Source of the DNA: Escherichia coli 042
GTDB lineage: Bacteria > Pseudomonadota > Gammaproteobacteria > Enterobacterales > Enterobacteriaceae
Length of the DNA stretch: 64,000 nucleotides
Reading direction: 5' to 3' (one strand)
NCBI RefSeq assembly: GCF_000027125.1
Contig: NC_017626.1
Shown here: in pieces, positions 1 to 64,000 of the stretch
Layout of the letters: each line of letters begins with the position of its first letter
How positions within the stretch are numbered: position 1 is the stretch's first letter
Made by a program: the position numbers and the translations under genes
Notes under the pieces: model-generated
What the model saw: only the letters and a program-made list of their open reading frames with translations
Told to the model about the DNA's origin: nothing
Databases searched by the model: none

Positions 1-540
1 GTTGTTTCCGCATTTGTGAAGTGGGGGGCTGAAGTTCCATTGCCGCCACGTAGCCCGGTGGATATGTTTAATGCAGCGTGTGGCCCGGAATCATTAATCA
101 GGGCTGCTGGGCAAATTGATTGCTCCCGTAATTTTCTCAATCCTCCGTATATTTTTCTTCGAGACTGGCTAGGGCTGACAGATCCTAATGCGGCTGTTTA
201 TACCTTTGCCGGGCATGTCTTTAACTGGGTTGGCGTTACGCACATTATCTTTTCGATAGTGTTTGCCGTTGGTTACTGTGTGGTCGCTGAAGTATTTCCA
301 AAAATTAAACTCTGGCAGGGCTTACTGGCAGGTGCTTTAGCCCAACTTTTTGTTCATATGATTTCATTCCCTCTCATGGGACTGACGCCACCTCTGTTTG
401 ATCTCCCGTGGTATGAGAATGTTTCTGAAATTTTTGGACATTTAGTCTGGTTCTGGTCCATTGAAATTATTCGCAGAGATTTACGAAACAGAATTACTCA
501 TGAGCCAGACCCTGAGATCCCTTTAGGCTCAAACAGATAA
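1..540 (+). CDS. yagU: Inner membrane protein YagU (DUF1440 family), 5'-truncated by the window edge
   Basis: ORF 16..540 is open back to position 1 in frame; translation ([22 protein letters not shown]...) matches the C-terminal portion of E. coli YagU; hydrophobic segments. Confidence 0.8.
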
Positions 541-553
541 TGCATTGAATAAT

Positions 554-583
554 AAAAATGGCGCAAATGCAGCGCCATTTTTA
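554..583. terminator. Bidirectional rho-independent terminator between convergent yagU and ykgJ
   Basis: Perfect 6-bp stem TGGCGC / GCGCCA (559-564, 572-577) with a 7-nt loop, flanked by an A-run upstream and a T-run downstream. Confidence 0.6.
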
Positions 584-788
584 TAGGTTAAAAACATTGC
601 TTTTTACTTTCTGAAGCAGATAGCCAGTGAGTACATCGCGCTACTTCAGGATGCTGTAGATCCGGAGAACACTATAGAGGAAGATGCATTGTTGCTGGCA
701 GATGGAAGAAGTTTCGGGTTTTGTTATCCCTGAAAAACGAAGCCCCGCGGTTATAGCTGGCGGGGCAGTGCAATTAATTATTGCATAT

Positions 789-1118
789 TTATAACGGTGT
801 CAGCCCGTATTTAGCTCTTGCACGATTGCAAGCCTCATTGACGACTCCGTTCTCACCAGACATGGCGAATTCTCTGCACGTGGACGATCGATTTTTATAT
901 ATCGTGCAGCAGGCATTTTTGCCCGGGGTTCCTGCAAGGGCAATACATCGGGGGTTTTTCTGATTGGTACCGCTCATGCATCGGTGAAAAGGGGATATTT
1001 GTTCAGTGAGCCTGGCGGGAATGGTACCGCCAGCATCGTCGGCTTCGGCCCAGTAAAAAGAGACGCGGAAAAATGCACAACAGGCACCACACGTCATGCA
1101 TGGATTCAGATTGCTCAT
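789..1118 (-). CDS. ykgJ: YkgJ, small Cys-rich ferredoxin-like / metal-chelating protein (UPF0153)
   Basis: 109-aa ORF with N-terminal CMTCGACC cysteine cluster and further Cys pairs; length and sequence match E. coli YkgJ. Confidence 0.8.
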
Positions 1119-1430
1119 AATTCACCAGTACAGCTTTAAATCGTAAAGAGAACAGCGGTACATCGTATGTAAGAACGTACCGCGGTTGGCTGGTGTACTT
1201 TCGATAGTGTGAGTATTGAATGATTTCCAGCCTTTACCGATTTTACGTACTAATTCGTGAATAAACCACTCGTTAGCAGGCTGCCTGGTACCTTTCCGCG
1301 TCTCCTGAACACGATGGTGTACATATGAGAAAGCCCATCGTTACAGGTGACATTGACGATCGCTTCCACATTATTTAAACGATTTTTGAGTCTCTGAGGT
1401 GGAATTCTTCCCTCGTCCGATGGATAAGTC

Positions 1431-2141
1431 TTAGTCCGCCGAAGGGGGCTTAGCCGGACAGGAATCGCTAATCTTAATGAATTTGTCGTTATAGACCAGA
1501 TAATGATTCCCCGGCTGACGTAACTCAGGCTGATGAACCACGTCTCCCGGACGTAGATACCAGGCGTCGCCTTCCTCTTCGGTCGAATCACATCCTGGTT
1601 TAATCAGTAGCTTAAACCACGTGTTGCCGGTGTTACTTACCGTTCCTGTCACCTGGTCGAAGGACCATCTAAACTGAACCTGACGAGGTCGTACTACCAG
1701 AATGGTATCCATCACCACCACCGGCTCCGTGCTGACCTCGCCGCCGGTTGGGCTGCGACTTGTCTGGTTGCGAGTGGGGACCTCGCGAAATGAGACCCGG
1801 TAGTAGCGCTCGCGGTTATCCTGTGGCCCATGATAGTAAAATTTAAAATACTCGCTCTCACCAGCCTGCAACGCCAGCTGGCGGGGGGCGAAAAGCAGTT
1901 CACCATCCACCGGTCGGGTGCGCAATTCACTGCTGCCTGGGCTATCAATTGCACTGATGGCAATACGGTATATCCGCGCGCTTTTGTTGTTATTCACTAC
2001 ACGTTTGCTGACAAAGTCAGTCTCGGACGGCAGTGAAAAAGTCAGATTGCCGACCGAAATCGCCTGTGTCAAAGGTGCCGCCAGCATACAGACCACTGTC
2101 AGCAGGGCCTTAGTTAATGTTACGCCACGTCGCCTGAACAT
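1431..2141 (-). CDS. ecpE: E. coli common pilus operon protein EcpE (periplasmic chaperone-like)
   Basis: ORF 1431..2186; start placed at the internal ATG (MFRRRGVTL...) preceded by AGGAGA; signal peptide; position at the distal end of the ecp operon. Confidence 0.85.
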
Positions 2142-3753
2142 GAATTTCTCCTGAAGCGCTGACTTCGCCAAACCAGCCGTTATCATCTACCGTACGCAGC
2201 GAAATGGCGTTATCCATTGGAATCGAAAATTTGACAGTAGTCTTATCCATCTGCCCCACTTCGCCAGAGATATCAGTCCACGGTGTAGTCAGCCACAGCG
2301 CATCGGTCATATCCCGCCAGCTATCATCGCACCCGGCATCGTAGGTTTTTGTAGCTCCGTTGCGGGCAATAAAGGAAAGTGTCGCCGGGAACGGTACTTT
2401 CGCCTTACCGTCATCGGAGCTGAAGACACAATAGGAGCGCCCGCCAATCACCTGCGCGGGTCCGGTCACCTTGATCAGCACTTCGTCGGCAGCTGTTTTA
2501 CCGCTGGTGGTTACGATATAACCGAAATCGAGTGCCGACTCGCCGCTACCAACATATCCCTCCCGCGACGGTGTCTGAGTATATTCATCGGAGATAATAC
2601 TGATGCTGAAATCACGGGGTTTGATAATCAGCGTGTTGGAGGTAGAAAATTCATACCAGCCAGACTCCGGTGATGTGGTGTTCTGAAAGCGAAAGTTGAA
2701 TAGATCTTTGGTGTTGATATCGCTGATCCCGAGGTTCACCATCTGCTTAAAGAAGTTGCTCGAGAAGAAAACATAGATCGAGTCTGCGCTCTTCATCTCG
2801 TTGAAGGTGTAGTAATAGGCAGTATTGCTCACCGGTTTCCATGAACTGCCATTCAGACTGAACTGCATATCGTACGCCCCGACGGCCGAGGCTAACGACG
2901 AGTTGGCGATCGCCGGGAATATATGGATTGAGGTGTTGCTGAGTCCGTTTGTTTGCAGGGTATAGTTAACCATCTTACAACTTAATCCTGAACGGCTGCC
3001 GATGGTTTGCGTCCGGCAGTCGGCGTTCCCTTCGCCCAGAGTCGGTACTCCGTCGCTGTTGATAAATACTTCCGCCAGCGAGTGGGTATTTATCAACCGT
3101 AGATTTGCTGCTTTCGTATGGGTGACGTTGCGAACATACCAGTTGCCGGAGGCCTGATCCTTACAGCGTGCGCCGCTGCTGGCGTCATAGTTCACAGAGG
3201 TCTGGCAGGCATTGATGGTCATTGTAAAGCTGCTGCCGACGGGCATTTGTTGCAGATACTGGTAAAACGCGTCTGACAACATGCCGTGCATCCACTTCGC
3301 GCCGCCGCTGGTCACCGTCGCGCCATAAAATCCACTGGCGTCGGTGGTTTGCGGCAGGATAAGACTGGTGGTCATATTACACCCTGCGTACCAGTTGATG
3401 CAGCGCAAGCCAGTTAAAGGAGATGAAACTGGTGAATTTTCCAGCCACATATCAAACTTCCAGTTGGTATAAAGGCCGGTGTTGTAACCGTTATCAATGT
3501 AGCCGAGGCTTTGCTGATAGATGGTTCCTGAACCATTGTATTTTAAACCGGTCCAGCGGTTGGCACCGGTCAGGCGCGGATCCAGCGCCCCGCCAGGCGT
3601 GACGAAAAAGTTGTCGTCTGAGTTGTTTTCGACAAACACAAACTCGCGTGCCGGAGCATCCGCCCAGGTTGTTTTGCTCACTGCCGCTCTGAGCGCGGTT
3701 GCAGGCCAGATTAGCGCAAAGATTATCATCGCTATCAGTAGGTTAACTCTCAT
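2110..3753 (-). CDS. ecpD: EcpD, tip adhesin/polymerised tip subunit of the E. coli common pilus
   Basis: 547-aa ORF with N-terminal signal peptide; size and position in the ecpRABCDE order. Confidence 0.9.
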
Positions 3754-6268
3754 TCTCTTCTCCTGTCTGCGTCACCGCCGCCCACGATGAGAGGCCGCTG
3801 CAGACCACATCACCGACCCAGACGGCACCGCGCGCCTGGTTGAGTTCCAGTGCCACTTCGCAGGTTTTATTGCCACTGTAGCGAAAATCGATAGTGGGGT
3901 ATTTCTTGTCCACGTCCATGACAAACTCGCCGTTTTCATCGGTTCGGGTTCGGCCGATATGGTTGTTAATCCGTGCGTTAGCCAGCAGTGTGCCGTCTTC
4001 CGCACGGATACGACCGGAGACGGTAACCATCTGCTTCACCTCTGGCTCAATGACAGCGACATTGCCTGGATAGAGAGTCAGATGGCTTTTGCGACCGCTG
4101 ACGATATCGTAACTGTCGAGTGAGTTTTTGCTGTTCTGTAACTCCACCTCATATCTTCCATAGGGAGAGAGCGGGAGATAGTTACGCTTGCCGTTAAGCG
4201 GGAAAATCCGCCCGTTGATTTTGGCGCTGATCTGACCATCGTTCTCCAGGCCAGTGTCGAATATCACCCCAGCATTGCCATCGGTCCGCCCGCTGGCAGC
4301 AATGTTTTTACCCTGCCAGCCGACGCTGCCATTGGCGGTCAAGTTGGTATTGATGTAGCCGTCCGCCGCGCTATTGATGTTCAGCGTTCCGCTGGCGTAA
4401 CGAGCGTCGAACTGTGCATACGCCCCACCGCTGAGGGTTTTGTCATCACCGGTATCGCCGGAGATGGCTCGTGACAGATTGGCACCAACAGTGCGAATGG
4501 TCCCTTCATCAAACTGCTTGCGTGCTGACAGGTTTGCCATGGTGTAGCCGTTTTGATGAGTCATCCCTGCGCTAAACCAGTTGCCCAGTGGTAGCGAGAG
4601 ATCGAGAGCGATATATTTCCCTGTATTGGCGTTGCTGTCGCCGTTGTTATAGCGCTGAATACCGGCCCGCAGGCCAAGCGAACCAAAGGGACCGCTGTAG
4701 ACATTTTGATAGTAATCTGCCGTGTAATAATGGCTGTTGTAACGGCGGTCATCATTGTAGCTGATGCTGAATGTGCCCAGCTTCGACCACAGTGAGTTCA
4801 GGTTGAGTGTGCCGCCGATTGCACGGTTGTCGGCATCGCTACGTCGCAATTGATTGCCAATGCGGGTTTTTTCCTGGTTAACCCACAGCGAACTAAAGCC
4901 TCCCGGTAGAGTGGCGCTGATGCTGGCGATGTTGCTCCATGAGCTGTCACTGGCCAGCATATTTTGCAGGTTAACGTTGATCGCTCCCCCAAGCGGCAGC
5001 GTCAGACGGGTTTCACCCACCGCCTGATTATCGTATCCATATCCCGTTGCCGCCCAGCTAAGCGTACTCAGTGAGCCGGAGGTCGAGGCACCTGCCAGCC
5101 AACTCTCTTTAGCTGGTCGCGTCTTTTTCCCGTTTTCCGACCAGCGATCCATATGAAAGCTACCGCCCCATATCTGCCACGCCAGTGGTGCACCGACGCC
5201 GCGCCCCCGGCTAAACAGCTTATTGACCCGTTGAGTGCGTTTGCTGATCACGCGACCGTTAACGATGACCTCAACTTCCACATCGTAAATACCGTACGGT
5301 AGACCCCGGGTATCCACTTCATGATTGCCCATGGTGAAGTTCTGAACGCTTAGTAGCCGCCCATCACGGGTGAGATGTACTTCGCCCGCCGCCGGTAAAA
5401 AGGCGATCACTGGCGTGGCCGACTGGCTGCTGTCGAAGATGGTGGAGCTGGCCTGGTTTCCCCAGGAAAGGCCGTAAATCTTCCCTGCTGAAATGGCGGT
5501 CATCGGCCCTAAGGACTGCAAGTTCCAGGTGTCGAGCATTCCACCGGCAAATCGGTGACCGGCAAAATCGCGTTCATACATCGCTTTATATAATTCACTG
5601 TCCTGTTGACCGCTACCGATCCCGTACAGCGAGCCGTCGAGCACCACATGATGTTCGCGCAGTGCAGTAACGTTATTCAGCGACAGATAGCTGGATGTGT
5701 TGTTCCCGCCGTTACGCAACTGGTTATTATAGATGCCGAAGTTATAGCTCAGATTACTGCTGAGGGTGTTAACACTGGACTGCCCGATGTCTTCGCTACG
5801 TGAGCGTAGTACAGTGCCCAGCGCTTCGCGCTTGACCACCAGCTGCAGCAGCAGTTGGCGCAAGCTGAGATCCAGCTGCGCGTTGTCAGTCAGGGGGATG
5901 GTAAGGGCCTCATTGAACGGGGCGTTCGCCAGAGCCATCAGCTGCTGTCGAGTTTGTTCGCTGACACTGGCGTTATCTTCACTCTCTTCCAGCTGTATTT
6001 TCCGGATGCGTAGCTGTCCATCATCCAACCAGATAAAAGCGCTGCCGATTCGCTGATCGTCCTGGCGACCCTGGCTACCGGCAAGATGAATATAGAGCGG
6101 GACGCTCATGCCGTCCTGAAGCGCCTGACTGAAGGCCTGCGGAATAATCACCCCACCTATTTGCTGCGCACTTATGTCAGCAGCGCTGGCATCGGGTTGA
6201 ACGAACAAAAAGACCATGCCGAAGGCAAACTGGGCTTTCAGTCCTGGGGAGAACCGTCGTAAAGGCAT
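3743..6268 (-). CDS. ecpC: EcpC, outer-membrane usher of the E. coli common pilus
   Basis: 841-aa ORF, signal peptide, usher-sized beta-barrel protein; overlaps ecpD start by 11 nt. Confidence 0.9.
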
Positions 6269-6293
6269 TGTCGTTATCCATCTGCACAGCTAT

Positions 6294-6962
6294 CTATTTC
6301 ACGGGAATGAACTTATCACCCTGCCAAAGTGCAACCCGTCCTTTGTTATCCGCCGTGTCCACGCGGGTAAAACGACGCGACTTGCCCGGCATCAGGTAGT
6401 AATTCTCTTTACACTCCTTACCATTGGCGGCTTTCAGGCAGGGGCCATAGGCGAGGATCCGCAGCGTCGCATTTCCTGTATTTGTCAGGGAGCCGTTGGC
6501 GTACTGAAAGCGGTAGTTCGCCTGGCGGGGGGCGACGACCAGAATGGTGCCGATGCGGGCGGAAGCAGTGGCCACAGCGCTGCGGTTGGCATTCTCGCGC
6601 TGCGCATCACTGAGGGCCTGATCGAACCAGACAATGCGGTAATAGCGCTCTTTCTCATCTACTGGTCCCTTATAGAAGAAGCGGATCACTTCGCTGGCTT
6701 GGGCGGGTAGCAGCAAGCTGGCGGGAGTGAGTAGCAACTCATCCGGCTTGTCCATTGCGATAACCTGCCCGTCGTCAAGCGGTGAAGAGAGCCGTTCGAG
6801 ACGGATATTGATGAGGCGGCCACTGTCGGTACTGTTTTGGATCGTTTTGCTCAGCGTGCTGCTGTCACTGTTCATAAACGATGATATATCGCCGACATCC
6901 AGCGCCTGGGCCGGAGATATTCCGGAAAACAGCAGAGTGAGAGGCAGAAGGTGCTTTTTCAT
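6294..6962 (-). CDS. ecpB: EcpB, periplasmic pilus chaperone
   Basis: ORF 6294..7010; start placed at MKKHLLPL (ATG at 6962) giving 222 aa with a signal peptide; sequence is related to EcpE. Confidence 0.85.
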
Positions 6963-7018
6963 AACAATTCCGTCCAGGAATAAAGCAGGGGGGTACCCCT
7001 GCTGGTACATCAGAGAGA

Positions 7019-7606
7019 TTAACTGGTCCAGGTCGCGTCGAACTGTACGCTAACGTCGCCGCTCCAGATGCCTTCCGGTAGAGTGCTGTAATCGGTTACT
7101 GCGGTGGTACCATTGGTGGTGCCGCTGATGATGGAGAAAGTGAAACCATCCTGTGCGGTGGTACGATTGCTGGCATTGTAACCGTTAGCCAGTGGGCTAA
7201 GGTTGCCGCCCAGTACGCCGTTGGCGGTATCGATCATCACGGTATCGCCAGTTTTTTCGACTGCCGCGCCGTTATAATCCACGCCCACATTCAGTGTGGA
7301 ACCTGAGGTATCCAACTGGGTTAAGGTGTTGGTGATAAGACGTGAGGTCAGTTTAAAGGCGGTAGCCGTTGAGTCACCCTCGATAGCTACGTCAAATAGA
7401 CCTTTCTGTGAGTTAAAACCTTTAATGCCTTCGGCATACTGGAACGCCAGGCTACCGAGTGGCGTCACAACCAGTTTACTGGTGGTGTCTTTTTTGGCTG
7501 TTGCCGACCAGGTCGCTACAGCCTGAGCCGTTACGTCAGCAGCCTGCGCCACACCCATGCCGGTAAACACCGTTACCAGAGCTATTGCCAGAACCTTTTT
7601 TTTCAT
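7019..7606 (-). CDS. ecpA: EcpA (MatB), major subunit of the E. coli common pilus
   Basis: 195-aa ORF with signal peptide ([22 protein letters not shown]) and Thr/Gly/Ser-rich pilin-like body. Confidence 0.9.
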
Positions 7607-7680
7607 TGCATTTCTTCCCGAGTTGAATTGAGGACGTGATGTCCCTGTGAGTCATTTTTTAAAACTAACTTGCCTGGAGT

Positions 7681-8292
<612 letters not shown>

Positions 8293-9306
8293 TTACAGGT
8301 ACATTCAGTTTCTTTAGTAAATCGGAAGTAAATAAGATACGTAGCACATATCAATATAGGTTAAACGAGATTAAGTTTTAATTATTTCGATTAGGTTTAA
8401 ATTTATGTTTTTTTCCTGATGAGTGTCAATATGTGAACAGAAAAGGAATTCCATGGTTAAGTCAATATTTACAAAAAATGAAAATATTGCTTTTTTGATA
8501 AGAAGAAAAAGACATTCAGTTTCATAAGGTTATTGGCAATATAACGTTCAATTCTTACTTGCATTTTATATTAGCCAGGAACTTTGCCCTGAGGTGTTAG
8601 GAATAGTCTTAATGTGTTGTGTAATGGACTAGTAAAAAAACAAGTTTAAATGATAAGAAATAGAATATAAAACTATCATGAGTCATAATTAAAGATGATT
8701 TGCCAATCAGTAAGGTGTTTTAATGGATTAACATGCCGCACAAAATGGTTATGGGTGTTCATCCCAATAAGTGATGAAAAATTAAACAGGTGTAAGTACG
8801 TCATCTGTCCGGTAAGCCCCCTAAGAGCCAAATTAAGTGAAGTTAAACGAAGACTGCCAGTTGTCACAGGAACGATGGCCTCTTTGCCAGGGCACTGGAT
8901 TCAGTCATCTGTGCGCGTTACTCTAACTGGCACTCGAACGTCGGCGATGGGGTTACCGGTGGATCAGGCCGTTCCTGTGGCGTAAACGTTTTTATGTCAG
9001 TACCAACAGATTTACCACATTTATCATCTTAACAGTTTGAGTGTAAATGCAGGCTGCGTCGCAAAGGGAGGAAACTGAGTGGCGTGTTCAGTCTAAAAGA
9101 GGGTTGATGCCAGCATACAGGGCGAAGCTGGTCAACAAGTCAACATTAAGATAATGGAATATTCGGAGAGAAACGTCAGGCAGTTGACCTTAAATGAAGA
9201 GGAAGATATATCCCCAGGAAAATTAATGCTGGTGTAATAAATACACCAACATTAATCAGGTCTGATTATTAATCAGACAAATATCGTTAATCCGGCGAAT
9301 TATGAA

Positions 9307-9447
9307 TCAACGTTTTTTCTTACGCCCCTGAACGGCCTTAAAACGTGGATTAGATTTACAAATCACATACAGCCGTCCTTTTCGCTTCACAATCTGACAG
9401 TCTGGATGGCGTTCTTTTGCGGTACGCAGAGAGTTAAGGACTTTCAT
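9307..9447 (-). CDS. rpmJ2: Zinc-independent ribosomal protein L36 paralog
   Basis: Manually translated 46-aa [49 protein letters not shown]; its ATG overlaps the rpmE2 stop (ATGA). Below the ORF-track length cutoff. Confidence 0.9.
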
Positions 9448-9710
9448 CACGCCCCCTTTTTCGTGCTAACAAAACGACCAAAACGTTGGGTGAACCGTGC
9501 AACATTTCCTTCTGATGCTACTGTTCTCAGCTTCCCTGTATAGAACGGGTGCGATTTCGAAGAGACATCAATTGTCACGTACGGATACGTTACGCCATCC
9601 AGCTCAATCTCACGGTCTGTTTTGATAGTCGAGCCGATTTTAAAGTACTCATCAACACTGGTGTCATGGAACACCACAGTACGATACTCAGGATGGATAT
9701 TGGGTTTCAT
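9447..9710 (-). CDS. rpmE2: Zinc-independent ribosomal protein L31 paralog
   Basis: ORF 9447..9713 ([19 protein letters not shown]...); conserved L31 type-B N-terminus begins at the second Met. Confidence 0.9.
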
Positions 9711-9721
9711 CATTTTTACCC

Positions 9722-9739
9722 GTTATGTTATAACATAAC
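9722..9739 (-). promoter_or_regulatory. Zur box (zinc uptake regulator operator) upstream of rpmE2-rpmJ2
   Basis: Near-perfect palindrome GTTATGTTATAACATAAC immediately upstream of the rpmE2 start; matches the ATGTTATAA/ATAACAT core of the Zur consensus. Confidence 0.7.
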
Positions 9740-10649
9740 CGTAAAGATACATGCTCATCCGGATCATTTCAACACCCAATCCCTGTGACCATTTGTGGTA
9801 TGTGGAATTTCCTCAACGGGGAAGTCTGGCATTGTTAACAGCCATTGGCTGACGCTCCCATAAACGCCTGGATGAGTGATTGATGATGGTTTCGCTGAGA
9901 GTATGGATTTTTCGAGAATGGAGGTTATCTCCACTTTACTGGCCGATGATTTATCGCAGTATGATTGATTACCTGACAGCGTGTATTCCTCTCCCACGGA
10001 TATAATAATTACTTACAAAAAGGGAGAGGATGCATATTTTAAATATCACTGAAGTGAACAGTTTATTGCCGTTATTAATAGAAATGGAAAAATAAATAGG
10101 CGTATTCTACAATTGCGACAAAAACAACGATATTAATCAGTTTATGACTGATTTGTTGTACTTTATTCTCTTTCATTGGTACTTCCTCGCTTTAAAAAAG
10201 AGTGCACTTCGTAAGTGCCCTTATATAAATAACGAGTTTGGTCAACCAATTTTTTGACATGTATCACAAATTTGAATAGATGTATTACATCAACTATCTT
10301 TTATTGCCCCAACGTCATTGATATATGTCGCCTGAAGTCAGTTCCGGGAATGAGTCTGATCTCAAGACAGGCCCAGTCCTGGCGTTGATTAGCGCTGAGG
10401 AGCATATCGCATCTCATCATAATGTCGTATCTCCTGGGGTGTTATACAAGATATCGTTGTTGGTGACCTGGGAGAGGAATTGAGTTCTATTAAACCGTCA
10501 ACTATGCCGGATACATACTGGATTACACAGCAGGCACGCCTTATGAGAGAACGTGCCGCAGTGACGGGTTAATTATCTGAAAGAATTTGCGAGGCTGTAT
10601 CGGTTACTCATTGGTTTGATAGTTTTACTCTCGGGAGAGTAATAGATAT

Positions 10650-11792
10650 TTAATCCATTAACGGAAACCAGCCAGTTCCTTTCGATGCCTGAATTTGATC
10701 CCATAGTTTATCCGGAATGGTTAATTCAGGAACAAGTTGTGGATTAAGGGTTGTTTGAATTTCATGGCTTCTACCTGATTCAGCTAAAGTCACCCATTCT
10801 GGATTTATCACCAGCCCTTTACCGATCGCAACAAGTGGCAGGCCAGTGGAAATTGCTTCTTGAGCCTGAGACGGTGTGCGTATTTTACCTGCGGCGATTA
10901 CCGGCACTCTGCCTGCAATATGATTTAAAATCAATTCAATAGTTCGGGGGCCATTTGGCGACTCAACAGGGTAGCTATCGTTAATACTGACCAGCGAGGT
11001 ATGTATATACGAAATACCGGATGAAATGAGCCGATCAAGGAGTTTATAAGTATCCTCTATCCGCAGCCCCCCTGTTGCAGATTCTTCAGGAGATATTTTG
11101 TAACCGATGGCAAAGGGCTTTGTCGCATATTCATAGACTACATTTTTTACTTCCTGTAATACGGCCAGCGGGAAGCGCATACGTCCTTCGAGATCTCCTC
11201 CCCATCGGTCATTACGCTGGTTAAATAGAGGGGAGAAGAAATTCTGTAGAAGGAATCCGTGCGCACCATGAAGTTCAATGCCATCAAAACCTGCTTTAAT
11301 CGCCCTTTTTGTGACATCTCCGAATGCTCTAATGGTTTCCTGAATTTCGTTTTCAGTCATTTCCCTGCTTTTTACCACTCTCTTCATAAAGTCACCAGAT
11401 TTTACGCTTGATGCGCTGGCACTAATAACATCGTTATTTGGTACAAGCTCCGGGATGGCTTTATTACCGGCGTGGAAAATCTGCAAAATAGCCGGAGCAC
11501 CGCCACTTTTGGCTGCCGCTGCTAACTTTTCAAGGCTGTTAATGAAACGGTCGTCATACGCGGCAAATTCATGAGTAAACCCAATGCCGTTTGGCGTGAC
11601 ATAGGTACATCCTGTTATTACTAAACCAACATTTTGTGAGCGACGTTTATAAAATTCGAGTTCTTGCTCAGAGATGGTTCCATCAGGATTCGCTGACCAG
11701 GTCGTCATAGGAGCCATAACGATACGATTACGTAGCTTTATTTTTTCTGTCAGCATAAAAGGAGAAAACAATGATGGGTGTTTATTTGTCAT
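10650..11792 (-). CDS. NADH:flavin oxidoreductase, Old Yellow Enzyme family (FMN-dependent ene-reductase)
   Basis: 380-aa ORF with OYE hallmarks (N-terminal ...RIVMAPMTTW..., HGAHGFLL motif); GAGG SD 7 nt upstream of the ATG. Confidence 0.8.
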   Translation of the reverse strand: MTNKHPSLFSPFMLTEKIKLRNRIVMAPMTTWSANPDGTISEQELEFYKRRSQNVGLVITGCTYVTPNGIGFTHEFAAYDDRFINSLEKLAAAAKSGGAPAILQIFHAGNKAIPELVPNNDVISASASSVKSGDFMKRVVKSREMTENEIQETIRAFGDVTKRAIKAGFDGIELHGAHGFLLQNFFSPLFNQRNDRWGGDLEGRMRFPLAVLQEVKNVVYEYATKPFAIGYKISPEESATGGLRIEDTYKLLDRLISSGISYIHTSLVSINDSYPVESPNGPRTIELILNHIAGRVPVIAAGKIRTPSQAQEAISTGLPLVAIGKGLVINPEWVTLAESGRSHEIQTTLNPQLVPELTIPDKLWDQIQASKGTGWFPLMD

Positions 11793-12036
11793 AACAATAC
11801 CTCAAATGTTTATCTGATTTTGATGCGTATGTTTTAACTGGTTAGTTGTTGCCAGCTTTGGAACCAAGGTTTATGGCTTTATTTATAATTCCTTCAAAGG
11901 GTTTCTAATAATCTTAATAATTGAGTTGCTGCTTTTTTGTTTCTTTAATGAAATTTCTTTTTGAGTAATTTTATTATTGTTGTGTAGTCAATAAAGGATA
12001 AATGTCAGGGAGATAAGGAATCTCCCTGTAAGATTA

Positions 12037-12957
12037 TTACAAATGTGTTTTATAAAAAGGAATTAATTTATCGAGTGCCTGTTTCACAGGTTCTGGCTTA
12101 TCATACAGGTCGTAATGTGAATAACCTTCAACCACGACCAGCTCTTTATGTTTTGAGGCAGCGCGGCCAATAATTTCGCAGCCGTCACGGTAGGCACCAA
12201 ATGCGCCCACTCTATCGCCCACCACAACCATTATTGGTTGAGTTAACAGGACTTCTGCAAGATGAAATGCATCCCAACCCACGGCAACAGTCTGATGTGA
12301 GAATAGCGAACGATTTACCCCATTAGGTGCACAGCCTCGTGGCGAACGATAATATTCTGTGGCTTCAAAAAGGTCTATTTCTGTTAATCCCGCTTCAAGA
12401 GCTGCATCCGGAGAAGAGGGGAGTAAATCATCTACGCGAAGTTTTGCGCCGTTAGCTTCGTCTGTTCTTTGTTGCGCCATTGCTTCGAGTGCTCCGATAG
12501 GATTAAACGCTGTAAATCCCTCACGCATAAGACGCCCGTAGTTTGCACCCGTGACAGTACCAATAGCTTTAATTCGACGTTCTGTCATTGCGGCATTAAT
12601 GGCATATCCACCTCCACCACAAATACCCAGTACACCAATACGCCCGGCATCAACGTAAGGTAAGGTGGTAAGGTAATCAACGACAATGCTGAAGTCTTTT
12701 ACTCGCATTGTTGGATCTTCCAGATAACGCGGTTCTCCACCGCTGCTTCCCTGAAAACTGGCATCAAAAGCAATGACGATAAAGCCAGCTTTTGCCAGGG
12801 CGGCACCATACACACTACCCGATGTTTGTTCTTTGCAGCTTCCAATTGGATGGGCGCTGATAATGGCAGGATACTTTTTTTCACTATTAAAATCGTCAGG
12901 GAAATAGATATCAGCAGCTATATCCCAGTAAGTATGTTTTATCGAAACAGTTTTCAT
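12037..12957 (-). CDS. Alpha/beta hydrolase, dienelactone-hydrolase-like, with Cys in the nucleophile elbow
   Basis: 306-aa ORF; motif GVLGICGGGG in the place of the usual G-x-S-x-G, suggesting a Cys nucleophile as in dienelactone hydrolases; GGAG SD upstream. Confidence 0.75.
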   Translation of the reverse strand: MKTVSIKHTYWDIAADIYFPDDFNSEKKYPAIISAHPIGSCKEQTSGSVYGAALAKAGFIVIAFDASFQGSSGGEPRYLEDPTMRVKDFSIVVDYLTTLPYVDAGRIGVLGICGGGGYAINAAMTERRIKAIGTVTGANYGRLMREGFTAFNPIGALEAMAQQRTDEANGAKLRVDDLLPSSPDAALEAGLTEIDLFEATEYYRSPRGCAPNGVNRSLFSHQTVAVGWDAFHLAEVLLTQPIMVVVGDRVGAFGAYRDGCEIIGRAASKHKELVVVEGYSHYDLYDKPEPVKQALDKLIPFYKTHL

Positions 12958-13113
12958 TTCAAGCTCCGGGGAATTGCCTAAACAGATTTAAATATCATTT
13001 CTATTATCCGCAACTGGCATTCGTGTTCATGTCGAGAACGGCGTAATAGTATGACTTGTATTGGTTATCATCAATGGTCTAATATCTATCACAGTGTTAA
13101 GTTAAGGTTTACA

Positions 13114-14040
13114 ATGATGAAAATAGAGCCTTCAATTTTGCCTTCTCTTGCCTGGTTTGCGCTGATTGTTCGTGCCGGCAGTTTTTCCAGAGCCGCTTCT
13201 GAAATGGGTATTACGCGGGCCGCATTGTCCCAGAATTTAAAATCTCTTGAGGAACGTCTTAACACCAAGCTGATATACCGTACGACCCGCAATATGTCGC
13301 TTACTGAGGAAGGACAGCGTCTGTATGAAGTGCTGGTGTCGGCTTTGGGGCAAATTGATGATGCTTTGAAAGATGTTGGTGATACCCAACTTGAACCTAC
13401 AGGCCTGTTGAGAATAAATTCCTCCCGTGTTGCAGCACGGATGCTTGTTGAGCCTCATATTGGCGAGTTTCTTACTCGTTACCCCAAAACAAAGATAGAA
13501 CTCATTATGGATGACGGTTTATCTAACATTATTGCGGACGGCTGTGATGTGGGCATACGTCTTGAGCAAGGACTGGATGAGCATATGACTGCCATTCCTG
13601 TTTCTCCGCTTATTAAACTGGTTACTGTGGCATCGCCAGATTATTTAAAAGAGCACGGTATTCCTGAAACGCCTCAGGAACTGAGTAACCATAATTGCCT
13701 TCGGTTGCGGCATAAAAGTAGTGGTGCACTCTCTGCATGGGAGTTTTCTAATGTTGCGGGGGGTAATGAAGAGTTCGAAATAGAGGTTTCAGGTAAGTAT
13801 ATTTCTAATGATGACGAAAGCATGATACGAATGGCGCTGAATGGAACGGGTATCATTCAACATCTGGATTTTGCAATCGCTGAACATATCAATGCGGGCA
13901 AGTTACAGCCGATTCTTGAGGATTGGGCTGTTTCATTTCCTGGATTTTATATTTATGTTTCATCACGGGTGAGAATGCCCTCTAAAGTTCGTGCTTTTAT
14001 TGATTTTATGGTGGAGAAAAGAGTAAAACTCGAAAATTGA
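13114..14040 (+). CDS. LysR-family transcriptional regulator, divergent from the hydrolase/OYE operon
   Basis: ORF 13051..14040; start set at ATG 13114 (MMKIEP...) with AAGG SD; N-terminal LysR HTH (FSRAASEMGITRAALSQNLKSLEERL). Confidence 0.75.
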   Translation: MMKIEPSILPSLAWFALIVRAGSFSRAASEMGITRAALSQNLKSLEERLNTKLIYRTTRNMSLTEEGQRLYEVLVSALGQIDDALKDVGDTQLEPTGLLRINSSRVAARMLVEPHIGEFLTRYPKTKIELIMDDGLSNIIADGCDVGIRLEQGLDEHMTAIPVSPLIKLVTVASPDYLKEHGIPETPQELSNHNCLRLRHKSSGALSAWEFSNVAGGNEEFEIEVSGKYISNDDESMIRMALNGTGIIQHLDFAIAEHINAGKLQPILEDWAVSFPGFYIYVSSRVRMPSKVRAFIDFMVEKRVKLEN

Positions 14041-14195
14041 TGATATGTGTAATTGATGGTTGCTCTGGGCGAATATCGGTAAGAGGAATAACGTAATCAT
14101 TAGGACGCGTTTACATAATAAACTTTCTGATAATTAATACTTATTTTCTATACGGCCATAATATCAATTATCATTATCACCGGTAATGTGGTTAA

Positions 14196-17071
<2,876 letters not shown>

Positions 17072-17621
17072 TTATCGTTCATGAGAAGCATAACGTAAAG
17101 GGAAGAGCTCGATTAGACGGCAGGATTTGTCAGGGGTTATGAACGAAATTCATAAATCTGCTTGAGTGTTGCGATGAGTCGTGCAAGTTCGATATCCCTG
17201 CAATTCACAGTCTGATGAAGAAAAATGAATATCCATAAAAAATATATTGGTTTATCCTGGTGTATATACCTACTTCGACGTATTCCCAATAGCGATTAAT
17301 TAAAGACAGGTCATTATTATTCACTCTTAATAATGAATTATTCACTGCCCGCAGAGTAAGAAATATAACTTAAGTATCTATTTAATAACTTGCACAAAAA
17401 GCTAAATTTTTACCCATAAATAAAAATATAATCCCGCGCCCAACCACCTGATGAGTGGCTACAGACACTGGATATATTAGGTGGCGGTGTACTTTCTTAC
17501 ATAAAGGTATTTCCTTTTCTGCGGAAAAGGAAACCGGGAAATCCCCGGTTTTTCTGACAAGCAGACGCCATTATTTGTGTCTGCCTATGTTCGTTAATTC
17601 GTTCATCAGGAAATTATCTCA

Positions 17622-20600
17622 ATGTCACGTTATAAAACAGGTCATAAACAACCACGATTTCGTTATTCAGTTCTGGCCCGCTGCGTGGCGTGGGCAAATA
17701 TCTCTGTTCAGGTTCTTTTCCCACTCGCTGTCACCTTTACCCCAGTAATGGCAGCACGCGCGCAGCATGCGGTTCAGCCACGTTTGAGCATGGAAAATAC
17801 CACAGTAGCTGCTGATAATAATGTGGAGAAAAATGTCGCGTCGTTTGCCGCAAATGCCGGGACATTTTTAAGCAGTCAGCCAGATAGCGATGCGACACGT
17901 AACTTTATTACCGGAATGGCCACAGCTAAAGCTAACCAGGAAATACAGGAGTGGCTCGGGAAATATGGTACTGCGCGCGTCAAACTGAATGTCGATAAAG
18001 AATTCTCGCTGAAGGATTCTTCGCTGGAAATGCTTTATCCGATTTATGATACGCCGACAAATATGTTGTTCACTCAGGGAGCAATACATCGTACCGACGA
18101 TCGTACTCAGTCAAATATTGGTTTTGGCTGGCGTCATTTTTCAGGAAATGACTGGATGGCGGGGGTGAACACCTTTATCGACCATGATTTATCCCGTAGT
18201 CATACCCGCATTGGTGTTGGTGCGGAATACTGGCGTGATTATTTGAAATTGAGCGCCAATGGTTATATCCGGGCTTCTGGCTGGAAAAAATCGCCGGATG
18301 TTGAGGATTATCAGGAACGCCCGGCGAATGGCTGGGATATTCGTGCTGAGGGCTATTTACCTGCCTGGCCGCAGCTTGGCGCAAGCCTGATGTATGAACA
18401 GTATTATGGCGATGAAGTCGGGCTGTTTGGTAAAGATAAACGCCAGAAAGATCCACATGCGATTACCGCTGAAGTGAATTACACGCCAGTGCCTCTTCTG
18501 ACCCTGAGTGCCGGGCATAAGCAGGGCAAGAGTGGTGAGAATGACACTCGCTTTGGCCTGGAAGTTAATTATCGGATTGGCGAACCTCTGGAAAAACAAC
18601 TCGATACAGACAGCATTCGCGAGCGTCGAATGCTGGCAGGCAGCCGCTATGACCTGGTTGAGCGTAATAACAATATCGTTCTTGAGTATCGCAAATCTGA
18701 AGTGATCCGTATTGCTCTGCCTGAGCGGATTGAAGGTAAGGGCGGTCAGACACTTTCCCTGGGACTTGTGGTCAGCAAAGCAACTCACGGACTGAAAAAT
18801 GTGCAGTGGGAAGCGCCGTCATTACTGGCTGAAGGTGGCAAAATTACCGGTCAGGGTAGTCAGTGGCAAGTAACGCTCCCGGCTTATCGTCCAGGCAAAG
18901 ACAATTATTATGCGGTTTCAGCGATTGCCTACGATAACAAAGGCAATGCCTCGAAACGTGTGCAGACAGAAGTGGTTATTAGCGGAGCTGGTATGAGCGC
19001 CGATCGTACGGCGTTAACGCTTGACGGTCAGAGCCGTATTCAAATGCTTGCTAACGGTAATGAGCAAAAGCCGCTGGTGCTGTCTCTGCGCGACGCCGAG
19101 GGCCAGCCAGTCACGGGCATGAAAGATCAGATCAAGACTGAACTAACCTTCAAACCGGCTGGAAATATTGTGACTCGTACCCTGAAGGCCACTAAATCAC
19201 AGGCAAAGCCAACACTGGGTGAGTTCACCGAAACTGAAGCAGGGGTGTATCAGTCTGTCTTTACTACCGGCACGCAGTCAGGTGAGGCAACGATTACTGT
19301 TAGCGTTGATGGCATGAGCAAAACCGTCACTGCAGAACTGCGGGCCACGATGATGGATGTGGCAAACTCCACCCTGAGCGCTAACGAGCCATCAGGTGAC
19401 GTGGTTGCTGATGGTCAGCAAGCCTACACGCTGACACTGACAGCGGTGGACTCCGAGGGTAATCCGGTGACGGGAGAAGCCAGCCGCCTGCGACTTGTTC
19501 CGCAAGACACTAATGGTGTAACCGTTGGTGCCATTTCGGAAATAAAACCAGGGGTTTACAGCGCCACGGTTTCTTCGACCCGTGCCGGAAACGTTGTTGT
19601 GCGTGCCTTCAGCGAGCAGTATCAGCTGGGCACATTACAACAAACGCTGAAGTTTGTTGCCGGGCCGCTTGATGCAGCACATTCGTCCATCACCCTGAAT
19701 CCGGATAAACCGGTGGTCGGCGGTACAGTTACGGCAATCTGGACGGCAAAAGATGCCAATGACAACCCTGTAACAGGCCTCAATCCGGATGCACCGTCAT
19801 TATCGGGCGCAGCAGCTGCTGGTTCTACGGCATCTGGCTGGACAAATAATGGTGATGGGACGTGGACTGCGCAGATTACTCTCGGCTCTACGGCGGGTGA
19901 ATTAGAAGTTATGCCGAAGCTAAATGGACAGGATGCGGCAGCAAATGCGGCAAAAGTAACCGTGGTGGCTGATGCATTATCTTCAAACCAGTCGAAAGTC
20001 TCTGTCGCAGAAGATCACGTAAAAGCCGGTGAAAGCACAACCGTAACGCTTATTGCAAAAGATGCGCATGGCAACGCTATCAGTGGTCTTTCGTTGTCGG
20101 CAAGTTTGACGGGGACCGCCTCTGAAGGGGCGACCATTTCCAGTTGGACCGAAAAAGGTGACGGTTCCTATGTTGCTACGTTGACCACAGGCGGAAAGAC
20201 GGGCGAGCTTCGTGTCATGCCTCTCTTCAACGGCCAGCCAGCAGCCACCGAAGCCGCGCAGTTGACGGTCATCGCCGGAGAGATGTCATCAGCGAACTCT
20301 ACGCTTGTTGCGGACAATAAGACTCCAACGGTTAAAACGACGACGGAACTCACCTTCACCGTGAAGGATGCGTACGGGAACCCGGTCACCGGGCTGAAGC
20401 CAGATGCACCAGTGTTTAGCGGTGCCGCCAGCACGGGATCAGCGCGACCTTCAGCAGGAAGCTGGACAGAGCAAAGTAATGGGGTCTACGTGGCGACCTT
20501 AACGCTGGGATCGGCTGCAGGTCAGTTGTCTGTGATGCCGCGAGTGAACGGCCAAAATGCCGTTGCTCAGCCACTGGTGCTGAATGTTGCAGGCGACGCT

Positions 20601-21875
20601 TCCCGGGCAGTGATCAGTGATATGGCGGTGAAGGTGAATAACCAACTGGCAAATGGACAGTCTGCTAACCAGGTAACCCTGACCGTCGTGGACAGCTATG
20701 GTAACCCGTTGCAGGGGCAAGAAGTTACGCTGACTTTACCGCAGGGTGTGACTAGCAAGACGGGGAATACAGTAACAACCAATGCGGCAGGTAAGGCGGA
20801 TATTGAGTTGATATCAACCGTTGCAGGGGAACTTGAAATCGCGGCCGCGGTGAAAAACTCTCAGAAGACGGTCACGGTGAAATTCAACGCGGATGCCAGC
20901 ACCGGTCAGGCAAACCTGCAGGTAGACACCGCCGTTCAAAAAGTGGCAAACGGCAAAGATGCCTTTACGCTGACGGCGACCGTTGAGGATAAAAACGGTA
21001 ACCCTGTTCCAGGCACTCTGGTGACCTTTAATCTGCCCCGGGGTGTCAAGCCGCTTACTGGCGATAATGTCTGGGTGAAAGCCAACGATGAGGGGAAAGC
21101 AGAGTTGCAGGTGGTTTCCGTGACTGCCGGAACCTATGAGATCACGGCGTCGGCAGGAAATGACCAGCCTTCAGATGCGCAGACTATAACGTTTGTAGCC
21201 GATAAGGCTACCGCAACCGTCTCCGGTATTGAGGTGATTGGCAACTATGCACTGGCGGACGGCAAAGCCAAACAGACGTATAAAGTTACGGTGACTGATG
21301 CCAATAACAACCTGTTGAAAGATAGCGACGTGACGCTGACTGCCAGCCCGGCTTCGTTAAACCTGGAACCGAATGGCACTGCGACAACGAATGAGCAAGG
21401 GCAGGCTATTTTCACCGCTACCACTACTGTTGCGGCGACATACACACTCAAGGCGCAAGTGAGTCAGACCAACGGTCAGGTATCAACGAAAACTGCCGAA
21501 TCTAAATTCGTCGCGGATGATAAAAACGCGGAGCTCACCGCATCATCTGATGTGCAATCGCTGGTGGCGGATGGGAAATCGACTGCGAAGCTGGAGGTTA
21601 CCCTGTTCTCGGCAAATAACCCTGTTGGGGGGAATGTGTGGGTCGACATTGAGGCTCCGGAAGGAGTGACGGAGAAGGATTATCAATTCCTGCCGTCGAA
21701 AAATGACCATTTCGTGAGCGGAAAAATCACGCGTACATTTAGTACCAGCAAGCCTGGTGTCTATACGTTCACATTTAACGCCCTGACCTATGGCGGGTAC
21801 GAAATGAAGCCAGTGACGGTGACCATAACCGCGGTGGATGCCGATACGGCAAAGGGCGAGGAGGCGATGAAGTAA
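17622..21875 (+). CDS. fdeC: Intimin/invasin-family inverse autotransporter adhesin with tandem bacterial Ig-like domains (FdeC / EaeH), full length
   Basis: 1417-aa ORF; N-terminal signal/anchor and intimin-like beta-barrel region followed by repeated ~100-aa Ig-like units (recurring ...TLT.VD..GNPVTG... motifs). Confidence 0.9.
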   Translation: MSRYKTGHKQPRFRYSVLARCVAWANISVQVLFPLAVTFTPVMAARAQHAVQPRLSMENTTVAADNNVEKNVASFAANAGTFLSSQPDSDATRNFITGMATAKANQEIQEWLGKYGTARVKLNVDKEFSLKDSSLEMLYPIYDTPTNMLFTQGAIHRTDDRTQSNIGFGWRHFSGNDWMAGVNTFIDHDLSRSHTRIGVGAEYWRDYLKLSANGYIRASGWKKSPDVEDYQERPANGWDIRAEGYLPAWPQLGASLMYEQYYGDEVGLFGKDKRQKDPHAITAEVNYTPVPLLTLSAGHKQGKSGENDTRFGLEVNYRIGEPLEKQLDTDSIRERRMLAGSRYDLVERNNNIVLEYRKSEVIRIALPERIEGKGGQTLSLGLVVSKATHGLKNVQWEAPSLLAEGGKITGQGSQWQVTLPAYRPGKDNYYAVSAIAYDNKGNASKRVQTEVVISGAGMSADRTALTLDGQSRIQMLANGNEQKPLVLSLRDAEGQPVTGMKDQIKTELTFKPAGNIVTRTLKATKSQAKPTLGEFTETEAGVYQSVFTTGTQSGEATITVSVDGMSKTVTAELRATMMDVANSTLSANEPSGDVVADGQQAYTLTLTAVDSEGNPVTGEASRLRLVPQDTNGVTVGAISEIKPGVYSATVSSTRAGNVVVRAFSEQYQLGTLQQTLKFVAGPLDAAHSSITLNPDKPVVGGTVTAIWTAKDANDNPVTGLNPDAPSLSGAAAAGSTASGWTNNGDGTWTAQITLGSTAGELEVMPKLNGQDAAANAAKVTVVADALSSNQSKVSVAEDHVKAGESTTVTLIAKDAHGNAISGLSLSASLTGTASEGATISSWTEKGDGSYVATLTTGGKTGELRVMPLFNGQPAATEAAQLTVIAGEMSSANSTLVADNKTPTVKTTTELTFTVKDAYGNPVTGLKPDAPVFSGAASTGSARPSAGSWTEQSNGVYVATLTLGSAAGQLSVMPRVNGQNAVAQPLVLNVAGDASRAVISDMAVKVNNQLANGQSANQVTLTVVDSYGNPLQGQEVTLTLPQGVTSKTGNTVTTNAAGKADIELISTVAGELEIAAAVKNSQKTVTVKFNADASTGQANLQVDTAVQKVANGKDAFTLTATVEDKNGNPVPGTLVTFNLPRGVKPLTGDNVWVKANDEGKAELQVVSVTAGTYEITASAGNDQPSDAQTITFVADKATATVSGIEVIGNYALADGKAKQTYKVTVTDANNNLLKDSDVTLTASPASLNLEPNGTATTNEQGQAIFTATTTVAATYTLKAQVSQTNGQVSTKTAESKFVADDKNAELTASSDVQSLVADGKSTAKLEVTLFSANNPVGGNVWVDIEAPEGVTEKDYQFLPSKNDHFVSGKITRTFSTSKPGVYTFTFNALTYGGYEMKPVTVTITAVDADTAKGEEAMK

Positions 21876-21910
21876 TATTAAGAATATGAAAGTAACATTC
21901 TAATAAACAA

Positions 21911-21945
21911 TAATGGCGTTGACATCTTCAACGCCATTATTTATT
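21911..21945. terminator. Bidirectional rho-independent terminator between fdeC and ykgA
   Basis: 8-bp stem GGCGTTGA / TCAACGCC (21915-21922, 21928-21935) with a 5-nt loop, flanked by A/T-rich runs on both sides. Confidence 0.6.
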
Positions 21946-21995
21946 GAATTGCCTGACAGTAGTCTCGTTATAAATTCATGTAAACATCGCTACAG

Positions 21996-22853
21996 CTAAA
22001 CCGGGCGAACGGGGATAAAAATTTCGCAAACAATGTTATTGCTATCAATTTCGACGAAGTTTTCATTGTAATAAAATCGCTCAATATCACTGCCGTTCAC
22101 TCTGGCTAACCCCCTGGCAGGTAATTCCATCAGATAGAGGTTTCGCGCCCATTCAGGGTAGTGCTCCCACTCACCTTCATAGCGGAAAGAGGCATACAGT
22201 CCTCGGTTAATTGTCCACTCTTTCGACATCTCTGAATCGGTTTGTTTGCATACCGTACCGGCAAAAGTTTCAACTGTGAGCAAATCGACCGATTTTGTTG
22301 ACGGTTCGAATGTGGAGACGAAATAGATATCCGTCTTAAAACTCTTCATACATCTGGCTAAATGATGACGTCGCAGTTTGACTTCTTCATCCGGTGATTT
22401 ATTCGACACTTCAATGTCATATTTAAATGAATCGCCAAAAATAGGTGTCTCAGGAAAGTTGACTAATCTACACTCCGTCTTTTGCTGTTGACGTATTAAA
22501 AAAGAAGGGAAGATATTTGCGAGATCCCAATAATCACGGTGGCGGTATTCACGGGGAGAGCAGCCGAATAACTTTTTAAATTCGCGGCTGAATGACTGCT
22601 GTGAGTCAAAATGCAAAGAGAGTGCAATATCAAGCATAGATTTCGCGGTGAGTCGGACAAGAATGGCGGCACGACAAAGCCTTCGTTTGCGAATGTATTC
22701 TCCTAAAGGCACATGCATGAAATTTCGGAACAGAAGCTGGATGTTGCGCCTGCTGTAGCCAGATTTCTGTGCGATATCTTCGATTGAAATAGGGTGCTCA
22801 AGATTGCACTCAATCCACTCCAGGAGCTGCTGTAGAATCTTCTGCCTGATCAT
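21996..22853 (-). CDS. ykgA: AraC/XylS-family regulator with C-terminal GyrI-like effector-binding domain
   Basis: ORF 21996..22886 begins at GTG without an SD; start set at ATG 22853 (MIRQKILQQLLEWIE...) preceded by GGAG. N-terminal AraC HTH pair, C-terminal GyrI-like region. Confidence 0.75.
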   Translation of the reverse strand: MIRQKILQQLLEWIECNLEHPISIEDIAQKSGYSRRNIQLLFRNFMHVPLGEYIRKRRLCRAAILVRLTAKSMLDIALSLHFDSQQSFSREFKKLFGCSPREYRHRDYWDLANIFPSFLIRQQQKTECRLVNFPETPIFGDSFKYDIEVSNKSPDEEVKLRRHHLARCMKSFKTDIYFVSTFEPSTKSVDLLTVETFAGTVCKQTDSEMSKEWTINRGLYASFRYEGEWEHYPEWARNLYLMELPARGLARVNGSDIERFYYNENFVEIDSNNIVCEIFIPVRPV

Positions 22854-23085
22854 CACATTCTCCGTTAATTCTTTGTCATATCGCACATTTTCGTTATGTC
22901 CTGGGCCCTAAGTGTATCAAAAATAGCAAGTCCCAAGGCAAAAGCACTGATAGCGTCTGCTTCATTGCCCCAAAAATAGAGAGGTTTCAGTCCTACATTA
23001 TTAATGAATTTTTTGCATAAGTGATATCAAAATCCACATACTAATTTGAGGTTACGTTTTAACGTAGACTCATTGTTCATACCTA

Positions 23086-23970
23086 ATGGAGGGACTGACA
23101 GTGGAATTTTCCGTATTAAGTAACAATCTGAAAATGCCGATGATGGGATTTGGTGTTTTTCAGGTTACCGATAAAGACGTGTGCAAACAGTCAGTGTTGA
23201 ATGCTATCCGCACGGGTTATCGACTCATCGACACTGCAGCGGTATACGGTAATGAAGATGCCGTCGGTGAAGCCGTTCGTGAAGCCATATCTGAAGGTTT
23301 ATGTACCCGAGAAGAGTTATTTATAACGTCTAAATTGTGGGTGCAGGATATGTTGAATCAGGATATTGCAGCAGCAGGTATTGAAGCATCATTAAAAAAA
23401 TCGGGACTGGAATACTTCGATCTCTTTTTATTGCACCAGGCCATGCGCGATTATTTCAGTGCGTGGCGTGCACTCGAAGATGCCTATGAAGAGGGCAAAT
23501 TAAAAGCGATTGGGGTTTCCAATTTCTACCCTCATGTTCTGGCGAACTTTTGTGAAACGGTAAGAGTTAAACCGATGGTCAACCAGGTCGAGTTGCATCC
23601 CTATTTTGCCCAACCAGAGGCGCTGGCAACCATGAAGTATTATAACGTGCAGCCTGAAGCATGGGCTCCGTTAGGTGGTGGACGACATAAACCCTTTGAA
23701 AATAATCTGCTTCAGAGTATTGCAGATGCCCATCAAAAATCGATTTCTCAGGTCATTCTGCGTTGGAATATTCAACGGGGAGTGGTCGTTATTCCGAAAT
23801 CGACACATCAACAGCGTATCGAAGAAAATTTTGCTATTTGGGATTTCTCACTGACAGAGAAAGAAATGGCGCAAATTAGTTCGCTTGATTTGGGTTATGT
23901 TGGGGAATCGGTAAAACATTTTAATCCTGAGTTTGTTCGTGGTTGTCTTGCTGTAAAAATACATGATTGA
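23086..23970 (+). CDS. Aldo-keto reductase (DkgA/YvgN-like), apparently intact
   Basis: 294-aa ORF (…NNLKMPMMGFGVFQV…IDTAAVYGNE…); alternative GTG start at 23101 preceded by GGAGGG. Divergent from ykgA. Confidence 0.75.
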   Translation: MEGLTVEFSVLSNNLKMPMMGFGVFQVTDKDVCKQSVLNAIRTGYRLIDTAAVYGNEDAVGEAVREAISEGLCTREELFITSKLWVQDMLNQDIAAAGIEASLKKSGLEYFDLFLLHQAMRDYFSAWRALEDAYEEGKLKAIGVSNFYPHVLANFCETVRVKPMVNQVELHPYFAQPEALATMKYYNVQPEAWAPLGGGRHKPFENNLLQSIADAHQKSISQVILRWNIQRGVVVIPKSTHQQRIEENFAIWDFSLTEKEMAQISSLDLGYVGESVKHFNPEFVRGCLAVKIHD

Positions 23971-24129
23971 TATTAATCACTTATTTTACCTGAGACGACA
24001 AGAATCTTTTAACAGGGGAGTGATATTGATCTTCACTCTGTCATATCTCCGGTAATATGGCGTCAGGCTTCATCATCAGAAAGGGGGCCTGACGCCTGAA
24101 AAAGTGAACAACAGACAGTGTTCGGATTA

Positions 24130-24723
24130 TCAATATTCAGTTTTTAACGTTGAACTGGATTCATTACTGCGTTGTTTAAGAATTTCCCGCGCCGAATCTG
24201 CCATTATCATGACAGCACCTGCCAGCATCAGAGTATCTTTCAATACCAGGCGACCAGCACCGGATAAATAAGGGAAACCATGATGAGCGTCACCCAATGC
24301 GGGTACCCATGCCTCCGGGGTGGTGATTAAAAATGAGAGTGTTACCAACGGTGTGGTAAATGCCATCAGCCCTCCCAATAAACCTAACCAGCGATTGACA
24401 GGATTAGCCAAAACCAGCAGAGCAATAATCACCTCCACGACGCCAAGACCGTTGGAAAAACCATAGGTATTATTGGCCGTTTGCCATGCCCTTGCTTCTG
24501 GTTTGTATTCGCCTTCGTGAGTCAGATACTGTTTATAGTCTTCCGGGTGTTCATAAAAGAACGACATTAGTGGACTGTTTGCGACGAATGGTGTAATGCT
24601 GTCTGCCTCGTAAGGGACAAACTTTAATAACCCAATCCACATAAAAACAATCGCAATACTCAGACGAATCAATGTCAGGCCAATTTTATCTCCCCGACTT
24701 AACAGGTGCAGGTATTTCTCCAT
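24130..24723 (-). CDS. rclC: RclC, inner-membrane protein of the reactive-chlorine resistance operon (DUF417)
   Basis: ORF 24130..24732; start set at MEKYL (ATG 24723); multiple hydrophobic segments; last gene of rclABC. Confidence 0.8.
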   Translation of the reverse strand: MEKYLHLLSRGDKIGLTLIRLSIAIVFMWIGLLKFVPYEADSITPFVANSPLMSFFYEHPEDYKQYLTHEGEYKPEARAWQTANNTYGFSNGLGVVEVIIALLVLANPVNRWLGLLGGLMAFTTPLVTLSFLITTPEAWVPALGDAHHGFPYLSGAGRLVLKDTLMLAGAVMIMADSAREILKQRSNESSSTLKTEY

Positions 24724-24734
24724 TGTAAACATCC

Positions 24735-24971
24735 TTATCTATACAATACTGCTGTTGCGGTTGAATTATTATCAATTCGCATCGATGTGACTTTCCAGGA
24801 TGAAGCATTATATTTTCTGGCCATATCAGCAATGGCATCCTCCAGAACTGTCGGTGATGCTGATACTGACGAGACGCTGATATGTTTCAGAATTATTTTA
24901 TCATCTGCATTGGTGGAAAATGCCATAACGCCAGATAATAGTGTTGCAAATAAAACAGATTTTTTAAACAT
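24735..24971 (-). CDS. rclB: RclB, small periplasmic protein (DUF1471, YdgH/BhsA/McbA family)
   Basis: ORF 24735..24986; start set at MFKKSVLFATLLSGVMAFSTNA (signal peptide), 78 aa. Confidence 0.8.
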   Translation of the reverse strand: MFKKSVLFATLLSGVMAFSTNADDKIILKHISVSSVSASPTVLEDAIADMARKYNASSWKVTSMRIDNNSTATAVLYR

Positions 24972-25079
24972 ATAAAATACCATCAATGAAGTGATTAAGA
25001 AGTTATAGAGTAACAGAGAATTAATGAGATTCTTTTCTCTGAGACGCCAGAATATTTGTTCTGGCGTCTGATTTTGAGT

Positions 25080-26405
25080 TTATTTGACTAATGAAAATAG
25101 ATCATTGAGTGATTCGCTCATCGACGGATGAGTAAATATCTGATCGCGTAATATGCTATAAGGCAGCCCGGCATCCATCACCATTTTCACTATATTAATC
25201 ATCTCGTGGGAGTCAACACACAGCAGTGATGCCCCTAATATACGTTGGGTTTTATTATCAACAATCGCTTTTAATACCCCACGGGTATCGTTCATCACTC
25301 TTGCGCGCGGAATTGCAGCTACAGGCAATATCACCACCTGAATATCAGCACCACTCTCTTTGGCTTGTTCTTCTGTCATACCAACCCTGGACAGGGGCGG
25401 TGTCATAAATACGGAATAAGGCACATTTTTCCGATCATCAGTACTACGTTTGCCTTCACCCAGTAACTCATCACGTACAATGCGGTAATCATCCAGTGAT
25501 ATGTAAGTAAATTGCAGCCCGCCGGTAACATCTCCCATCGCCCAAATATTGTCTGCGGTGGTATGTAATCGCTTGTCAACGACAATTGCCCCGCGCTCGT
25601 TTACTGCGATACCTGCATTTTCTGGATGTAACGAAGCGGTAGCCGGTTGACGACCGGAAGCTATTAACAGTGCATCCACCGCCAGTTGGGCGTGCTCGCT
25701 ATGCACTTGCACTTGATTTTCATGGTGACTGATTCGCTCCACATGGGCATTGAGGATTATATCGACGCCCTGATCGCGTAAAATCGTCGCGATATTATCA
25801 GCAATATCCCGATCTTCCCGAGGCAAAAACAGCGAAGCTGCTTCTAAAATGGTTACCTTGCTGCCAAAATTAGCGAACATAGAGGCGAACTCAACGCCAA
25901 TATATCCGCCGCCCAAAATACCTAAATGCCCAGGCAATTCTTTTAGATTAAGTAATCCGGTGCTGTCATATACTCCTGGCGTGGTGGTAATTCCAGGAAT
26001 TGGCGGAACCACGGTTTGTGCACCGGTATTAATAAAAATTTTCTCGCCATGAATTTCCAGATTTCCCTCAGGCCGATGAACACGCAGGCTATGATTATTG
26101 ATAAACTCCGCCTGGCCGTCGATCACGTCGATATTGGGCATATCCGCAAGATTATGAAAATTCTTATTACGTAAAAAATTAACCACTTCATTTTTACGCT
26201 GTATGGCACGGACAAAATCTGTGTGCTGCTGTGCGTCATGAACCAATGTTTTGGTTGGGATGCAGCCGATATTAATACAGGTCCCGCCATACATTGCATT
26301 TGATTGTTCGATGAGAGCCACACGCCAACCTGCTTTTGCCAGCGTGACGGCTAATGTTTTTCCAGCCTTGCCAAAACCAATAATAACTGCCTGATATTTA
26401 TTCAT
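25080..26405 (-). CDS. rclA: RclA, pyridine nucleotide-disulfide (FAD) oxidoreductase
   Basis: ORF 25080..26432; start set at MNKYQAVIIGFGKAGKTLAV (Rossmann GxGxxG); conserved CINIGC redox-active disulfide motif. Confidence 0.9.
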   Translation of the reverse strand: MNKYQAVIIGFGKAGKTLAVTLAKAGWRVALIEQSNAMYGGTCINIGCIPTKTLVHDAQQHTDFVRAIQRKNEVVNFLRNKNFHNLADMPNIDVIDGQAEFINNHSLRVHRPEGNLEIHGEKIFINTGAQTVVPPIPGITTTPGVYDSTGLLNLKELPGHLGILGGGYIGVEFASMFANFGSKVTILEAASLFLPREDRDIADNIATILRDQGVDIILNAHVERISHHENQVQVHSEHAQLAVDALLIASGRQPATASLHPENAGIAVNERGAIVVDKRLHTTADNIWAMGDVTGGLQFTYISLDDYRIVRDELLGEGKRSTDDRKNVPYSVFMTPPLSRVGMTEEQAKESGADIQVVILPVAAIPRARVMNDTRGVLKAIVDNKTQRILGASLLCVDSHEMINIVKMVMDAGLPYSILRDQIFTHPSMSESLNDLFSLVK

Positions 26406-26631
26406 GATGATTTCCTGTCGAAACGCGTTCATTTGACATCATGACTATAGACGCAAAAGAGCAAATAACATTTCTTCACAACGCTTGATATTTTGTCTTA
26501 TCGTCTGGTATTTTCTTTTTCTTAATCAGAATCACAAAACAAAAATCATGATTAACTATTTGATGGTATTAGATTAATTATTGACTAAGATTGTTGGTGT
26601 TTGTAATCAAAAAACCACTCAGGAGTCTGAT

Positions 26632-27486
26632 ATGGATGCTCTTAGCCGTTTGTTGATGCTTAACGCTCCACAAGGAACGATCGATAAGAATTGCGTGTTA
26701 GGAAGTGACTGGCAACTTCCACATGGTGCCGGGGAATTGTCGGTTATTCGTTGGCATGCGTTAACGCAAGGAGCGGCGAAGCTGGAAATGCCGACGGGAG
26801 AGATTTTTACATTACGCCCGGGAAATGTGGTCCTGCTACCACAAAATTCAGCTCATCGCCTGAGTCATGTCGATAATGAATCGACCTATATTGTCTGTGG
26901 CACTCTTCGGCTGCAACATTCGGCGCGTTATTTTTTAACGTCTTTGCCGGAAACGCTGTTTGTAGCACCAGTGAACCATAGCGTGGAATATAACTGGCTG
27001 AGGGAGGCGATCCCGTTTTTACAACAGGAATCCAGATCGGCAATGCCGGGAGTGGATGCACTGTGTAGCCAGATCTGCGCTACATTCTTTATCCTCGCGG
27101 TGCGTGAGTGGATTGCACAGGTTAATACAGAGAAAAACATTCTCAGTTTGCTTCTGCATCCACGTCTTGGTGCGGTAATACAGCAAATGCTGGAAATGCC
27201 AGGACACGCCTGGACCGTCGAATCGCTGGCCAGCATCGCCCACATGTCCCGGGCAAGTTTTGCCCAGCTTTTCCGTGATGTTTCCGGAACCACGCCGCTG
27301 GCTGTATTAACAAAGTTGCGTCTACAAATAGCGGCCCAGATGTTTTCCCGGGAAACGCTCCCTGTTGTGGTGATCGCTGAGTCAGTAGGCTATGCCAGTG
27401 AATCATCTTTTCACAAGGCGTTTGTTCGCGAGTTTGGTTGTACCCCGGGAGAATATCGGGAAAGGGTCAGACAGCTTGCACCCTGA
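26632..27486 (+). CDS. rclR: RclR, redox-sensing AraC-family activator of rclABC
   Basis: ORF 26581..27486; start set at ATG 26632 (MDALSRLLML) with AGGAG SD; C-terminal AraC HTH; Cys at KNCVL and IVCGT; divergent from rclA. Confidence 0.85.
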   Translation: MDALSRLLMLNAPQGTIDKNCVLGSDWQLPHGAGELSVIRWHALTQGAAKLEMPTGEIFTLRPGNVVLLPQNSAHRLSHVDNESTYIVCGTLRLQHSARYFLTSLPETLFVAPVNHSVEYNWLREAIPFLQQESRSAMPGVDALCSQICATFFILAVREWIAQVNTEKNILSLLLHPRLGAVIQQMLEMPGHAWTVESLASIAHMSRASFAQLFRDVSGTTPLAVLTKLRLQIAAQMFSRETLPVVVIAESVGYASESSFHKAFVREFGCTPGEYRERVRQLAP

Positions 27487-28004
27487 ATAAAACCGCCAGA
27501 AATCAGGGCAAAGATAATCCGCATTCCGGGAGTTGTGAGCCTTTCAACTATTTCTATTTCCAAGTTTTTTATATATTTTTTTGAAGTGGTCTGGCTTAGT
27601 AATTAAATAAAAGATACAAACTAAATTGCTTCAATTAAATAAAATGCCGATTATTACTTGATACGTAATTATTGTTGGTGATTTTGTTTGTACACCATCA
27701 GTGTATATCTCAATAACCCCTGAATAAGTAGCACTGAATAGGTATAAGGGATGTGGCCATTTTTAAATGGATTTCTTATGCCAAAAATGATCGTCGATCT
27801 CCCCATAAAATGTGAGCGATGCCGAAAGAAATAAAATTAGTTATTGCATTTGAAGTTTGGATGAAAGATTATCATTTGTCATACAAATGAGGGGTGGTAT
27901 GTTGCTAGCCAATTAAAAAAGAACGCCATATTTATTGATGATTGCTCCCCCGGAAGGGGGGAACCATCGGGCATAAATGGGCATGAAGTAATGGAGTATT
28001 AGTT

Positions 28005-28724
28005 GTGAATGTCAATTTCTTTGTCACCTGTATTGGTGACGCCCTGAAATCAAGAATGGCACGAGACTCCGTGCTGCTACTGGAAAAACTCGGCTGTCGC
28101 GTAAATTTCCCAGAGAAACAGGGATGCTGCGGTCAGCCTGCGATCAATAGTGGTTATATCAAAGAAGCGATTCCAGGGATGAAAAATCTGATCGCCGCAC
28201 TGGAGGATAACGACGATCCCATTATTTCACCGGCTGGCTCCTGTACCTATGCCGTAAAAAGTTACCCAACGTATCTGGCGGATGAGCCTGAATGGGCATC
28301 ACGTGCCGAAAGGGTTGCCGCGCGTATGCAGGATCTCACCTCTTTTATTGTTAATACATTAGGGGTAGTCGATGTAGGTGCCAGTTTGCAAGGGAGAGCG
28401 GTGTATCACCCATCTTGTAGCCTGGCCCGTAAGCTGGGGGTGAAGGACGAGCCACTTACGTTGCTGAAAAATGTGCGTGGACTGGAGCTGTTGACCTTTG
28501 CTGAACAGGATACCTGCTGCGGATTTGGCGGCACGTTCTCGGTCAAAATGGCCGAAATATCCGGCGAGATGGTGAAAGAAAAGGTTGTGCACCTGATGGA
28601 AGTCCGCCCTGAGTATTTAATTGGTGCTGACGTGAGTTGCCTGCTGAACATCAGTGGGCGATTACAACGGGAAGGGCAGAAAGTCAAAGTGATGCATATT
28701 GCTGAAGTGCTGATGAGCCGCTGA
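28005..28724 (+). CDS. ykgE: YkgE, LutA-like Fe-S oxidoreductase subunit (CCG domains)
   Basis: 239-aa ORF starting at GTG with GGAG SD; Cys-rich CCG-type motifs (CCGQPA, CCGFGG). Confidence 0.85.
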   Translation: MNVNFFVTCIGDALKSRMARDSVLLLEKLGCRVNFPEKQGCCGQPAINSGYIKEAIPGMKNLIAALEDNDDPIISPAGSCTYAVKSYPTYLADEPEWASRAERVAARMQDLTSFIVNTLGVVDVGASLQGRAVYHPSCSLARKLGVKDEPLTLLKNVRGLELLTFAEQDTCCGFGGTFSVKMAEISGEMVKEKVVHLMEVRPEYLIGADVSCLLNISGRLQREGQKVKVMHIAEVLMSR

Positions 28725-28734
28725 GGATATAAAG

Positions 28735-30162
28735 ATGTCGATCAAAACCAGTAATACAGATTTTAAGACACGCATCCGTCAGCAAATTGAAGATCCGATC
28801 ATGCGCAAAGCGGTGGCAAACGCGCAGCAGCGTATTGGGGCAAATCGGCAAAAAATGGTCGATGAATTGGGGCACTGGGAGGAGTGGCGCGATCGGGCCG
28901 CCCAGATACGTGATCATGTTCTGAGTAATCTCGACGCTTATCTGTACCAGCTCTCAGAAAAAGTGACGCAAAACTGCGGTCACGTCTATTTTGCAAAAAC
29001 CAAAGAAGACGCTACCCGCTACATTTTACAGGTTGCCCAACGCAAAAATGCCCGGAAGGTGGTGAAATCTAAATCGATGGTGACCGAAGAGATTGGTGTC
29101 AATCATGTGTTGCAGGATGCTGGCATTCAGGTGATTGAAACCGATCTGGGTGAATACATTCTCCAGCTGGATCAAGATCCGCCCTCTCATGTTGTGGTCC
29201 CGGCAATTCATAAAGATCGCCATCAGATCCGTCGGGTGCTACACGAACGTCTGGGCTATGAGGGGGCGGAAACGCCTGAAGCAATGACCTTATTCATCCG
29301 GCAAAAAATCCGCGAAGATTTCCTCAGTGCTGAAATAGGTATTACCGGCTGTAATTTCGCGGTGGCAGAGACCGGTTCGGTATGCCTGGTGACCAATGAA
29401 GGTAATGCGCGAATGTGTACCACGCTGCCTAAAACGCATATTGCAGTGATGGGAATGGAGCGTATTGCCCCCACGTTTGCCGAGGTAGATGTATTGATCA
29501 CCATGCTGGCGCGCAGTGCCGTTGGTGCACGTTTGACGGGATACAACACCTGGCTGACAGGACCGCGCGAAGCGGGGCACGTTGATGGTCCTGAAGAGTT
29601 TCATCTGGTTATTGTCGATAACGGGCGTTCTGAGGTGCTGGCCTCTGAATTTCGGGATGTGCTGCGCTGTATTCGCTGCGGGGCTTGTATGAATACTTGT
29701 CCGGCATATCGCCATATTGGCGGTCATGGATATGGCTCTATTTATCCAGGGCCAATTGGTGCGGTGATTTCTCCGCTACTTGGCGGCTATAAAGATTTTA
29801 AAGATTTACCCTACGCCTGCTCTTTATGCACTGCTTGTGACAACGTGTGTCCGGTGCGTATTCCGCTGTCAAAACTGATTTTGCGTCATCGTCGGGTGAT
29901 GGCTGAAAAAGGGATCACCGCAAAAGCAGAGCAACGGGCGATAAAAATGTTCGCTTATGCCAATAGTCATCCAGGATTGTGGAAAGTCGGGATGATGGCT
30001 GGTGCTCATGCGGCAAGCTGGTTTATCAATGGCGGCAAAACACCACTCAAATTTGGCGCGATTAGCGACTGGATGGAAGCACGCGATCTTCCTGAAGCTG
30101 ACGGAGAGAGTTTCCGTAGTTGGTTTAAGAAACATCAGGCGCAGGAGAAAAAGAATGGATAA
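28735..30162 (+). CDS. ykgF: YkgF, LutB-like iron-sulfur protein (4Fe-4S ferredoxin domains plus DUF162/LUD)
   Basis: 475-aa ORF; two CxxCxxCxxxCP ferredoxin motifs (CIRCGACMNTCP, CSLCTACDNVCP). Confidence 0.9.
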   Translation: MSIKTSNTDFKTRIRQQIEDPIMRKAVANAQQRIGANRQKMVDELGHWEEWRDRAAQIRDHVLSNLDAYLYQLSEKVTQNCGHVYFAKTKEDATRYILQVAQRKNARKVVKSKSMVTEEIGVNHVLQDAGIQVIETDLGEYILQLDQDPPSHVVVPAIHKDRHQIRRVLHERLGYEGAETPEAMTLFIRQKIREDFLSAEIGITGCNFAVAETGSVCLVTNEGNARMCTTLPKTHIAVMGMERIAPTFAEVDVLITMLARSAVGARLTGYNTWLTGPREAGHVDGPEEFHLVIVDNGRSEVLASEFRDVLRCIRCGACMNTCPAYRHIGGHGYGSIYPGPIGAVISPLLGGYKDFKDLPYACSLCTACDNVCPVRIPLSKLILRHRRVMAEKGITAKAEQRAIKMFAYANSHPGLWKVGMMAGAHAASWFINGGKTPLKFGAISDWMEARDLPEADGESFRSWFKKHQAQEKKNG

Positions 30163-30850
30163 TCGGAGCGAATTTTTGAATAACGTTGCTCAGGCACTGG
30201 GTCGCCCGCTGCGACTTGAACCGCAAGCAGAAGATGCGCCGCTTAACAACTATGCTAACGAGCGGCTTACCGAACTTAACCAACAGCAGCGCTGTGACGC
30301 GTTTATTCAGTTTGCCAGCGATGTTATGTTGACGCGCTGTGAGCTGACCAGCGAGGCGAAGGCGGCAGAAGCTGCAATACGTCTGTGTAAAGAGCTGGGA
30401 GAGCAGTCGGTCGTGATTAGCGGTGACACGAGGTTGGAGGAATTGGGGATTAGCGAACGTTTGCAGCAGGAATGCAATGCCGTTGTTTGGGATCCGGCGA
30501 AAGGTGCCGAGAATATCTCGCAGGCAGAGCAGGCTAAAGTGGGTGTCGTGTATGCTGAATATGGTTTAACCGAATCGGGAGGCGTGGTTCTTTTTTCCGC
30601 CGCCGAGCGCGGGCGTTCATTGAGCCTGCTCCCGGAATCTTCTCTTTTTATCCTGCGTAAAAGCACAATCCTGCCGCGTGTAGCGCAACTCGCAGAAAAA
30701 TTGCATCAGAAAGCGCAGGCCGGTGAACGAATGCCGTCCTGCATTAACATCATTAGCGGCCCTAGTTCAACGGCGGATATTGAGCTTATCAAAGTCGTCG
30801 GGGTTCATGGTCCGGTGAAAGCGGTGTATCTGATTATTGAGGATTGCTGA
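30155..30850 (+). CDS. ykgG: YkgG, LutC-like protein (LUD domain)
   Basis: ORF 30002..30850; start set at ATG 30155 (MDNRSEFLNNVAQ), overlapping the ykgF stop by 8 nt; 231 aa. Confidence 0.85.
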   Translation: MDNRSEFLNNVAQALGRPLRLEPQAEDAPLNNYANERLTELNQQQRCDAFIQFASDVMLTRCELTSEAKAAEAAIRLCKELGEQSVVISGDTRLEELGISERLQQECNAVVWDPAKGAENISQAEQAKVGVVYAEYGLTESGGVVLFSAAERGRSLSLLPESSLFILRKSTILPRVAQLAEKLHQKAQAGERMPSCINIISGPSSTADIELIKVVGVHGPVKAVYLIIEDC

Positions 30851-30956
30851 GAGAGATATGAAGTCTGGACATAAACCTGAAGGCGGCATACGAGGTTGTG
30901 AATAGCGTTAAGGACAACCTGACTTAACCCCGTTCCGTCATGGTTATGCTGCTCTT

Positions 30957-30997
30957 CTGTAAATATCCTGACATTAATAATGCCAGGATATTTACAG
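30957..30997. repeat. Perfect 14-bp inverted repeat (hairpin or dyad site) between convergent ykgG and ykgH
   Basis: CTGTAAATATCCTG - 13 nt - CAGGATATTTACAG, read directly from the sequence. Confidence 0.5.
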
Positions 30998-31092
30998 TGA
31001 AAAAGACAGGAATCCATTCCTGAAGACGGGCTCCCTTCCCGGTCATTGTCACTTCAGTTTTATACAGGCACTCTCTATCAGAATGCTGTTTA

Positions 31093-31761
31093 TTACTGCC
31101 CAGAGTTTTGTTGGTATTCATCTACCATTTTTTTGACAAGACAAAACATTACAGAAATTACAATGCTTAGAAAAAATCCCAGAATCAGGCAAATGGCAGC
31201 AGGGTATTTATTTTTTATTTCTGGTGAGCTTATAGTGACACAGTCATCACCGTTCGGATACAATGACCAGTTCCTGGTCAGGTATATCATTTTTGTATAA
31301 AGCTCACTGTTAATTGCTGAAGGCGTTTGTATCTCATCAAGAACTTGCCTGCCATTATGGTATTCTGACGCATACCATTTGATAATAGACGCATGCACGC
31401 GAGATATTTCCACTTCAGCAGTTGGTAAATCTCTCTTATCTCCTGACCATTCCAGCTTTATTTCTCTGTTCTTGACATCTGGGCTGGTGTGAAAAAATGT
31501 AGTAATTCGCTGTATAACATCTTCAGTCATTGTGGTCTGACAGGCAAAGTTATTATTGCTATCACAGTTAACAAGTATGCCTGGTGTTGTCTGATTTATT
31601 TTTAGGCTGTAACTCACTTTTATATTATCTTTATTGATATACAGAAATAAAAGCACCATTGCCATACAGATGGCTATAATAAAAAGGATAACACGAATCT
31701 TTTTCTTCAGATAAAATAAAATCTCAATCAGATCGATATCCTGTTTGATTTGTTCATTCAT
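31093..31761 (-). CDS. ykgH: YkgH, predicted inner-membrane protein
   Basis: 222-aa ORF with N-terminal and C-terminal transmembrane helices. Confidence 0.8.
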   Translation of the reverse strand: MNEQIKQDIDLIEILFYLKKKIRVILFIIAICMAMVLLFLYINKDNIKVSYSLKINQTTPGILVNCDSNNNFACQTTMTEDVIQRITTFFHTSPDVKNREIKLEWSGDKRDLPTAEVEISRVHASIIKWYASEYHNGRQVLDEIQTPSAINSELYTKMIYLTRNWSLYPNGDDCVTISSPEIKNKYPAAICLILGFFLSIVISVMFCLVKKMVDEYQQNSGQ

Positions 31762-31956
31762 AATATATCCAGAAAATGAAATCTGTCGCAGATAAGGTTG
31801 TATTAATAGTCTGTATCAGGAATGTTCAGGGTAAATATCAGCAAAAAGCCAGCATCATGAATACTGGATATGAAGCATGAGAGTTACCTCAGTGTTTTAT
31901 ATAAGGATTCGGTCCTCATAGTAGAACGGTAACTCTCAATCTGATAGGTTCCTGAG

Positions 31957-33645
31957 TTAGTTCAAATCACGACTCATTTTTTTCGCTCTTACTGGCATCC
32001 CATTTGCCACAAAATATCTTGCCGTGCTCCTCGGCAACGCTTCTTGCCCGCGAATCATATCCGCTATTTTCTCGCCAATCATAATCGTCGTGGCGTTCAA
32101 ATTGCCGGTGATAATCTGCGGCATAATCGACGCATCCACCACACGCAGGCCTTCTAACCCGTGTACGCGGCCTTCGGCGTCAACCACTGCCATCTCGTCA
32201 TAACCCATTTTGCAGGTACCGCACGGATGAAACGCGGTTTCGGCGTGGTTACGCACGAACTCATCGAGCTGCTCATCCGTCTGACATTCCGTGCCGGGGC
32301 TGATTTCGCGGCCACGGTATTGATCCAGCGCGGGTTGATGCATGATCTCGCGGGTGATGCGAATTGCGTCGCGGAACTCCTGCCAGTCCTGCTCGTGCGA
32401 CATGTAGTTAAACAGAATCGCTGGATGCTGGTGCGGGTCGCGGGATTTAATCCGCACATGCCCACGGCTTGGCGAGCGCATCGAGCCGACGTGGCACTGG
32501 AAGCCGTGCTCTTTCACTGCATTCGAGCCGTTATAGTTAATCGCCACTGGCAGGAAATGGTACTGAATATTCGGCCACGCAAATTCCTCACGGCTGCGAA
32601 TAAATCCGCCTGCTTCAAAGTGGTTGCTGGCACCAACGCCGGTGCCGCCAAACAGCCACTCCGCACCGATTTTCGGCTGATTCCACCACTGCAGGGCAGG
32701 GTAGAGGGAAACCGGTTCTTTGCACTCATATTGCAGATACATCTCCAGGTGATCCTGAAGATTTTCGCCGACGCCAGGTAATTCATGCACCAGCGGAATA
32801 TCAAACTCCGCCAGCAGTCCAGCGTTGCCGACGCCGGAGCGTTGCAGGATCTGCGGTGAAGCAATCGCGCCTGCACATAACAGCACTTCTTTATTCGCCG
32901 CCGCGCGGGTCGGAATGGTGCTGTCGCCTTCCAGCCACTCGACGCCCACCGCGCGTTTGCCGTCAAAAATGATGTGATCGGTCATGGCGTGAGTACGAAT
33001 GGTCAGGTTAGGGCGCGATTTGGCCTGATCGAGATAGCCACGCGCGGTGCTGGCGCGACGGCCATGCGGCGTGACGGTGCGATCCATCGGGCCAAAACCT
33101 TCCTGCTGATAGCCGTTGAGATCGTCCGTGCGCGGGTAGCCCGCCTGCACGCCCGCTTCAATCATCGCTTCAAACAGCGGATTGACGCCGGGTTTGGAGG
33201 TGGTGACGCTCACCGGGCCATCACCGCCGTGGTAGTCGTTCTCGCCCACATCGCGAGTCTCGGCCTTGCGATAGTAGGGCAGACAGTCGAGGTAGCTCCA
33301 GTTCTCCAGACCGGGTTCTTGCGCCCAGTTATCAAGATCCAGCGCGTTACCACGGATGTAACACATGCCGTTGATCAGTGATGACCCGCCAAGCCCCTTA
33401 CCGCGTCCGCACTCCATGCGACGGTTATTCATAAACGGTTCGGGCTCCGTTTCATAGGCCCAGTTGTAGCGTTTACCCTGTAGCGGGAATGCCAGCGCGG
33501 CGGGCATCTGGGTGCGGAAGTCAAAGCGATAGTCCGGGCCGCCTGCTTCAAGCAGCAGCACGGTTGTGTTCGGATCTTCAGTCAGACGGGTAGCGAGGAC
33601 GTTGCCGGCTGAGCCGGCACCAATAATGATGTAGTCAAATTGCAA
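31957..33645 (-). CDS. betA: Choline dehydrogenase (GMC oxidoreductase)
   Basis: ORF 31957..33690; conserved N-terminus [20 protein letters not shown] begins at an in-frame TTG (33645) preceded by GGAGG, so a TTG start is proposed. Confidence 0.9.
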
Positions 33646-33658
33646 ATAAACCTCCTGG

Positions 33659-35131
33659 TTAGAATATGGACTGGAATTTAGCCATCTCAACCTGGATGGA
33701 CTTCACCTGGGTGTAACTCTGGAGCGTCATCACGCCGTTCTCGCGACCAATGCCGGAGTGTTTGTAGCCGCCAACGGGCATCTCAGCAGGGGATTCGCCC
33801 CAGGTGTTGATCCAGCAAATACCCGCTTCCAGCTGATGAATGACGCGATGCGCGCGGTTCAGGTCCGCCGTCACGATGCCCGCCGCCAGGCCGTAGTCGG
33901 TATCATTGGCGCGGCGAATCACTTCGTCCTCAGATTCATAAGTGAGAAGCGACATCACCGGACCGAAGATCTCTTCGCGCACGATAGTCATTTCGTCGCG
34001 GCAATCGGTGAACACGGTCGGTGCAACCCATGCGCCGTTATCGAAGCCATCGCCTTTCAGTACATCGCCGCCGCACAGTACGCGCGCGCCTTCCTCTTTG
34101 CCTTTGGCGATATAGCGCAGCACGTTATCGCGATGCGGGAAGCTGACCAGCGGGCCGAAGTTAGTTTGCGGATCGAAAACGTCGCCCGCGCGAATGCGCT
34201 CAACGCGCGCCAGAATCTTTTGTTCAAATGTGGCTTTGCATTTCGCCGGAACGAAGACGCGGGTGCCATTGGTACACACCTGACCGGAGCTGAAGAAGTT
34301 CGCCATCATGGCGATATCAGCGGCGAGATCGAGATCTGCATCGTCGAAAACGATCAGCGGTGATTTACCGCCCAGCTCCATGGTCACTTCTTTCAGGGAG
34401 GAAGCCGCCGAATTAGCCATCACTTTTTTGCCGCTGGCGACACCGCCGGTAAATGACACTTTGGCAATGCCCGGATGCTCGGTCAGATACTGCCCGGTTT
34501 CCGCACCTACGCCCGGCAGCACGTTAAATACGCCGTCCGGCAGGCCCGCTTCGCTGTAAATTTCGGCCAGCTTTAACGCGGTAAGCGGGGTGACTTCGCT
34601 CGGTTTGAAAATCATCGCGTTGCCTGCCGCCAGCGCCGGTGCGGATTTCCACAAGGCAATCTGGATCGGGTAGTTCCATGCGCCAATCCCTGCCACTACG
34701 CCCAGCGGTTCGCGGCGAGTATAAACAAATGACGTCTCACGCAATGGGATCTGGCTGCCTTCCAGCGACGGGATCAGCCCGGCGTAGTACTCGAGCACGT
34801 CCGCGCCGGTAACGATATCGACGGTTGAGGTTTCCGAATACGCTTTTCCGGTGTCGAGGGTTTCCAGTTTTGCGAGTTCGTCATTGCGTTCACGCAGAAT
34901 ATCAACGGCCCGACGCAGAATACGCGAGCGTTCCATAGCGGTCATCGCTGCCCAGATTTTTTGCCCCTGTTGGGCACTCTTCACGGCGCGATCGACATCC
35001 TCACGCCCGGCGGCCTGCACGGTCGCCAGCACGTTACCGTTGGCCGGGTTAATGGTCTCGAAGGTGCGACCGCTGGTGGCGGAGGTATAACCACCATGTA
35101 TATAAAGCTGCTGTTCTGCCATTCGGGACAT
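33659..35131 (-). CDS. betB: Betaine aldehyde dehydrogenase
   Basis: ORF 33659..35134; start set at [10 protein letters not shown] (ATG 35131); aldehyde dehydrogenase motifs (ELGGKSP, catalytic Cys region). Confidence 0.9.
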
Positions 35132-35144
35132 CACGTCTCCTCGG

Positions 35145-35732
35145 TTAATCGGTGGGTAAATGCTGAGAAATAAAGTGACGGGTCAGCGAGTGTGCGAGAG
35201 GTTTATCCAGCGGTTTGCCGCTCAGTGCCGCGCGCAGCCATAATCCGTCAATCAGCGCGGCAAGTCCGTAGCCCGCTTCCTGCGCCTGTTGGCGCGGTAA
35301 CTCGCGGCGAAATTCGCTCACCAGATTCGACAATAAGCGGCGGCTGCTCACCTGCTGCAAACGGTAAAGCATCGGCTGATGCATACTGCTGGCCCAGAAC
35401 GCCAGCCAGGCTTTCATCGCAGCATTACTGACCTGAGTCTCATCGAAATTCCCGTCAACAATCGCCTGTAATCGCTGCTCTGCACTGCCCTGCGGAAGTG
35501 CATGTAATCGATTCAAAACCGCGTCACGCAGCTGAGTGGTGATATCGCGCATGGTTGCTTCCAGCAGACCATTTTTGTCCCTGAAATAGTGGCTGATGAT
35601 CCCCGTAGAAACGCCTGCACGGCGGGCGATCTGCGCGATCGTTGCATCGTGCATGCCCACTTCATTTATTGCTTCCAGCGTGGCGTCGATCAGTTGTCTG
35701 CGCCGGATCGACTGCATCCCCAATTTGGGCAT
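35145..35732 (-). CDS. betI: BetI, TetR-family repressor of the bet regulon
   Basis: ORF 35145..35750; start set at [14 protein letters not shown] (ATG 35732); TetR HTH. Confidence 0.85.
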
Positions 35733-35776
35733 TTTCGCCACTCCATTCATCAGCGTTGTTTATCTATTAAAGCGGT

Positions 35777-35796
35777 TATTGATTGGACGTTCAATA
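35777..35796. promoter_or_regulatory. Dyad-symmetric candidate BetI operator in the betI-betT divergent promoter region
   Basis: TATTGA - 8 nt - TCAATA inverted repeat in the 128-bp intergenic region. Confidence 0.45.
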
Positions 35797-35860
35797 TAAA
35801 ATGTGTCTTAATTGTTACGAATTTGATTTTAAATGGTAACAATAACAGTGGGGATACTGG

Positions 35861-37894
35861 ATGACAGACCTTTCACACAGCAGGGAAAAGGACAAAATCA
35901 ATCCGGTGGTGTTTTACACTTCCGCCGGACTGATTTTGTTGTTTTCCCTGACAACGATCCTGTTTCGCGACTTCTCGGCCCTGTGGATTGGCCGCACGCT
36001 GGACTGGGTTTCTAAAACCTTCGGTTGGTACTATCTGCTGGCGGCAACGCTCTATATTGTCTTTGTGGTCTGCATCGCTTGTTCGCGTTTTGGTTCGGTG
36101 AAGCTCGGGCCTGAACAATCCAAACCGGAATTTAGCCTGCTGAGCTGGGCGGCGATGCTGTTTGCTGCCGGGATCGGTATCGACCTGATGTTCTTCTCCG
36201 TAGCCGAACCGGTAACGCAGTATATGCAGCCGCCGGAAGGCGCGGGTCAGACGATTGAGGCCGCGCGTCAGGCGATGGTCTGGACGCTGTTTCACTACGG
36301 CTTAACCGGCTGGTCGATGTATGCGCTGATGGGCATGGCGCTCGGATACTTTAGCTATCGTTATAATTTGCCGCTCACCATCCGCTCAGCGTTGTACCCG
36401 ATCTTCGGTAAACGGATTAATGGGCCGATTGGTCATTCAGTGGATATTGCAGCGGTGATCGGCACCATCTTCGGTATTGCCACTACGCTCGGTATCGGTG
36501 TGGTGCAGCTTAACTATGGCTTGAGCGTACTGTTTGATATTCCTGATTCAATGGCGGCGAAAGCGGCACTGATCGCCTTGTCGGTGATCATCGCAACGAT
36601 CTCTGTCACCTCCGGTGTCGATAAGGGCATTCGCGTGTTATCGGAACTCAACGTTGCGCTGGCGCTGGGGTTGATCCTGTTCGTGCTGTTTATGGGCGAC
36701 ACCTCGTTCCTGCTTAATGCGCTGGTGCTGAACGTTGGCGACTATGTGAATCGCTTTATGGGAATGACGCTCAACAGTTTTGCCTTCGACCGTCCGGTTG
36801 AGTGGATGAATAACTGGACGCTCTTCTTCTGGGCATGGTGGGTGGCATGGTCGCCGTTTGTCGGCCTGTTTCTGGCGCGTATCTCGCGCGGGCGCACCAT
36901 TCGCCAGTTCGTGCTGGGCACGTTGATTATTCCGTTTACCTTCACGCTGTTATGGCTCTCGGTATTCGGCAATAGCGCGCTGTATGAAATCATCCACGGC
37001 GGCGCGGCATTTGCCGAGGAAGCGATGGTCCATCCGGAGCGCGGCTTCTACAGCCTGCTGGCGCAGTATCCGGCGTTTACCTTTAGCGCCTCCGTCGCCA
37101 CCATTACTGGCCTGCTGTTTTATGTGACCTCGGCGGACTCCGGTGCGCTGGTGCTGGGGAATTTCACCTCGCAGCTTAAAGATATCAACAGCGACGCCCC
37201 CGGCTGGCTGCGCGTCTTCTGGTCGGTGGCGATTGGCCTGCTGACGCTTGGCATGCTGATGACCAACGGGATATCCGCGCTGCAAAACACCACGGTGATT
37301 ATGGGGCTGCCGTTCAGCTTTGTGATCTTCTTCGTGATGGCGGGGTTGTATAAATCTCTGAAGGTAGAAGATTACCGCCGTGAAAGTGCCAACCGCGATA
37401 CCGCACCGCGACCGCTGGGGCTTCAGGATCGCCTGAGCTGGAAAAAACGTCTCTCGCGCCTGATGAATTATCCGGGCACGCGTTACACTAAACAGATGAT
37501 GGAGACGGTCTGTTACCCGGCAATGGAAGAAGTGGCGCAGGAGCTGCGGTTGCGCGGCGCGTACGTGGAGCTAAAAAGCCTGCCGCCGGAAGAGGGACAA
37601 CAGTTGGGGCATCTGGATTTGTTGGTGCATATGGGCGAAGAGCAAAACTTTGTCTATCAGATTTGGCCGCAGCAATATTCGGTGCCGGGCTTTACCTACC
37701 GCGCACGTAGCGGTAAATCGACCTACTACCGGCTGGAAACCTTCCTGTTAGAAGGCAGCCAGGGCAACGACCTGATGGACTACAGCAAAGAGCAGGTGAT
37801 CACCGATATTCTCGACCAGTACGAGCGGCACCTTAACTTTATCCATCTCCATCGTGAAGCGCCGGGCCATAGCGTGATGTTCCCGGACGCGTGA
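35861..37894 (+). CDS. betT: BetT, high-affinity choline transporter (BCCT family)
   Basis: 677-aa ORF with multiple transmembrane segments and a hydrophilic C-terminal tail. Confidence 0.9.
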   Translation: MTDLSHSREKDKINPVVFYTSAGLILLFSLTTILFRDFSALWIGRTLDWVSKTFGWYYLLAATLYIVFVVCIACSRFGSVKLGPEQSKPEFSLLSWAAMLFAAGIGIDLMFFSVAEPVTQYMQPPEGAGQTIEAARQAMVWTLFHYGLTGWSMYALMGMALGYFSYRYNLPLTIRSALYPIFGKRINGPIGHSVDIAAVIGTIFGIATTLGIGVVQLNYGLSVLFDIPDSMAAKAALIALSVIIATISVTSGVDKGIRVLSELNVALALGLILFVLFMGDTSFLLNALVLNVGDYVNRFMGMTLNSFAFDRPVEWMNNWTLFFWAWWVAWSPFVGLFLARISRGRTIRQFVLGTLIIPFTFTLLWLSVFGNSALYEIIHGGAAFAEEAMVHPERGFYSLLAQYPAFTFSASVATITGLLFYVTSADSGALVLGNFTSQLKDINSDAPGWLRVFWSVAIGLLTLGMLMTNGISALQNTTVIMGLPFSFVIFFVMAGLYKSLKVEDYRRESANRDTAPRPLGLQDRLSWKKRLSRLMNYPGTRYTKQMMETVCYPAMEEVAQELRLRGAYVELKSLPPEEGQQLGHLDLLVHMGEEQNFVYQIWPQQYSVPGFTYRARSGKSTYYRLETFLLEGSQGNDLMDYSKEQVITDILDQYERHLNFIHLHREAPGHSVMFPDA

Positions 37895-37910
37895 TTGTTA
37901 TTGCATAAAA

Positions 37911-37936
37911 CCGCGCCATGTCTGCATATGGCGCGG
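37911..37936 (+). terminator. Hairpin downstream of betT (putative terminator)
   Basis: 9-bp stem CCGCGCCAT / ATGGCGCGG with an 8-nt loop; the trailing T-run is weak. Confidence 0.4.
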
Positions 37937-38467
37937 GAATCATTGACTCGCTGTAAAAAATTATGCATATATTATATATGATTGTCATGTCATATCCTGC
38001 AATTCCTCTTGTATCACTTCATGATTTTATATTTTATTAATTAACGATTTTATTTTGTATTAGCTGAATGGATTCAGTCCTATAGAGTTATATATTTATT
38101 AATAAGACGATTCTTATATTTTGATACCTAATAAGAGTTACCACTTTTACCGGCTGTATATTAAATGTATTTCTCTTGCTTTTGTTTATATTTTGAGTTG
38201 ATTTGAGTTCCTGGATACATATAATGCGCAGGTATTAGAGACTGGGGGGGAATGTAATGATAAAGTTAAGAGTGTTAACTTAAAATAAGTTTTCAGTAGT
38301 AACTTGCTATTTTATTACCCTCTGAACTACATACTCAGATATGTGGTTGCCAATGCTATGCAAAATTTTTGAATTTTTATATGCGATGAACAGTAACCGG
38401 AATGGCATTTAATGCGTTGCTGTTTATGCAATCTTGGTTTTATTTGGATGTATTGCTGGAGATTGTG

Positions 38468-41400
38468 ATGAATAAAATATATCGGCTAAAGTGGAACAGG
38501 TCCCGTAACTGTTGGAGCGTCTGCTCGGAGCTGGGGAGTAGAGTAAAAGGAAAAAAGTCCCGGGCTGTTTTAATTAGCGCGATAAGTTTATATTCATCTC
38601 TGGCACTGTCTAAAGATGTCGCTGTAAGTGAAGATTACACAGCTGTATTCGGTAAAGATAACCAGACTATTGATTACCGTATTTCAGTGACCGACAATGC
38701 CAATCTGGTAATCGATGCGACAGATTCTTCTCGTCCACGTCTGACTCTCGCGTCTGGTGGTGGGCTGGATATCACTGGAGGGAAGGTGCATATCAATGGC
38801 TCGCTTAACTTTTTGTTAAAAGGGACGGGGTTTCTGAACGTCGCCAATGCTGGCAGCGAGTTATATGCTGATGATTTATATGAGTCTTACTCTAATATTA
38901 CCCACGATAGAGGCTATTTTAATGTCTCCAACGGCGGCAAAATCCATGTTAAGGGCACCAGCCGTCTGACCTATTTGCAGGGAAATGTCAGCGGTGAAGG
39001 CAGCCAGGTAAATTCTAAAACCTTCTTTATGGGCGTTTACGGCAGTTACGGTGGCAATCAGTATCTGTCAGTTAATAACGGCGGTGAAGTTAATGCCAGT
39101 GAAAAAATTAGCCTAGGCTATTATGATCAAGTCTCCGATACAACACTTGCTGTTTCGGAAGGTGGTAAAATTTATGCGCCGACTATTAGTTTAAGCACCA
39201 ACTCTGAGTTAGCGTTAGGGGCACAGGAAGGAAGTGCTGCGAAGGCAGCAGGGATTATTGATGCCGAAAAAATTGAGTTTGTGTGGGCAAAGACATCCGA
39301 TAAGAAAATCACCTTAAATCACACGGATAAAAACGCGACTATTTCCGCGGATATTGTCAGTGGCAGCGAGGGCCTGGGCTATATCAATGCGCTCAATGGC
39401 ACGACTTACTTAACCGGGGATAACTCCGCCTTTAGCGGTAAAGTCAAAATTGAGCAAAATGGCGCTTTAGGGATCACCCAAAATATAGGTACAGCAGAAA
39501 TCACCAACCGCGGGAAATTACACCTGAAGGCTGACGATAGCATGACCTTTGCCAATAAGATTTCTGGCAACGGTACAATAAGTATCGACAGTGGGACAGT
39601 GACGCTGACTGGCAATAACTATGCATTCAGCGGATATATTGATGTCGCTTCTGGTGCTGTCGCGGTTATTTCTGAAGACAAGAACATCGGCCGTGCAGAA
39701 CTGGATGTTGATGGCAAATTGCAAATTAATGCCAACAAAGATTGGGTATTTGATAACGATCTTGAAGGTAGAGGCATTGTTGAAATAAACATGGGGAATC
39801 ACGAATTCTCCTTCGATGAGTTTGCCTATACAGACTGGTTCCAGGGTTCACTGGCGTTCCAGAACACGACATTTAACCTGGAAAAGAATGCTGAGTTTCT
39901 GCAGAGAGGCGGGATCACTGCGGGTCAGGGAAGCCAGGTAACAGTGGGTAAGGGCGCTCACTCCATTAGCACTTTGGGATTCTCCGGCGGAACGGTTGAT
40001 TTTGGTGCCCTGGCAGCTGGTGCACAGATGACAGAAGGGACAGTCAACGTTAGTAAAACGCTGGATTTGCGTGGCGAGGGTGTGATTCAGGTTTCTGACA
40101 GTGACGTTGTCCGCTCTGTATCTCGTGATATTGACTCTGCGTTATCGCTCACTGAAGTCGATGATGGTAACAGCACCATTAAGTTGGTTGATGCGCAAGG
40201 TGCGGAAGTTCTGGGCGATGCGGGCAATCTGCAATTGCAGGATAAAAATGGACAAATCTTCTCCAGCAGCGCCCAACGTGATATTCAGCAGAATGGGCAA
40301 AAAGCGGCCGTCGGCACTTACGACTATCGTCTGACGAGTGGGGTAAACAATGACGGTCTGTATATCGGTTACGGCCTGACCCAGCTTGAATTGCAGGCTA
40401 CCGACAGTGATGCCCTGGTGCTGAGTGCCAACGGTAAAAGCGAGAATGCCGCCGATCTTAGTGCAAAGATTACCGGCAGTGGTGACCTGGCCTTCAGCAG
40501 CCAGAAAGGTCAGACCGTATCGCTTTCTAACAAAGACAACGACTATACCGGTATTACCGATCTGCGCAGCGGGACGCTTTTGTTGAATAACGATAACGTG
40601 TTGGGTAATACCCATGAACTGCGTCTGGCGGCAGAGACTGAACTGGATATGAATGGTCACAGCCAGATCGTGGGCACGCTCAATGGCAGCGCCGATTCAC
40701 TGCTGAGCTTGAACGGCGGGAGTCTGACGGTTACCAACGGGGGCACTTCAACCGGTTCGTTAACGGGGAGCGGAGAGCTGAATATTCAGGGCGGCACGCT
40801 GGACATCGCGGGCGATAACAGCAACCTGACGGCGAATGTGAACATTGCTAATTCGGCTAATGTCCTGGTAAGTCATGCGCAGGGATTGGGTAGCGCAAAC
40901 GTTGAGAACAACGGTACCCTGGCGTTGAATAATAGCGCTGAAAAAAGAGCGGCTGCGTCTGTGAATTACACCCTGGGCGGCAATCTGACCAACAACGGTA
41001 CGCTGATGACCGGAATGTCAGGACAGCAAGCTGGCAATATGTTAGTGGTGAAGGGGAACTACCACGGTAATAACGGTCAACTAGTAATGAATACGGTACT
41101 GAATGGCGATGACTCAGTAACCGATAAATTGGTTGTCGAGGGCGATACTAGCGGCACGACTGCCGTTACGGTGAATAACGCTGGCGGTACAGGTGCGAAA
41201 ACCCTTAACGGTATCGAACTTATCCATGTTGACGGTAAGTCTGAGGGCGAATTCGTTCAGGCTGGGCGTATCGTTGCGGGGGCATATGACTACACTCTCG
41301 CGCGTGGACAAGGGGCAAATAGTGGTAACTGGTATCTGACCAGCGGCAGTGATTCTCCTGAACTGCAGCCGGAGCCAGACCCGATGCCGAATCCGGAGCC

Positions 41401-42451
41401 AAACCCGAATCCAGAGCCGAACCCTAACCCGACACCTACGCCGGGTCCGGATCTGAATGTGGATAATGACCTGCGACCGGAGGCGGGTAGCTACATTGCG
41501 AACCTTGCAGCAGCGAATACCATGTTCACCACGCGTCTGCATGAGCGTCTGGGTAATACGTACTATACCGACATGGTGACGGGTGAGCAGAAACAAACCA
41601 CTATGTGGATGCGCCATGAAGGTGGTCATAATAAATGGCGTGATGGCAGCGGCCAGCTGAAAACCCAAAGCAATCGCTATGTTCTGCAACTGGGAGGCGA
41701 TATCGCGCAGTGGAGCCAAAACGGCAGCGACAGCTGGCATGTTGGGGTCATGGCGGGATATGGCAACAGCGACAGCAAAACCATTTCCTCGCGAACTGGT
41801 TATCGTGCTAAAGCGAGTGTGAACGGATATAGCACAGGCCTCTATGCCACCTGGTATGCCGATGACGAGTCGCGTAATGGCGCGTATCTCGACAGTTGGG
41901 CGCAGTACAGCTGGTTTGATAACACAGTGAAAGGTGATGATTTACAAAGTGAATCCTATAAATCAAAAGGATTTACCGCTTCACTGGAAGCTGGATACAA
42001 ACACAAATTAGCTGAATTTAATGGCAGCCAGGGAACGCGTAATGAATGGTATGTTCAGCCGCAAGCACAGGTTACCTGGATGGGAGTCAAAGCCGATAAG
42101 CACCGCGAAAACAATGGAACCCTCGTTCATAGCAACGGTGATGGCAATGTTCAAACCCGACTTGGCGTAAAAACCTGGCTGAAGAGCCACCATAAAATGG
42201 ATGACGGTAAATCCCGCGAGTTCCAGCCGTTTGTAGAAGTGAACTGGCTGCATAACAGTAAGGATTTCAGCACCAGTATGGATGGCGTGTCCGTCACTCA
42301 GGATGGAGCCCGAAATATTGCTGAGATAAAAACCGGGGTGGAAGGACAGCTAAATGCCAACCTGAATGTCTGGGGGAATGTGGGCGTTCAGGTTGCCGAT
42401 AGGGGATATAATGACACCTCTGCAATGGTTGGCATTAAGTGGCAATTCTGA
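38468..42451 (+). CDS. ehaA: AIDA-I-type (type Va) autotransporter adhesin, EhaA-like
   Basis: ORF 38402..42451; start set at ATG 38468 (MNKIYRLKWNRSRNCWSVCSELGSR, extended signal peptide region). Repetitive passenger, Pro-rich linker PEPDPMPNPEPNPNPEPNPNPTPTPGP, C-terminal beta-barrel ending ...GIKWQF. Confidence 0.85.
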   Translation: MNKIYRLKWNRSRNCWSVCSELGSRVKGKKSRAVLISAISLYSSLALSKDVAVSEDYTAVFGKDNQTIDYRISVTDNANLVIDATDSSRPRLTLASGGGLDITGGKVHINGSLNFLLKGTGFLNVANAGSELYADDLYESYSNITHDRGYFNVSNGGKIHVKGTSRLTYLQGNVSGEGSQVNSKTFFMGVYGSYGGNQYLSVNNGGEVNASEKISLGYYDQVSDTTLAVSEGGKIYAPTISLSTNSELALGAQEGSAAKAAGIIDAEKIEFVWAKTSDKKITLNHTDKNATISADIVSGSEGLGYINALNGTTYLTGDNSAFSGKVKIEQNGALGITQNIGTAEITNRGKLHLKADDSMTFANKISGNGTISIDSGTVTLTGNNYAFSGYIDVASGAVAVISEDKNIGRAELDVDGKLQINANKDWVFDNDLEGRGIVEINMGNHEFSFDEFAYTDWFQGSLAFQNTTFNLEKNAEFLQRGGITAGQGSQVTVGKGAHSISTLGFSGGTVDFGALAAGAQMTEGTVNVSKTLDLRGEGVIQVSDSDVVRSVSRDIDSALSLTEVDDGNSTIKLVDAQGAEVLGDAGNLQLQDKNGQIFSSSAQRDIQQNGQKAAVGTYDYRLTSGVNNDGLYIGYGLTQLELQATDSDALVLSANGKSENAADLSAKITGSGDLAFSSQKGQTVSLSNKDNDYTGITDLRSGTLLLNNDNVLGNTHELRLAAETELDMNGHSQIVGTLNGSADSLLSLNGGSLTVTNGGTSTGSLTGSGELNIQGGTLDIAGDNSNLTANVNIANSANVLVSHAQGLGSANVENNGTLALNNSAEKRAAASVNYTLGGNLTNNGTLMTGMSGQQAGNMLVVKGNYHGNNGQLVMNTVLNGDDSVTDKLVVEGDTSGTTAVTVNNAGGTGAKTLNGIELIHVDGKSEGEFVQAGRIVAGAYDYTLARGQGANSGNWYLTSGSDSPELQPEPDPMPNPEPNPNPEPNPNPTPTPGPDLNVDNDLRPEAGSYIANLAAANTMFTTRLHERLGNTYYTDMVTGEQKQTTMWMRHEGGHNKWRDGSGQLKTQSNRYVLQLGGDIAQWSQNGSDSWHVGVMAGYGNSDSKTISSRTGYRAKASVNGYSTGLYATWYADDESRNGAYLDSWAQYSWFDNTVKGDDLQSESYKSKGFTASLEAGYKHKLAEFNGSQGTRNEWYVQPQAQVTWMGVKADKHRENNGTLVHSNGDGNVQTRLGVKTWLKSHHKMDDGKSREFQPFVEVNWLHNSKDFSTSMDGVSVTQDGARNIAEIKTGVEGQLNANLNVWGNVGVQVADRGYNDTSAMVGIKWQF

Positions 42452-42592
42452 TCTGAATAATGAGTAAAAGGAGAGAGAGCCGAACGGGAGATAATTCGGC
42501 TCTCTGTGTCATTTTCTTGCAGCCAGCTTTATCAGTCAGAGTGAAGACTCGCAGATTTAGCTGGCGCACAAGATTTAATCAAGGTGTGTTCA

Positions 42593-43681
42593 ATGGCTTC
42601 GCATGATTTGAGTGTTTTTTTGGAAGAGTTCGGGGCAACGGTGAATTTGACGTTGCCTGGTATCGTGTCCGAAAAAGAACGGCTTTTACTCAAGCTGCTA
42701 ATGGAGGGAATGTCGGTTACAGAAATCTCACAGTACAGAAATCGCAGTGCAAAGACAATTTCACATCAAAAGAAGCAGCTGTATGAAAAACTAGGCATCC
42801 AGAGTGATATTACCTTCTGGCGGGATATCTTTTTTCAATATCATCCGCAAGTCATCAGTGGCACGGGAAATAAAAATAATTTTTATATTCCTGATAACCG
42901 TTGTCACCATATCGTCACGCCTGAAGCCATCAGTCTGGCGTTGGAAAACCATGAATTTAAACCGTGGATCCAACCGGTTTTCTGCGCGCAGACTGGGGTA
43001 CTGACGGGCTGTGAGGTGCTTGTCCGCTGGGAACATCCACAAACGGGAATTATCCCACCGGATCAGTTTATTCCTCTGGCGGAGTCATCTGGTCTTATCG
43101 TCATAATGACTCGCCAGTTGATGAAACAGACTGCGGATATTCTGATGCCGGTAAAACATTTGCTGCCGGACAATTTCCATATTGGCATCAACGTCTCGGC
43201 GGGTTGTTTTTTGGCTGCGGGATTTGAAAAAGAGTGTCTGAACCTGGTTAAGAAATTAGGTAACGATAAAATCAAACTGGTTCTCGAGCTAACGGAACGT
43301 AACCCTATTCCGGTAACGCCAGAAGCCAGAGCGATATTTGACAGCCTTCATCAGCACAACATTACCTTTGCGCTGGATGATTTTGGTACGGGTTATGCGA
43401 CCTATCGTTATTTGCAGGCGTTTCCGGTCGATTTTATTAAGATCGATAAGTCGTTTGTGCAAATGGCGAGTGTCGACGAAATTTCCGGTCATATTGTGGA
43501 CAATATTGTCGAACTGGCGCGTAAGCCTGGTCTGAGTATCGTGGCGGAAGGGGTAGAAACCCAGGAGCAGGCGGATTTAATGATCGGCAAAGGCGTTCAC
43601 TTTTTACAGGGCTATTTGTACTCCCCGCCAGTTCCGGGTAATAAATTTATCTCTGAATGGGTAATGAAAGCAGGTGGTTGA
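42593..43681 (+). CDS. pdeL: PdeL (YahA), c-di-GMP phosphodiesterase with N-terminal LuxR-type HTH and C-terminal EAL domain
   Basis: ORF 42584..43681; ATG 42593 preferred (AAGG SD, 362 aa); LuxR HTH (MSVTEISQYRNRSAKTISHQKKQLYEKL) and EAL-domain motifs (ELTE, DDFGTGY). Confidence 0.85.
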   Translation: MASHDLSVFLEEFGATVNLTLPGIVSEKERLLLKLLMEGMSVTEISQYRNRSAKTISHQKKQLYEKLGIQSDITFWRDIFFQYHPQVISGTGNKNNFYIPDNRCHHIVTPEAISLALENHEFKPWIQPVFCAQTGVLTGCEVLVRWEHPQTGIIPPDQFIPLAESSGLIVIMTRQLMKQTADILMPVKHLLPDNFHIGINVSAGCFLAAGFEKECLNLVKKLGNDKIKLVLELTERNPIPVTPEARAIFDSLHQHNITFALDDFGTGYATYRYLQAFPVDFIKIDKSFVQMASVDEISGHIVDNIVELARKPGLSIVAEGVETQEQADLMIGKGVHFLQGYLYSPPVPGNKFISEWVMKAGG

Positions 43682-43722
43682 TGTAAACCGCTATTCACAG
43701 CGCATCGGGAGGTTGGCAGCGA

Positions 43723-44655
43723 TTAATTCTCCCGATGCAGTAAATCCTGATAGATCCCCGTTAATATGCCATTTGGCGCAAATTGTTTTTTAATCCACTG
43801 CGTCACCTGACCCGTAGCAGAATGCTGAGTCGCCAGTAACATGCGCGAATCCTGGCGCGGATTATGGATTTGTCGGGTAACCAGCAGGGATTGCGTCATC
43901 GCCTCACGGACCATGTAATCCGGCAAAAACCCAATTCCTTCACCTAAAATCTGGCACTGACATTTGGTGTTGAAATCTGGCACCAGAATCGACTCCTGCC
44001 CATGCAGCAACCAGCCCACTTTTTTATTAATCGTATGCGCGGTGTCCTCCACCATGATATTAGGATAGAGACGCAGTTGGCTTTCGGCGATCGGCTCCGG
44101 CACAAAGGCTAATGGGTGATCCGGGGCGATAGCAAAAGCCCAGCGAATTGCGCCAATCTCCGTGTAATCAATGCCGCCGCCGTCCAGCAGTGTGTCGGGC
44201 GCGCCGATAGCAATATTCGCCTGATTATTAATAATCGCATCCCAGACGCCGTTATACACTTCGGTCGTCACGGTAATCTGGCAGGTTGGAAACTGCTTTT
44301 TCAGTACCTGTAATAAGCGTGCGGTGTGTTTGGGCGTATAAAGCAGTTGGTTAATACAAATGCGCACCCGTGCTTCTATACCCTGCGAAATAGTATCGAT
44401 GCTGCGTTTGATGGCGTGAAAATCATTCAGCAGGTCGGTAGCTTTGCGGAAAAAATAACGCCCGGACTCCGTTAACTCAATGCTTCGGGTACTGCGAGTG
44501 AACAGCACCACATCCAGCCCTGTTTCCATTCGCTTGATGGTGTAGCTAATGGCGGAAGTGGTTAAACCCAACTCTTCTGCGGCTTTACTGAAACTGCCAA
44601 AACGCGCAGCGGTAGTAAATGCCAACAGATTCTCTTCGGTAAAAATTGAGTTCAT
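43723..44655 (-). CDS. yahB: YahB, LysR-family transcriptional regulator
   Basis: 310-aa ORF with N-terminal LysR HTH (FSKAAEELGLTTSAISYTIKRME). Confidence 0.85.
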   Translation of the reverse strand: MNSIFTEENLLAFTTAARFGSFSKAAEELGLTTSAISYTIKRMETGLDVVLFTRSTRSIELTESGRYFFRKATDLLNDFHAIKRSIDTISQGIEARVRICINQLLYTPKHTARLLQVLKKQFPTCQITVTTEVYNGVWDAIINNQANIAIGAPDTLLDGGGIDYTEIGAIRWAFAIAPDHPLAFVPEPIAESQLRLYPNIMVEDTAHTINKKVGWLLHGQESILVPDFNTKCQCQILGEGIGFLPDYMVREAMTQSLLVTRQIHNPRQDSRMLLATQHSATGQVTQWIKKQFAPNGILTGIYQDLLHREN

Positions 44656-44746
44656 TAAACCATTCCCGCCATTATCGAATATGAATTTCTCCAGCCATGA
44701 CTGTAGAGGTATCGGTTAAAGATAGATAATCATTTTTGAATAACTT

Positions 44747-45244
44747 TTAATACCCGTCGCGTTTAGTCGTCGCTTCGCTTAATTTTTGTCCGCCATATTC
44801 TGAAATTATCCCCACGCAGTTACCCGCCAGAAAACCCAGTAATGTCACTGTCCAGTTCATCCCGCTGGCAAAAAATAGCGTCATGCCGAGAAAGCCTCCG
44901 GGAATAAAAGACAATAAACCGAAACGTCCTTGCCAGACCACCACCGCCGAGAAGGGTACAGTCATAATCACGCTCGCCCAGAACGTGGACAATCCACTCA
45001 CCGAGGCCAGCCAGCCGGCAGCCAGCGCGGCGAAAAACGCCCACACCATCCCGGAATAATTAACCGCCAGACTTCTGATAAACCCCGATTTACCGCCGCC
45101 TGCGGCATAAAAACTGCAAAAGGCGACGAAGCCAATGGTTCCTAATAATTCCCATCCCTGAGAGAGCCCGACATGTGAAGACACTAACTGCCAAAGCCCT
45201 GCACAAATACCGACGGTGACACCCGTTGCCGTGAGTCCGTTCAT
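44747..45244 (-). CDS. yahC: YahC, small inner-membrane protein
   Basis: 165-aa highly hydrophobic ORF upstream of yahB on the same strand. Confidence 0.8.
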   Translation of the reverse strand: MNGLTATGVTVGICAGLWQLVSSHVGLSQGWELLGTIGFVAFCSFYAAGGGKSGFIRSLAVNYSGMVWAFFAALAAGWLASVSGLSTFWASVIMTVPFSAVVVWQGRFGLLSFIPGGFLGMTLFFASGMNWTVTLLGFLAGNCVGIISEYGGQKLSEATTKRDGY

Positions 45245-45501
45245 CTTGTTCCCCTCTGGTTAGACATGGACGAAAGCTACTCTTACATGTGCAGACTATA
45301 GAGAAATAAAACCTGATTGAGTGAAAGGGTATCGGGTCAAAGAAACAAATATTGCACTACCGCACACTGCGAAAAGATTGTTGAACATCATTCAACAAAA
45401 AGGCGAAATACGGCGAATTAAATTTAAGCGGGTTCTTTTATCAGATTATCGTTGCTATTCTCAATTCATCGAAAACAGCCACAAAAACCAGGGGAATGTG
45501 A

Positions 45502-46107
45502 ATGACTATAAAAAATCTACCTGCCGACTATTTATTGGCTGCGCAACAGGGTGATATCGATAAAGTAAAAACCTGCCTTGCGCTGGGTGTCGATATTAAT
45601 ACCTGCGATCGTCAGGGGAAAACGGCAATTACGCTGGCAAGTTTATATCAGCAATATGCTTGCGTTCAGGCATTAATTGATGCCGGAGCGGATATTAATA
45701 AGCAAGATCAAATATGTTCAAATCCTTTTTTAATTAGCTGCCTGACCGGCGATTTAACCCTGTTACGGATTATTTTATCGGCTAAACCCGATCTTAATTG
45801 CGTCACCCGTTTTGGCGGTGTCGGCCTGACGCCTGCCTGTGAAAAAGGCCATTTAAGTATTGTAAAAGAGCTTTTGGCGCATACGGAGATTAACGTTAAC
45901 CAGACCAACCATGTTGGCTGGACGCCGCTACTGGAAGCAATTGTGCTTAATGATGGCGGGATTAAACAGCAGGCGATTGTCCAGTTATTGCTGGAACACG
46001 GTGCCAGCCCGCACATGACGGATAAATATGGCAAAACGCCGCTGGAACTGGCGCGGGAACGAGGCTTTGAAGAGATTGCGCAGTTACTGATTGCCGCAGG
46101 TGCATAA
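45502..46107 (+). CDS. yahD: YahD, ankyrin-repeat protein
   Basis: 201-aa ORF with consecutive ankyrin repeats (G.TAL..A...G....V..LL..GADIN). Confidence 0.85.
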   Translation: MTIKNLPADYLLAAQQGDIDKVKTCLALGVDINTCDRQGKTAITLASLYQQYACVQALIDAGADINKQDQICSNPFLISCLTGDLTLLRIILSAKPDLNCVTRFGGVGLTPACEKGHLSIVKELLAHTEINVNQTNHVGWTPLLEAIVLNDGGIKQQAIVQLLLEHGASPHMTDKYGKTPLELARERGFEEIAQLLIAAGA

Positions 46108-46146
46108 ACCGGGAGGCTTGCTATCAACACACCAGAAAGACGGTGT

Positions 46147-47010
46147 GTGTGGGCGCTAACTGCGGATGCTGATTTTCTGGCGCAGCGGGGGCAAGGACAG
46201 GTTGAACAGGTCTTTGCCAGAGCGGTAAATATCGCACTTCCGGCCCGCCAGCAGTTGCTGACGCTGCTTTGTGAAGAGTACGACAATGCGCCAAACAGTT
46301 GTCGGTTGGCACTCACTCACTTTGATGATCTGTTCCGGCATGGTGATAAGGTTCAGTTTGACGATCAAGGCATTACGGTTGGTCAACATCTTCATATAGA
46401 GATGAGTCGTTGTCGGCGTTGGCTGTCCCCAACCTTGCAAATGACCGCTGTGAATTTTCACCTTATCGCCTGGCAACAGTGGCATGACATTATTCATCAG
46501 CACCTGGGGGAAAATGAAACCCTGTTTAATTATCGCGGCGATAATCCGTTTTATCAGGCGTTAAATAAAGAATTACATATTAAACGACAGGCAGTTATTC
46601 AGGCAGTAAACGATAAACAAAATATCGCCTCAGCGGTCGTCAGTATGATGGGCTTAGGGATTGGCCTTACGCCATCAGCCGACGATTATTTAACAGGTCT
46701 GGCGCTTATTTTATTTATTTCCGGACATCCGTCGGAAAAATACAAAGAGGAATTTTATCTCGGTCTGCAACGCGGCAGAAATAATACCACGTTATTAAGT
46801 GCCATAACGCTGGAAGCCGCATTACAACAACGCTGCCGGGAAAATATTCATCGTTTTATTCATAACATTATTTATGACATCCCTGGGAACGCAACTCAGG
46901 CAATAGAAAAAATTAAACATATTGGCTCCAGTTCCGGCTGCGACATGCTGTATGGCATGGCCGATGGTTGTGCGCTGAGCCAAACCTACGGAGGGAATTA
47001 TGTCAGTTAA
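46147..47010 (+). CDS. yahE: YahE (DUF2877), YlbF-like
   Basis: 287-aa ORF; overlaps the yahF start by 11 nt. Confidence 0.8.
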   Translation: MWALTADADFLAQRGQGQVEQVFARAVNIALPARQQLLTLLCEEYDNAPNSCRLALTHFDDLFRHGDKVQFDDQGITVGQHLHIEMSRCRRWLSPTLQMTAVNFHLIAWQQWHDIIHQHLGENETLFNYRGDNPFYQALNKELHIKRQAVIQAVNDKQNIASAVVSMMGLGIGLTPSADDYLTGLALILFISGHPSEKYKEEFYLGLQRGRNNTTLLSAITLEAALQQRCRENIHRFIHNIIYDIPGNATQAIEKIKHIGSSSGCDMLYGMADGCALSQTYGGNYVS

Positions 47011-48547
47011 AATAGTCATTAAACCGAATACCTATTTTGATTCTGTCTCGCTGATGTCTATCTCCACGCGTGCAAATAAACTCGACGGCGTCGAGCAGGC
47101 ATTTGTGGCGATGGCGACCGAAATGAACAAAGGCGTACTGAAGAATTTAGGGCTGCTGACGCCGGAGCTGGAGCAGGCGAAAAACGGCGACCTGATGATT
47201 GTCATTAACGGCAAAGCGGGCGCAGACAACGAGCAGTTGCTGGTGGAGATTGAAGAACTGTTCAACACCAAAGCGCAAAGCGGCTCGCACGAGGCGCGTT
47301 ACGCCACTATTGCCAGCGCCAAAAAGCATATCCCGGAAAGTAACCTGGCGGTGATTTCGGTCAACGGTCTGTTTGCTGCTCGCGAAGCGCGTCAGGCACT
47401 GCAAAACGATCTTAACGTGATGCTGTTTTCCGATAACGTCTCAGTTGAAGATGAACTGGCGCTCAAACAACTGGCCCACGAAAAAGGGCTGCTGATGATG
47501 GGGCCAGACTGCGGCACGGCGATTATCAACGGCGCGGCGCTCTGCTTTGGTAACGCCGTGCGTCGCGGCAACATCGGTATTGTTGGCGCATCTGGCACCG
47601 GCAGCCAGGAGCTGAGCGTCCGTATCCATGAATTTGGCGGCGGCGTTTCGCAACTGATTGGCACCGGCGGGCGCGACCTGAGCGAGAAAATCGGCGGCCT
47701 GATGATGCTCGACGCCATCGGGATGCTGGAAAACGATCCGCAAACTGAAATCATTGTGCTTATCTCCAAACCGCCTGCGCCTGCGGTGGCCCGCAAAGTG
47801 CTGGAACGCGCACGTGCCTGCCGCAAGCCGGTGGTGGTCTGCTTCCTCGGTCGTGGCGAAACGCCAGTGGATGAGCAGGGGCTACAGTTTGCCCGCGGCA
47901 GTAAAGAGGCGGCATTGAAAGCGGTGATGCTCTCCGGCGTGAAACAGGAACATCTCGAGCTGCATACGCTGAACCAGTCGTTGATTGCTGACGTGCGCGC
48001 TCGCCTGCAACCGCAGCAGAAATACATTCGTGGCCTGTTCTGCGGCGGTACGCTGTGTGACGAAACCATGTTCGCGGTGATGGAAAAACATGGCGATGTC
48101 TACAGCAATATTCAGCCCGATCCTGAATTCCGCCTGCAAGATATCAACCGCAGCATCAAACACACCTTCCTCGACTTTGGCGATGACGACTTCACCAACG
48201 GCAAGCCGCATCCAATGATTGACCCGACCAACCGTATCAGCCGCTTGATCGAAGAGGCGCGCGATCCAGAAGTGGCGGTGATCGTGATGGATTTTGTGCT
48301 CGGATTTGGATCGCATGAAGATCCGGTCGGTTCCACCATCGAGGCGATCAAAGAGGCGAAAGCGATCGCCGCTGCCGAAGGACGTGAGTTGATCATTCTC
48401 GCCTATGTGCTGGGTACCGATCTTGATACGCCATCATTAGAACAACAAAGCCAGATGCTGCTTGATGCCGGAGTGATTCTGGCAAGCAGCAGCACCAATA
48501 CCGGATTGCTGGCGCGTGAATTTATCTGCAAAGGGGAGGAAGCCTGA
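47000..48547 (+). CDS. yahF: YahF, FdrA-like protein with succinyl-CoA-synthetase-alpha-like CoA-binding fold
   Basis: 515-aa ORF; Gly-rich nucleotide/CoA-binding segments (GIVGASGTGSQE, GTGGRD). Confidence 0.85.
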   Translation: MSVKIVIKPNTYFDSVSLMSISTRANKLDGVEQAFVAMATEMNKGVLKNLGLLTPELEQAKNGDLMIVINGKAGADNEQLLVEIEELFNTKAQSGSHEARYATIASAKKHIPESNLAVISVNGLFAAREARQALQNDLNVMLFSDNVSVEDELALKQLAHEKGLLMMGPDCGTAIINGAALCFGNAVRRGNIGIVGASGTGSQELSVRIHEFGGGVSQLIGTGGRDLSEKIGGLMMLDAIGMLENDPQTEIIVLISKPPAPAVARKVLERARACRKPVVVCFLGRGETPVDEQGLQFARGSKEAALKAVMLSGVKQEHLELHTLNQSLIADVRARLQPQQKYIRGLFCGGTLCDETMFAVMEKHGDVYSNIQPDPEFRLQDINRSIKHTFLDFGDDDFTNGKPHPMIDPTNRISRLIEEARDPEVAVIVMDFVLGFGSHEDPVGSTIEAIKEAKAIAAAEGRELIILAYVLGTDLDTPSLEQQSQMLLDAGVILASSSTNTGLLAREFICKGEEA

Positions 48548-49965
48548 TGAGCCAGTCACTGTTTAGCCAACCGTTGAACGTTATTAACGTCGGCATCGCC
48601 ATGTTTAGCGATGATCTGAAAAAGCAGCATGTAGAAGTGACCCAACTCGACTGGACGCCGCCGGGGCAGGGCAATATGCAGGTGGTGCAGGCGCTGGACA
48701 ACATTGCCGATTCCCCGCTGGCGGACAAAATCGCCTCCGCGAATCAGCAGGCGCTGGAGCGCATTATTCAGTCACATCCGGTGCTGATTGGTTTTGATCA
48801 GGCGATTAACGTGGTGCCGGGCATGACGCCGAAAACCATTCTTCACGCCGGGCCGCCGATCACCTGGGAAAAAATGTGCGGTGCGATGAAAGGCGCGGTC
48901 ACCGGGGCGCTGGTGTTCGAAGGGCTGGCGAAAGATCTCGACGAGGCGGCTGAACTGGCGGCCTCCGGGGAGATCTCCTTCTCGCCGTGCCACGAACATG
49001 ACTGCGTGGGATCGATGGCTGGTGTTACCTCGGCCTCGATGTTTATGCACATCGTAAAAAACAAAACCTACGGCAACATCGCTTACACCAATATGAGCGA
49101 GCAGATGGCGAAGATTTTGCGTATGGGCGCTAACGACCAGAGCGTGATTGACCGCCTCAACTGGATGCGCGATGTGCAGGGGCCCATGCTGCGCGACGCG
49201 ATGAAAATTATCGGCGAGATCGATCTGCGCTTGATGCTGGCGCAGGCGCTGCATATGGGCGATGAATGCCATAACCGCAATAACGCCGGGACTACGCTGC
49301 TGATTCAGGCGCTGACGCCGGGGATTATTCAGGCGGGCTATTCCGTCGAGCAACAGCGCGAAGTGTTTGAGTTTGTCGCCAGCAGCGACTACTTCTCCGG
49401 CCCGACGTGGATGGCGATGTGTAAAGCGGCGATGGATGCGGCGCACGGCATCGAATACAGCACCGTGGTGACCACGATGGCGCGTAACGGCGTCGAGTTC
49501 GGCCTGCGGGTCAGCGGATTACCGGGGCAGTGGTTTACCGGTCCGGCGCAGCAGGTGATCGGCCCGATGTTTGCCGGTTATAAGCCGGAAGATTCTGGAT
49601 TGGATATTGGCGACAGTGCCATCACCGAAACCTACGGTATTGGCGGATTTGCTATGGCGACCGCGCCTGCAATCGTCGCGCTGGTGGGCGGTACGGTGGA
49701 AGAGGCTATCGATTTCTCCCGTCAGATGCGCGAAATCACTCTCGGCGAAAACCCCAACGTCACCATTCCGCTGCTCGGTTTTATGGGCGTGCCGTCGGCA
49801 ATCGACATCACCCGCGTGGGCAGTAGCGGCATTCTGCCAGTGATCAACACCGCCATCGCTCATAAAGATGCGGGCATCGGCATGATTGGCGCGGGCATTG
49901 TGCATCCACCATTCGCCTGCTTCGAAAAAGCCATTCTTGGCTGGTGCGAACGTTACGGCGTCTGA
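48547..49965 (+). CDS. yahG: YahG (DUF1116), YlbE-like
   Basis: 472-aa ORF; its ATG overlaps the yahF stop (TGATG). Confidence 0.85.
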   Translation: MSQSLFSQPLNVINVGIAMFSDDLKKQHVEVTQLDWTPPGQGNMQVVQALDNIADSPLADKIASANQQALERIIQSHPVLIGFDQAINVVPGMTPKTILHAGPPITWEKMCGAMKGAVTGALVFEGLAKDLDEAAELAASGEISFSPCHEHDCVGSMAGVTSASMFMHIVKNKTYGNIAYTNMSEQMAKILRMGANDQSVIDRLNWMRDVQGPMLRDAMKIIGEIDLRLMLAQALHMGDECHNRNNAGTTLLIQALTPGIIQAGYSVEQQREVFEFVASSDYFSGPTWMAMCKAAMDAAHGIEYSTVVTTMARNGVEFGLRVSGLPGQWFTGPAQQVIGPMFAGYKPEDSGLDIGDSAITETYGIGGFAMATAPAIVALVGGTVEEAIDFSRQMREITLGENPNVTIPLLGFMGVPSAIDITRVGSSGILPVINTAIAHKDAGIGMIGAGIVHPPFACFEKAILGWCERYGV

Positions 49966-49984
49966 CCTGCAAAGTGCGCGTTGT

Positions 49985-50165
49985 CTCTGCCGGATGCGGC
50001 GTGAACGCCTTATCCGGCCTACGAGTGGCGCGAGAATCTGTAGGCCTGATAAGCGTAGCGCATCAGGCATTTGTCACCATTGCCGGATGCGGCGTGAACG
50101 CCTTATCCGGCCTACGAATGGCACGAGAATTCTAGGCCTGATAAGCGTAGCGCATCAGGCAGTCT
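49985..50165. repeat. REP/BIME element pair (two inverted REP units) between yahG and yahI
   Basis: Two copies of GCCGGATGCGGCGTGAACGCCTTATCCGGCCTACG and two of TAGGCCTGATAAGCGTAGCGCATCAGGC in alternating orientation. Confidence 0.7.
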
Positions 50166-50210
50166 GGCGTTGGTCATAACCCCATCACCCTCTGTAGCGG
50201 ACATAACAAC

Positions 50211-51161
50211 ATGAAAGAACTTGTGGTCGTTGCCATTGGTGGCAACAGCATTATCAAAGATAACGCCAGCCAGTCGATTGAGCATCAGGCGGAGGCGGTG
50301 AAAGCCGTGGCCGATACGGTGCTGGAAATGCTGGCTTCCGATTACGACATTGTGCTGACCCACGGCAACGGGCCGCAGGTCGGGCTGGATTTACGCCGTG
50401 CGGAGATTGCCCACGAGCGTGAAGGGCTGCCCTTAATGCCGCTGGCGAACTGTGTGGCAGATACGCAAGGCGGCATTGGCTACTTGATCCAGCAGGCGCT
50501 GAACAACCGACTGGCGCGTCACAGCGAGAAAAAAGCCGTCACCGTGGTGACTCAGGTGGAAGTGGATATAAACGATCCGGGTTTTGCTCATCCCACCAAG
50601 CCCATCGGCGCATTCTTCAGTGAAAGCCAGCGTGACGAATTACAAAAGGCAAACCCTGACTGGCGTTTTGTTGAAGATGCCGGACGGGGCTATCGCCGCG
50701 TGGTCGCCTCGCCGGAACCGAAACGTATTGTCGAGGCACCTGCCATTAAGGCGCTGATCCAACAAGGCTTTGTCGTAATTGGTGCGGGCGGCGGTGGAAT
50801 TCCGGTAGTGCGTACTGACGCGGGGGATTACCAAAGCGTGGACGCGGTTATCGACAAAGATCTCTCTACCGCGCTGCTGGCCCGTGAAATTCACGCCGAC
50901 ATTCTGGTGATCACCACCGGCGTCGAAAAAGTCTGTATTCACTTTGGCAAGCCGCAGCAGCAGGCGCTGGATCGGGTGGATATTGCCACCATGACCCGCT
51001 ATATGCAGGAAGGGCATTTCCCGCCTGGCAGCATGTTGCCAAAAATCATCGCCAGCCTGGCGTTCCTGGAACAGGGCGGCAAAGAAGTGATTATCACCAC
51101 GCCGGAATGCCTGCCTGCGGCGCTGCGTGGTGAAACGGGCACCCACATTATTAAAACGTAA
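50211..51161 (+). CDS. yahI: YahI, carbamate kinase-like protein (ArcC family)
   Basis: 316-aa ORF; amino-acid-kinase-fold N-terminus (VVAIGGNSI...THGNGPQVG), as in carbamate kinases. Confidence 0.85.
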   Translation: MKELVVVAIGGNSIIKDNASQSIEHQAEAVKAVADTVLEMLASDYDIVLTHGNGPQVGLDLRRAEIAHEREGLPLMPLANCVADTQGGIGYLIQQALNNRLARHSEKKAVTVVTQVEVDINDPGFAHPTKPIGAFFSESQRDELQKANPDWRFVEDAGRGYRRVVASPEPKRIVEAPAIKALIQQGFVVIGAGGGGIPVVRTDAGDYQSVDAVIDKDLSTALLAREIHADILVITTGVEKVCIHFGKPQQQALDRVDIATMTRYMQEGHFPPGSMLPKIIASLAFLEQGGKEVIITTPECLPAALRGETGTHIIKT

Positions 51162-51170
51162 GGACGTAAG

Positions 51171-52550
51171 ATGAAAGAAAACAATAGCCGCCGTGAATTT
51201 CTGAGCCAGAGCGGTAAGATGGTCACCGCCGCCGCGCTGTTTGGTACCTCTGTGCCGCTCGCCCATGCGGCAGTCTCTGGCACAACCCACTGCGACGCGA
51301 ATAACACCATGAAAATCACTGACCCGCACTACTATCTCGACAACGTGCTGCTGGAAACCGGTTTTGACTACGAAAATGGCGTGGCGGTACAGACCCGCAT
51401 GGCGCGCCAGACCGTGGAGATTCAGGACGGTAAAATTGTTGCCCTGCGCGAGAACAAGCAGCATCCGGACGCCACGCTGCCGCACTATGACGCTGGCGGT
51501 AAGCTGATGCTGCCCACCACCCGCGACATGCATATTCATCTCGACAAAACCTTCTACGGCGGGCCGTGGCGCTCGCTCAATCGTCCGGCAGGCACCACTA
51601 TCCAGGACATGATCAAACTCGAGCAGAAAATGCTGCCGGAACTGCAACCGTACACTCAGGAACGAGCGGAAAAACTGATCGATTTATTGCAGTCGAAAGG
51701 CACCACCATTGCCCGCAGCCACTGCAATATCGAACCGGTTTCCGGCCTGAAAAATCTGCAAAATTTGCAGGCGGTGCTGGCGCGACGTCAGGCGGGCTTC
51801 GAGTGTGAAATTGTCGCCTTCCCGCAGCACGGTTTGCTGCTGTCGAAATCGGAACCCTTAATGCGCGAAGCGATGCAGGCAGGGGCGCATTACGTCGGCG
51901 GGCTGGACCCAACCAGTGTTGATGGCGCGATGGAAAAATCCCTCGACACCATGTTCCAGATTGCGCTGGACTACGACAAAGGCGTCGATATTCACCTACA
52001 CGAAACCACTCCGGCAGGCGTGGCAGCCATCAATTATATGGTTGAAACGGTAGAGAAAACGCCACAGCTGAAGGGCAAGCTGACCATCAGCCACGCCTTT
52101 GCGCTGGCAACGCTCAATGAGCAACAGGTAGATGAACTGGCGCACCGGATGGCGGCGCAGCAAATTTCTATCGCCTCGACGGTGCCGATTGGCACGTTGC
52201 ATATGCCGCTCAAACAACTGCACGACAAAGGCGTAAAAGTTATGACCGGCACCGACAGCGTTATCGACCACTGGTCGCCTTACGGCCTGGGCGACATGCT
52301 GGAAAAAGCCAATCTGTACGCGCAGCTCTATATTCGTCCTAACGAACAGAACCTCTCCCGCTCGCTGTTTTTAGCCACTGGCGATGTATTGCCGCTCAAC
52401 GAAAAAGGCGAGCGCGTGTGGCCCAAAGCGCAGGATGACGCCAGTTTTGTGCTGGTGGACGCCTCCTGTTCCGCCGAGGCGGTGGCGCGTATCTCGCCGA
52501 GAACGGCAACGTTCCATAAAGGACAACTGGTGTGGGGGAGTGTGGTGTAA
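51171..52550 (+). CDS. yahJ: YahJ, metal-dependent amidohydrolase/deaminase with twin-arginine (Tat) signal peptide
   Basis: 459-aa ORF; N-terminal SRREFLSQSGKMVTAAALFGTSVPLAHA is a Tat motif with h-region and AxA site; amidohydrolase-superfamily His/Asp metal-ligand pattern. Confidence 0.85.
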   Translation: MKENNSRREFLSQSGKMVTAAALFGTSVPLAHAAVSGTTHCDANNTMKITDPHYYLDNVLLETGFDYENGVAVQTRMARQTVEIQDGKIVALRENKQHPDATLPHYDAGGKLMLPTTRDMHIHLDKTFYGGPWRSLNRPAGTTIQDMIKLEQKMLPELQPYTQERAEKLIDLLQSKGTTIARSHCNIEPVSGLKNLQNLQAVLARRQAGFECEIVAFPQHGLLLSKSEPLMREAMQAGAHYVGGLDPTSVDGAMEKSLDTMFQIALDYDKGVDIHLHETTPAGVAAINYMVETVEKTPQLKGKLTISHAFALATLNEQQVDELAHRMAAQQISIASTVPIGTLHMPLKQLHDKGVKVMTGTDSVIDHWSPYGLGDMLEKANLYAQLYIRPNEQNLSRSLFLATGDVLPLNEKGERVWPKAQDDASFVLVDASCSAEAVARISPRTATFHKGQLVWGSVV

Positions 52551-52669
52551 CGTTATCAGCGAGGATATCCGGGCAGGCACTATTCCGATTTTAAAACCCG
52601 ATATCCTCTGCGTTTTGCCCATGACGTACACTGCGGATTATCTTTTTTATCCAGGGATGGATAGACGCC

Positions 52670-53317
52670 GTGAAATTTCTTTGGTTATCGCTGTTGTTTC
52701 TGAGTCAGGCCGTCCTGGCAACTTGCCCTGCTGGAAATTCACAACACGAATGCGAGGCGGTGCGCATACAGCCCCTGGTCACGCCGGAGCAGAAAAAAGA
52801 TGCCTTAACGCAATTGCAAAAGTTTCAGCAAGCGCTGAGTGCAAAGAATGCCACGAAACTAAAAACCTTCTTAAAATTCCCCTACGATACCTATTTCGGC
52901 TTTCTCGCTGAGATTGAGTTGCCTGAATCTGAACCCTTCACAGAAGCACTATTTGATCGCCATTCAGAAACCATTATGCGGCGTCTGCATAATGTCACAA
53001 AATTCACGATACATCCGGGTACCCAATGGATTGATGATTATCTCAGTCATTCGCTGACGCCAGCGGAGCAAAAAAGAAAATATTATCCCCTCAATGATGG
53101 ACGTTTCTATTACGAAGAGAAAGGGGAGCGCCACTACGTCACGGGAATATGTGAACTGGCGATGTCGGGGAATATTTCTGACGATGGCATTACGCTGAAT
53201 ATTGGTTCGCAGGCTAATGAACAAATTCCACCGGCTGTTTGTGATGGCACAACTATACTGGAATTTGGCATGATTAACGGGCAGTTAAAGTTATTGCGTG
53301 TTTCTTTTGCGGGGTAA
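52670..53317 (+). CDS. Hypothetical exported protein with four Cys, no family recognised
   Basis: 215-aa ORF from GTG with GGGATGG upstream; signal peptide MKFLWLSLLFLSQAVLA; four Cys in the mature part. No recognisable family, so whether it is a real gene is uncertain. Confidence 0.5.
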   Translation: MKFLWLSLLFLSQAVLATCPAGNSQHECEAVRIQPLVTPEQKKDALTQLQKFQQALSAKNATKLKTFLKFPYDTYFGFLAEIELPESEPFTEALFDRHSETIMRRLHNVTKFTIHPGTQWIDDYLSHSLTPAEQKRKYYPLNDGRFYYEEKGERHYVTGICELAMSGNISDDGITLNIGSQANEQIPPAVCDGTTILEFGMINGQLKLLRVSFAG

Positions 53318-53588
53318 ACGGCGTGTGCGTAATAATTGAATTTCACGGCAGTCTAATTCGCCAGTCACGATACCGCCCCGGTTTTAAGGCGGAAAAGGGA
53401 TATCGCTGGTGCCAGAAAGTGTGATCTGCCACGAAAAACGACACCACTATTGGTCATTAAACTCTCCGGTATCAACGTCTCAGAGCCCATCACGGGCAAC
53501 CATTCATTGGCTATATTGAATGAGCGAGTTTTGCTGCAAAGACGTTCCTCACATCATCCAGATACCTCTTCGAACAGGAGTGAATGCA

Positions 53589-54638
53589 ATGAATATCAAG
53601 GCTATTGGTGCTTATTCCGCGACGCAACCGCTGGAACCGATGGATATTACCAGGCGTGAACCGGGACCGCATGATGTCAAAATTGAAATCGCTTACTGTG
53701 GCGTCTGCCATTCCGATATCCACCAGGTCCGTTCCGAGTGGGCGGGGACGGTTTACCCCTGCGTGCCGGGTCATGAAATTGTGGGGCGTGTGGTAGCCGT
53801 TGGTGATCAGGTAGAAAAACATGCGACGGGCGATCTGGTCGGTGTCGGCTGTATTGTCGACAGTTGTAAACATTGCGAAGAGTGTGAAGACGGGCTGGAA
53901 AACTACTGTGATCACATGACCGGCACCTATAACTCGCCGACGCCGGACGAACCGGGCCATACGCTGGGCGGCTACTCACAACAGATCGTCGTTCATGAGC
54001 GATATGTTCTGCGTATTCGTCACCCGCAAGAGCAGCTGGCGGCGGTGGCTCCTTTATTGTGTGCAGGGATCACCACATACTCGCCGCTACGTCACTGGCA
54101 GGCCGGGCCGGGTAAAAAAGTGGGCGTGGTTGGCATCGGCGGTCTGGGACATATGGGGATTAAGCTGGCCCACGCGATGGGGGCACATGTGGTGGCATTT
54201 ACCACTTCTGAGGCAAAACGCGAAGCGGCAAAAGCCCTGGGGGCCGATGAAGTTGTTAACTCACGCAATGCCGATGAGATGGCGGCTCATCTGAAGAGTT
54301 TCGATTTCATTTTGAATACAGTAGCTGCGCCACATAATCTCGACGATTTTACCACCTTGCTGAAGCGCGATGGCACCATGACGCTGGTTGGTACGCCTGC
54401 GACACCGCATAAATCGCCGGAAGTTTTCAACCTGATCATGAAACGCCGCGCGATAGCCGGCTCTATGATTGGCGGCATTCCAGAAACACAGGAGATGCTC
54501 GATTTTTGCGCCGAACATGGCATCGTGGCTGATATAGAGATGATTCGGGCCGATCAAATTAATGAAGCCTATGAGCGAATGCTGCGAGGAGATGTGAAAT
54601 ATCGTTTTGTTATCGATAATCGCACACTAACAGACTGA
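53589..54638 (+). CDS. yahK: YahK (AhR), NADPH-dependent aldehyde reductase, Zn-dependent medium-chain dehydrogenase
   Basis: ORF 53520..54638; start set at ATG 53589 (MNIKAIGAYSA) with AGGAG SD, 349 aa; Zn-ligand motifs (GVCHSD, CKHCEECEDG) and GxGxxG. Confidence 0.85.
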   Translation: MNIKAIGAYSATQPLEPMDITRREPGPHDVKIEIAYCGVCHSDIHQVRSEWAGTVYPCVPGHEIVGRVVAVGDQVEKHATGDLVGVGCIVDSCKHCEECEDGLENYCDHMTGTYNSPTPDEPGHTLGGYSQQIVVHERYVLRIRHPQEQLAAVAPLLCAGITTYSPLRHWQAGPGKKVGVVGIGGLGHMGIKLAHAMGAHVVAFTTSEAKREAAKALGADEVVNSRNADEMAAHLKSFDFILNTVAAPHNLDDFTTLLKRDGTMTLVGTPATPHKSPEVFNLIMKRRAIAGSMIGGIPETQEMLDFCAEHGIVADIEMIRADQINEAYERMLRGDVKYRFVIDNRTLTD

Positions 54639-54678
54639 AACAATTAATAAATACCCTGTGGTTTAACATATTAACTTC

Positions 54679-54711
54679 GCTCTCCACTTAACTTTTTAGT
54701 TAAGGAGAGCG
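54679..54711 (+). terminator. Strong hairpin downstream of yahK (putative terminator)
   Basis: CGCTCTCC ... GGAGAGCG outer stem with an inner CTTAACT/AGTTAAG stem around a TTTT loop (about 14 bp total with a small bulge); no clear T-run. Confidence 0.4.
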
Positions 54712-54880
54712 AAATAATATCAAAGTAGCGGTAAAACCTATAACGTAAATTCAAATTGTTAAATTAACTCCCTCCAGGACACAATACTTCATACGTTAGT
54801 TATGAGCGATTTCTGATAGTGCCTGGTTTAATCAGGGCTTTATTATCTGCGACGTTTATTTTTATTTAAGAGAGATCGCG

Positions 54881-55696
54881 ATGATATCATTAAAAGCTCC
54901 GTACAATAATTTGATGCCATATACGCAACAAAGCATACTTAATACGGTTAAAAACAATCAGTTACCGGAGGATATCAAAAGCTCCCTGGTTTCCTGTGTC
55001 GATATATTCAAGGTTTTGATTAAACAATATTATGATTATCCTTATGATTGTCGTGATGATTTAGTCGATGATGACAAACTCATTCATCTCATGGCTGCCG
55101 TACGAGACTGTGAGTGGTCAGACGATAACGCACTTACCATAAATGTACAGTTTAATGATTTCCCGGGATTTTATGACTGGATGGATTACCCTGATTACCC
55201 GGTTAAGTTTGTTTTTCGCATACTTGAAAATCAAAAAGGGACAGTTTGGGTATATGACCAGGATGATGCGTTTCTTGATATTAAAGCAAATGTGCAGGCT
55301 GGACGCTTTACCGGGCTTAAGAAATTAGTGCAGTTTATCGATTCAGTGCGAACAGATTGCAAATGTATTCTTCTTGAACACCATATGCCTTTACTGAGAC
55401 TTTTCCCTAAAGGGAAAGAGTGTATGCATGTGGAAAAATGGCTTCGCGAAATGTCGTCTATTCCGGAGAGCGACGCACCAATTAAGCAGGCGCTTGCGCA
55501 TGGATTATTATTACACTTAAAAAATATCTACCCTGTTTTTCCTGAATCGCTGGTGATGTTATTGCTCTCTGTTCTGGACGTAAAAACATACAGAGATGAT
55601 GCGCGATTAAACGAATGGATATCGAATAGAGTGCAGGAATTAGGTGACAGATATTATCCTGTAAATAAGCACGTTAAAATCCGCTACACTCTTTAG
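54881..55696 (+). CDS. yahL: YahL, uncharacterised protein
   Basis: 271-aa ORF in the expected position and size. Confidence 0.7.
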   Translation: MISLKAPYNNLMPYTQQSILNTVKNNQLPEDIKSSLVSCVDIFKVLIKQYYDYPYDCRDDLVDDDKLIHLMAAVRDCEWSDDNALTINVQFNDFPGFYDWMDYPDYPVKFVFRILENQKGTVWVYDQDDAFLDIKANVQAGRFTGLKKLVQFIDSVRTDCKCILLEHHMPLLRLFPKGKECMHVEKWLREMSSIPESDAPIKQALAHGLLLHLKNIYPVFPESLVMLLLSVLDVKTYRDDARLNEWISNRVQELGDRYYPVNKHVKIRYTL

Positions 55697-56108
55697 TTCA
55701 GAAAGGGTTCCACCTGCAAGTTGTTATTCCAGCAGAGAGTGAATCGCAAAGCAGGTGATCATTTCATCTGTATATCCGTATGCCAAATGGCATTCCACCG
55801 CCTTTTTCGCCGATATTTTGTTGTGATCGGCGACGCTTCGCTTAAAAAATCACCAGTAGTAGTTTTGCAGCTATGTGGTGTATAAAAAATGATCTCATGC
55901 AGGTGTTTTGTGAATGTGTGGGTTGACATTCATATGAAAAAAATCATAATTCCATCATGTTTGTGTGGGGTCTTTTCTGTACCTTACGCATCGCACTCAA
56001 GCCTGACAGAAAATATGCTGTAAGGCTCATATCAAAAACCGCCATTAGCTCATCAGGAAGAGCAGACGACAACCAGGATTGTTGTATGGTACGGGGTTCG
56101 AGGCCTCG

Positions 56109-56354
56109 ATGGCGGTCCAACTTTTCATAACTCTTCTGAATCAGCTCCCCTTATTATCATCCCTGCAAAGTGAAACATTGCCATTGTTTGGCTATTCAGG
56201 GCGGGTCAGAGCAATGAAAAAAGCCCACACAGGGGAGAGTGGGCTGAAATGGGAAGCTAAAGACTCAAGTAAACTTATCGGAAATAAGGACCACGCATTA
56301 CGGGGGCTATCATCGCCGATGACCGGGATTTGGCAAATCAGGTTGATTACGTAG
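56109..56354 (+). CDS. yahM: YahM, small uncharacterised protein
   Basis: ORF 56079..56354 (91 aa); internal Met at 56109 gives 81 aa; the reality of this gene is uncertain. Confidence 0.4.
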   Translation: MAVQLFITLLNQLPLLSSLQSETLPLFGYSGRVRAMKKAHTGESGLKWEAKDSSKLIGNKDHALRGLSSPMTGIWQIRLIT

Positions 56355-56370
56355 AGAGTAAATTATCTGC

Positions 56371-57042
56371 TCACCGCTGCATCACCCCTTCGTAAATCAG
56401 GCGTAGCGCGAATATACCAATAATTGCACCAATAACCCGACTGGCAACGCGTTGCATACGCCCATAAGCACGACGCACAGCGGGCAAAGAAAACGCCTGA
56501 CTAAGAAAAACGCGCCAGATAACTGATGCGAGCACAATCCCCGCCCAGGCCATTAAACGTGCCCATGTTGGTGTTTCGGCATTTAATGTTACTGAGAAAA
56601 TACTGATAAAAAATAAAACGGTTTGCGGGTTAGAGAGATCGGTAATTAATCCACGTCGAAAAAAAACATACCAGGGGGCGCTAATCGGTTGTTGTAGTGT
56701 GCTCATTTGCGGTGTTGACTGGCGGCGCATGCTGCACCACGCAAACCATAAGAGATAAGCGCCGCCAACGATTCTGATAAGCAAAAAAATCTCCTCACAC
56801 TGCGTAATTAGCGTTGCAAGACCAAACAAACCCAACCCGGAATAAAATGCATCGCCCAACGCCACGCCCAGTCCGGTCAGCACTCCTGCGCGTCGACCGG
56901 AAGCCAGGCTGGTTTGTACTACCACAAAGAGATTGGCTCCCGGATTAAAAAAAGTAATCACGAACAGTCCTACGGTCAGATAAACGGCGTGCAAAGGATC
57001 CATAGTGATTTCATCCATAAATAAGTGAAGTAACTTCATCAT
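56371..57042 (-). CDS. yahN: YahN, LysE/RhtB-family amino-acid exporter
   Basis: 223-aa hydrophobic ORF with LysE-type topology. Confidence 0.8.
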   Translation of the reverse strand: MMKLLHLFMDEITMDPLHAVYLTVGLFVITFFNPGANLFVVVQTSLASGRRAGVLTGLGVALGDAFYSGLGLFGLATLITQCEEIFLLIRIVGGAYLLWFAWCSMRRQSTPQMSTLQQPISAPWYVFFRRGLITDLSNPQTVLFFISIFSVTLNAETPTWARLMAWAGIVLASVIWRVFLSQAFSLPAVRRAYGRMQRVASRVIGAIIGIFALRLIYEGVMQR

Positions 57043-57188
57043 ATTTCTACCAAAAATAATCGGGTGCGAGAGAGATCACAAAGTGTCTTATTTCCGGTTA
57101 CTGGCGTTTATGCCCTGACTGAACTAATTATTAATCAACCCAATAATGTGGGTGGGTGATAGTGTGATAACAACTCTGGAGCCGTAAT

Positions 57189-57464
57189 ATGAAAATAATC
57201 TCTAAAATGTTAGTCGGTGCGTTAGCGTTTGCCGTTACCAATGTCTATGCCGCAGAATTAATGACCAAAGCGGAATTTGAAAAGGTTGAATCGCAATATG
57301 AAAAAATAGGTGATATTTCAACCAGTAATGAAATGTCGACCGCAGATGCGAAAGAAGATTTGATCAAAAAAGCGGATGAAAAAGGGGCTGATGTGTTGGT
57401 ACTGACCTCTGGTCAAACTGACAATAAGATCCACGGCACGGCAAATATTTATAAGAAGAAGTAA
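57189..57464 (+). CDS. yahO: YahO, small periplasmic protein (DUF1471, YdgH/BhsA/McbA family)
   Basis: 91-aa ORF with signal peptide [21 protein letters not shown] and a single DUF1471-like domain. Confidence 0.75.
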
Positions 57465-57561
57465 TTCTGAACCCTATGTAAACATCCCCGATGCGTAAGT
57501 TTATCGGTGATCATCTATTGAAATTTATGCCGGAGAAAGCGTTCGCGCTGCATTCGGCAGT

Positions 57562-59148
57562 TCAGCTTTTCAGCCGCCGCCAGAACGTCGTCCGGCTGAT
57601 GCCTAAATAATTCGCCGCTGCTGTTTTATCGCCATTAAATTTCTCCAGTGCCTGTAGTGGTGTCAGCAAGGATGGGGCGGGAATTTTCGCCGACTCGCGC
57701 GCCAGTTCCGGCAGTAGCAGCTGCAAAAATTGCGGCGTTAAATCCGGCGTCGGTTCCACACTTAAAAACAGCGCCAGTCGCTCCATCATATTGCGCAGTT
57801 CACGAATATTGCCCGGCCAGTCGTAGTGCACCAGCACGGTTTCGCTTGCCTGTAATCCCTGGCGTAATGCGGCAGAAAACGGGGCGGAGAGCGCCGCCAG
57901 AGACACTTTCAAAAAGCTTTCCGCCAGCGGCAGAATATCCGTCACCCGCTCGCGCAGTGGTGGCAATTGCAGACGCAAAATACTCAGCCGATAAAACAGA
58001 TCACGGCGAAACTGCCCTTGCCGCATATCTTCTTCCAGATTGCAGTGAGTGGCGCTAATGACTCGCACATCCACCGGAACAGGCTGATGCCCGCCGACGC
58101 GGGTGACCTCTTTTTCTTCCAGCACCCGTAACAGGCGAGTCTGCAAAGGTAGCGGCATTTCGCCAATCTCATCCAGAAACAGCGTACCACCGTGGGCGAT
58201 TTCGAACAGCCCGGCGCGACCTCCGCGTCGCGAGCCGGTAAACGCCCCTTCCTCATAGCCAAACAGCTCTGCCTCCAGCAGCGATTCGGCAATCGCCCCG
58301 CAGTTGACGGCAACAAACGGATGTGACTTTTTGCCCTGTCGCGCATCGTGGCGGGCAAAATATTCCCGATGAATCGCCTGGGCCGCCAGCTCTTTGCCCG
58401 TCCCCGTTTCCCCTTCAATCAACACCGCTGCACTGGAGCGGGCATACAGCAAAATAGTCTGCCGTACCTGTTCCATCTGTGGTGATTGACCGAGCATATC
58501 GCCCAGCACGTAACGAGTACGCTGGGCGTTACGGGTGGCATCGTGAGTGTTATGGCGTAACGACATGCGCGTCATATCCAGCGCATCGCTGAATGCCTGG
58601 CGCACGGTGGCGGCGGAATAGATAAAAATTCCGGTCATTCCGGCTTCTTCTGCCAAATCGGTAATCAGCCCTGCGCCGACCACCGCTTCGGTGCCGTTAG
58701 CTTTCAGCTCGTTAATCTGCCCGCGTGCGTCTTCCTCTGTAATGTAGCTACGTTGGTCGAGGCGCAAATTAAAGGTTTTTTGAAACGCCACCAGCGCTGG
58801 AATGGTTTCCTGATAAGTGACAACGCCGATAGAAGAGGTGAGTTTTCCGGCTTTTGCCAGTGCCTGCAACACATCGTAGCCGCTCGGTTTAATCAAAATA
58901 ACTGGCACTGACAGGCGGCTTTTAAGATATGCGCCGTTAGAGCCAGCAGCGATGATGGCGTCACAGCGTTCGCTTGCCAGTTTCTTGCGGATGTAGGTCA
59001 CCGCTTTTTCAAAGCCAAGCTGGATAGGGGTAATGTTCGCCAGATGATCAAACTCGAGGCTGATATCGCGAAACAGCTCGAACAGGCGCGTCACCGATAC
59101 CGTCCAGATAACCGGTTTGTCGTCATTCAGCCGTGGTGGATGTGCCAT
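57562..59148 (-). CDS. prpR: PrpR, sigma-54-dependent enhancer-binding activator of the propionate operon
   Basis: ORF 57562..59160; start set at [10 protein letters not shown] (ATG 59148); AAA+ sigma-54 interaction domain ([13 protein letters not shown]) and C-terminal HTH. Confidence 0.9.
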
Positions 59149-59209
59149 AGCGCACCGCAAAGTTAAGAAACTGAATATTGGGTTTAGTCTTGTTTCATAA
59201 TTGTTGCAA

Positions 59210-59249
59210 TGAAACGCGGTGAAACATTGCCTGAAACGTTAACTGAAAC
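59210..59249. promoter_or_regulatory. Four direct TGAAAC repeats (candidate PrpR enhancer or other binding sites) in the prpR-prpB intergenic region
   Basis: TGAAAC at 59210, 59220, 59232 and 59244 with 10-12-bp phasing (aatGAAACgcggTGAAACattgccTGAAACgttaacTGAAACgc). Confidence 0.4.
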
Positions 59250-59324
59250 GCATATTTGCGGATTACTTCATGACTTTATCTCTAACAAATTGAAATAAAA
59301 CATTTAATTTTATTCAGGCAATTG

Positions 59325-59340
59325 TGGCACACCCCTTGCT
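59325..59340 (+). promoter_or_regulatory. Sigma-54 (-24/-12) promoter of prpBCDE
   Basis: TGGCAC-ACCCC-TTGCT matches the TGGCAC-N5-TTGCW consensus, 46 bp upstream of the prpB ATG and downstream of the TGAAAC repeats. Confidence 0.75.
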
Positions 59341-59386
59341 TTGTCTTTATTAACGCAAATAACAAGTTGATAACAAAGGATGGGCT

Positions 59387-60277
59387 ATGTCTCTACACTC
59401 TCCAGGTAAAGCGTTTCGCGCTGCACTGACTAAAGAAAATCCATTGCAGATTGTTGGCACCATCAACGCTAACCATGCGCTGTTGGCGCAGCGTGCCGGA
59501 TATCAGGCGATTTATCTTTCCGGCGGTGGCGTGGCGGCAGGTTCGCTGGGGCTGCCCGATCTCGGTATTTCTACCCTTGATGACGTGCTGACCGACATTC
59601 GCCGTATCACCGACGTCTGCTCGCTGCCGCTGCTGGTAGATGCGGATATCGGTTTTGGTTCTTCTGCTTTTAACGTTGCGCGCACCGTGAAATCGATGAT
59701 TAAAGCCGGTGCGGCGGGATTGCATATTGAAGATCAGGTTGGTGCGAAACGCTGCGGCCATCGCCCGAATAAAGCGATCGTCTCGAAAGAGGAGATGGTG
59801 GATCGGATCCGCGCGGCGGTGGATGCGAAAACCGATCCTGATTTTGTGATCATGGCGCGCACCGATGCGCTGGCGGTTGAAGGGCTGGATGCGGCGATCG
59901 AGCGTGCGCGGGCCTATGTTGAAGCGGGTGCCGAGATGTTGTTCCCGGAGGCGATTACCGAACTCGCTATGTACCGCCAGTTTGCCGATGCGGTGCAGGT
60001 GCCAATCCTCGCCAACATTACCGAATTTGGCGCAACACCGCTGTTTACTACCGATGAATTACGCAGTGCCCATGTTGCAATGGCGCTGTACCCGCTTTCA
60101 GCGTTTCGCGCCATGAACCGCGCCGCCGAACATGTCTACAACGTCCTGCGTCAGGAAGGCACGCAGAAAAGCGTCATCGACACCATGCAGACCCGCAACG
60201 AACTGTACGAAAGCATCAACTATTACCAGTACGAAGAGAAGCTCGACGACCTGTTTGCCCGTAGCCAGGCGAAATAA
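59387..60277 (+). CDS. prpB: 2-methylisocitrate lyase
   Basis: 296-aa ORF; isocitrate-lyase/PEP-mutase family signature (KRCGHRP). Confidence 0.9.
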
Positions 60278-60289
60278 AAAACGCCCGTT

Positions 60290-60770
60290 GGTTGTATTCG
60301 ACAACCGATGCCTGATGCGCCGCTGACGCGGCTTATCAGGCCTACGGGATGAACTGAACTGTAGGTCGGATAAGACGCATAGCGTCGCATCCGACAACCG
60401 ATGCCTGATGCGCCGCTGACGCGGCTTATCAGGCCTACGGGGTGAACTGAACTGTAGGTCGGATAAGACGCATAGCGTCGCATCCGACAACCGATGCCTG
60501 ATGCGCCGCTGACGCGGCTTATCAGGCCTACGGGGCGTGCTGAACTGTAGGTCGGATAAGACGTATGGCGTCGCATCCGACAACCGATGCCTGATGCGCC
60601 GCTGACGCGACTTATCAGGCCTACGGGGTGAACTGAACTGTAGGTCGGATAAGACGCATGGCGTCGCATCCGACAACCGATGCCTGATGCGACGCTGACG
60701 CGGCTTATCAGGCCTGCGGGGTGAACTGAACTGTAGGTCGGATAAGACGCATAGCGTCGCATCCGACAAC
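60290..60770. repeat. Tandem REP/BIME array (about five copies of a roughly 90-bp composite unit) between prpB and prpC
   Basis: Near-identical units CGACAACCGATGCCTGATGCGCCGCTGACGCGGCTTATCAGGCCTACGGGGTGAACTGAACTGTAGGTCGGATAAGACGCATAGCGTCGCATC repeated head-to-tail with point variants. Confidence 0.75.
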
Positions 60771-60809
60771 AATCTCGACCCTACAAATGATAACAATGAC
60801 GAGGACAAT

Positions 60810-61979
60810 ATGAGCGACACAACGATCCTGCAAAACAGTACCCATGTCATTAAACCGAAAAAATCTGTGGCACTTTCTGGCGTTCCGGCGGGCAATACGG
60901 CGCTCTGCACCGTGGGTAAAAGTGGCAATGACTTGCATTACCGTGGTTACGATATTATTGATCTGGCGGAACATTGCGAATTTGAAGAAGTGGCGCATCT
61001 GCTGATCCACGGCAAACTGCCGACCCGTGACGAACTCGCCGCTTACAAAACAAAACTGAAAGCCCTGCGCGGTTTACCGGCTAACGTGCGTACCGTGCTG
61101 GAAGCCTTACCGGCGGCGTCGCACCCGATGGATGTCATGCGCACAGGCGTTTCCGCACTCGGTTGCACGCTGCCAGAAAAAGAAGGGCACACTGTCTCTG
61201 GCGCGCGGGATATTGCCGACAAACTGTTGGCGTCGCTTAGCTCGATTCTTCTCTACTGGTATCACTACAGCCACAACGGCGAACGCATCCAGCCAGAAAC
61301 CGATGACGACTCCATCGGCGGTCACTTCCTGCATCTGCTGCATGGCGAAAAGCCGTCGCAAAGCTGGGAAAAGGCGATGCATATTTCGCTGGTGCTGTAC
61401 GCCGAACACGAGTTTAACGCCTCCACCTTTACCAGCCGGGTGATTGCGGGCACCGGCTCTGATATGTATTCCGCGATTATTGGCGCGATTGGCGCACTGC
61501 GCGGGCCGAAACACGGCGGGGCGAATGAAGTGTCGCTGGAGATCCAACAACGCTACGAAACGCCGGACGAAGCCGAAGCCGATATCCGCAAGCGCGTGGA
61601 AAACAGAGAAGTGGTCATTGGTTTTGGTCATCCGGTTTACACCATCGCCGACCCGCGTCATCAGGTGATCAAACGCGTGGCGAAGCAGCTCTCGCAGGAA
61701 GGCGGTTCGCTGAAGATGTACAACATCGCCGATCGCCTGGAAACGGTGATGTGGGAGAGCAAAAAGATGTTCCCCAATCTCGACTGGTTCTCCGCTGTTT
61801 CCTACAACATGATGGGCGTTCCCACCGAGATGTTCACCCCACTGTTTGTTATCGCCCGCGTCACCGGCTGGGCGGCGCACATTATCGAACAACGTCAGGA
61901 CAACAAAATTATCCGTCCTTCCGCCAATTATGTTGGACCGGAAGACCGCCAGTTTGTCGCGCTGGATAAGCGCCAGTAA
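60810..61979 (+). CDS. prpC: 2-methylcitrate synthase
   Basis: 389-aa ORF, citrate-synthase family (GFGHPVYT motif). Confidence 0.9.
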
Positions 61980-62012
61980 ACCTCTACGAATAACAATAAG
62001 GAAACGTACCCA

Positions 62013-63464
62013 ATGTCAGCTCAAATCAACAACATCCGCCCGGAATTTGATCGTGAAATCGTTGATATCGTCGATTACGTCATGAACTACGAAATTAGCT
62101 CTAAAGTGGCCTACGACACCGCACATTACTGCCTGCTCGACACTCTCGGCTGCGGTCTTGAAGCTCTCGAATACCCGGCCTGTAAAAAACTGCTGGGGCC
62201 AATTGTCCCCGGCACTGTCGTACCTAACGGCGTGCGCGTCCCCGGAACTCAGTTCCAGCTCGACCCCGTCCAGGCGGCATTTAACATTGGCGCGATGATC
62301 CGCTGGCTTGATTTCAACGATACCTGGCTGGCGGCGGAGTGGGGCCATCCTTCCGACAACCTCGGCGGCATTCTGGCAACGGCGGACTGGCTTTCGCGCA
62401 ACGCGGTCGCCAGCGGCAAAGCGCCGTTGACCATGAAACAGGTGCTGACCGCAATGATCAAAGCCCATGAAATTCAGGGCTGCATCGCGCTGGAAAACTC
62501 CTTTAACCGCGTCGGCCTCGACCACGTTCTGTTAGTGAAAGTGGCTTCCACCGCCGTGGTCGCCGAAATGCTCGGCCTGACCCGCGAGGAAATTCTCAAC
62601 GCCGTTTCGCTGGCGTGGGTGGACGGTCAGTCGCTGCGCACCTATCGCCATGCGCCGAACACCGGCACGCGTAAATCCTGGGCGGCGGGCGATGCCACTT
62701 CCCGCGCGGTACGTCTGGCACTGATGGCGAAAACGGGCGAAATGGGTTACCCGTCAGCCCTGACTGCGCCTGTGTGGGGCTTCTACGACGTCTCCTTCAA
62801 AGGTGAGTCGTTCCGCTTCCAGCGCCCGTACGGTTCTTACGTGATGGAAAATGTGCTGTTCAAAATCTCCTTCCCGGCGGAGTTCCACTCCCAGACGGCA
62901 GTTGAAGCAGCGATGACGCTCTATGAACAGATGCAGGCAGCAGGCAAAACGGCGGCAGATATCGAAAAAGTGACCATTCGCACCCACGAAGCCTGTATTC
63001 GCATCATCGACAAAAAAGGACCGCTCAATAACCCGGCAGACCGCGATCACTGCATTCAGTACATGGTGGCGATCCCGCTGCTGTTCGGACGCTTAACGGC
63101 GGCAGATTACGAGGACAACGTTGCGCAAGATAAACGCATCGACGCCCTGCGCGAGAAGATCAATTGCTTTGAAGATCCGGCATTTACCGCTGACTACCAC
63201 GACCCGGAAAAACGTGCCATCGCCAATGCCATAACCCTTGAGTTCACCGACGGTACGCGATTTGAAGAAGTGGTGGTGGAGTACCCAATTGGTCATGCTC
63301 GCCGCCGTCAGGATGGCATTCCGAAACTGGTCGATAAATTCAAAATCAATCTCGCGCGCCAGTTCCCGACTCGCCAACAGCAGCGCATTCTGGAGGTTTC
63401 TCTCGACAGAGCTCGCCTGGAACAGATGCCGGTCAATGAGTATCTCGACCTGTACGTCATTTAA
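62013..63464 (+). CDS. prpD: 2-methylcitrate dehydratase
   Basis: 483-aa ORF of MmgE/PrpD family size, in the conserved prpBCDE order. Confidence 0.9.
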
Positions 63465-63503
63465 GCAAACAGCGGTAAGGCGTAAGTTCAACAGGAGAGC
63501 ATT

Positions 63504-64000
63504 ATGTCTTTTAGCGAATTTTATCAGCGTTCGATTAACGAACCGGAGAAGTTCTGGGCCGAGCAGGCCCGGCGTATTGACTGGCAGACGCCCTTTACGC
63601 AAACGCTCGATCACAGCAATCCGCCGTTTGCCCGTTGGTTTTGTGAAGGCCGAACCAACTTGTGTCACAACGCTATCGACCGCTGGCTGGAGAAACAGCC
63701 AGAGGCGCTGGCGCTGATTGCCGTCTCTTCGGAAACAGAAGAAGAGCGCACCTTTACCTTCCGCCAGTTACATGACGAAGTGAATGCGGTGGCCTCAATG
63801 CTGCGCTCGCTGGGTGTGCAGCGCGGCGATCGGGTGCTGGTGTATATGCCGATGATTGCCGAAGCACATATTACTCTGCTGGCTTGCGCGCGCATTGGCG
63901 CTATTCACTCGGTGGTGTTTGGGGGATTTGCCTCGCACAGCGTGGCGGCGCGAATTGATGATGCTAAACCGGTGCTGATTGTCTCGGCTGATGCCGGAGC
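63504..64000 (+). CDS. prpE: Propionyl-CoA synthetase, 3'-truncated by the window edge
   Basis: Open frame from ATG 63504 (MSFSEFYQRSINEPEKFWAEQARRIDWQ...) with AGGAGAG SD, running to the window end; acyl-CoA synthetase N-terminus. Confidence 0.85.
   Translation, partial: MSFSEFYQRSINEPEKFWAEQARRIDWQTPFTQTLDHSNPPFARWFCEGRTNLCHNAIDRWLEKQPEALALIAVSSETEEERTFTFRQLHDEVNAVASMLRSLGVQRGDRVLVYMPMIAEAHITLLACARIGAIHSVVFGGFASHSVAARIDDAKPVLIVSADAG

Follow-up and report, generated by a model that had tools for sequence, protein, structure and literature searches.

The TGAAAC/GTTTCA hexamers located between the divergent genes prpR and prpB of Escherichia coli 042 are very probably (at a probability of about 0.87) half-sites for the C-terminal HTH of PrpR, jointly constituting the sigma-54 enhancer of prpBCDE. 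The match to a published consensus half-site, homology, co-occurrence with prpR and the lack of a CRP or IHF fit together argue that these repeats represent the PrpR upstream activating sequence. What was computed here is the clustering of the hexamers, how well it is conserved, its association with prpR, and the promoter, while the Salmonella PrpR footprint, the co-activator role of 2-methylcitrate and the dependence on sigma-54 and IHF come from the literature. The control region, its activator, sigma-54, IHF, CRP, 2-methylcitrate and the half-site consensus are already known. Suvorova et al. are said to have covered propionate regulators by comparative genomics in 2012. Mapping the six slots explicitly, showing how the arrangement differs between E. 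coli and Salmonella, and deriving rules of orientation and spacing that span two classes of proteobacteria may be new, as modest refinements concerning an enhancer that is the switch for the 2-methylcitrate cycle on propionate in both E. coli and Salmonella.

In the window (i.e. the whole 64,000-nucleotide stretch of E. coli 042 DNA that was analysed), positions 59149-59386 represent the spacer between prpR and prpB (Table 1). Based on its Pfam domains, the prpR product is a sigma-54 enhancer-binding protein, with a PrpR_N sensor domain (E=1e-51), an AAA+ Sigma54_activat domain (E=1.5e-65), an AAA_lid and a C-terminal HTH_8 at residues 499-527. A 351-bp query across the spacer was matched in 5,219 of 5,426 complete E. 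coli genomes, and the neighbours were annotated as prpR and prpB in all RefSeq records among the matches listed. The 71-bp module at 59185-59255 was shown to be 100% identical in 4,320 of 5,220 E. coli records (83%), while the surrounding 351 bp reached at least 99% identity in merely 11 of 5,221 records, and sequence differences among Escherichia species map to the spacers between hexamers. The retention of these 71 bp, compared with the variable surroundings and inter-hexamer spacers, is indicative of purifying selection on the hexamer module. The control region is absent from ~200 complete E. coli genomes, and records typed as plasmids instead of chromosomes carry 9 of 5,222 matches to it.

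Table 1. Features of the prpR-prpB control region and its flanking genes (positions in the window; slots are hexamer positions)
Feature	Position	Strand	Evidence or remarks
prpR	57562..59148	-	ATG at 59148, stop codon ends at 57562; translation, 528 aa; RefSeq annotation in E. coli genomes
Putative PrpR upstream activating sequence (enhancer), six hexamer positions	59192..59249	.	~-159 to -102 from the predicted start site; densest cluster; strongest phylogenetic footprint of the spacer; published consensus match
Slot A, GTTTCA (inverted TGAAAC), left arm of distal dyad	59192..59197	-	In every aligned enterobacterial lineage
Slot A', GTTGCA, degenerate, 11 bp from slot A	59203..59208	-	Columns nearly invariant
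Slot B, TGAAAC(G), right arm of distal dyad	59210..59215	+	Kept in Escherichia, Citrobacter and Salmonella
Slot C, TGAAAC(A)	59220..59225	+	In Escherichia, Pluralibacter gergoviae and the Pseudocitrobacter/Shimwellia group
Slot D, TGAAAC(G)	59232..59237	+	Homologous to the right arm of the proximal dyad of Salmonella, CGTTTCATGAAACG
Slot E, TGAAAC(G)	59244..59249	+	Exact hexamer in Escherichia only
IHF-like site TTTCAATTTGTTA, one mismatch to WATCAANNNNTTR	59283..59295	-	Between enhancer and promoter, ~-68 to -56; ATTG core conserved in alignment
IHF-like match	59294..59306	+	Consensus scan, at most one mismatch
Sigma-54 promoter of prpBCDE, TGGCACACCCCTTGCT (TGGCAC-N5-TTGCT)	59325..59340	+	GG at -25/-24, GC at -13/-12
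Conserved 5'-UTR block TAACAAGTTGATAACAAA	59360..59377	.	Just upstream of the prpB Shine-Dalgarno sequence; conserved columns
prpB (2-methylisocitrate lyase), first gene of prpBCDE	59387..60277	+	ORF; Pfam PEP_mutase/ICL; RefSeq annotation

The four direct copies of TGAAAC start 10, 12 and 12 bp apart, precisely where a first-pass annotation of this DNA had placed four repeats with 10-12-bp spacing (59210-59249). Its count of four holds for the direct copies, but not for the array, which encompasses six positions (two inverted and four direct); the inverted GTTTCA at 59192, the degenerate GTTGCA at 59203-59208 and the extended form TGAAACG had been overlooked. This one-base extension is present in three of the four direct copies (59210, 59232 and 59244), with TGAAACA being found at 59220 and, on the - strand, at 59192. 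Two positions point toward prpR (59192 and 59203) and four toward prpB (59210, 59220, 59232 and 59244), all being about one helical turn apart. TGAAAC does not exhibit an excess across the 64-kb window (42 copies versus 38 expected). Five exact copies, including the inverted one, are situated within 58 bp and represent the densest cluster of any hexamer in the window, and none of 300 first-order Markov simulations yielded a cluster of more than three copies.

Comparison of enterobacterial prp regions, for which the first-pass annotation had regarded a lack of conservation, along with dispensability for activation, as evidence against an enhancer role, revealed that the hexamers are conserved. 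Slots A and B make up a distal dyad, GTTTCAT-N10-ATGAAAC (59192-59215), that is kept in Escherichia, Citrobacter and Salmonella; in a separately fetched S. enterica subsp. enterica locus, slot A reads GTTTTA. In the alignment, the slot A' position is occupied by a perfect GTTTCA in Citrobacter sp. L018, Pseudocitrobacter, Entomohabitans and Shimwellia. Slot D and its following bases (TGAAACGTTA.CTG, 59232-59245) represent the best-conserved block among aligned Enterobacteriaceae, reading TGAAACGTTARCTG in nearly all aligned lineages and TTAAAC in Pseudocitrobacter vendiensis. Slots C and E are exact in some lineages only, which counts against assignment to PrpR: slot C is missing from Citrobacter and Salmonella and reads TGAAAT in E. 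albertii, while slot E is represented by TGACAC, TGGCAC or TGAAGC (one mismatch) in most other genera and diverges more in Pluralibacter gergoviae and Shimwellia. On the prpR side of the array, AGAAAC at 59165-59170 and a conserved GGGTTTAG at 59180-59187 (10 bp to the left of slot A) are degenerate, hexamer-like and in phase with the array; these words at 59165-59187 may represent additional weak contacts of PrpR, or belong to the prpR promoter or to a CRP site.

The half-site identity of the hexamers is derived from Salmonella, for which the PrpR enhancer consensus CGTTTCATGAAACG, a 14-bp palindrome of TGAAACG, is listed in Table 1 of a review on the sigma-54 regulons of Salmonella that credits the footprint of Palacios and Escalante-Semerena 2004 (PMC4987338). 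The comparison with the Salmonella prpR-prpB region, which had been proposed earlier, located this published 14-mer verbatim at the position of E. coli slot D, where the S. enterica subsp. enterica contig reads attCGTTTCATGAAACGttag. That the phased repeats are candidate enhancer sites, as previously suggested, is thus upheld by a half-site of the published consensus, a homologous S. enterica 14-mer and co-occurrence with prpR. The two species are alike in their divergent gene order, half-site, distal dyad (GTTTYAT-N10-ATGAAAC), TGAAACGTTA block at slot D and -24/-12 promoter type, and differ only in arrangement. In Salmonella and most Citrobacter, GTTTCA directly precedes slot D, creating a perfect proximal dyad, GTTTCATGAAAC. 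In contrast, this left half has been lost in E. coli, which reads ATTGCC at 59226-59231 and carries exact TGAAAC at slots C and E, resulting in direct repeats C, D and E instead. The abutting 14-bp dyad CGTTTCATGAAACG is consequently not found in E. coli, where 59225-59238 reads CATTGCCTGAAACG, and the lack of an exact dyad weighs against the PrpR assignment. Palacios and Escalante-Semerena reportedly described the Salmonella PrpR enhancer, in 2004, as two dyads. With regard to E. coli itself, a report citing Lee et al. 2005 states that mutation of a site overlapping the PrpR operator abolished PrpR regulation (PMC9452892).

Co-occurrence of the hexamers with prpR was assessed in a survey of one genome per species using a PrpR N-domain profile scan, which returned 80 loci; the 59 loci in which the divergent prpB product closely resembles that of E. 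coli were retained for analysis. Loci L035-L038, L040-L042, L048, L057, L066 and L075 (Herminiimonas, Herbaspirillum and Duganella) were left out of the hexamer statistics. In each of the five taxon groups (Escherichia; Citrobacter/Salmonella; the Pseudocitrobacter group; Xenorhabdus/Photorhabdus; and Oxalobacteraceae), GTTTCA/TGAAAC was shown to be the commonest spacer hexamer, or at most 0.1 copy short of it; a spacer contains 3.5-4.8 copies, corresponding to 20-64-fold above locus background (~60 loci). Nearly all copies are located 80-190 bp upstream of TGGCAY-N5-TTGCW, with GTTTCA copies almost always situated nearer to prpR and TGAAAC copies nearer to prpB. Neighbouring hexamers are 10-13 or 20-22 bp apart when in the same orientation, and 6-9, 16-18 or 28-29 bp apart when in opposite orientations. 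The same word and the same orientation and spacing rules therefore extend from gamma- to beta-proteobacteria (Oxalobacteraceae). The recognition helix of the PrpR HTH, LG[IV]SRTT[LF]WR[RK]L, is invariant across the groups, and the linker preceding it is hypervariable. In the several Oxalobacteraceae loci thus left out, the gene divergent from prpR encodes another member of the PEP-mutase/isocitrate-lyase family, with 36-39% identity to E. coli PrpB, suggesting that PrpR-type activators in these bacteria may control a different first gene.

The target of the proposed enhancer is a -24/-12 element that represents the sole exact match to TGGCAC-N5-TTGCW in the 64-kb window (0.11 expected), 47 bp before the prpB ATG. 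The first-pass annotation had reported this element, TGGCAC-N5-TTGCT at 59325-59340, about 80 bp from the repeats; the last repeat in fact ends 76 bp before it. From the position of this element, the prpB start site is predicted at ~59351. TGGCAY-N5-TTGCW was observed at an equivalent position before prpB in 48 of the 59 orthologous loci, those of Xenorhabdus/Photorhabdus and Oxalobacteraceae (beta-proteobacteria) among them; the -24 element itself is TGGCAC in E. coli, with Salmonella and Citrobacter having TGGCAT. In vitro, the K-12 prpR/prpB spacer holds a genomic-SELEX peak of RpoN holoenzyme (PMC8743547), and the title of Palacios and Escalante-Semerena 2000 states that ntrA and ihf are required for Salmonella prpBCDE. 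A scan of 59100-59420 revealed no sigma-70 promoters or terminators on either strand, so that the prpR promoter could not be placed, and an Rfam search of 59000-60900 assigned no RNA family to the control region or the 5' UTR.

The distance between slot D and the promoter is 93 bp in E. coli, compared with 104 bp in Citrobacter and 118 bp in Salmonella, and the Enterobacteriaceae distances cluster at 93, 102-105, 116-118 and 124-126 bp. These clusters correspond to steps of roughly one helical turn, which is suggestive only, as the values are few and not independent. Across all taxa, the helical phase between enhancer and promoter was not significant (Rayleigh p ~0.5), an observation that argues against the PrpR assignment. 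Two complementarities in this region were considered and set aside. A perfect 10-nt inverted repeat, ATTGCCTGAA (59226-59235) and TTCAGGCAAT (59313-59322), links slot D to the sequence just upstream of the -24 element; it is kept at 9/10 positions in K-12 and at fewer in E. coli L001, and is probably due to chance, as it is not conserved even within E. coli. The -12 region and the Shine-Dalgarno region are also complementary over 12 nt, but an mRNA structure was rejected, since the upstream arm precedes the predicted start site.

The recognition word of PrpR resembles that of Cra (FruR), a carbon-flux regulator belonging to the LacI family, and the hexamers, especially TGAAACGTTAAC at 59232-59243, might alternatively be Cra operators coupling prp expression to glycolytic flux, an explanation that we consider improbable. 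The left half of the Cra motif (ctgaAtCGaTtcag / gcTGAAtCGaTTCAgc; PMC5888115) is matched by TGAAAC-G, the word TGAA(A/T)C-G being shared by the operator gcTGAAtCGaTTCAgc and the PrpR half-site, and conservation continues past the slot D hexamer (TGAAACGTTARCTG). However, the right half-site of Cra is absent, with the best 16-mers matching 8 of 16 positions of gcTGAAtCGaTTCAgc by our own count. Furthermore, the halves are arranged tail-to-tail in Cra operators (TGAAnC-G-nTTCA), whereas those of the PrpR consensus are head-to-head (GTTTCA-TGAAAC), and the array accompanies prpR as far as Oxalobacteraceae, its rules of orientation and spacing differing from those of a single Cra dyad. The experimental data are divided: the prpB regulatory region is listed as a Cra site from genomic SELEX (Shimada 2011, as cited in PMC5829826) and phosphomimetic Cra lowered prp expression in EHEC, but Cra binding to prpB DNA was undetected by gel shift (PMC5829826), and the main text of an in vivo Cra ChIP-exo study does not mention prp (PMC5888115). 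Cra is thus at most a secondary, overlapping ligand of the PrpR half-sites.

It is more improbable still that the repeats are a cAMP-CRP site, or mainly so, through which prpR and prpBCDE would be catabolite-repressed. According to the literature, the two promoters depend on CRP, which has a site overlapping the E. coli PrpR operator (PMC5566544, PMC9452892), the divergent prpR-prpBCDE pair being assigned a single CRP site (PMC3105977). This reported overlap implies that some of the conservation described above could be shared with another protein. However, TGTGA-N6-TCACA with at most three core mismatches was not encountered in the spacer, where the best match has 4/10 mismatches and lies at background level (~9 expected per 238 bp). 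Similarly, CRP SELEX-chip failed to recover some of the CRP targets listed in RegulonDB, prpB and prpR among them (PMC3105977). As there is no CRP core with fewer than four mismatches and the targets are absent from the SELEX-chip data, any CRP site would be weak and overlap the PrpR sites, rather than constitute the identity of the repeats; moreover, one CRP dimer accounts for one 22-bp site and not for six phased hexamers.

That the repeats are architectural sites for IHF or another nucleoid protein, or a functionless simple sequence duplication, is hardly credible: the region is A+T-rich and Salmonella prpBCDE expression depends on IHF (title of Palacios and Escalante-Semerena 2000; PMC5566544), but none of the hexamers at 59192-59249 is overlapped by a match to WATCAANNNNTTR with at most one mismatch, and the hexamer word is kept, with variable spacers, from E. 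coli to beta-proteobacteria, which rules out neutral duplication. The first-pass annotation had held that sequence could not decide whether the repeats bind PrpR, IHF or CRP; the question can now be decided in favour of PrpR, and the hexamers match neither the CRP nor the IHF consensus. The motif scans that it had called for thus returned an exact sigma-54 element, no CRP core within the three-mismatch limit and IHF-like matches situated outside the hexamers.

These IHF-like matches were obtained by scanning both strands of the spacer for WATCAANNNNTTR, a consensus that is too degenerate to be decisive, and numbered three, versus 0.28 expected per 238 bp. Besides the two listed in Table 1 between enhancer and promoter, a perfect IHF consensus, TATCAACTTGTTA, is present on the - strand at 59360-59372, inside the conserved 5'-UTR block, which itself forms a direct repeat (D1, 78%) with 59283-59300. 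IHF-like sites are thereby found on both sides of the sigma-54 promoter (59283-59295 and 59360-59372), the first of them lying where a DNA-bending site would be expected. Expression of prpBCDE is known to need IHF (PMC5566544).

Taken as the PrpR enhancer, the array would operate as follows. Propionate would be converted by PrpE and PrpC into 2-methylcitrate, the co-activator of PrpR (PMC4987338, PMC5566544, PMC9452892), which would bind the PrpR_N domain and allow PrpR subunits tethered on the array to oligomerise. A DNA bend, probably introduced by IHF at ~59283-59295 (~-62), would bring the AAA+ ring to the sigma-54 holoenzyme waiting in a closed complex at the promoter element, where ATP hydrolysis would lead to an open complex. 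Since the array is only 45-100 bp from the prpR start codon, bound PrpR may also affect the divergent prpR promoter; together with the RefSeq label 'dual regulator' of K-12 PrpR, this proximity makes prpR autoregulation plausible. Within this scheme we infer, rather than observe, that each subunit takes one hexamer, where exactly IHF binds, where transcription starts and that prpR is autoregulated.

The scheme resembles NtrC-type enhancers, which comprise several sites 100-160 bp upstream of a -24/-12 promoter and involve a Fis-type C-terminal HTH, AAA+ oligomerisation and IHF-aided looping. PrpR differs from NtrC, for which the consensus at glnAp2 is TGCACC-N4-TGGTGCA (PMC4987338), in its recognition word and in possessing a ligand-binding PrpR_N domain instead of a phosphorylated receiver. 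Furthermore, the PrpR array mixes inverted and direct hexamers, while NtrC sites are well-separated 17-bp dyads.

A more specific proposal, which we advance tentatively and with considerable doubt, is that the enhancer consists of six slots, and not of 'two dyads', with every subunit of the active AAA+ hexamer having its own DNA hexamer and with slots that can be filled in either orientation, and that Escherichia remodelled the proximal half while function was kept. Filling in either orientation would be permitted by the long hypervariable linker that carries the HTH, and the spacings would obey 11n for the same and 6+11n for opposite orientation. Escherichia may, in this six-slot reading, have changed the proximal head-to-head dyad of Salmonella and Citrobacter into three direct repeats. 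If true, such rules would represent a simple grammar for the assembly of an enhancer-binding protein on DNA, and might explain why a Salmonella-based pPro is ~three-fold stronger than the E. coli one (PMC5566544).

The E. coli prpB control region is in routine use in pPro propionate-inducible vectors and propionate biosensors (PMC5566544, PMC9452892), the engineering of which would benefit from telling PrpR half-sites from spacer, IHF-like site and promoter. Compared with K-12 MG1655, the window is identical over the enhancer (59185-59260) and the promoter element. Three single-base differences are located between enhancer and promoter and one just downstream of the promoter, with further single-base differences in the prpR-proximal spacer (one) and in prpR (one). 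The K-12 PprpB is the promoter used in the pPro vectors of Lee and Keasling (2005) and Lee et al. (2005).

Downstream of prpB, the 532-bp prpB-prpC spacer (60278-60809) was shown to contain tandem 93-bp REP-type units (60291-60770), with four full copies that exceed the gathering threshold of the Rfam family naRNA4 (RF02564) and incomplete copies at either end; these naRNA4/REP copies were the only Rfam hits in 59000-60900. E. coli strains vary in repeat number between prpB and prpC, for which a post-transcriptional role has been proposed (PMC7360682), and the prpB-prpC gap is shorter in K-12.

Follow-up and report, generated by a model that had tools for sequence, protein, structure and literature searches.

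The stretch of DNA analysed here (the window; 64,000 nucleotides from Escherichia coli 042) contains prpB, prpC and prpD on the plus strand between 59387 and 63464, with prpR divergent upstream. All four genes scored far above the NCBIfam equivalog cut-offs. The genes that bear on the junction described below are the following:

57562–59160, minus strand: prpR, which encodes the sigma54-dependent prp activator (NCBIfam NF011953, E = 2.4e-303).
59387–60277, plus strand: prpB, 2-methylisocitrate lyase, upstream of the array (NCBIfam NF008455/TIGR02317, E = 8e-169).
60810–61979, plus strand: prpC, 2-methylcitrate synthase, downstream of the array (NCBIfam NF009006, E = 4.5e-217).

From the prpB stop (60277) to the prpC start (60810) there is a spacer of 532 bp (60278–60809). 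A first-pass annotation had described a five-copy REP/BIME tandem array at 60278–60809, coordinates that coincide exactly with the spacer, and the count was borne out: Tandem Repeats Finder returned a single array at 60299–60770 (period 93, 5.1 copies, 96% matches, zero indels, score 874), and a REP pattern search found ten REPs in the spacer, five on the plus strand and five inverted, in strict alternation. The near-identity of the tandem units also held, whereas the length of about 480 bp given for the array did not, as the repeat tract measures 472 bp. The five units are in register, and the sequence variants reported between copies amount to 1–5 positions off the consensus in each unit of 93. 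The features of the spacer are:

60299–60770, plus strand: BIME-2 array, five 93-bp units and 7 nt of a sixth (Tandem Repeats Finder, units in register).
60310–60345, 60403–60438, 60496–60531, 60589–60624 and 60682–60717, plus strand: Z2-type REPs of units 1–5 (pattern search).
60361–60396, 60454–60489, 60547–60582, 60640–60675 and 60733–60768, inverted relative to Z2: Y-type REPs of units 1–5 (the stretches from the pattern search end 1 nt earlier).
60346–60360, plus strand: tail-to-tail linker GGGRTGAACTGAACT, recurring in every unit and G-rich on the sense strand.
60286–60310, plus strand: small hairpin (GUUGGUUGU/ACAACCGAU), 8 nt past the prpB stop (-11.7 kcal/mol, z = -3.4).
60771–60809, plus strand: unique right flank with CCCTACA and the prpC ribosome-binding site (GAGGA, 60801–60805), read from the sequence.

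Each unit is composed of a 36-nt plus-strand REP (GCCTGATGCG..TTATCAGGCCTAC), a 15-nt linker (GGGGTGAACTGAACT), an inverted REP of the second type (GTAGGTCGGATAAG..CATCCGACA) and the 6-nt linker ACCGAT, which separates Y and Z2 head to head. The tail-to-tail linker contains a 5-bp micro-repeat, GAACT, present twice at 60351–60360 and nested in this way within each 93-bp unit. On the sense strand, GTAGG stands 5′ of each Y stem.

The RNA structure prediction that the first-pass annotation had proposed gave a strong signal. The whole spacer folded to -272 kcal/mol, compared to -194 ± 6 kcal/mol for shuffled sequences (z = -12.1). In unit 1, the Z2 hairpin had an energy of -23.5 kcal/mol (z = -6.3) and the Y hairpin, which contains a 2 × 2 internal mismatch, one of -19.2 kcal/mol (z of about -6). 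The right flank (60771–60809) was unpaired in the minimum free energy fold, and the C/G ratio of the array sense strand was 0.91. The small hairpin at 60286–60310, which uses the first head-to-head linker as its 3′ arm, is probably not under selection, because non-compensated changes weaken it in K-12 and in E. albertii. A covariation test on 15 distinct units, taken from six E. coli alleles and E. albertii, was uninformative: 23 of the 31 pairs were invariant, the covariation measures did not rise above those of shuffles, and the sole variable Z2 pair (columns 11–22) was mismatched in seven of the 15 units.

The first-pass annotation had also placed the array inside the prpBCDE operon, and this placement stands. 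Neither a sigma70-like promoter nor an intrinsic terminator was predicted on either strand in a scan of 59100–61100 (the promoter part of which addressed sigma70-type promoters only), so that in this interval the scan supports neither a separate promoter for prpC nor an intrinsic terminator. The prpBCDE genes are described as transcribed into one polycistronic mRNA (PMC7360682). Given such a transcript and a prpB–prpC junction with no predicted promoter or terminator, RNA polymerase would have to read through all ten hairpins for prpC, prpD and prpE to be expressed. Elsewhere in the same neighborhood, the convergent yahO–prpR spacer (57465–57561) holds a degenerate single REP-like hairpin (~57530–57560, GCCGGAGAAAGCGTTCGCGCTGCATTCGGCA). 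It matches the K-12 element named REP24 in the supplement of a 2026 preprint (10.64898/2026.03.23.713779), and the same supplementary table contains rut peaks antisense to yahO beside REP24.

On the strength of its sequence features, the array is a BIME-2 element, namely the five-unit allele of the element REP25 of K-12 MG1655. BIME-2 elements are defined as z2 and y REPs in alternating orientation, in tandem copies with a short linker, extragenic and variable in copy number (Gilson, Bachellier, Hofnung; Ton-Hoang et al. 2012, PMC3333891). The array has REPs of both types, with 29/36 and 32/36 identities to the Y and Z2 REPs of REP325, respectively; five of its REPs are on the plus strand and five on the minus strand; its tandem copies are near-identical (5.1 copies, 96%); and no part of it enters the coding sequence of prpB or prpC. 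The head-to-head linker is short (6 nt), in keeping with S rather than with the long L linker with its IHF site that is found in BIME-1. Also present are the GTAG 5′ of the Y stem and the internal stem mismatch, both of which are needed for RAYT binding (PMC3333891). The loss of one GAACT in some alleles (see below) suggests that the tail-to-tail linker has long and short forms. Copy-number polymorphism, the remaining property of the class, was seen as alleles of 0, 1, 3, 4 and 5 units in 113 genomes. The Bachellier PCR survey found BIME-2 loci to be generally present and polymorphic in length, with presence/absence typical of BIME-1; the prpB–prpC locus, in contrast, displays both length polymorphism and presence/absence, with a REP-free allele in ~40% of genomes.

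The K-12 element between prpB and prpC is listed as REP25 (349606–349970) in the supplement of the preprint. It agrees with the array of the window in locus, flanks, 93-bp Z2/Y unit, and left and right junction sequences, and differs in having four units in a 439-bp spacer (NC_000913.3, 349573–350011) instead of five in 532 bp. The variants within the units also differ, being mostly GTGCACTG and GCGAC in K-12, and GTGAACTG and GCGGC in the window. The K-12 locus tags skip b0332 at the REP array, passing from b0331 (prpB) to b0333 (prpC); judging from the tag numbering alone, b0332 was presumably an ORF once called in the array and then withdrawn.

The best-studied comparison is with REP325, in the K-12 yjdM–yjdN spacer, which is described in the literature as six Y/Z2 units (naRNA1–6). 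In the sense orientation, we found REP325 to consist of a 100-bp unit in 5.8 copies, in the order Y, linker, Z2, linker. Both arrays are intra-operon BIME-2 elements in which Y and Z2, read along the sense strand, are ordered and oriented alike; their hairpin energies are similar, and both match the Rfam model RF02564. The prp Y REP is identical to that of REP325 at 29 of 36 positions and the prp Z2 REP at 32 of 36. Three double substitutions between the two loci preserve stem pairing (U-A to C-G and A-U to G-C in Y; C-G to A-U in Z2). Such compensatory changes were seen only in this comparison. The prp unit, on the other hand, is shorter (93 bp in 5.1 copies, against 100 bp in 5.8), as is its head-to-head linker (6 nt against 12 nt), and the tail-to-tail linkers are unrelated: on the sense strand, REP325 has a C-rich one (9 C and 1 G of 17), whereas that of prp is G-rich (6 G and 2 C of 15) and C-rich only on the antisense strand.

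RF02564 (naRNA4) was built from REP325 and has a gathering score of 59.5 bits. Four pairs in the array, each consisting of Y, linker and Z2, exceeded it on the plus strand:

60364–60435, plus strand: 67.4 bits.
60457–60528, plus strand: 67.4 bits.
60550–60621, plus strand: 63.5 bits.
60643–60714, plus strand: 61.8 bits.

In practice, RF02564 picks up REP pairs in general and not REP325 specifically, since an unrelated BIME at 50043–50112 outscores the pairs of the array, with 78 bits. This match, on the minus strand, is the best to naRNA4 in the window and belongs to a second BIME (49989–50115) made of a Y REP (plus strand, 49989–50022), a short Z1-like REP (minus strand, 50040–50068) and another Y REP (plus strand, 50082–50115). 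The second BIME is located between a 472-aa ORF without an NCBIfam match (48547–49965) and a carbamate kinase gene (50211–51161). A 183-aa minus-strand ORF (49519–50070) reaches into it and may be another repeat artefact. The Rfam search also gave a strong match to IS009 (RF02111) at 546–746 on the plus strand (190.7 bits, gathering score 117).

Two long open reading frames run through the array on the minus strand:

60223–60762, minus strand: 179-aa ORF with 31-aa repeats, from the ORF list; hypothetical protein WP_001526095.1 in the PGAP annotation, spurious.
60098–60928, minus strand: 276-aa ORF, from the ORF list; the other open minus frame, extending into the ends of both prpB and prpC, spurious.

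The first-pass annotation had called the minus-strand ORFs spurious, and we agree. The consensus unit has stops in all three plus frames and is free of stops in two of the three minus frames; because 93 nt equals 31 codons, the open minus frames persist from unit to unit and lengthen with copy number. The case for a genuine protein-coding gene would be that the 179-aa frame opens with an ATG and appears as an annotated hypothetical protein in numerous RefSeq genomes (PGAP lists it as WP_001526095.1 in GF60, a strain with 100% identity to the window, and in many further genomes with five units). Set against this, the REP unit dictates its product, a 31-aa repeat, the frame overlaps the 3′ end of prpB, its length tracks the copy number, and it is missing from strains with no unit or one unit. 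Against Pfam, both minus-strand ORFs gave sub-threshold noise only, with no match above cut-off, and their openness follows from a 93-nt period without stops in two minus frames. That the 179-aa ORF is a real gene is thus next to impossible; the minus-strand ORFs are not genes, and the PGAP annotation is a recurrent error.

To determine copy number across the species, a 1,200-nt query made up only of the 3′ end of prpB and the 5′ end of prpC was compared with 5,426 complete E. coli genomes, the span of each match giving the length of the spacer. The junction query matched in 5,220 of the 5,426 genomes (5,222 records). Two systematic spread samples, obtained with different flank queries, yielded 113 distinct genomes, among which the alleles were distributed as follows (the genome database is clonally biased, and the shares describe the collection rather than the species):

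44-bp spacer, 0 units: 45 genomes (40%).
155–160-bp spacer, 1 unit: 29 genomes (26%).
345–346-bp spacer, 3 units: 12 genomes (11%).
439-bp spacer, 4 units: 25 genomes (22%).
532-bp spacer, 5 units: 2 genomes (2%).

The expectation in the first-pass annotation that copy number varies between strains was thereby confirmed, and the five-unit allele of the window proved to be both the longest and the rarest in the sample. Among named strains, O157:H7 and Nissle carry one unit, and UTI89 and O111:H8 carry none. Alleles with two units, or with more than five, were not encountered among the 113 genomes, using a method that joins spacers of up to ~1,100 bp. An allele-specific 68-nt query found the REP-free 44-bp spacer in 2,052 of the 5,426 genomes, in agreement with the sample. 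Because the junction is free of REPs in ~40% of E. coli genomes, the array is dispensable.

About 200 of the 5,426 genomes had no match at all to the junction query, and the prp operon is thus not universal in E. coli. In SCU-171 (NZ_CP054363.1, 4184591–4184934), only the prpB part of the flank query matched and the annotated neighbor is a cytosine permease, which suggests that a segment running from inside prpB, across prpE, to codB has been deleted. Nine matches to the prp junction were on plasmid-typed records. One of these, NZ_CP053606.1 (NEB Turbo), is a 231,547-bp episome of a cloning strain and carries the four-unit allele of K-12; some laboratory strains thus have two copies of the locus.

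Comparison of genomes with closely related flanks revealed how the array changes. Where the flanks share 99.8% identity with the window, genomes mostly have five units, with the exceptions of M7424 (one unit), KK19-02 (three) and O17_K12a (a 527-bp spacer). KK19-02 retains units 1–3 exactly. The single unit of M7424 is chimeric, combining the left variant of units 1–3 (GCGCCGC) with the right variant of unit 5 (CCTGC); it arose by an unequal exchange inside the Z2 REP. The 527-bp allele (in unit 5 of O17_K12a) and the 155-bp O157:H7 allele have each lost one GAACT from the linker GAACTGAACT. The laboratory strain OV2 is identical to MG1655 over 3,580 nt of flank, yet has three units, and TUM14664, with 1,050 nt of flanks identical to K-12, lost a different unit than OV2. 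These alleles point to recurrent contraction, with at least four independent events (5 to 1, 5 to 3, and 4 to 3 twice) and two 5-bp slippage events. In any single record, the 93-bp repeat may have collapsed during assembly; that the pattern is real is nevertheless indicated by the chimeric junction and by its repeated appearance in unrelated assemblies. Array length changes by unequal recombination or slippage between the 93-bp units, and the description of the array as recombination-prone in the first-pass annotation was well founded, both in the chimeric unit junctions and in the changes on identical flank haplotypes.

The array is older than E. coli, since E. albertii has ~3.5 Y/Z2 units (405 bp) at the same prpB–prpC junction. 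Pseudocitrobacter (39–40 bp) and Pluralibacter (59 bp) have plain spacers. Outgroups are few: the PrpC contig scan returned mostly Burkholderiales, and the 80 loci kept include neither Salmonella nor E. fergusonii. The motif CCCTACA is common to the spacers of E. coli, E. albertii, Citrobacter, Pseudocitrobacter and Pluralibacter. Directly upstream of it, Citrobacter werkmanii has two REPs of other sequence types and Citrobacter sp. FP75 has one. The spacer seems to have been colonized by REPs more than once, and CCCTAC resembles a REP tail.

The REP-free 44-bp allele is virtually identical in O111:H8, UTI89 and a pig isolate, the flanks of which are 3–4% divergent and do not cluster together. 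It contains 15 bases that are absent from the filled alleles and lacks 9 bp, TAACAATGA (60789–60797), that are present in the filled E. coli alleles and, as the near-identical TAAAAATGA, in Citrobacter. The 44-bp allele cannot be explained as a single deletion from a filled allele, which fails to account for the 15 unique bases and the extra 9-bp deletion. By these sequence comparisons, it is one old allele that now resides on several backgrounds, and it would be either an ancient polymorphism or the result of a single imprecise loss that was then spread by recombination. The TAACAATGA segment sits just upstream of the prpC ribosome-binding site, and its loss puts CCCTACAAATGA beside the Shine-Dalgarno sequence. 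The 9-bp loss could alter the translation of prpC. The prpB/prpC flanks themselves (59678–61409) are unusually diverse: only 46 of the 5,222 records reach ≥99% identity with the window, the majority lying at 95–97%. The E. albertii flanks are no farther from E. coli strains (16–33 differences in 450 nt and 25–32 in 600 nt) than those strains are from each other. This diversity suggests old haplotypes or exchange between lineages.

The first-pass annotation had proposed that such arrays can stabilize upstream mRNA and that copy number may tune the prpB:prpC ratio; what the array does to expression can be considered by analogy with other REP elements, chiefly REP325. We judge it rather probable that it has a dual role, as an exonuclease barrier and as an attenuator, favoring prpB over prpCDE, with an effect that probably grows with the number of units. 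Once transcribed, the ten stable hairpins would block the 3′ to 5′ exonucleases that stall at structure (RNase II and PNPase), so that the prpB segment would outlast prpCDE, and some RNA polymerases would stop inside the array. Both processes would raise prpB mRNA relative to prpCDE, probably more strongly as units are added, and RNase R, which can degrade structured RNA, would clear the resulting intermediates. Intercistronic REPs such as those in malE–malF reportedly shield the upstream segment from 3′ to 5′ decay, in work attributed to Newbury et al. (1987) and Khemici and Carpousis (2004). Stabilizers of the malE–malF type are likewise REP hairpins between co-transcribed genes, with the difference that they consist of one or two REPs whose effects were measured, whereas the prp array has ten hairpins and is known here from sequence.

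RNase II and PNPase stall at secondary structure, whereas RNase R does not. RNase R acts on the prp transcript (Simonte et al. 2017, as reported in PMC7360682), and two further papers state that RNase R degrades prp mRNA and that loss of rnr makes anoxic growth on propionate possible. At the locus itself, Pobeguts et al. 2020 (PMC7360682) noted that the repeat number between prpB and prpC differs between the isolate ZvL2 and K-12 and suggested a post-transcriptional role; an RT-qPCR remark in the same paper puts the induction of prpB in ZvL2 above that of the genes downstream of it. The closest parallel is REP325, as studied in the preprint (10.64898/2026.03.23.713779). There, deletion of REP325 changed the yjdM/yjdN mRNA ratio from 35 to 1, with the upstream gene ~3-fold down and the downstream gene ~10-fold up. 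REP325 was expressed as a ladder of truncated transcripts, and bicyclomycin lifted read-through from 23% to 39%; the Rho-dependent part was found only with the full 12-hairpin array and not with fragments of 2–4 hairpins. REP325 is described as a partly Rho-dependent attenuator that also stabilizes the upstream mRNA. Across the genome, tandem gene pairs separated by REPs had a median log upstream/downstream ratio of 0.96, compared to -0.09 for controls. The same text describes REP effects as context-dependent and reports no general lengthening of half-life by REPs. This context dependence, like the ~40% of strains that do without the array, tempers the case for the dual role.

The Rho component may differ between the two loci. 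Among the rows listed in the supplement of the preprint, the sole in-vitro rut peak for REP25 is antisense, at the 5′ edge of prpC. (We considered the supplementary table as a list of in-vivo Rho termination regions and rejected this reading, its entries being in-vitro rut peaks.) Because the tail-to-tail linker is G-rich on the sense strand and the rut peak among the rows listed is antisense, the array may have a weaker Rho component on the sense strand than REP325 has. It is a matter of speculation that the array helps to stop antisense transcription instead.

A different view would be that the array is a selfish or neutral passenger, REP DNA spread and resized by RAYT/TnpA-REP and homologous recombination, with no selected role in prp and an expression effect that is simply tolerated. 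We regard this as possible, if on the doubtful side. The array is absent from 40% of genomes, and its copy number varies widely and shifts on identical haplotypes. The plain 39–59-bp spacers of Pseudocitrobacter and Pluralibacter and the other REPs in two Citrobacter suggest a permissive target, and variable BIME-2 copy number, as well as cleavage and strand exchange catalyzed by RAYT, is documented (PMC3333891). It is harder to reconcile with a passenger that an array has persisted at this junction since before the split of E. coli and E. albertii, and that REP325, an array of the same build, affects its neighbor genes ~10-fold or more, which makes full neutrality in expression unlikely. The passenger explanation bears on selection and not on the molecular effect, and it is partly compatible with an attenuator and barrier.

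Two further roles can be considered. As DNA, the BIME-2 array could be a strong binding and cleavage site for DNA gyrase, handling the supercoiling caused by prp transcription. Gyrase binds REP/BIME DNA at least 10-fold better than random DNA, and in vivo BIME-2 cleavage occurs about once per two repeats, according to work cited in PMC6463007. This support is general to REP/BIME elements, however, with none specific to the prp locus; moreover, the prp operon is weakly expressed unless induced and the site is missing in 40% of strains, and we consider a gyrase role very unlikely. Less likely still is that the units give rise to nucleoid-associated RNAs of the naRNA4 kind, which would bind HU and help to condense the chromosome, as proposed for the REP325 RNAs in a 2015 mBio paper. 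Four units did score above the RF02564 gathering threshold, and naRNA4 itself binds HU with a Kd of ~32 nM. The same model, however, scores the ordinary BIME at 50043–50112 higher (78 bits), and prp is transcribed only on induction. According to the 2026 preprint (10.64898/2026.03.23.713779), which has the same senior author as the mBio paper, deletion or over-expression of REP325 leaves the nucleoid volume unchanged, and REP–REP contacts were not seen. The nucleoid role is already largely refuted for REP325, its type locus.

Much of this is already known: REP25 is catalogued, variation in BIME-2 copy number is textbook knowledge, and variation at prpB–prpC was published in 2020 (PMC7360682). 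The present analysis adds, at a descriptive level, the allele spectrum with its ~40% of REP-free genomes, the recombinant junctions, the E. albertii array and the linker contrast with REP325. Returning to the barrier and attenuator that we favor, the alleles form a natural series, in which the same operon has 0, 1, 3, 4 or 5 identical REP pairs, often within near-identical flanks. This series is suited to a test of REP dosage, and whether dosage sets the upstream:downstream ratio is a question that the 2026 REP325 study left open. It is also conceivable, though improbable in our estimate, that the series is a non-neutral rheostat for PrpB relative to PrpC, PrpD and PrpE, with REP-free and multi-unit alleles kept across phylogroups by niche-dependent selection on the use of gut propionate. 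As a corollary, because the linkers are C-rich on the antisense strand only, the array would mainly block exonucleases on the sense transcript and load Rho on antisense transcripts that start inside prpC. If the rheostat were real, the number of units would set the flux through the pathway and the level of 2-methylcitrate and 2-methylisocitrate, intermediates that are toxic and form the inducer.
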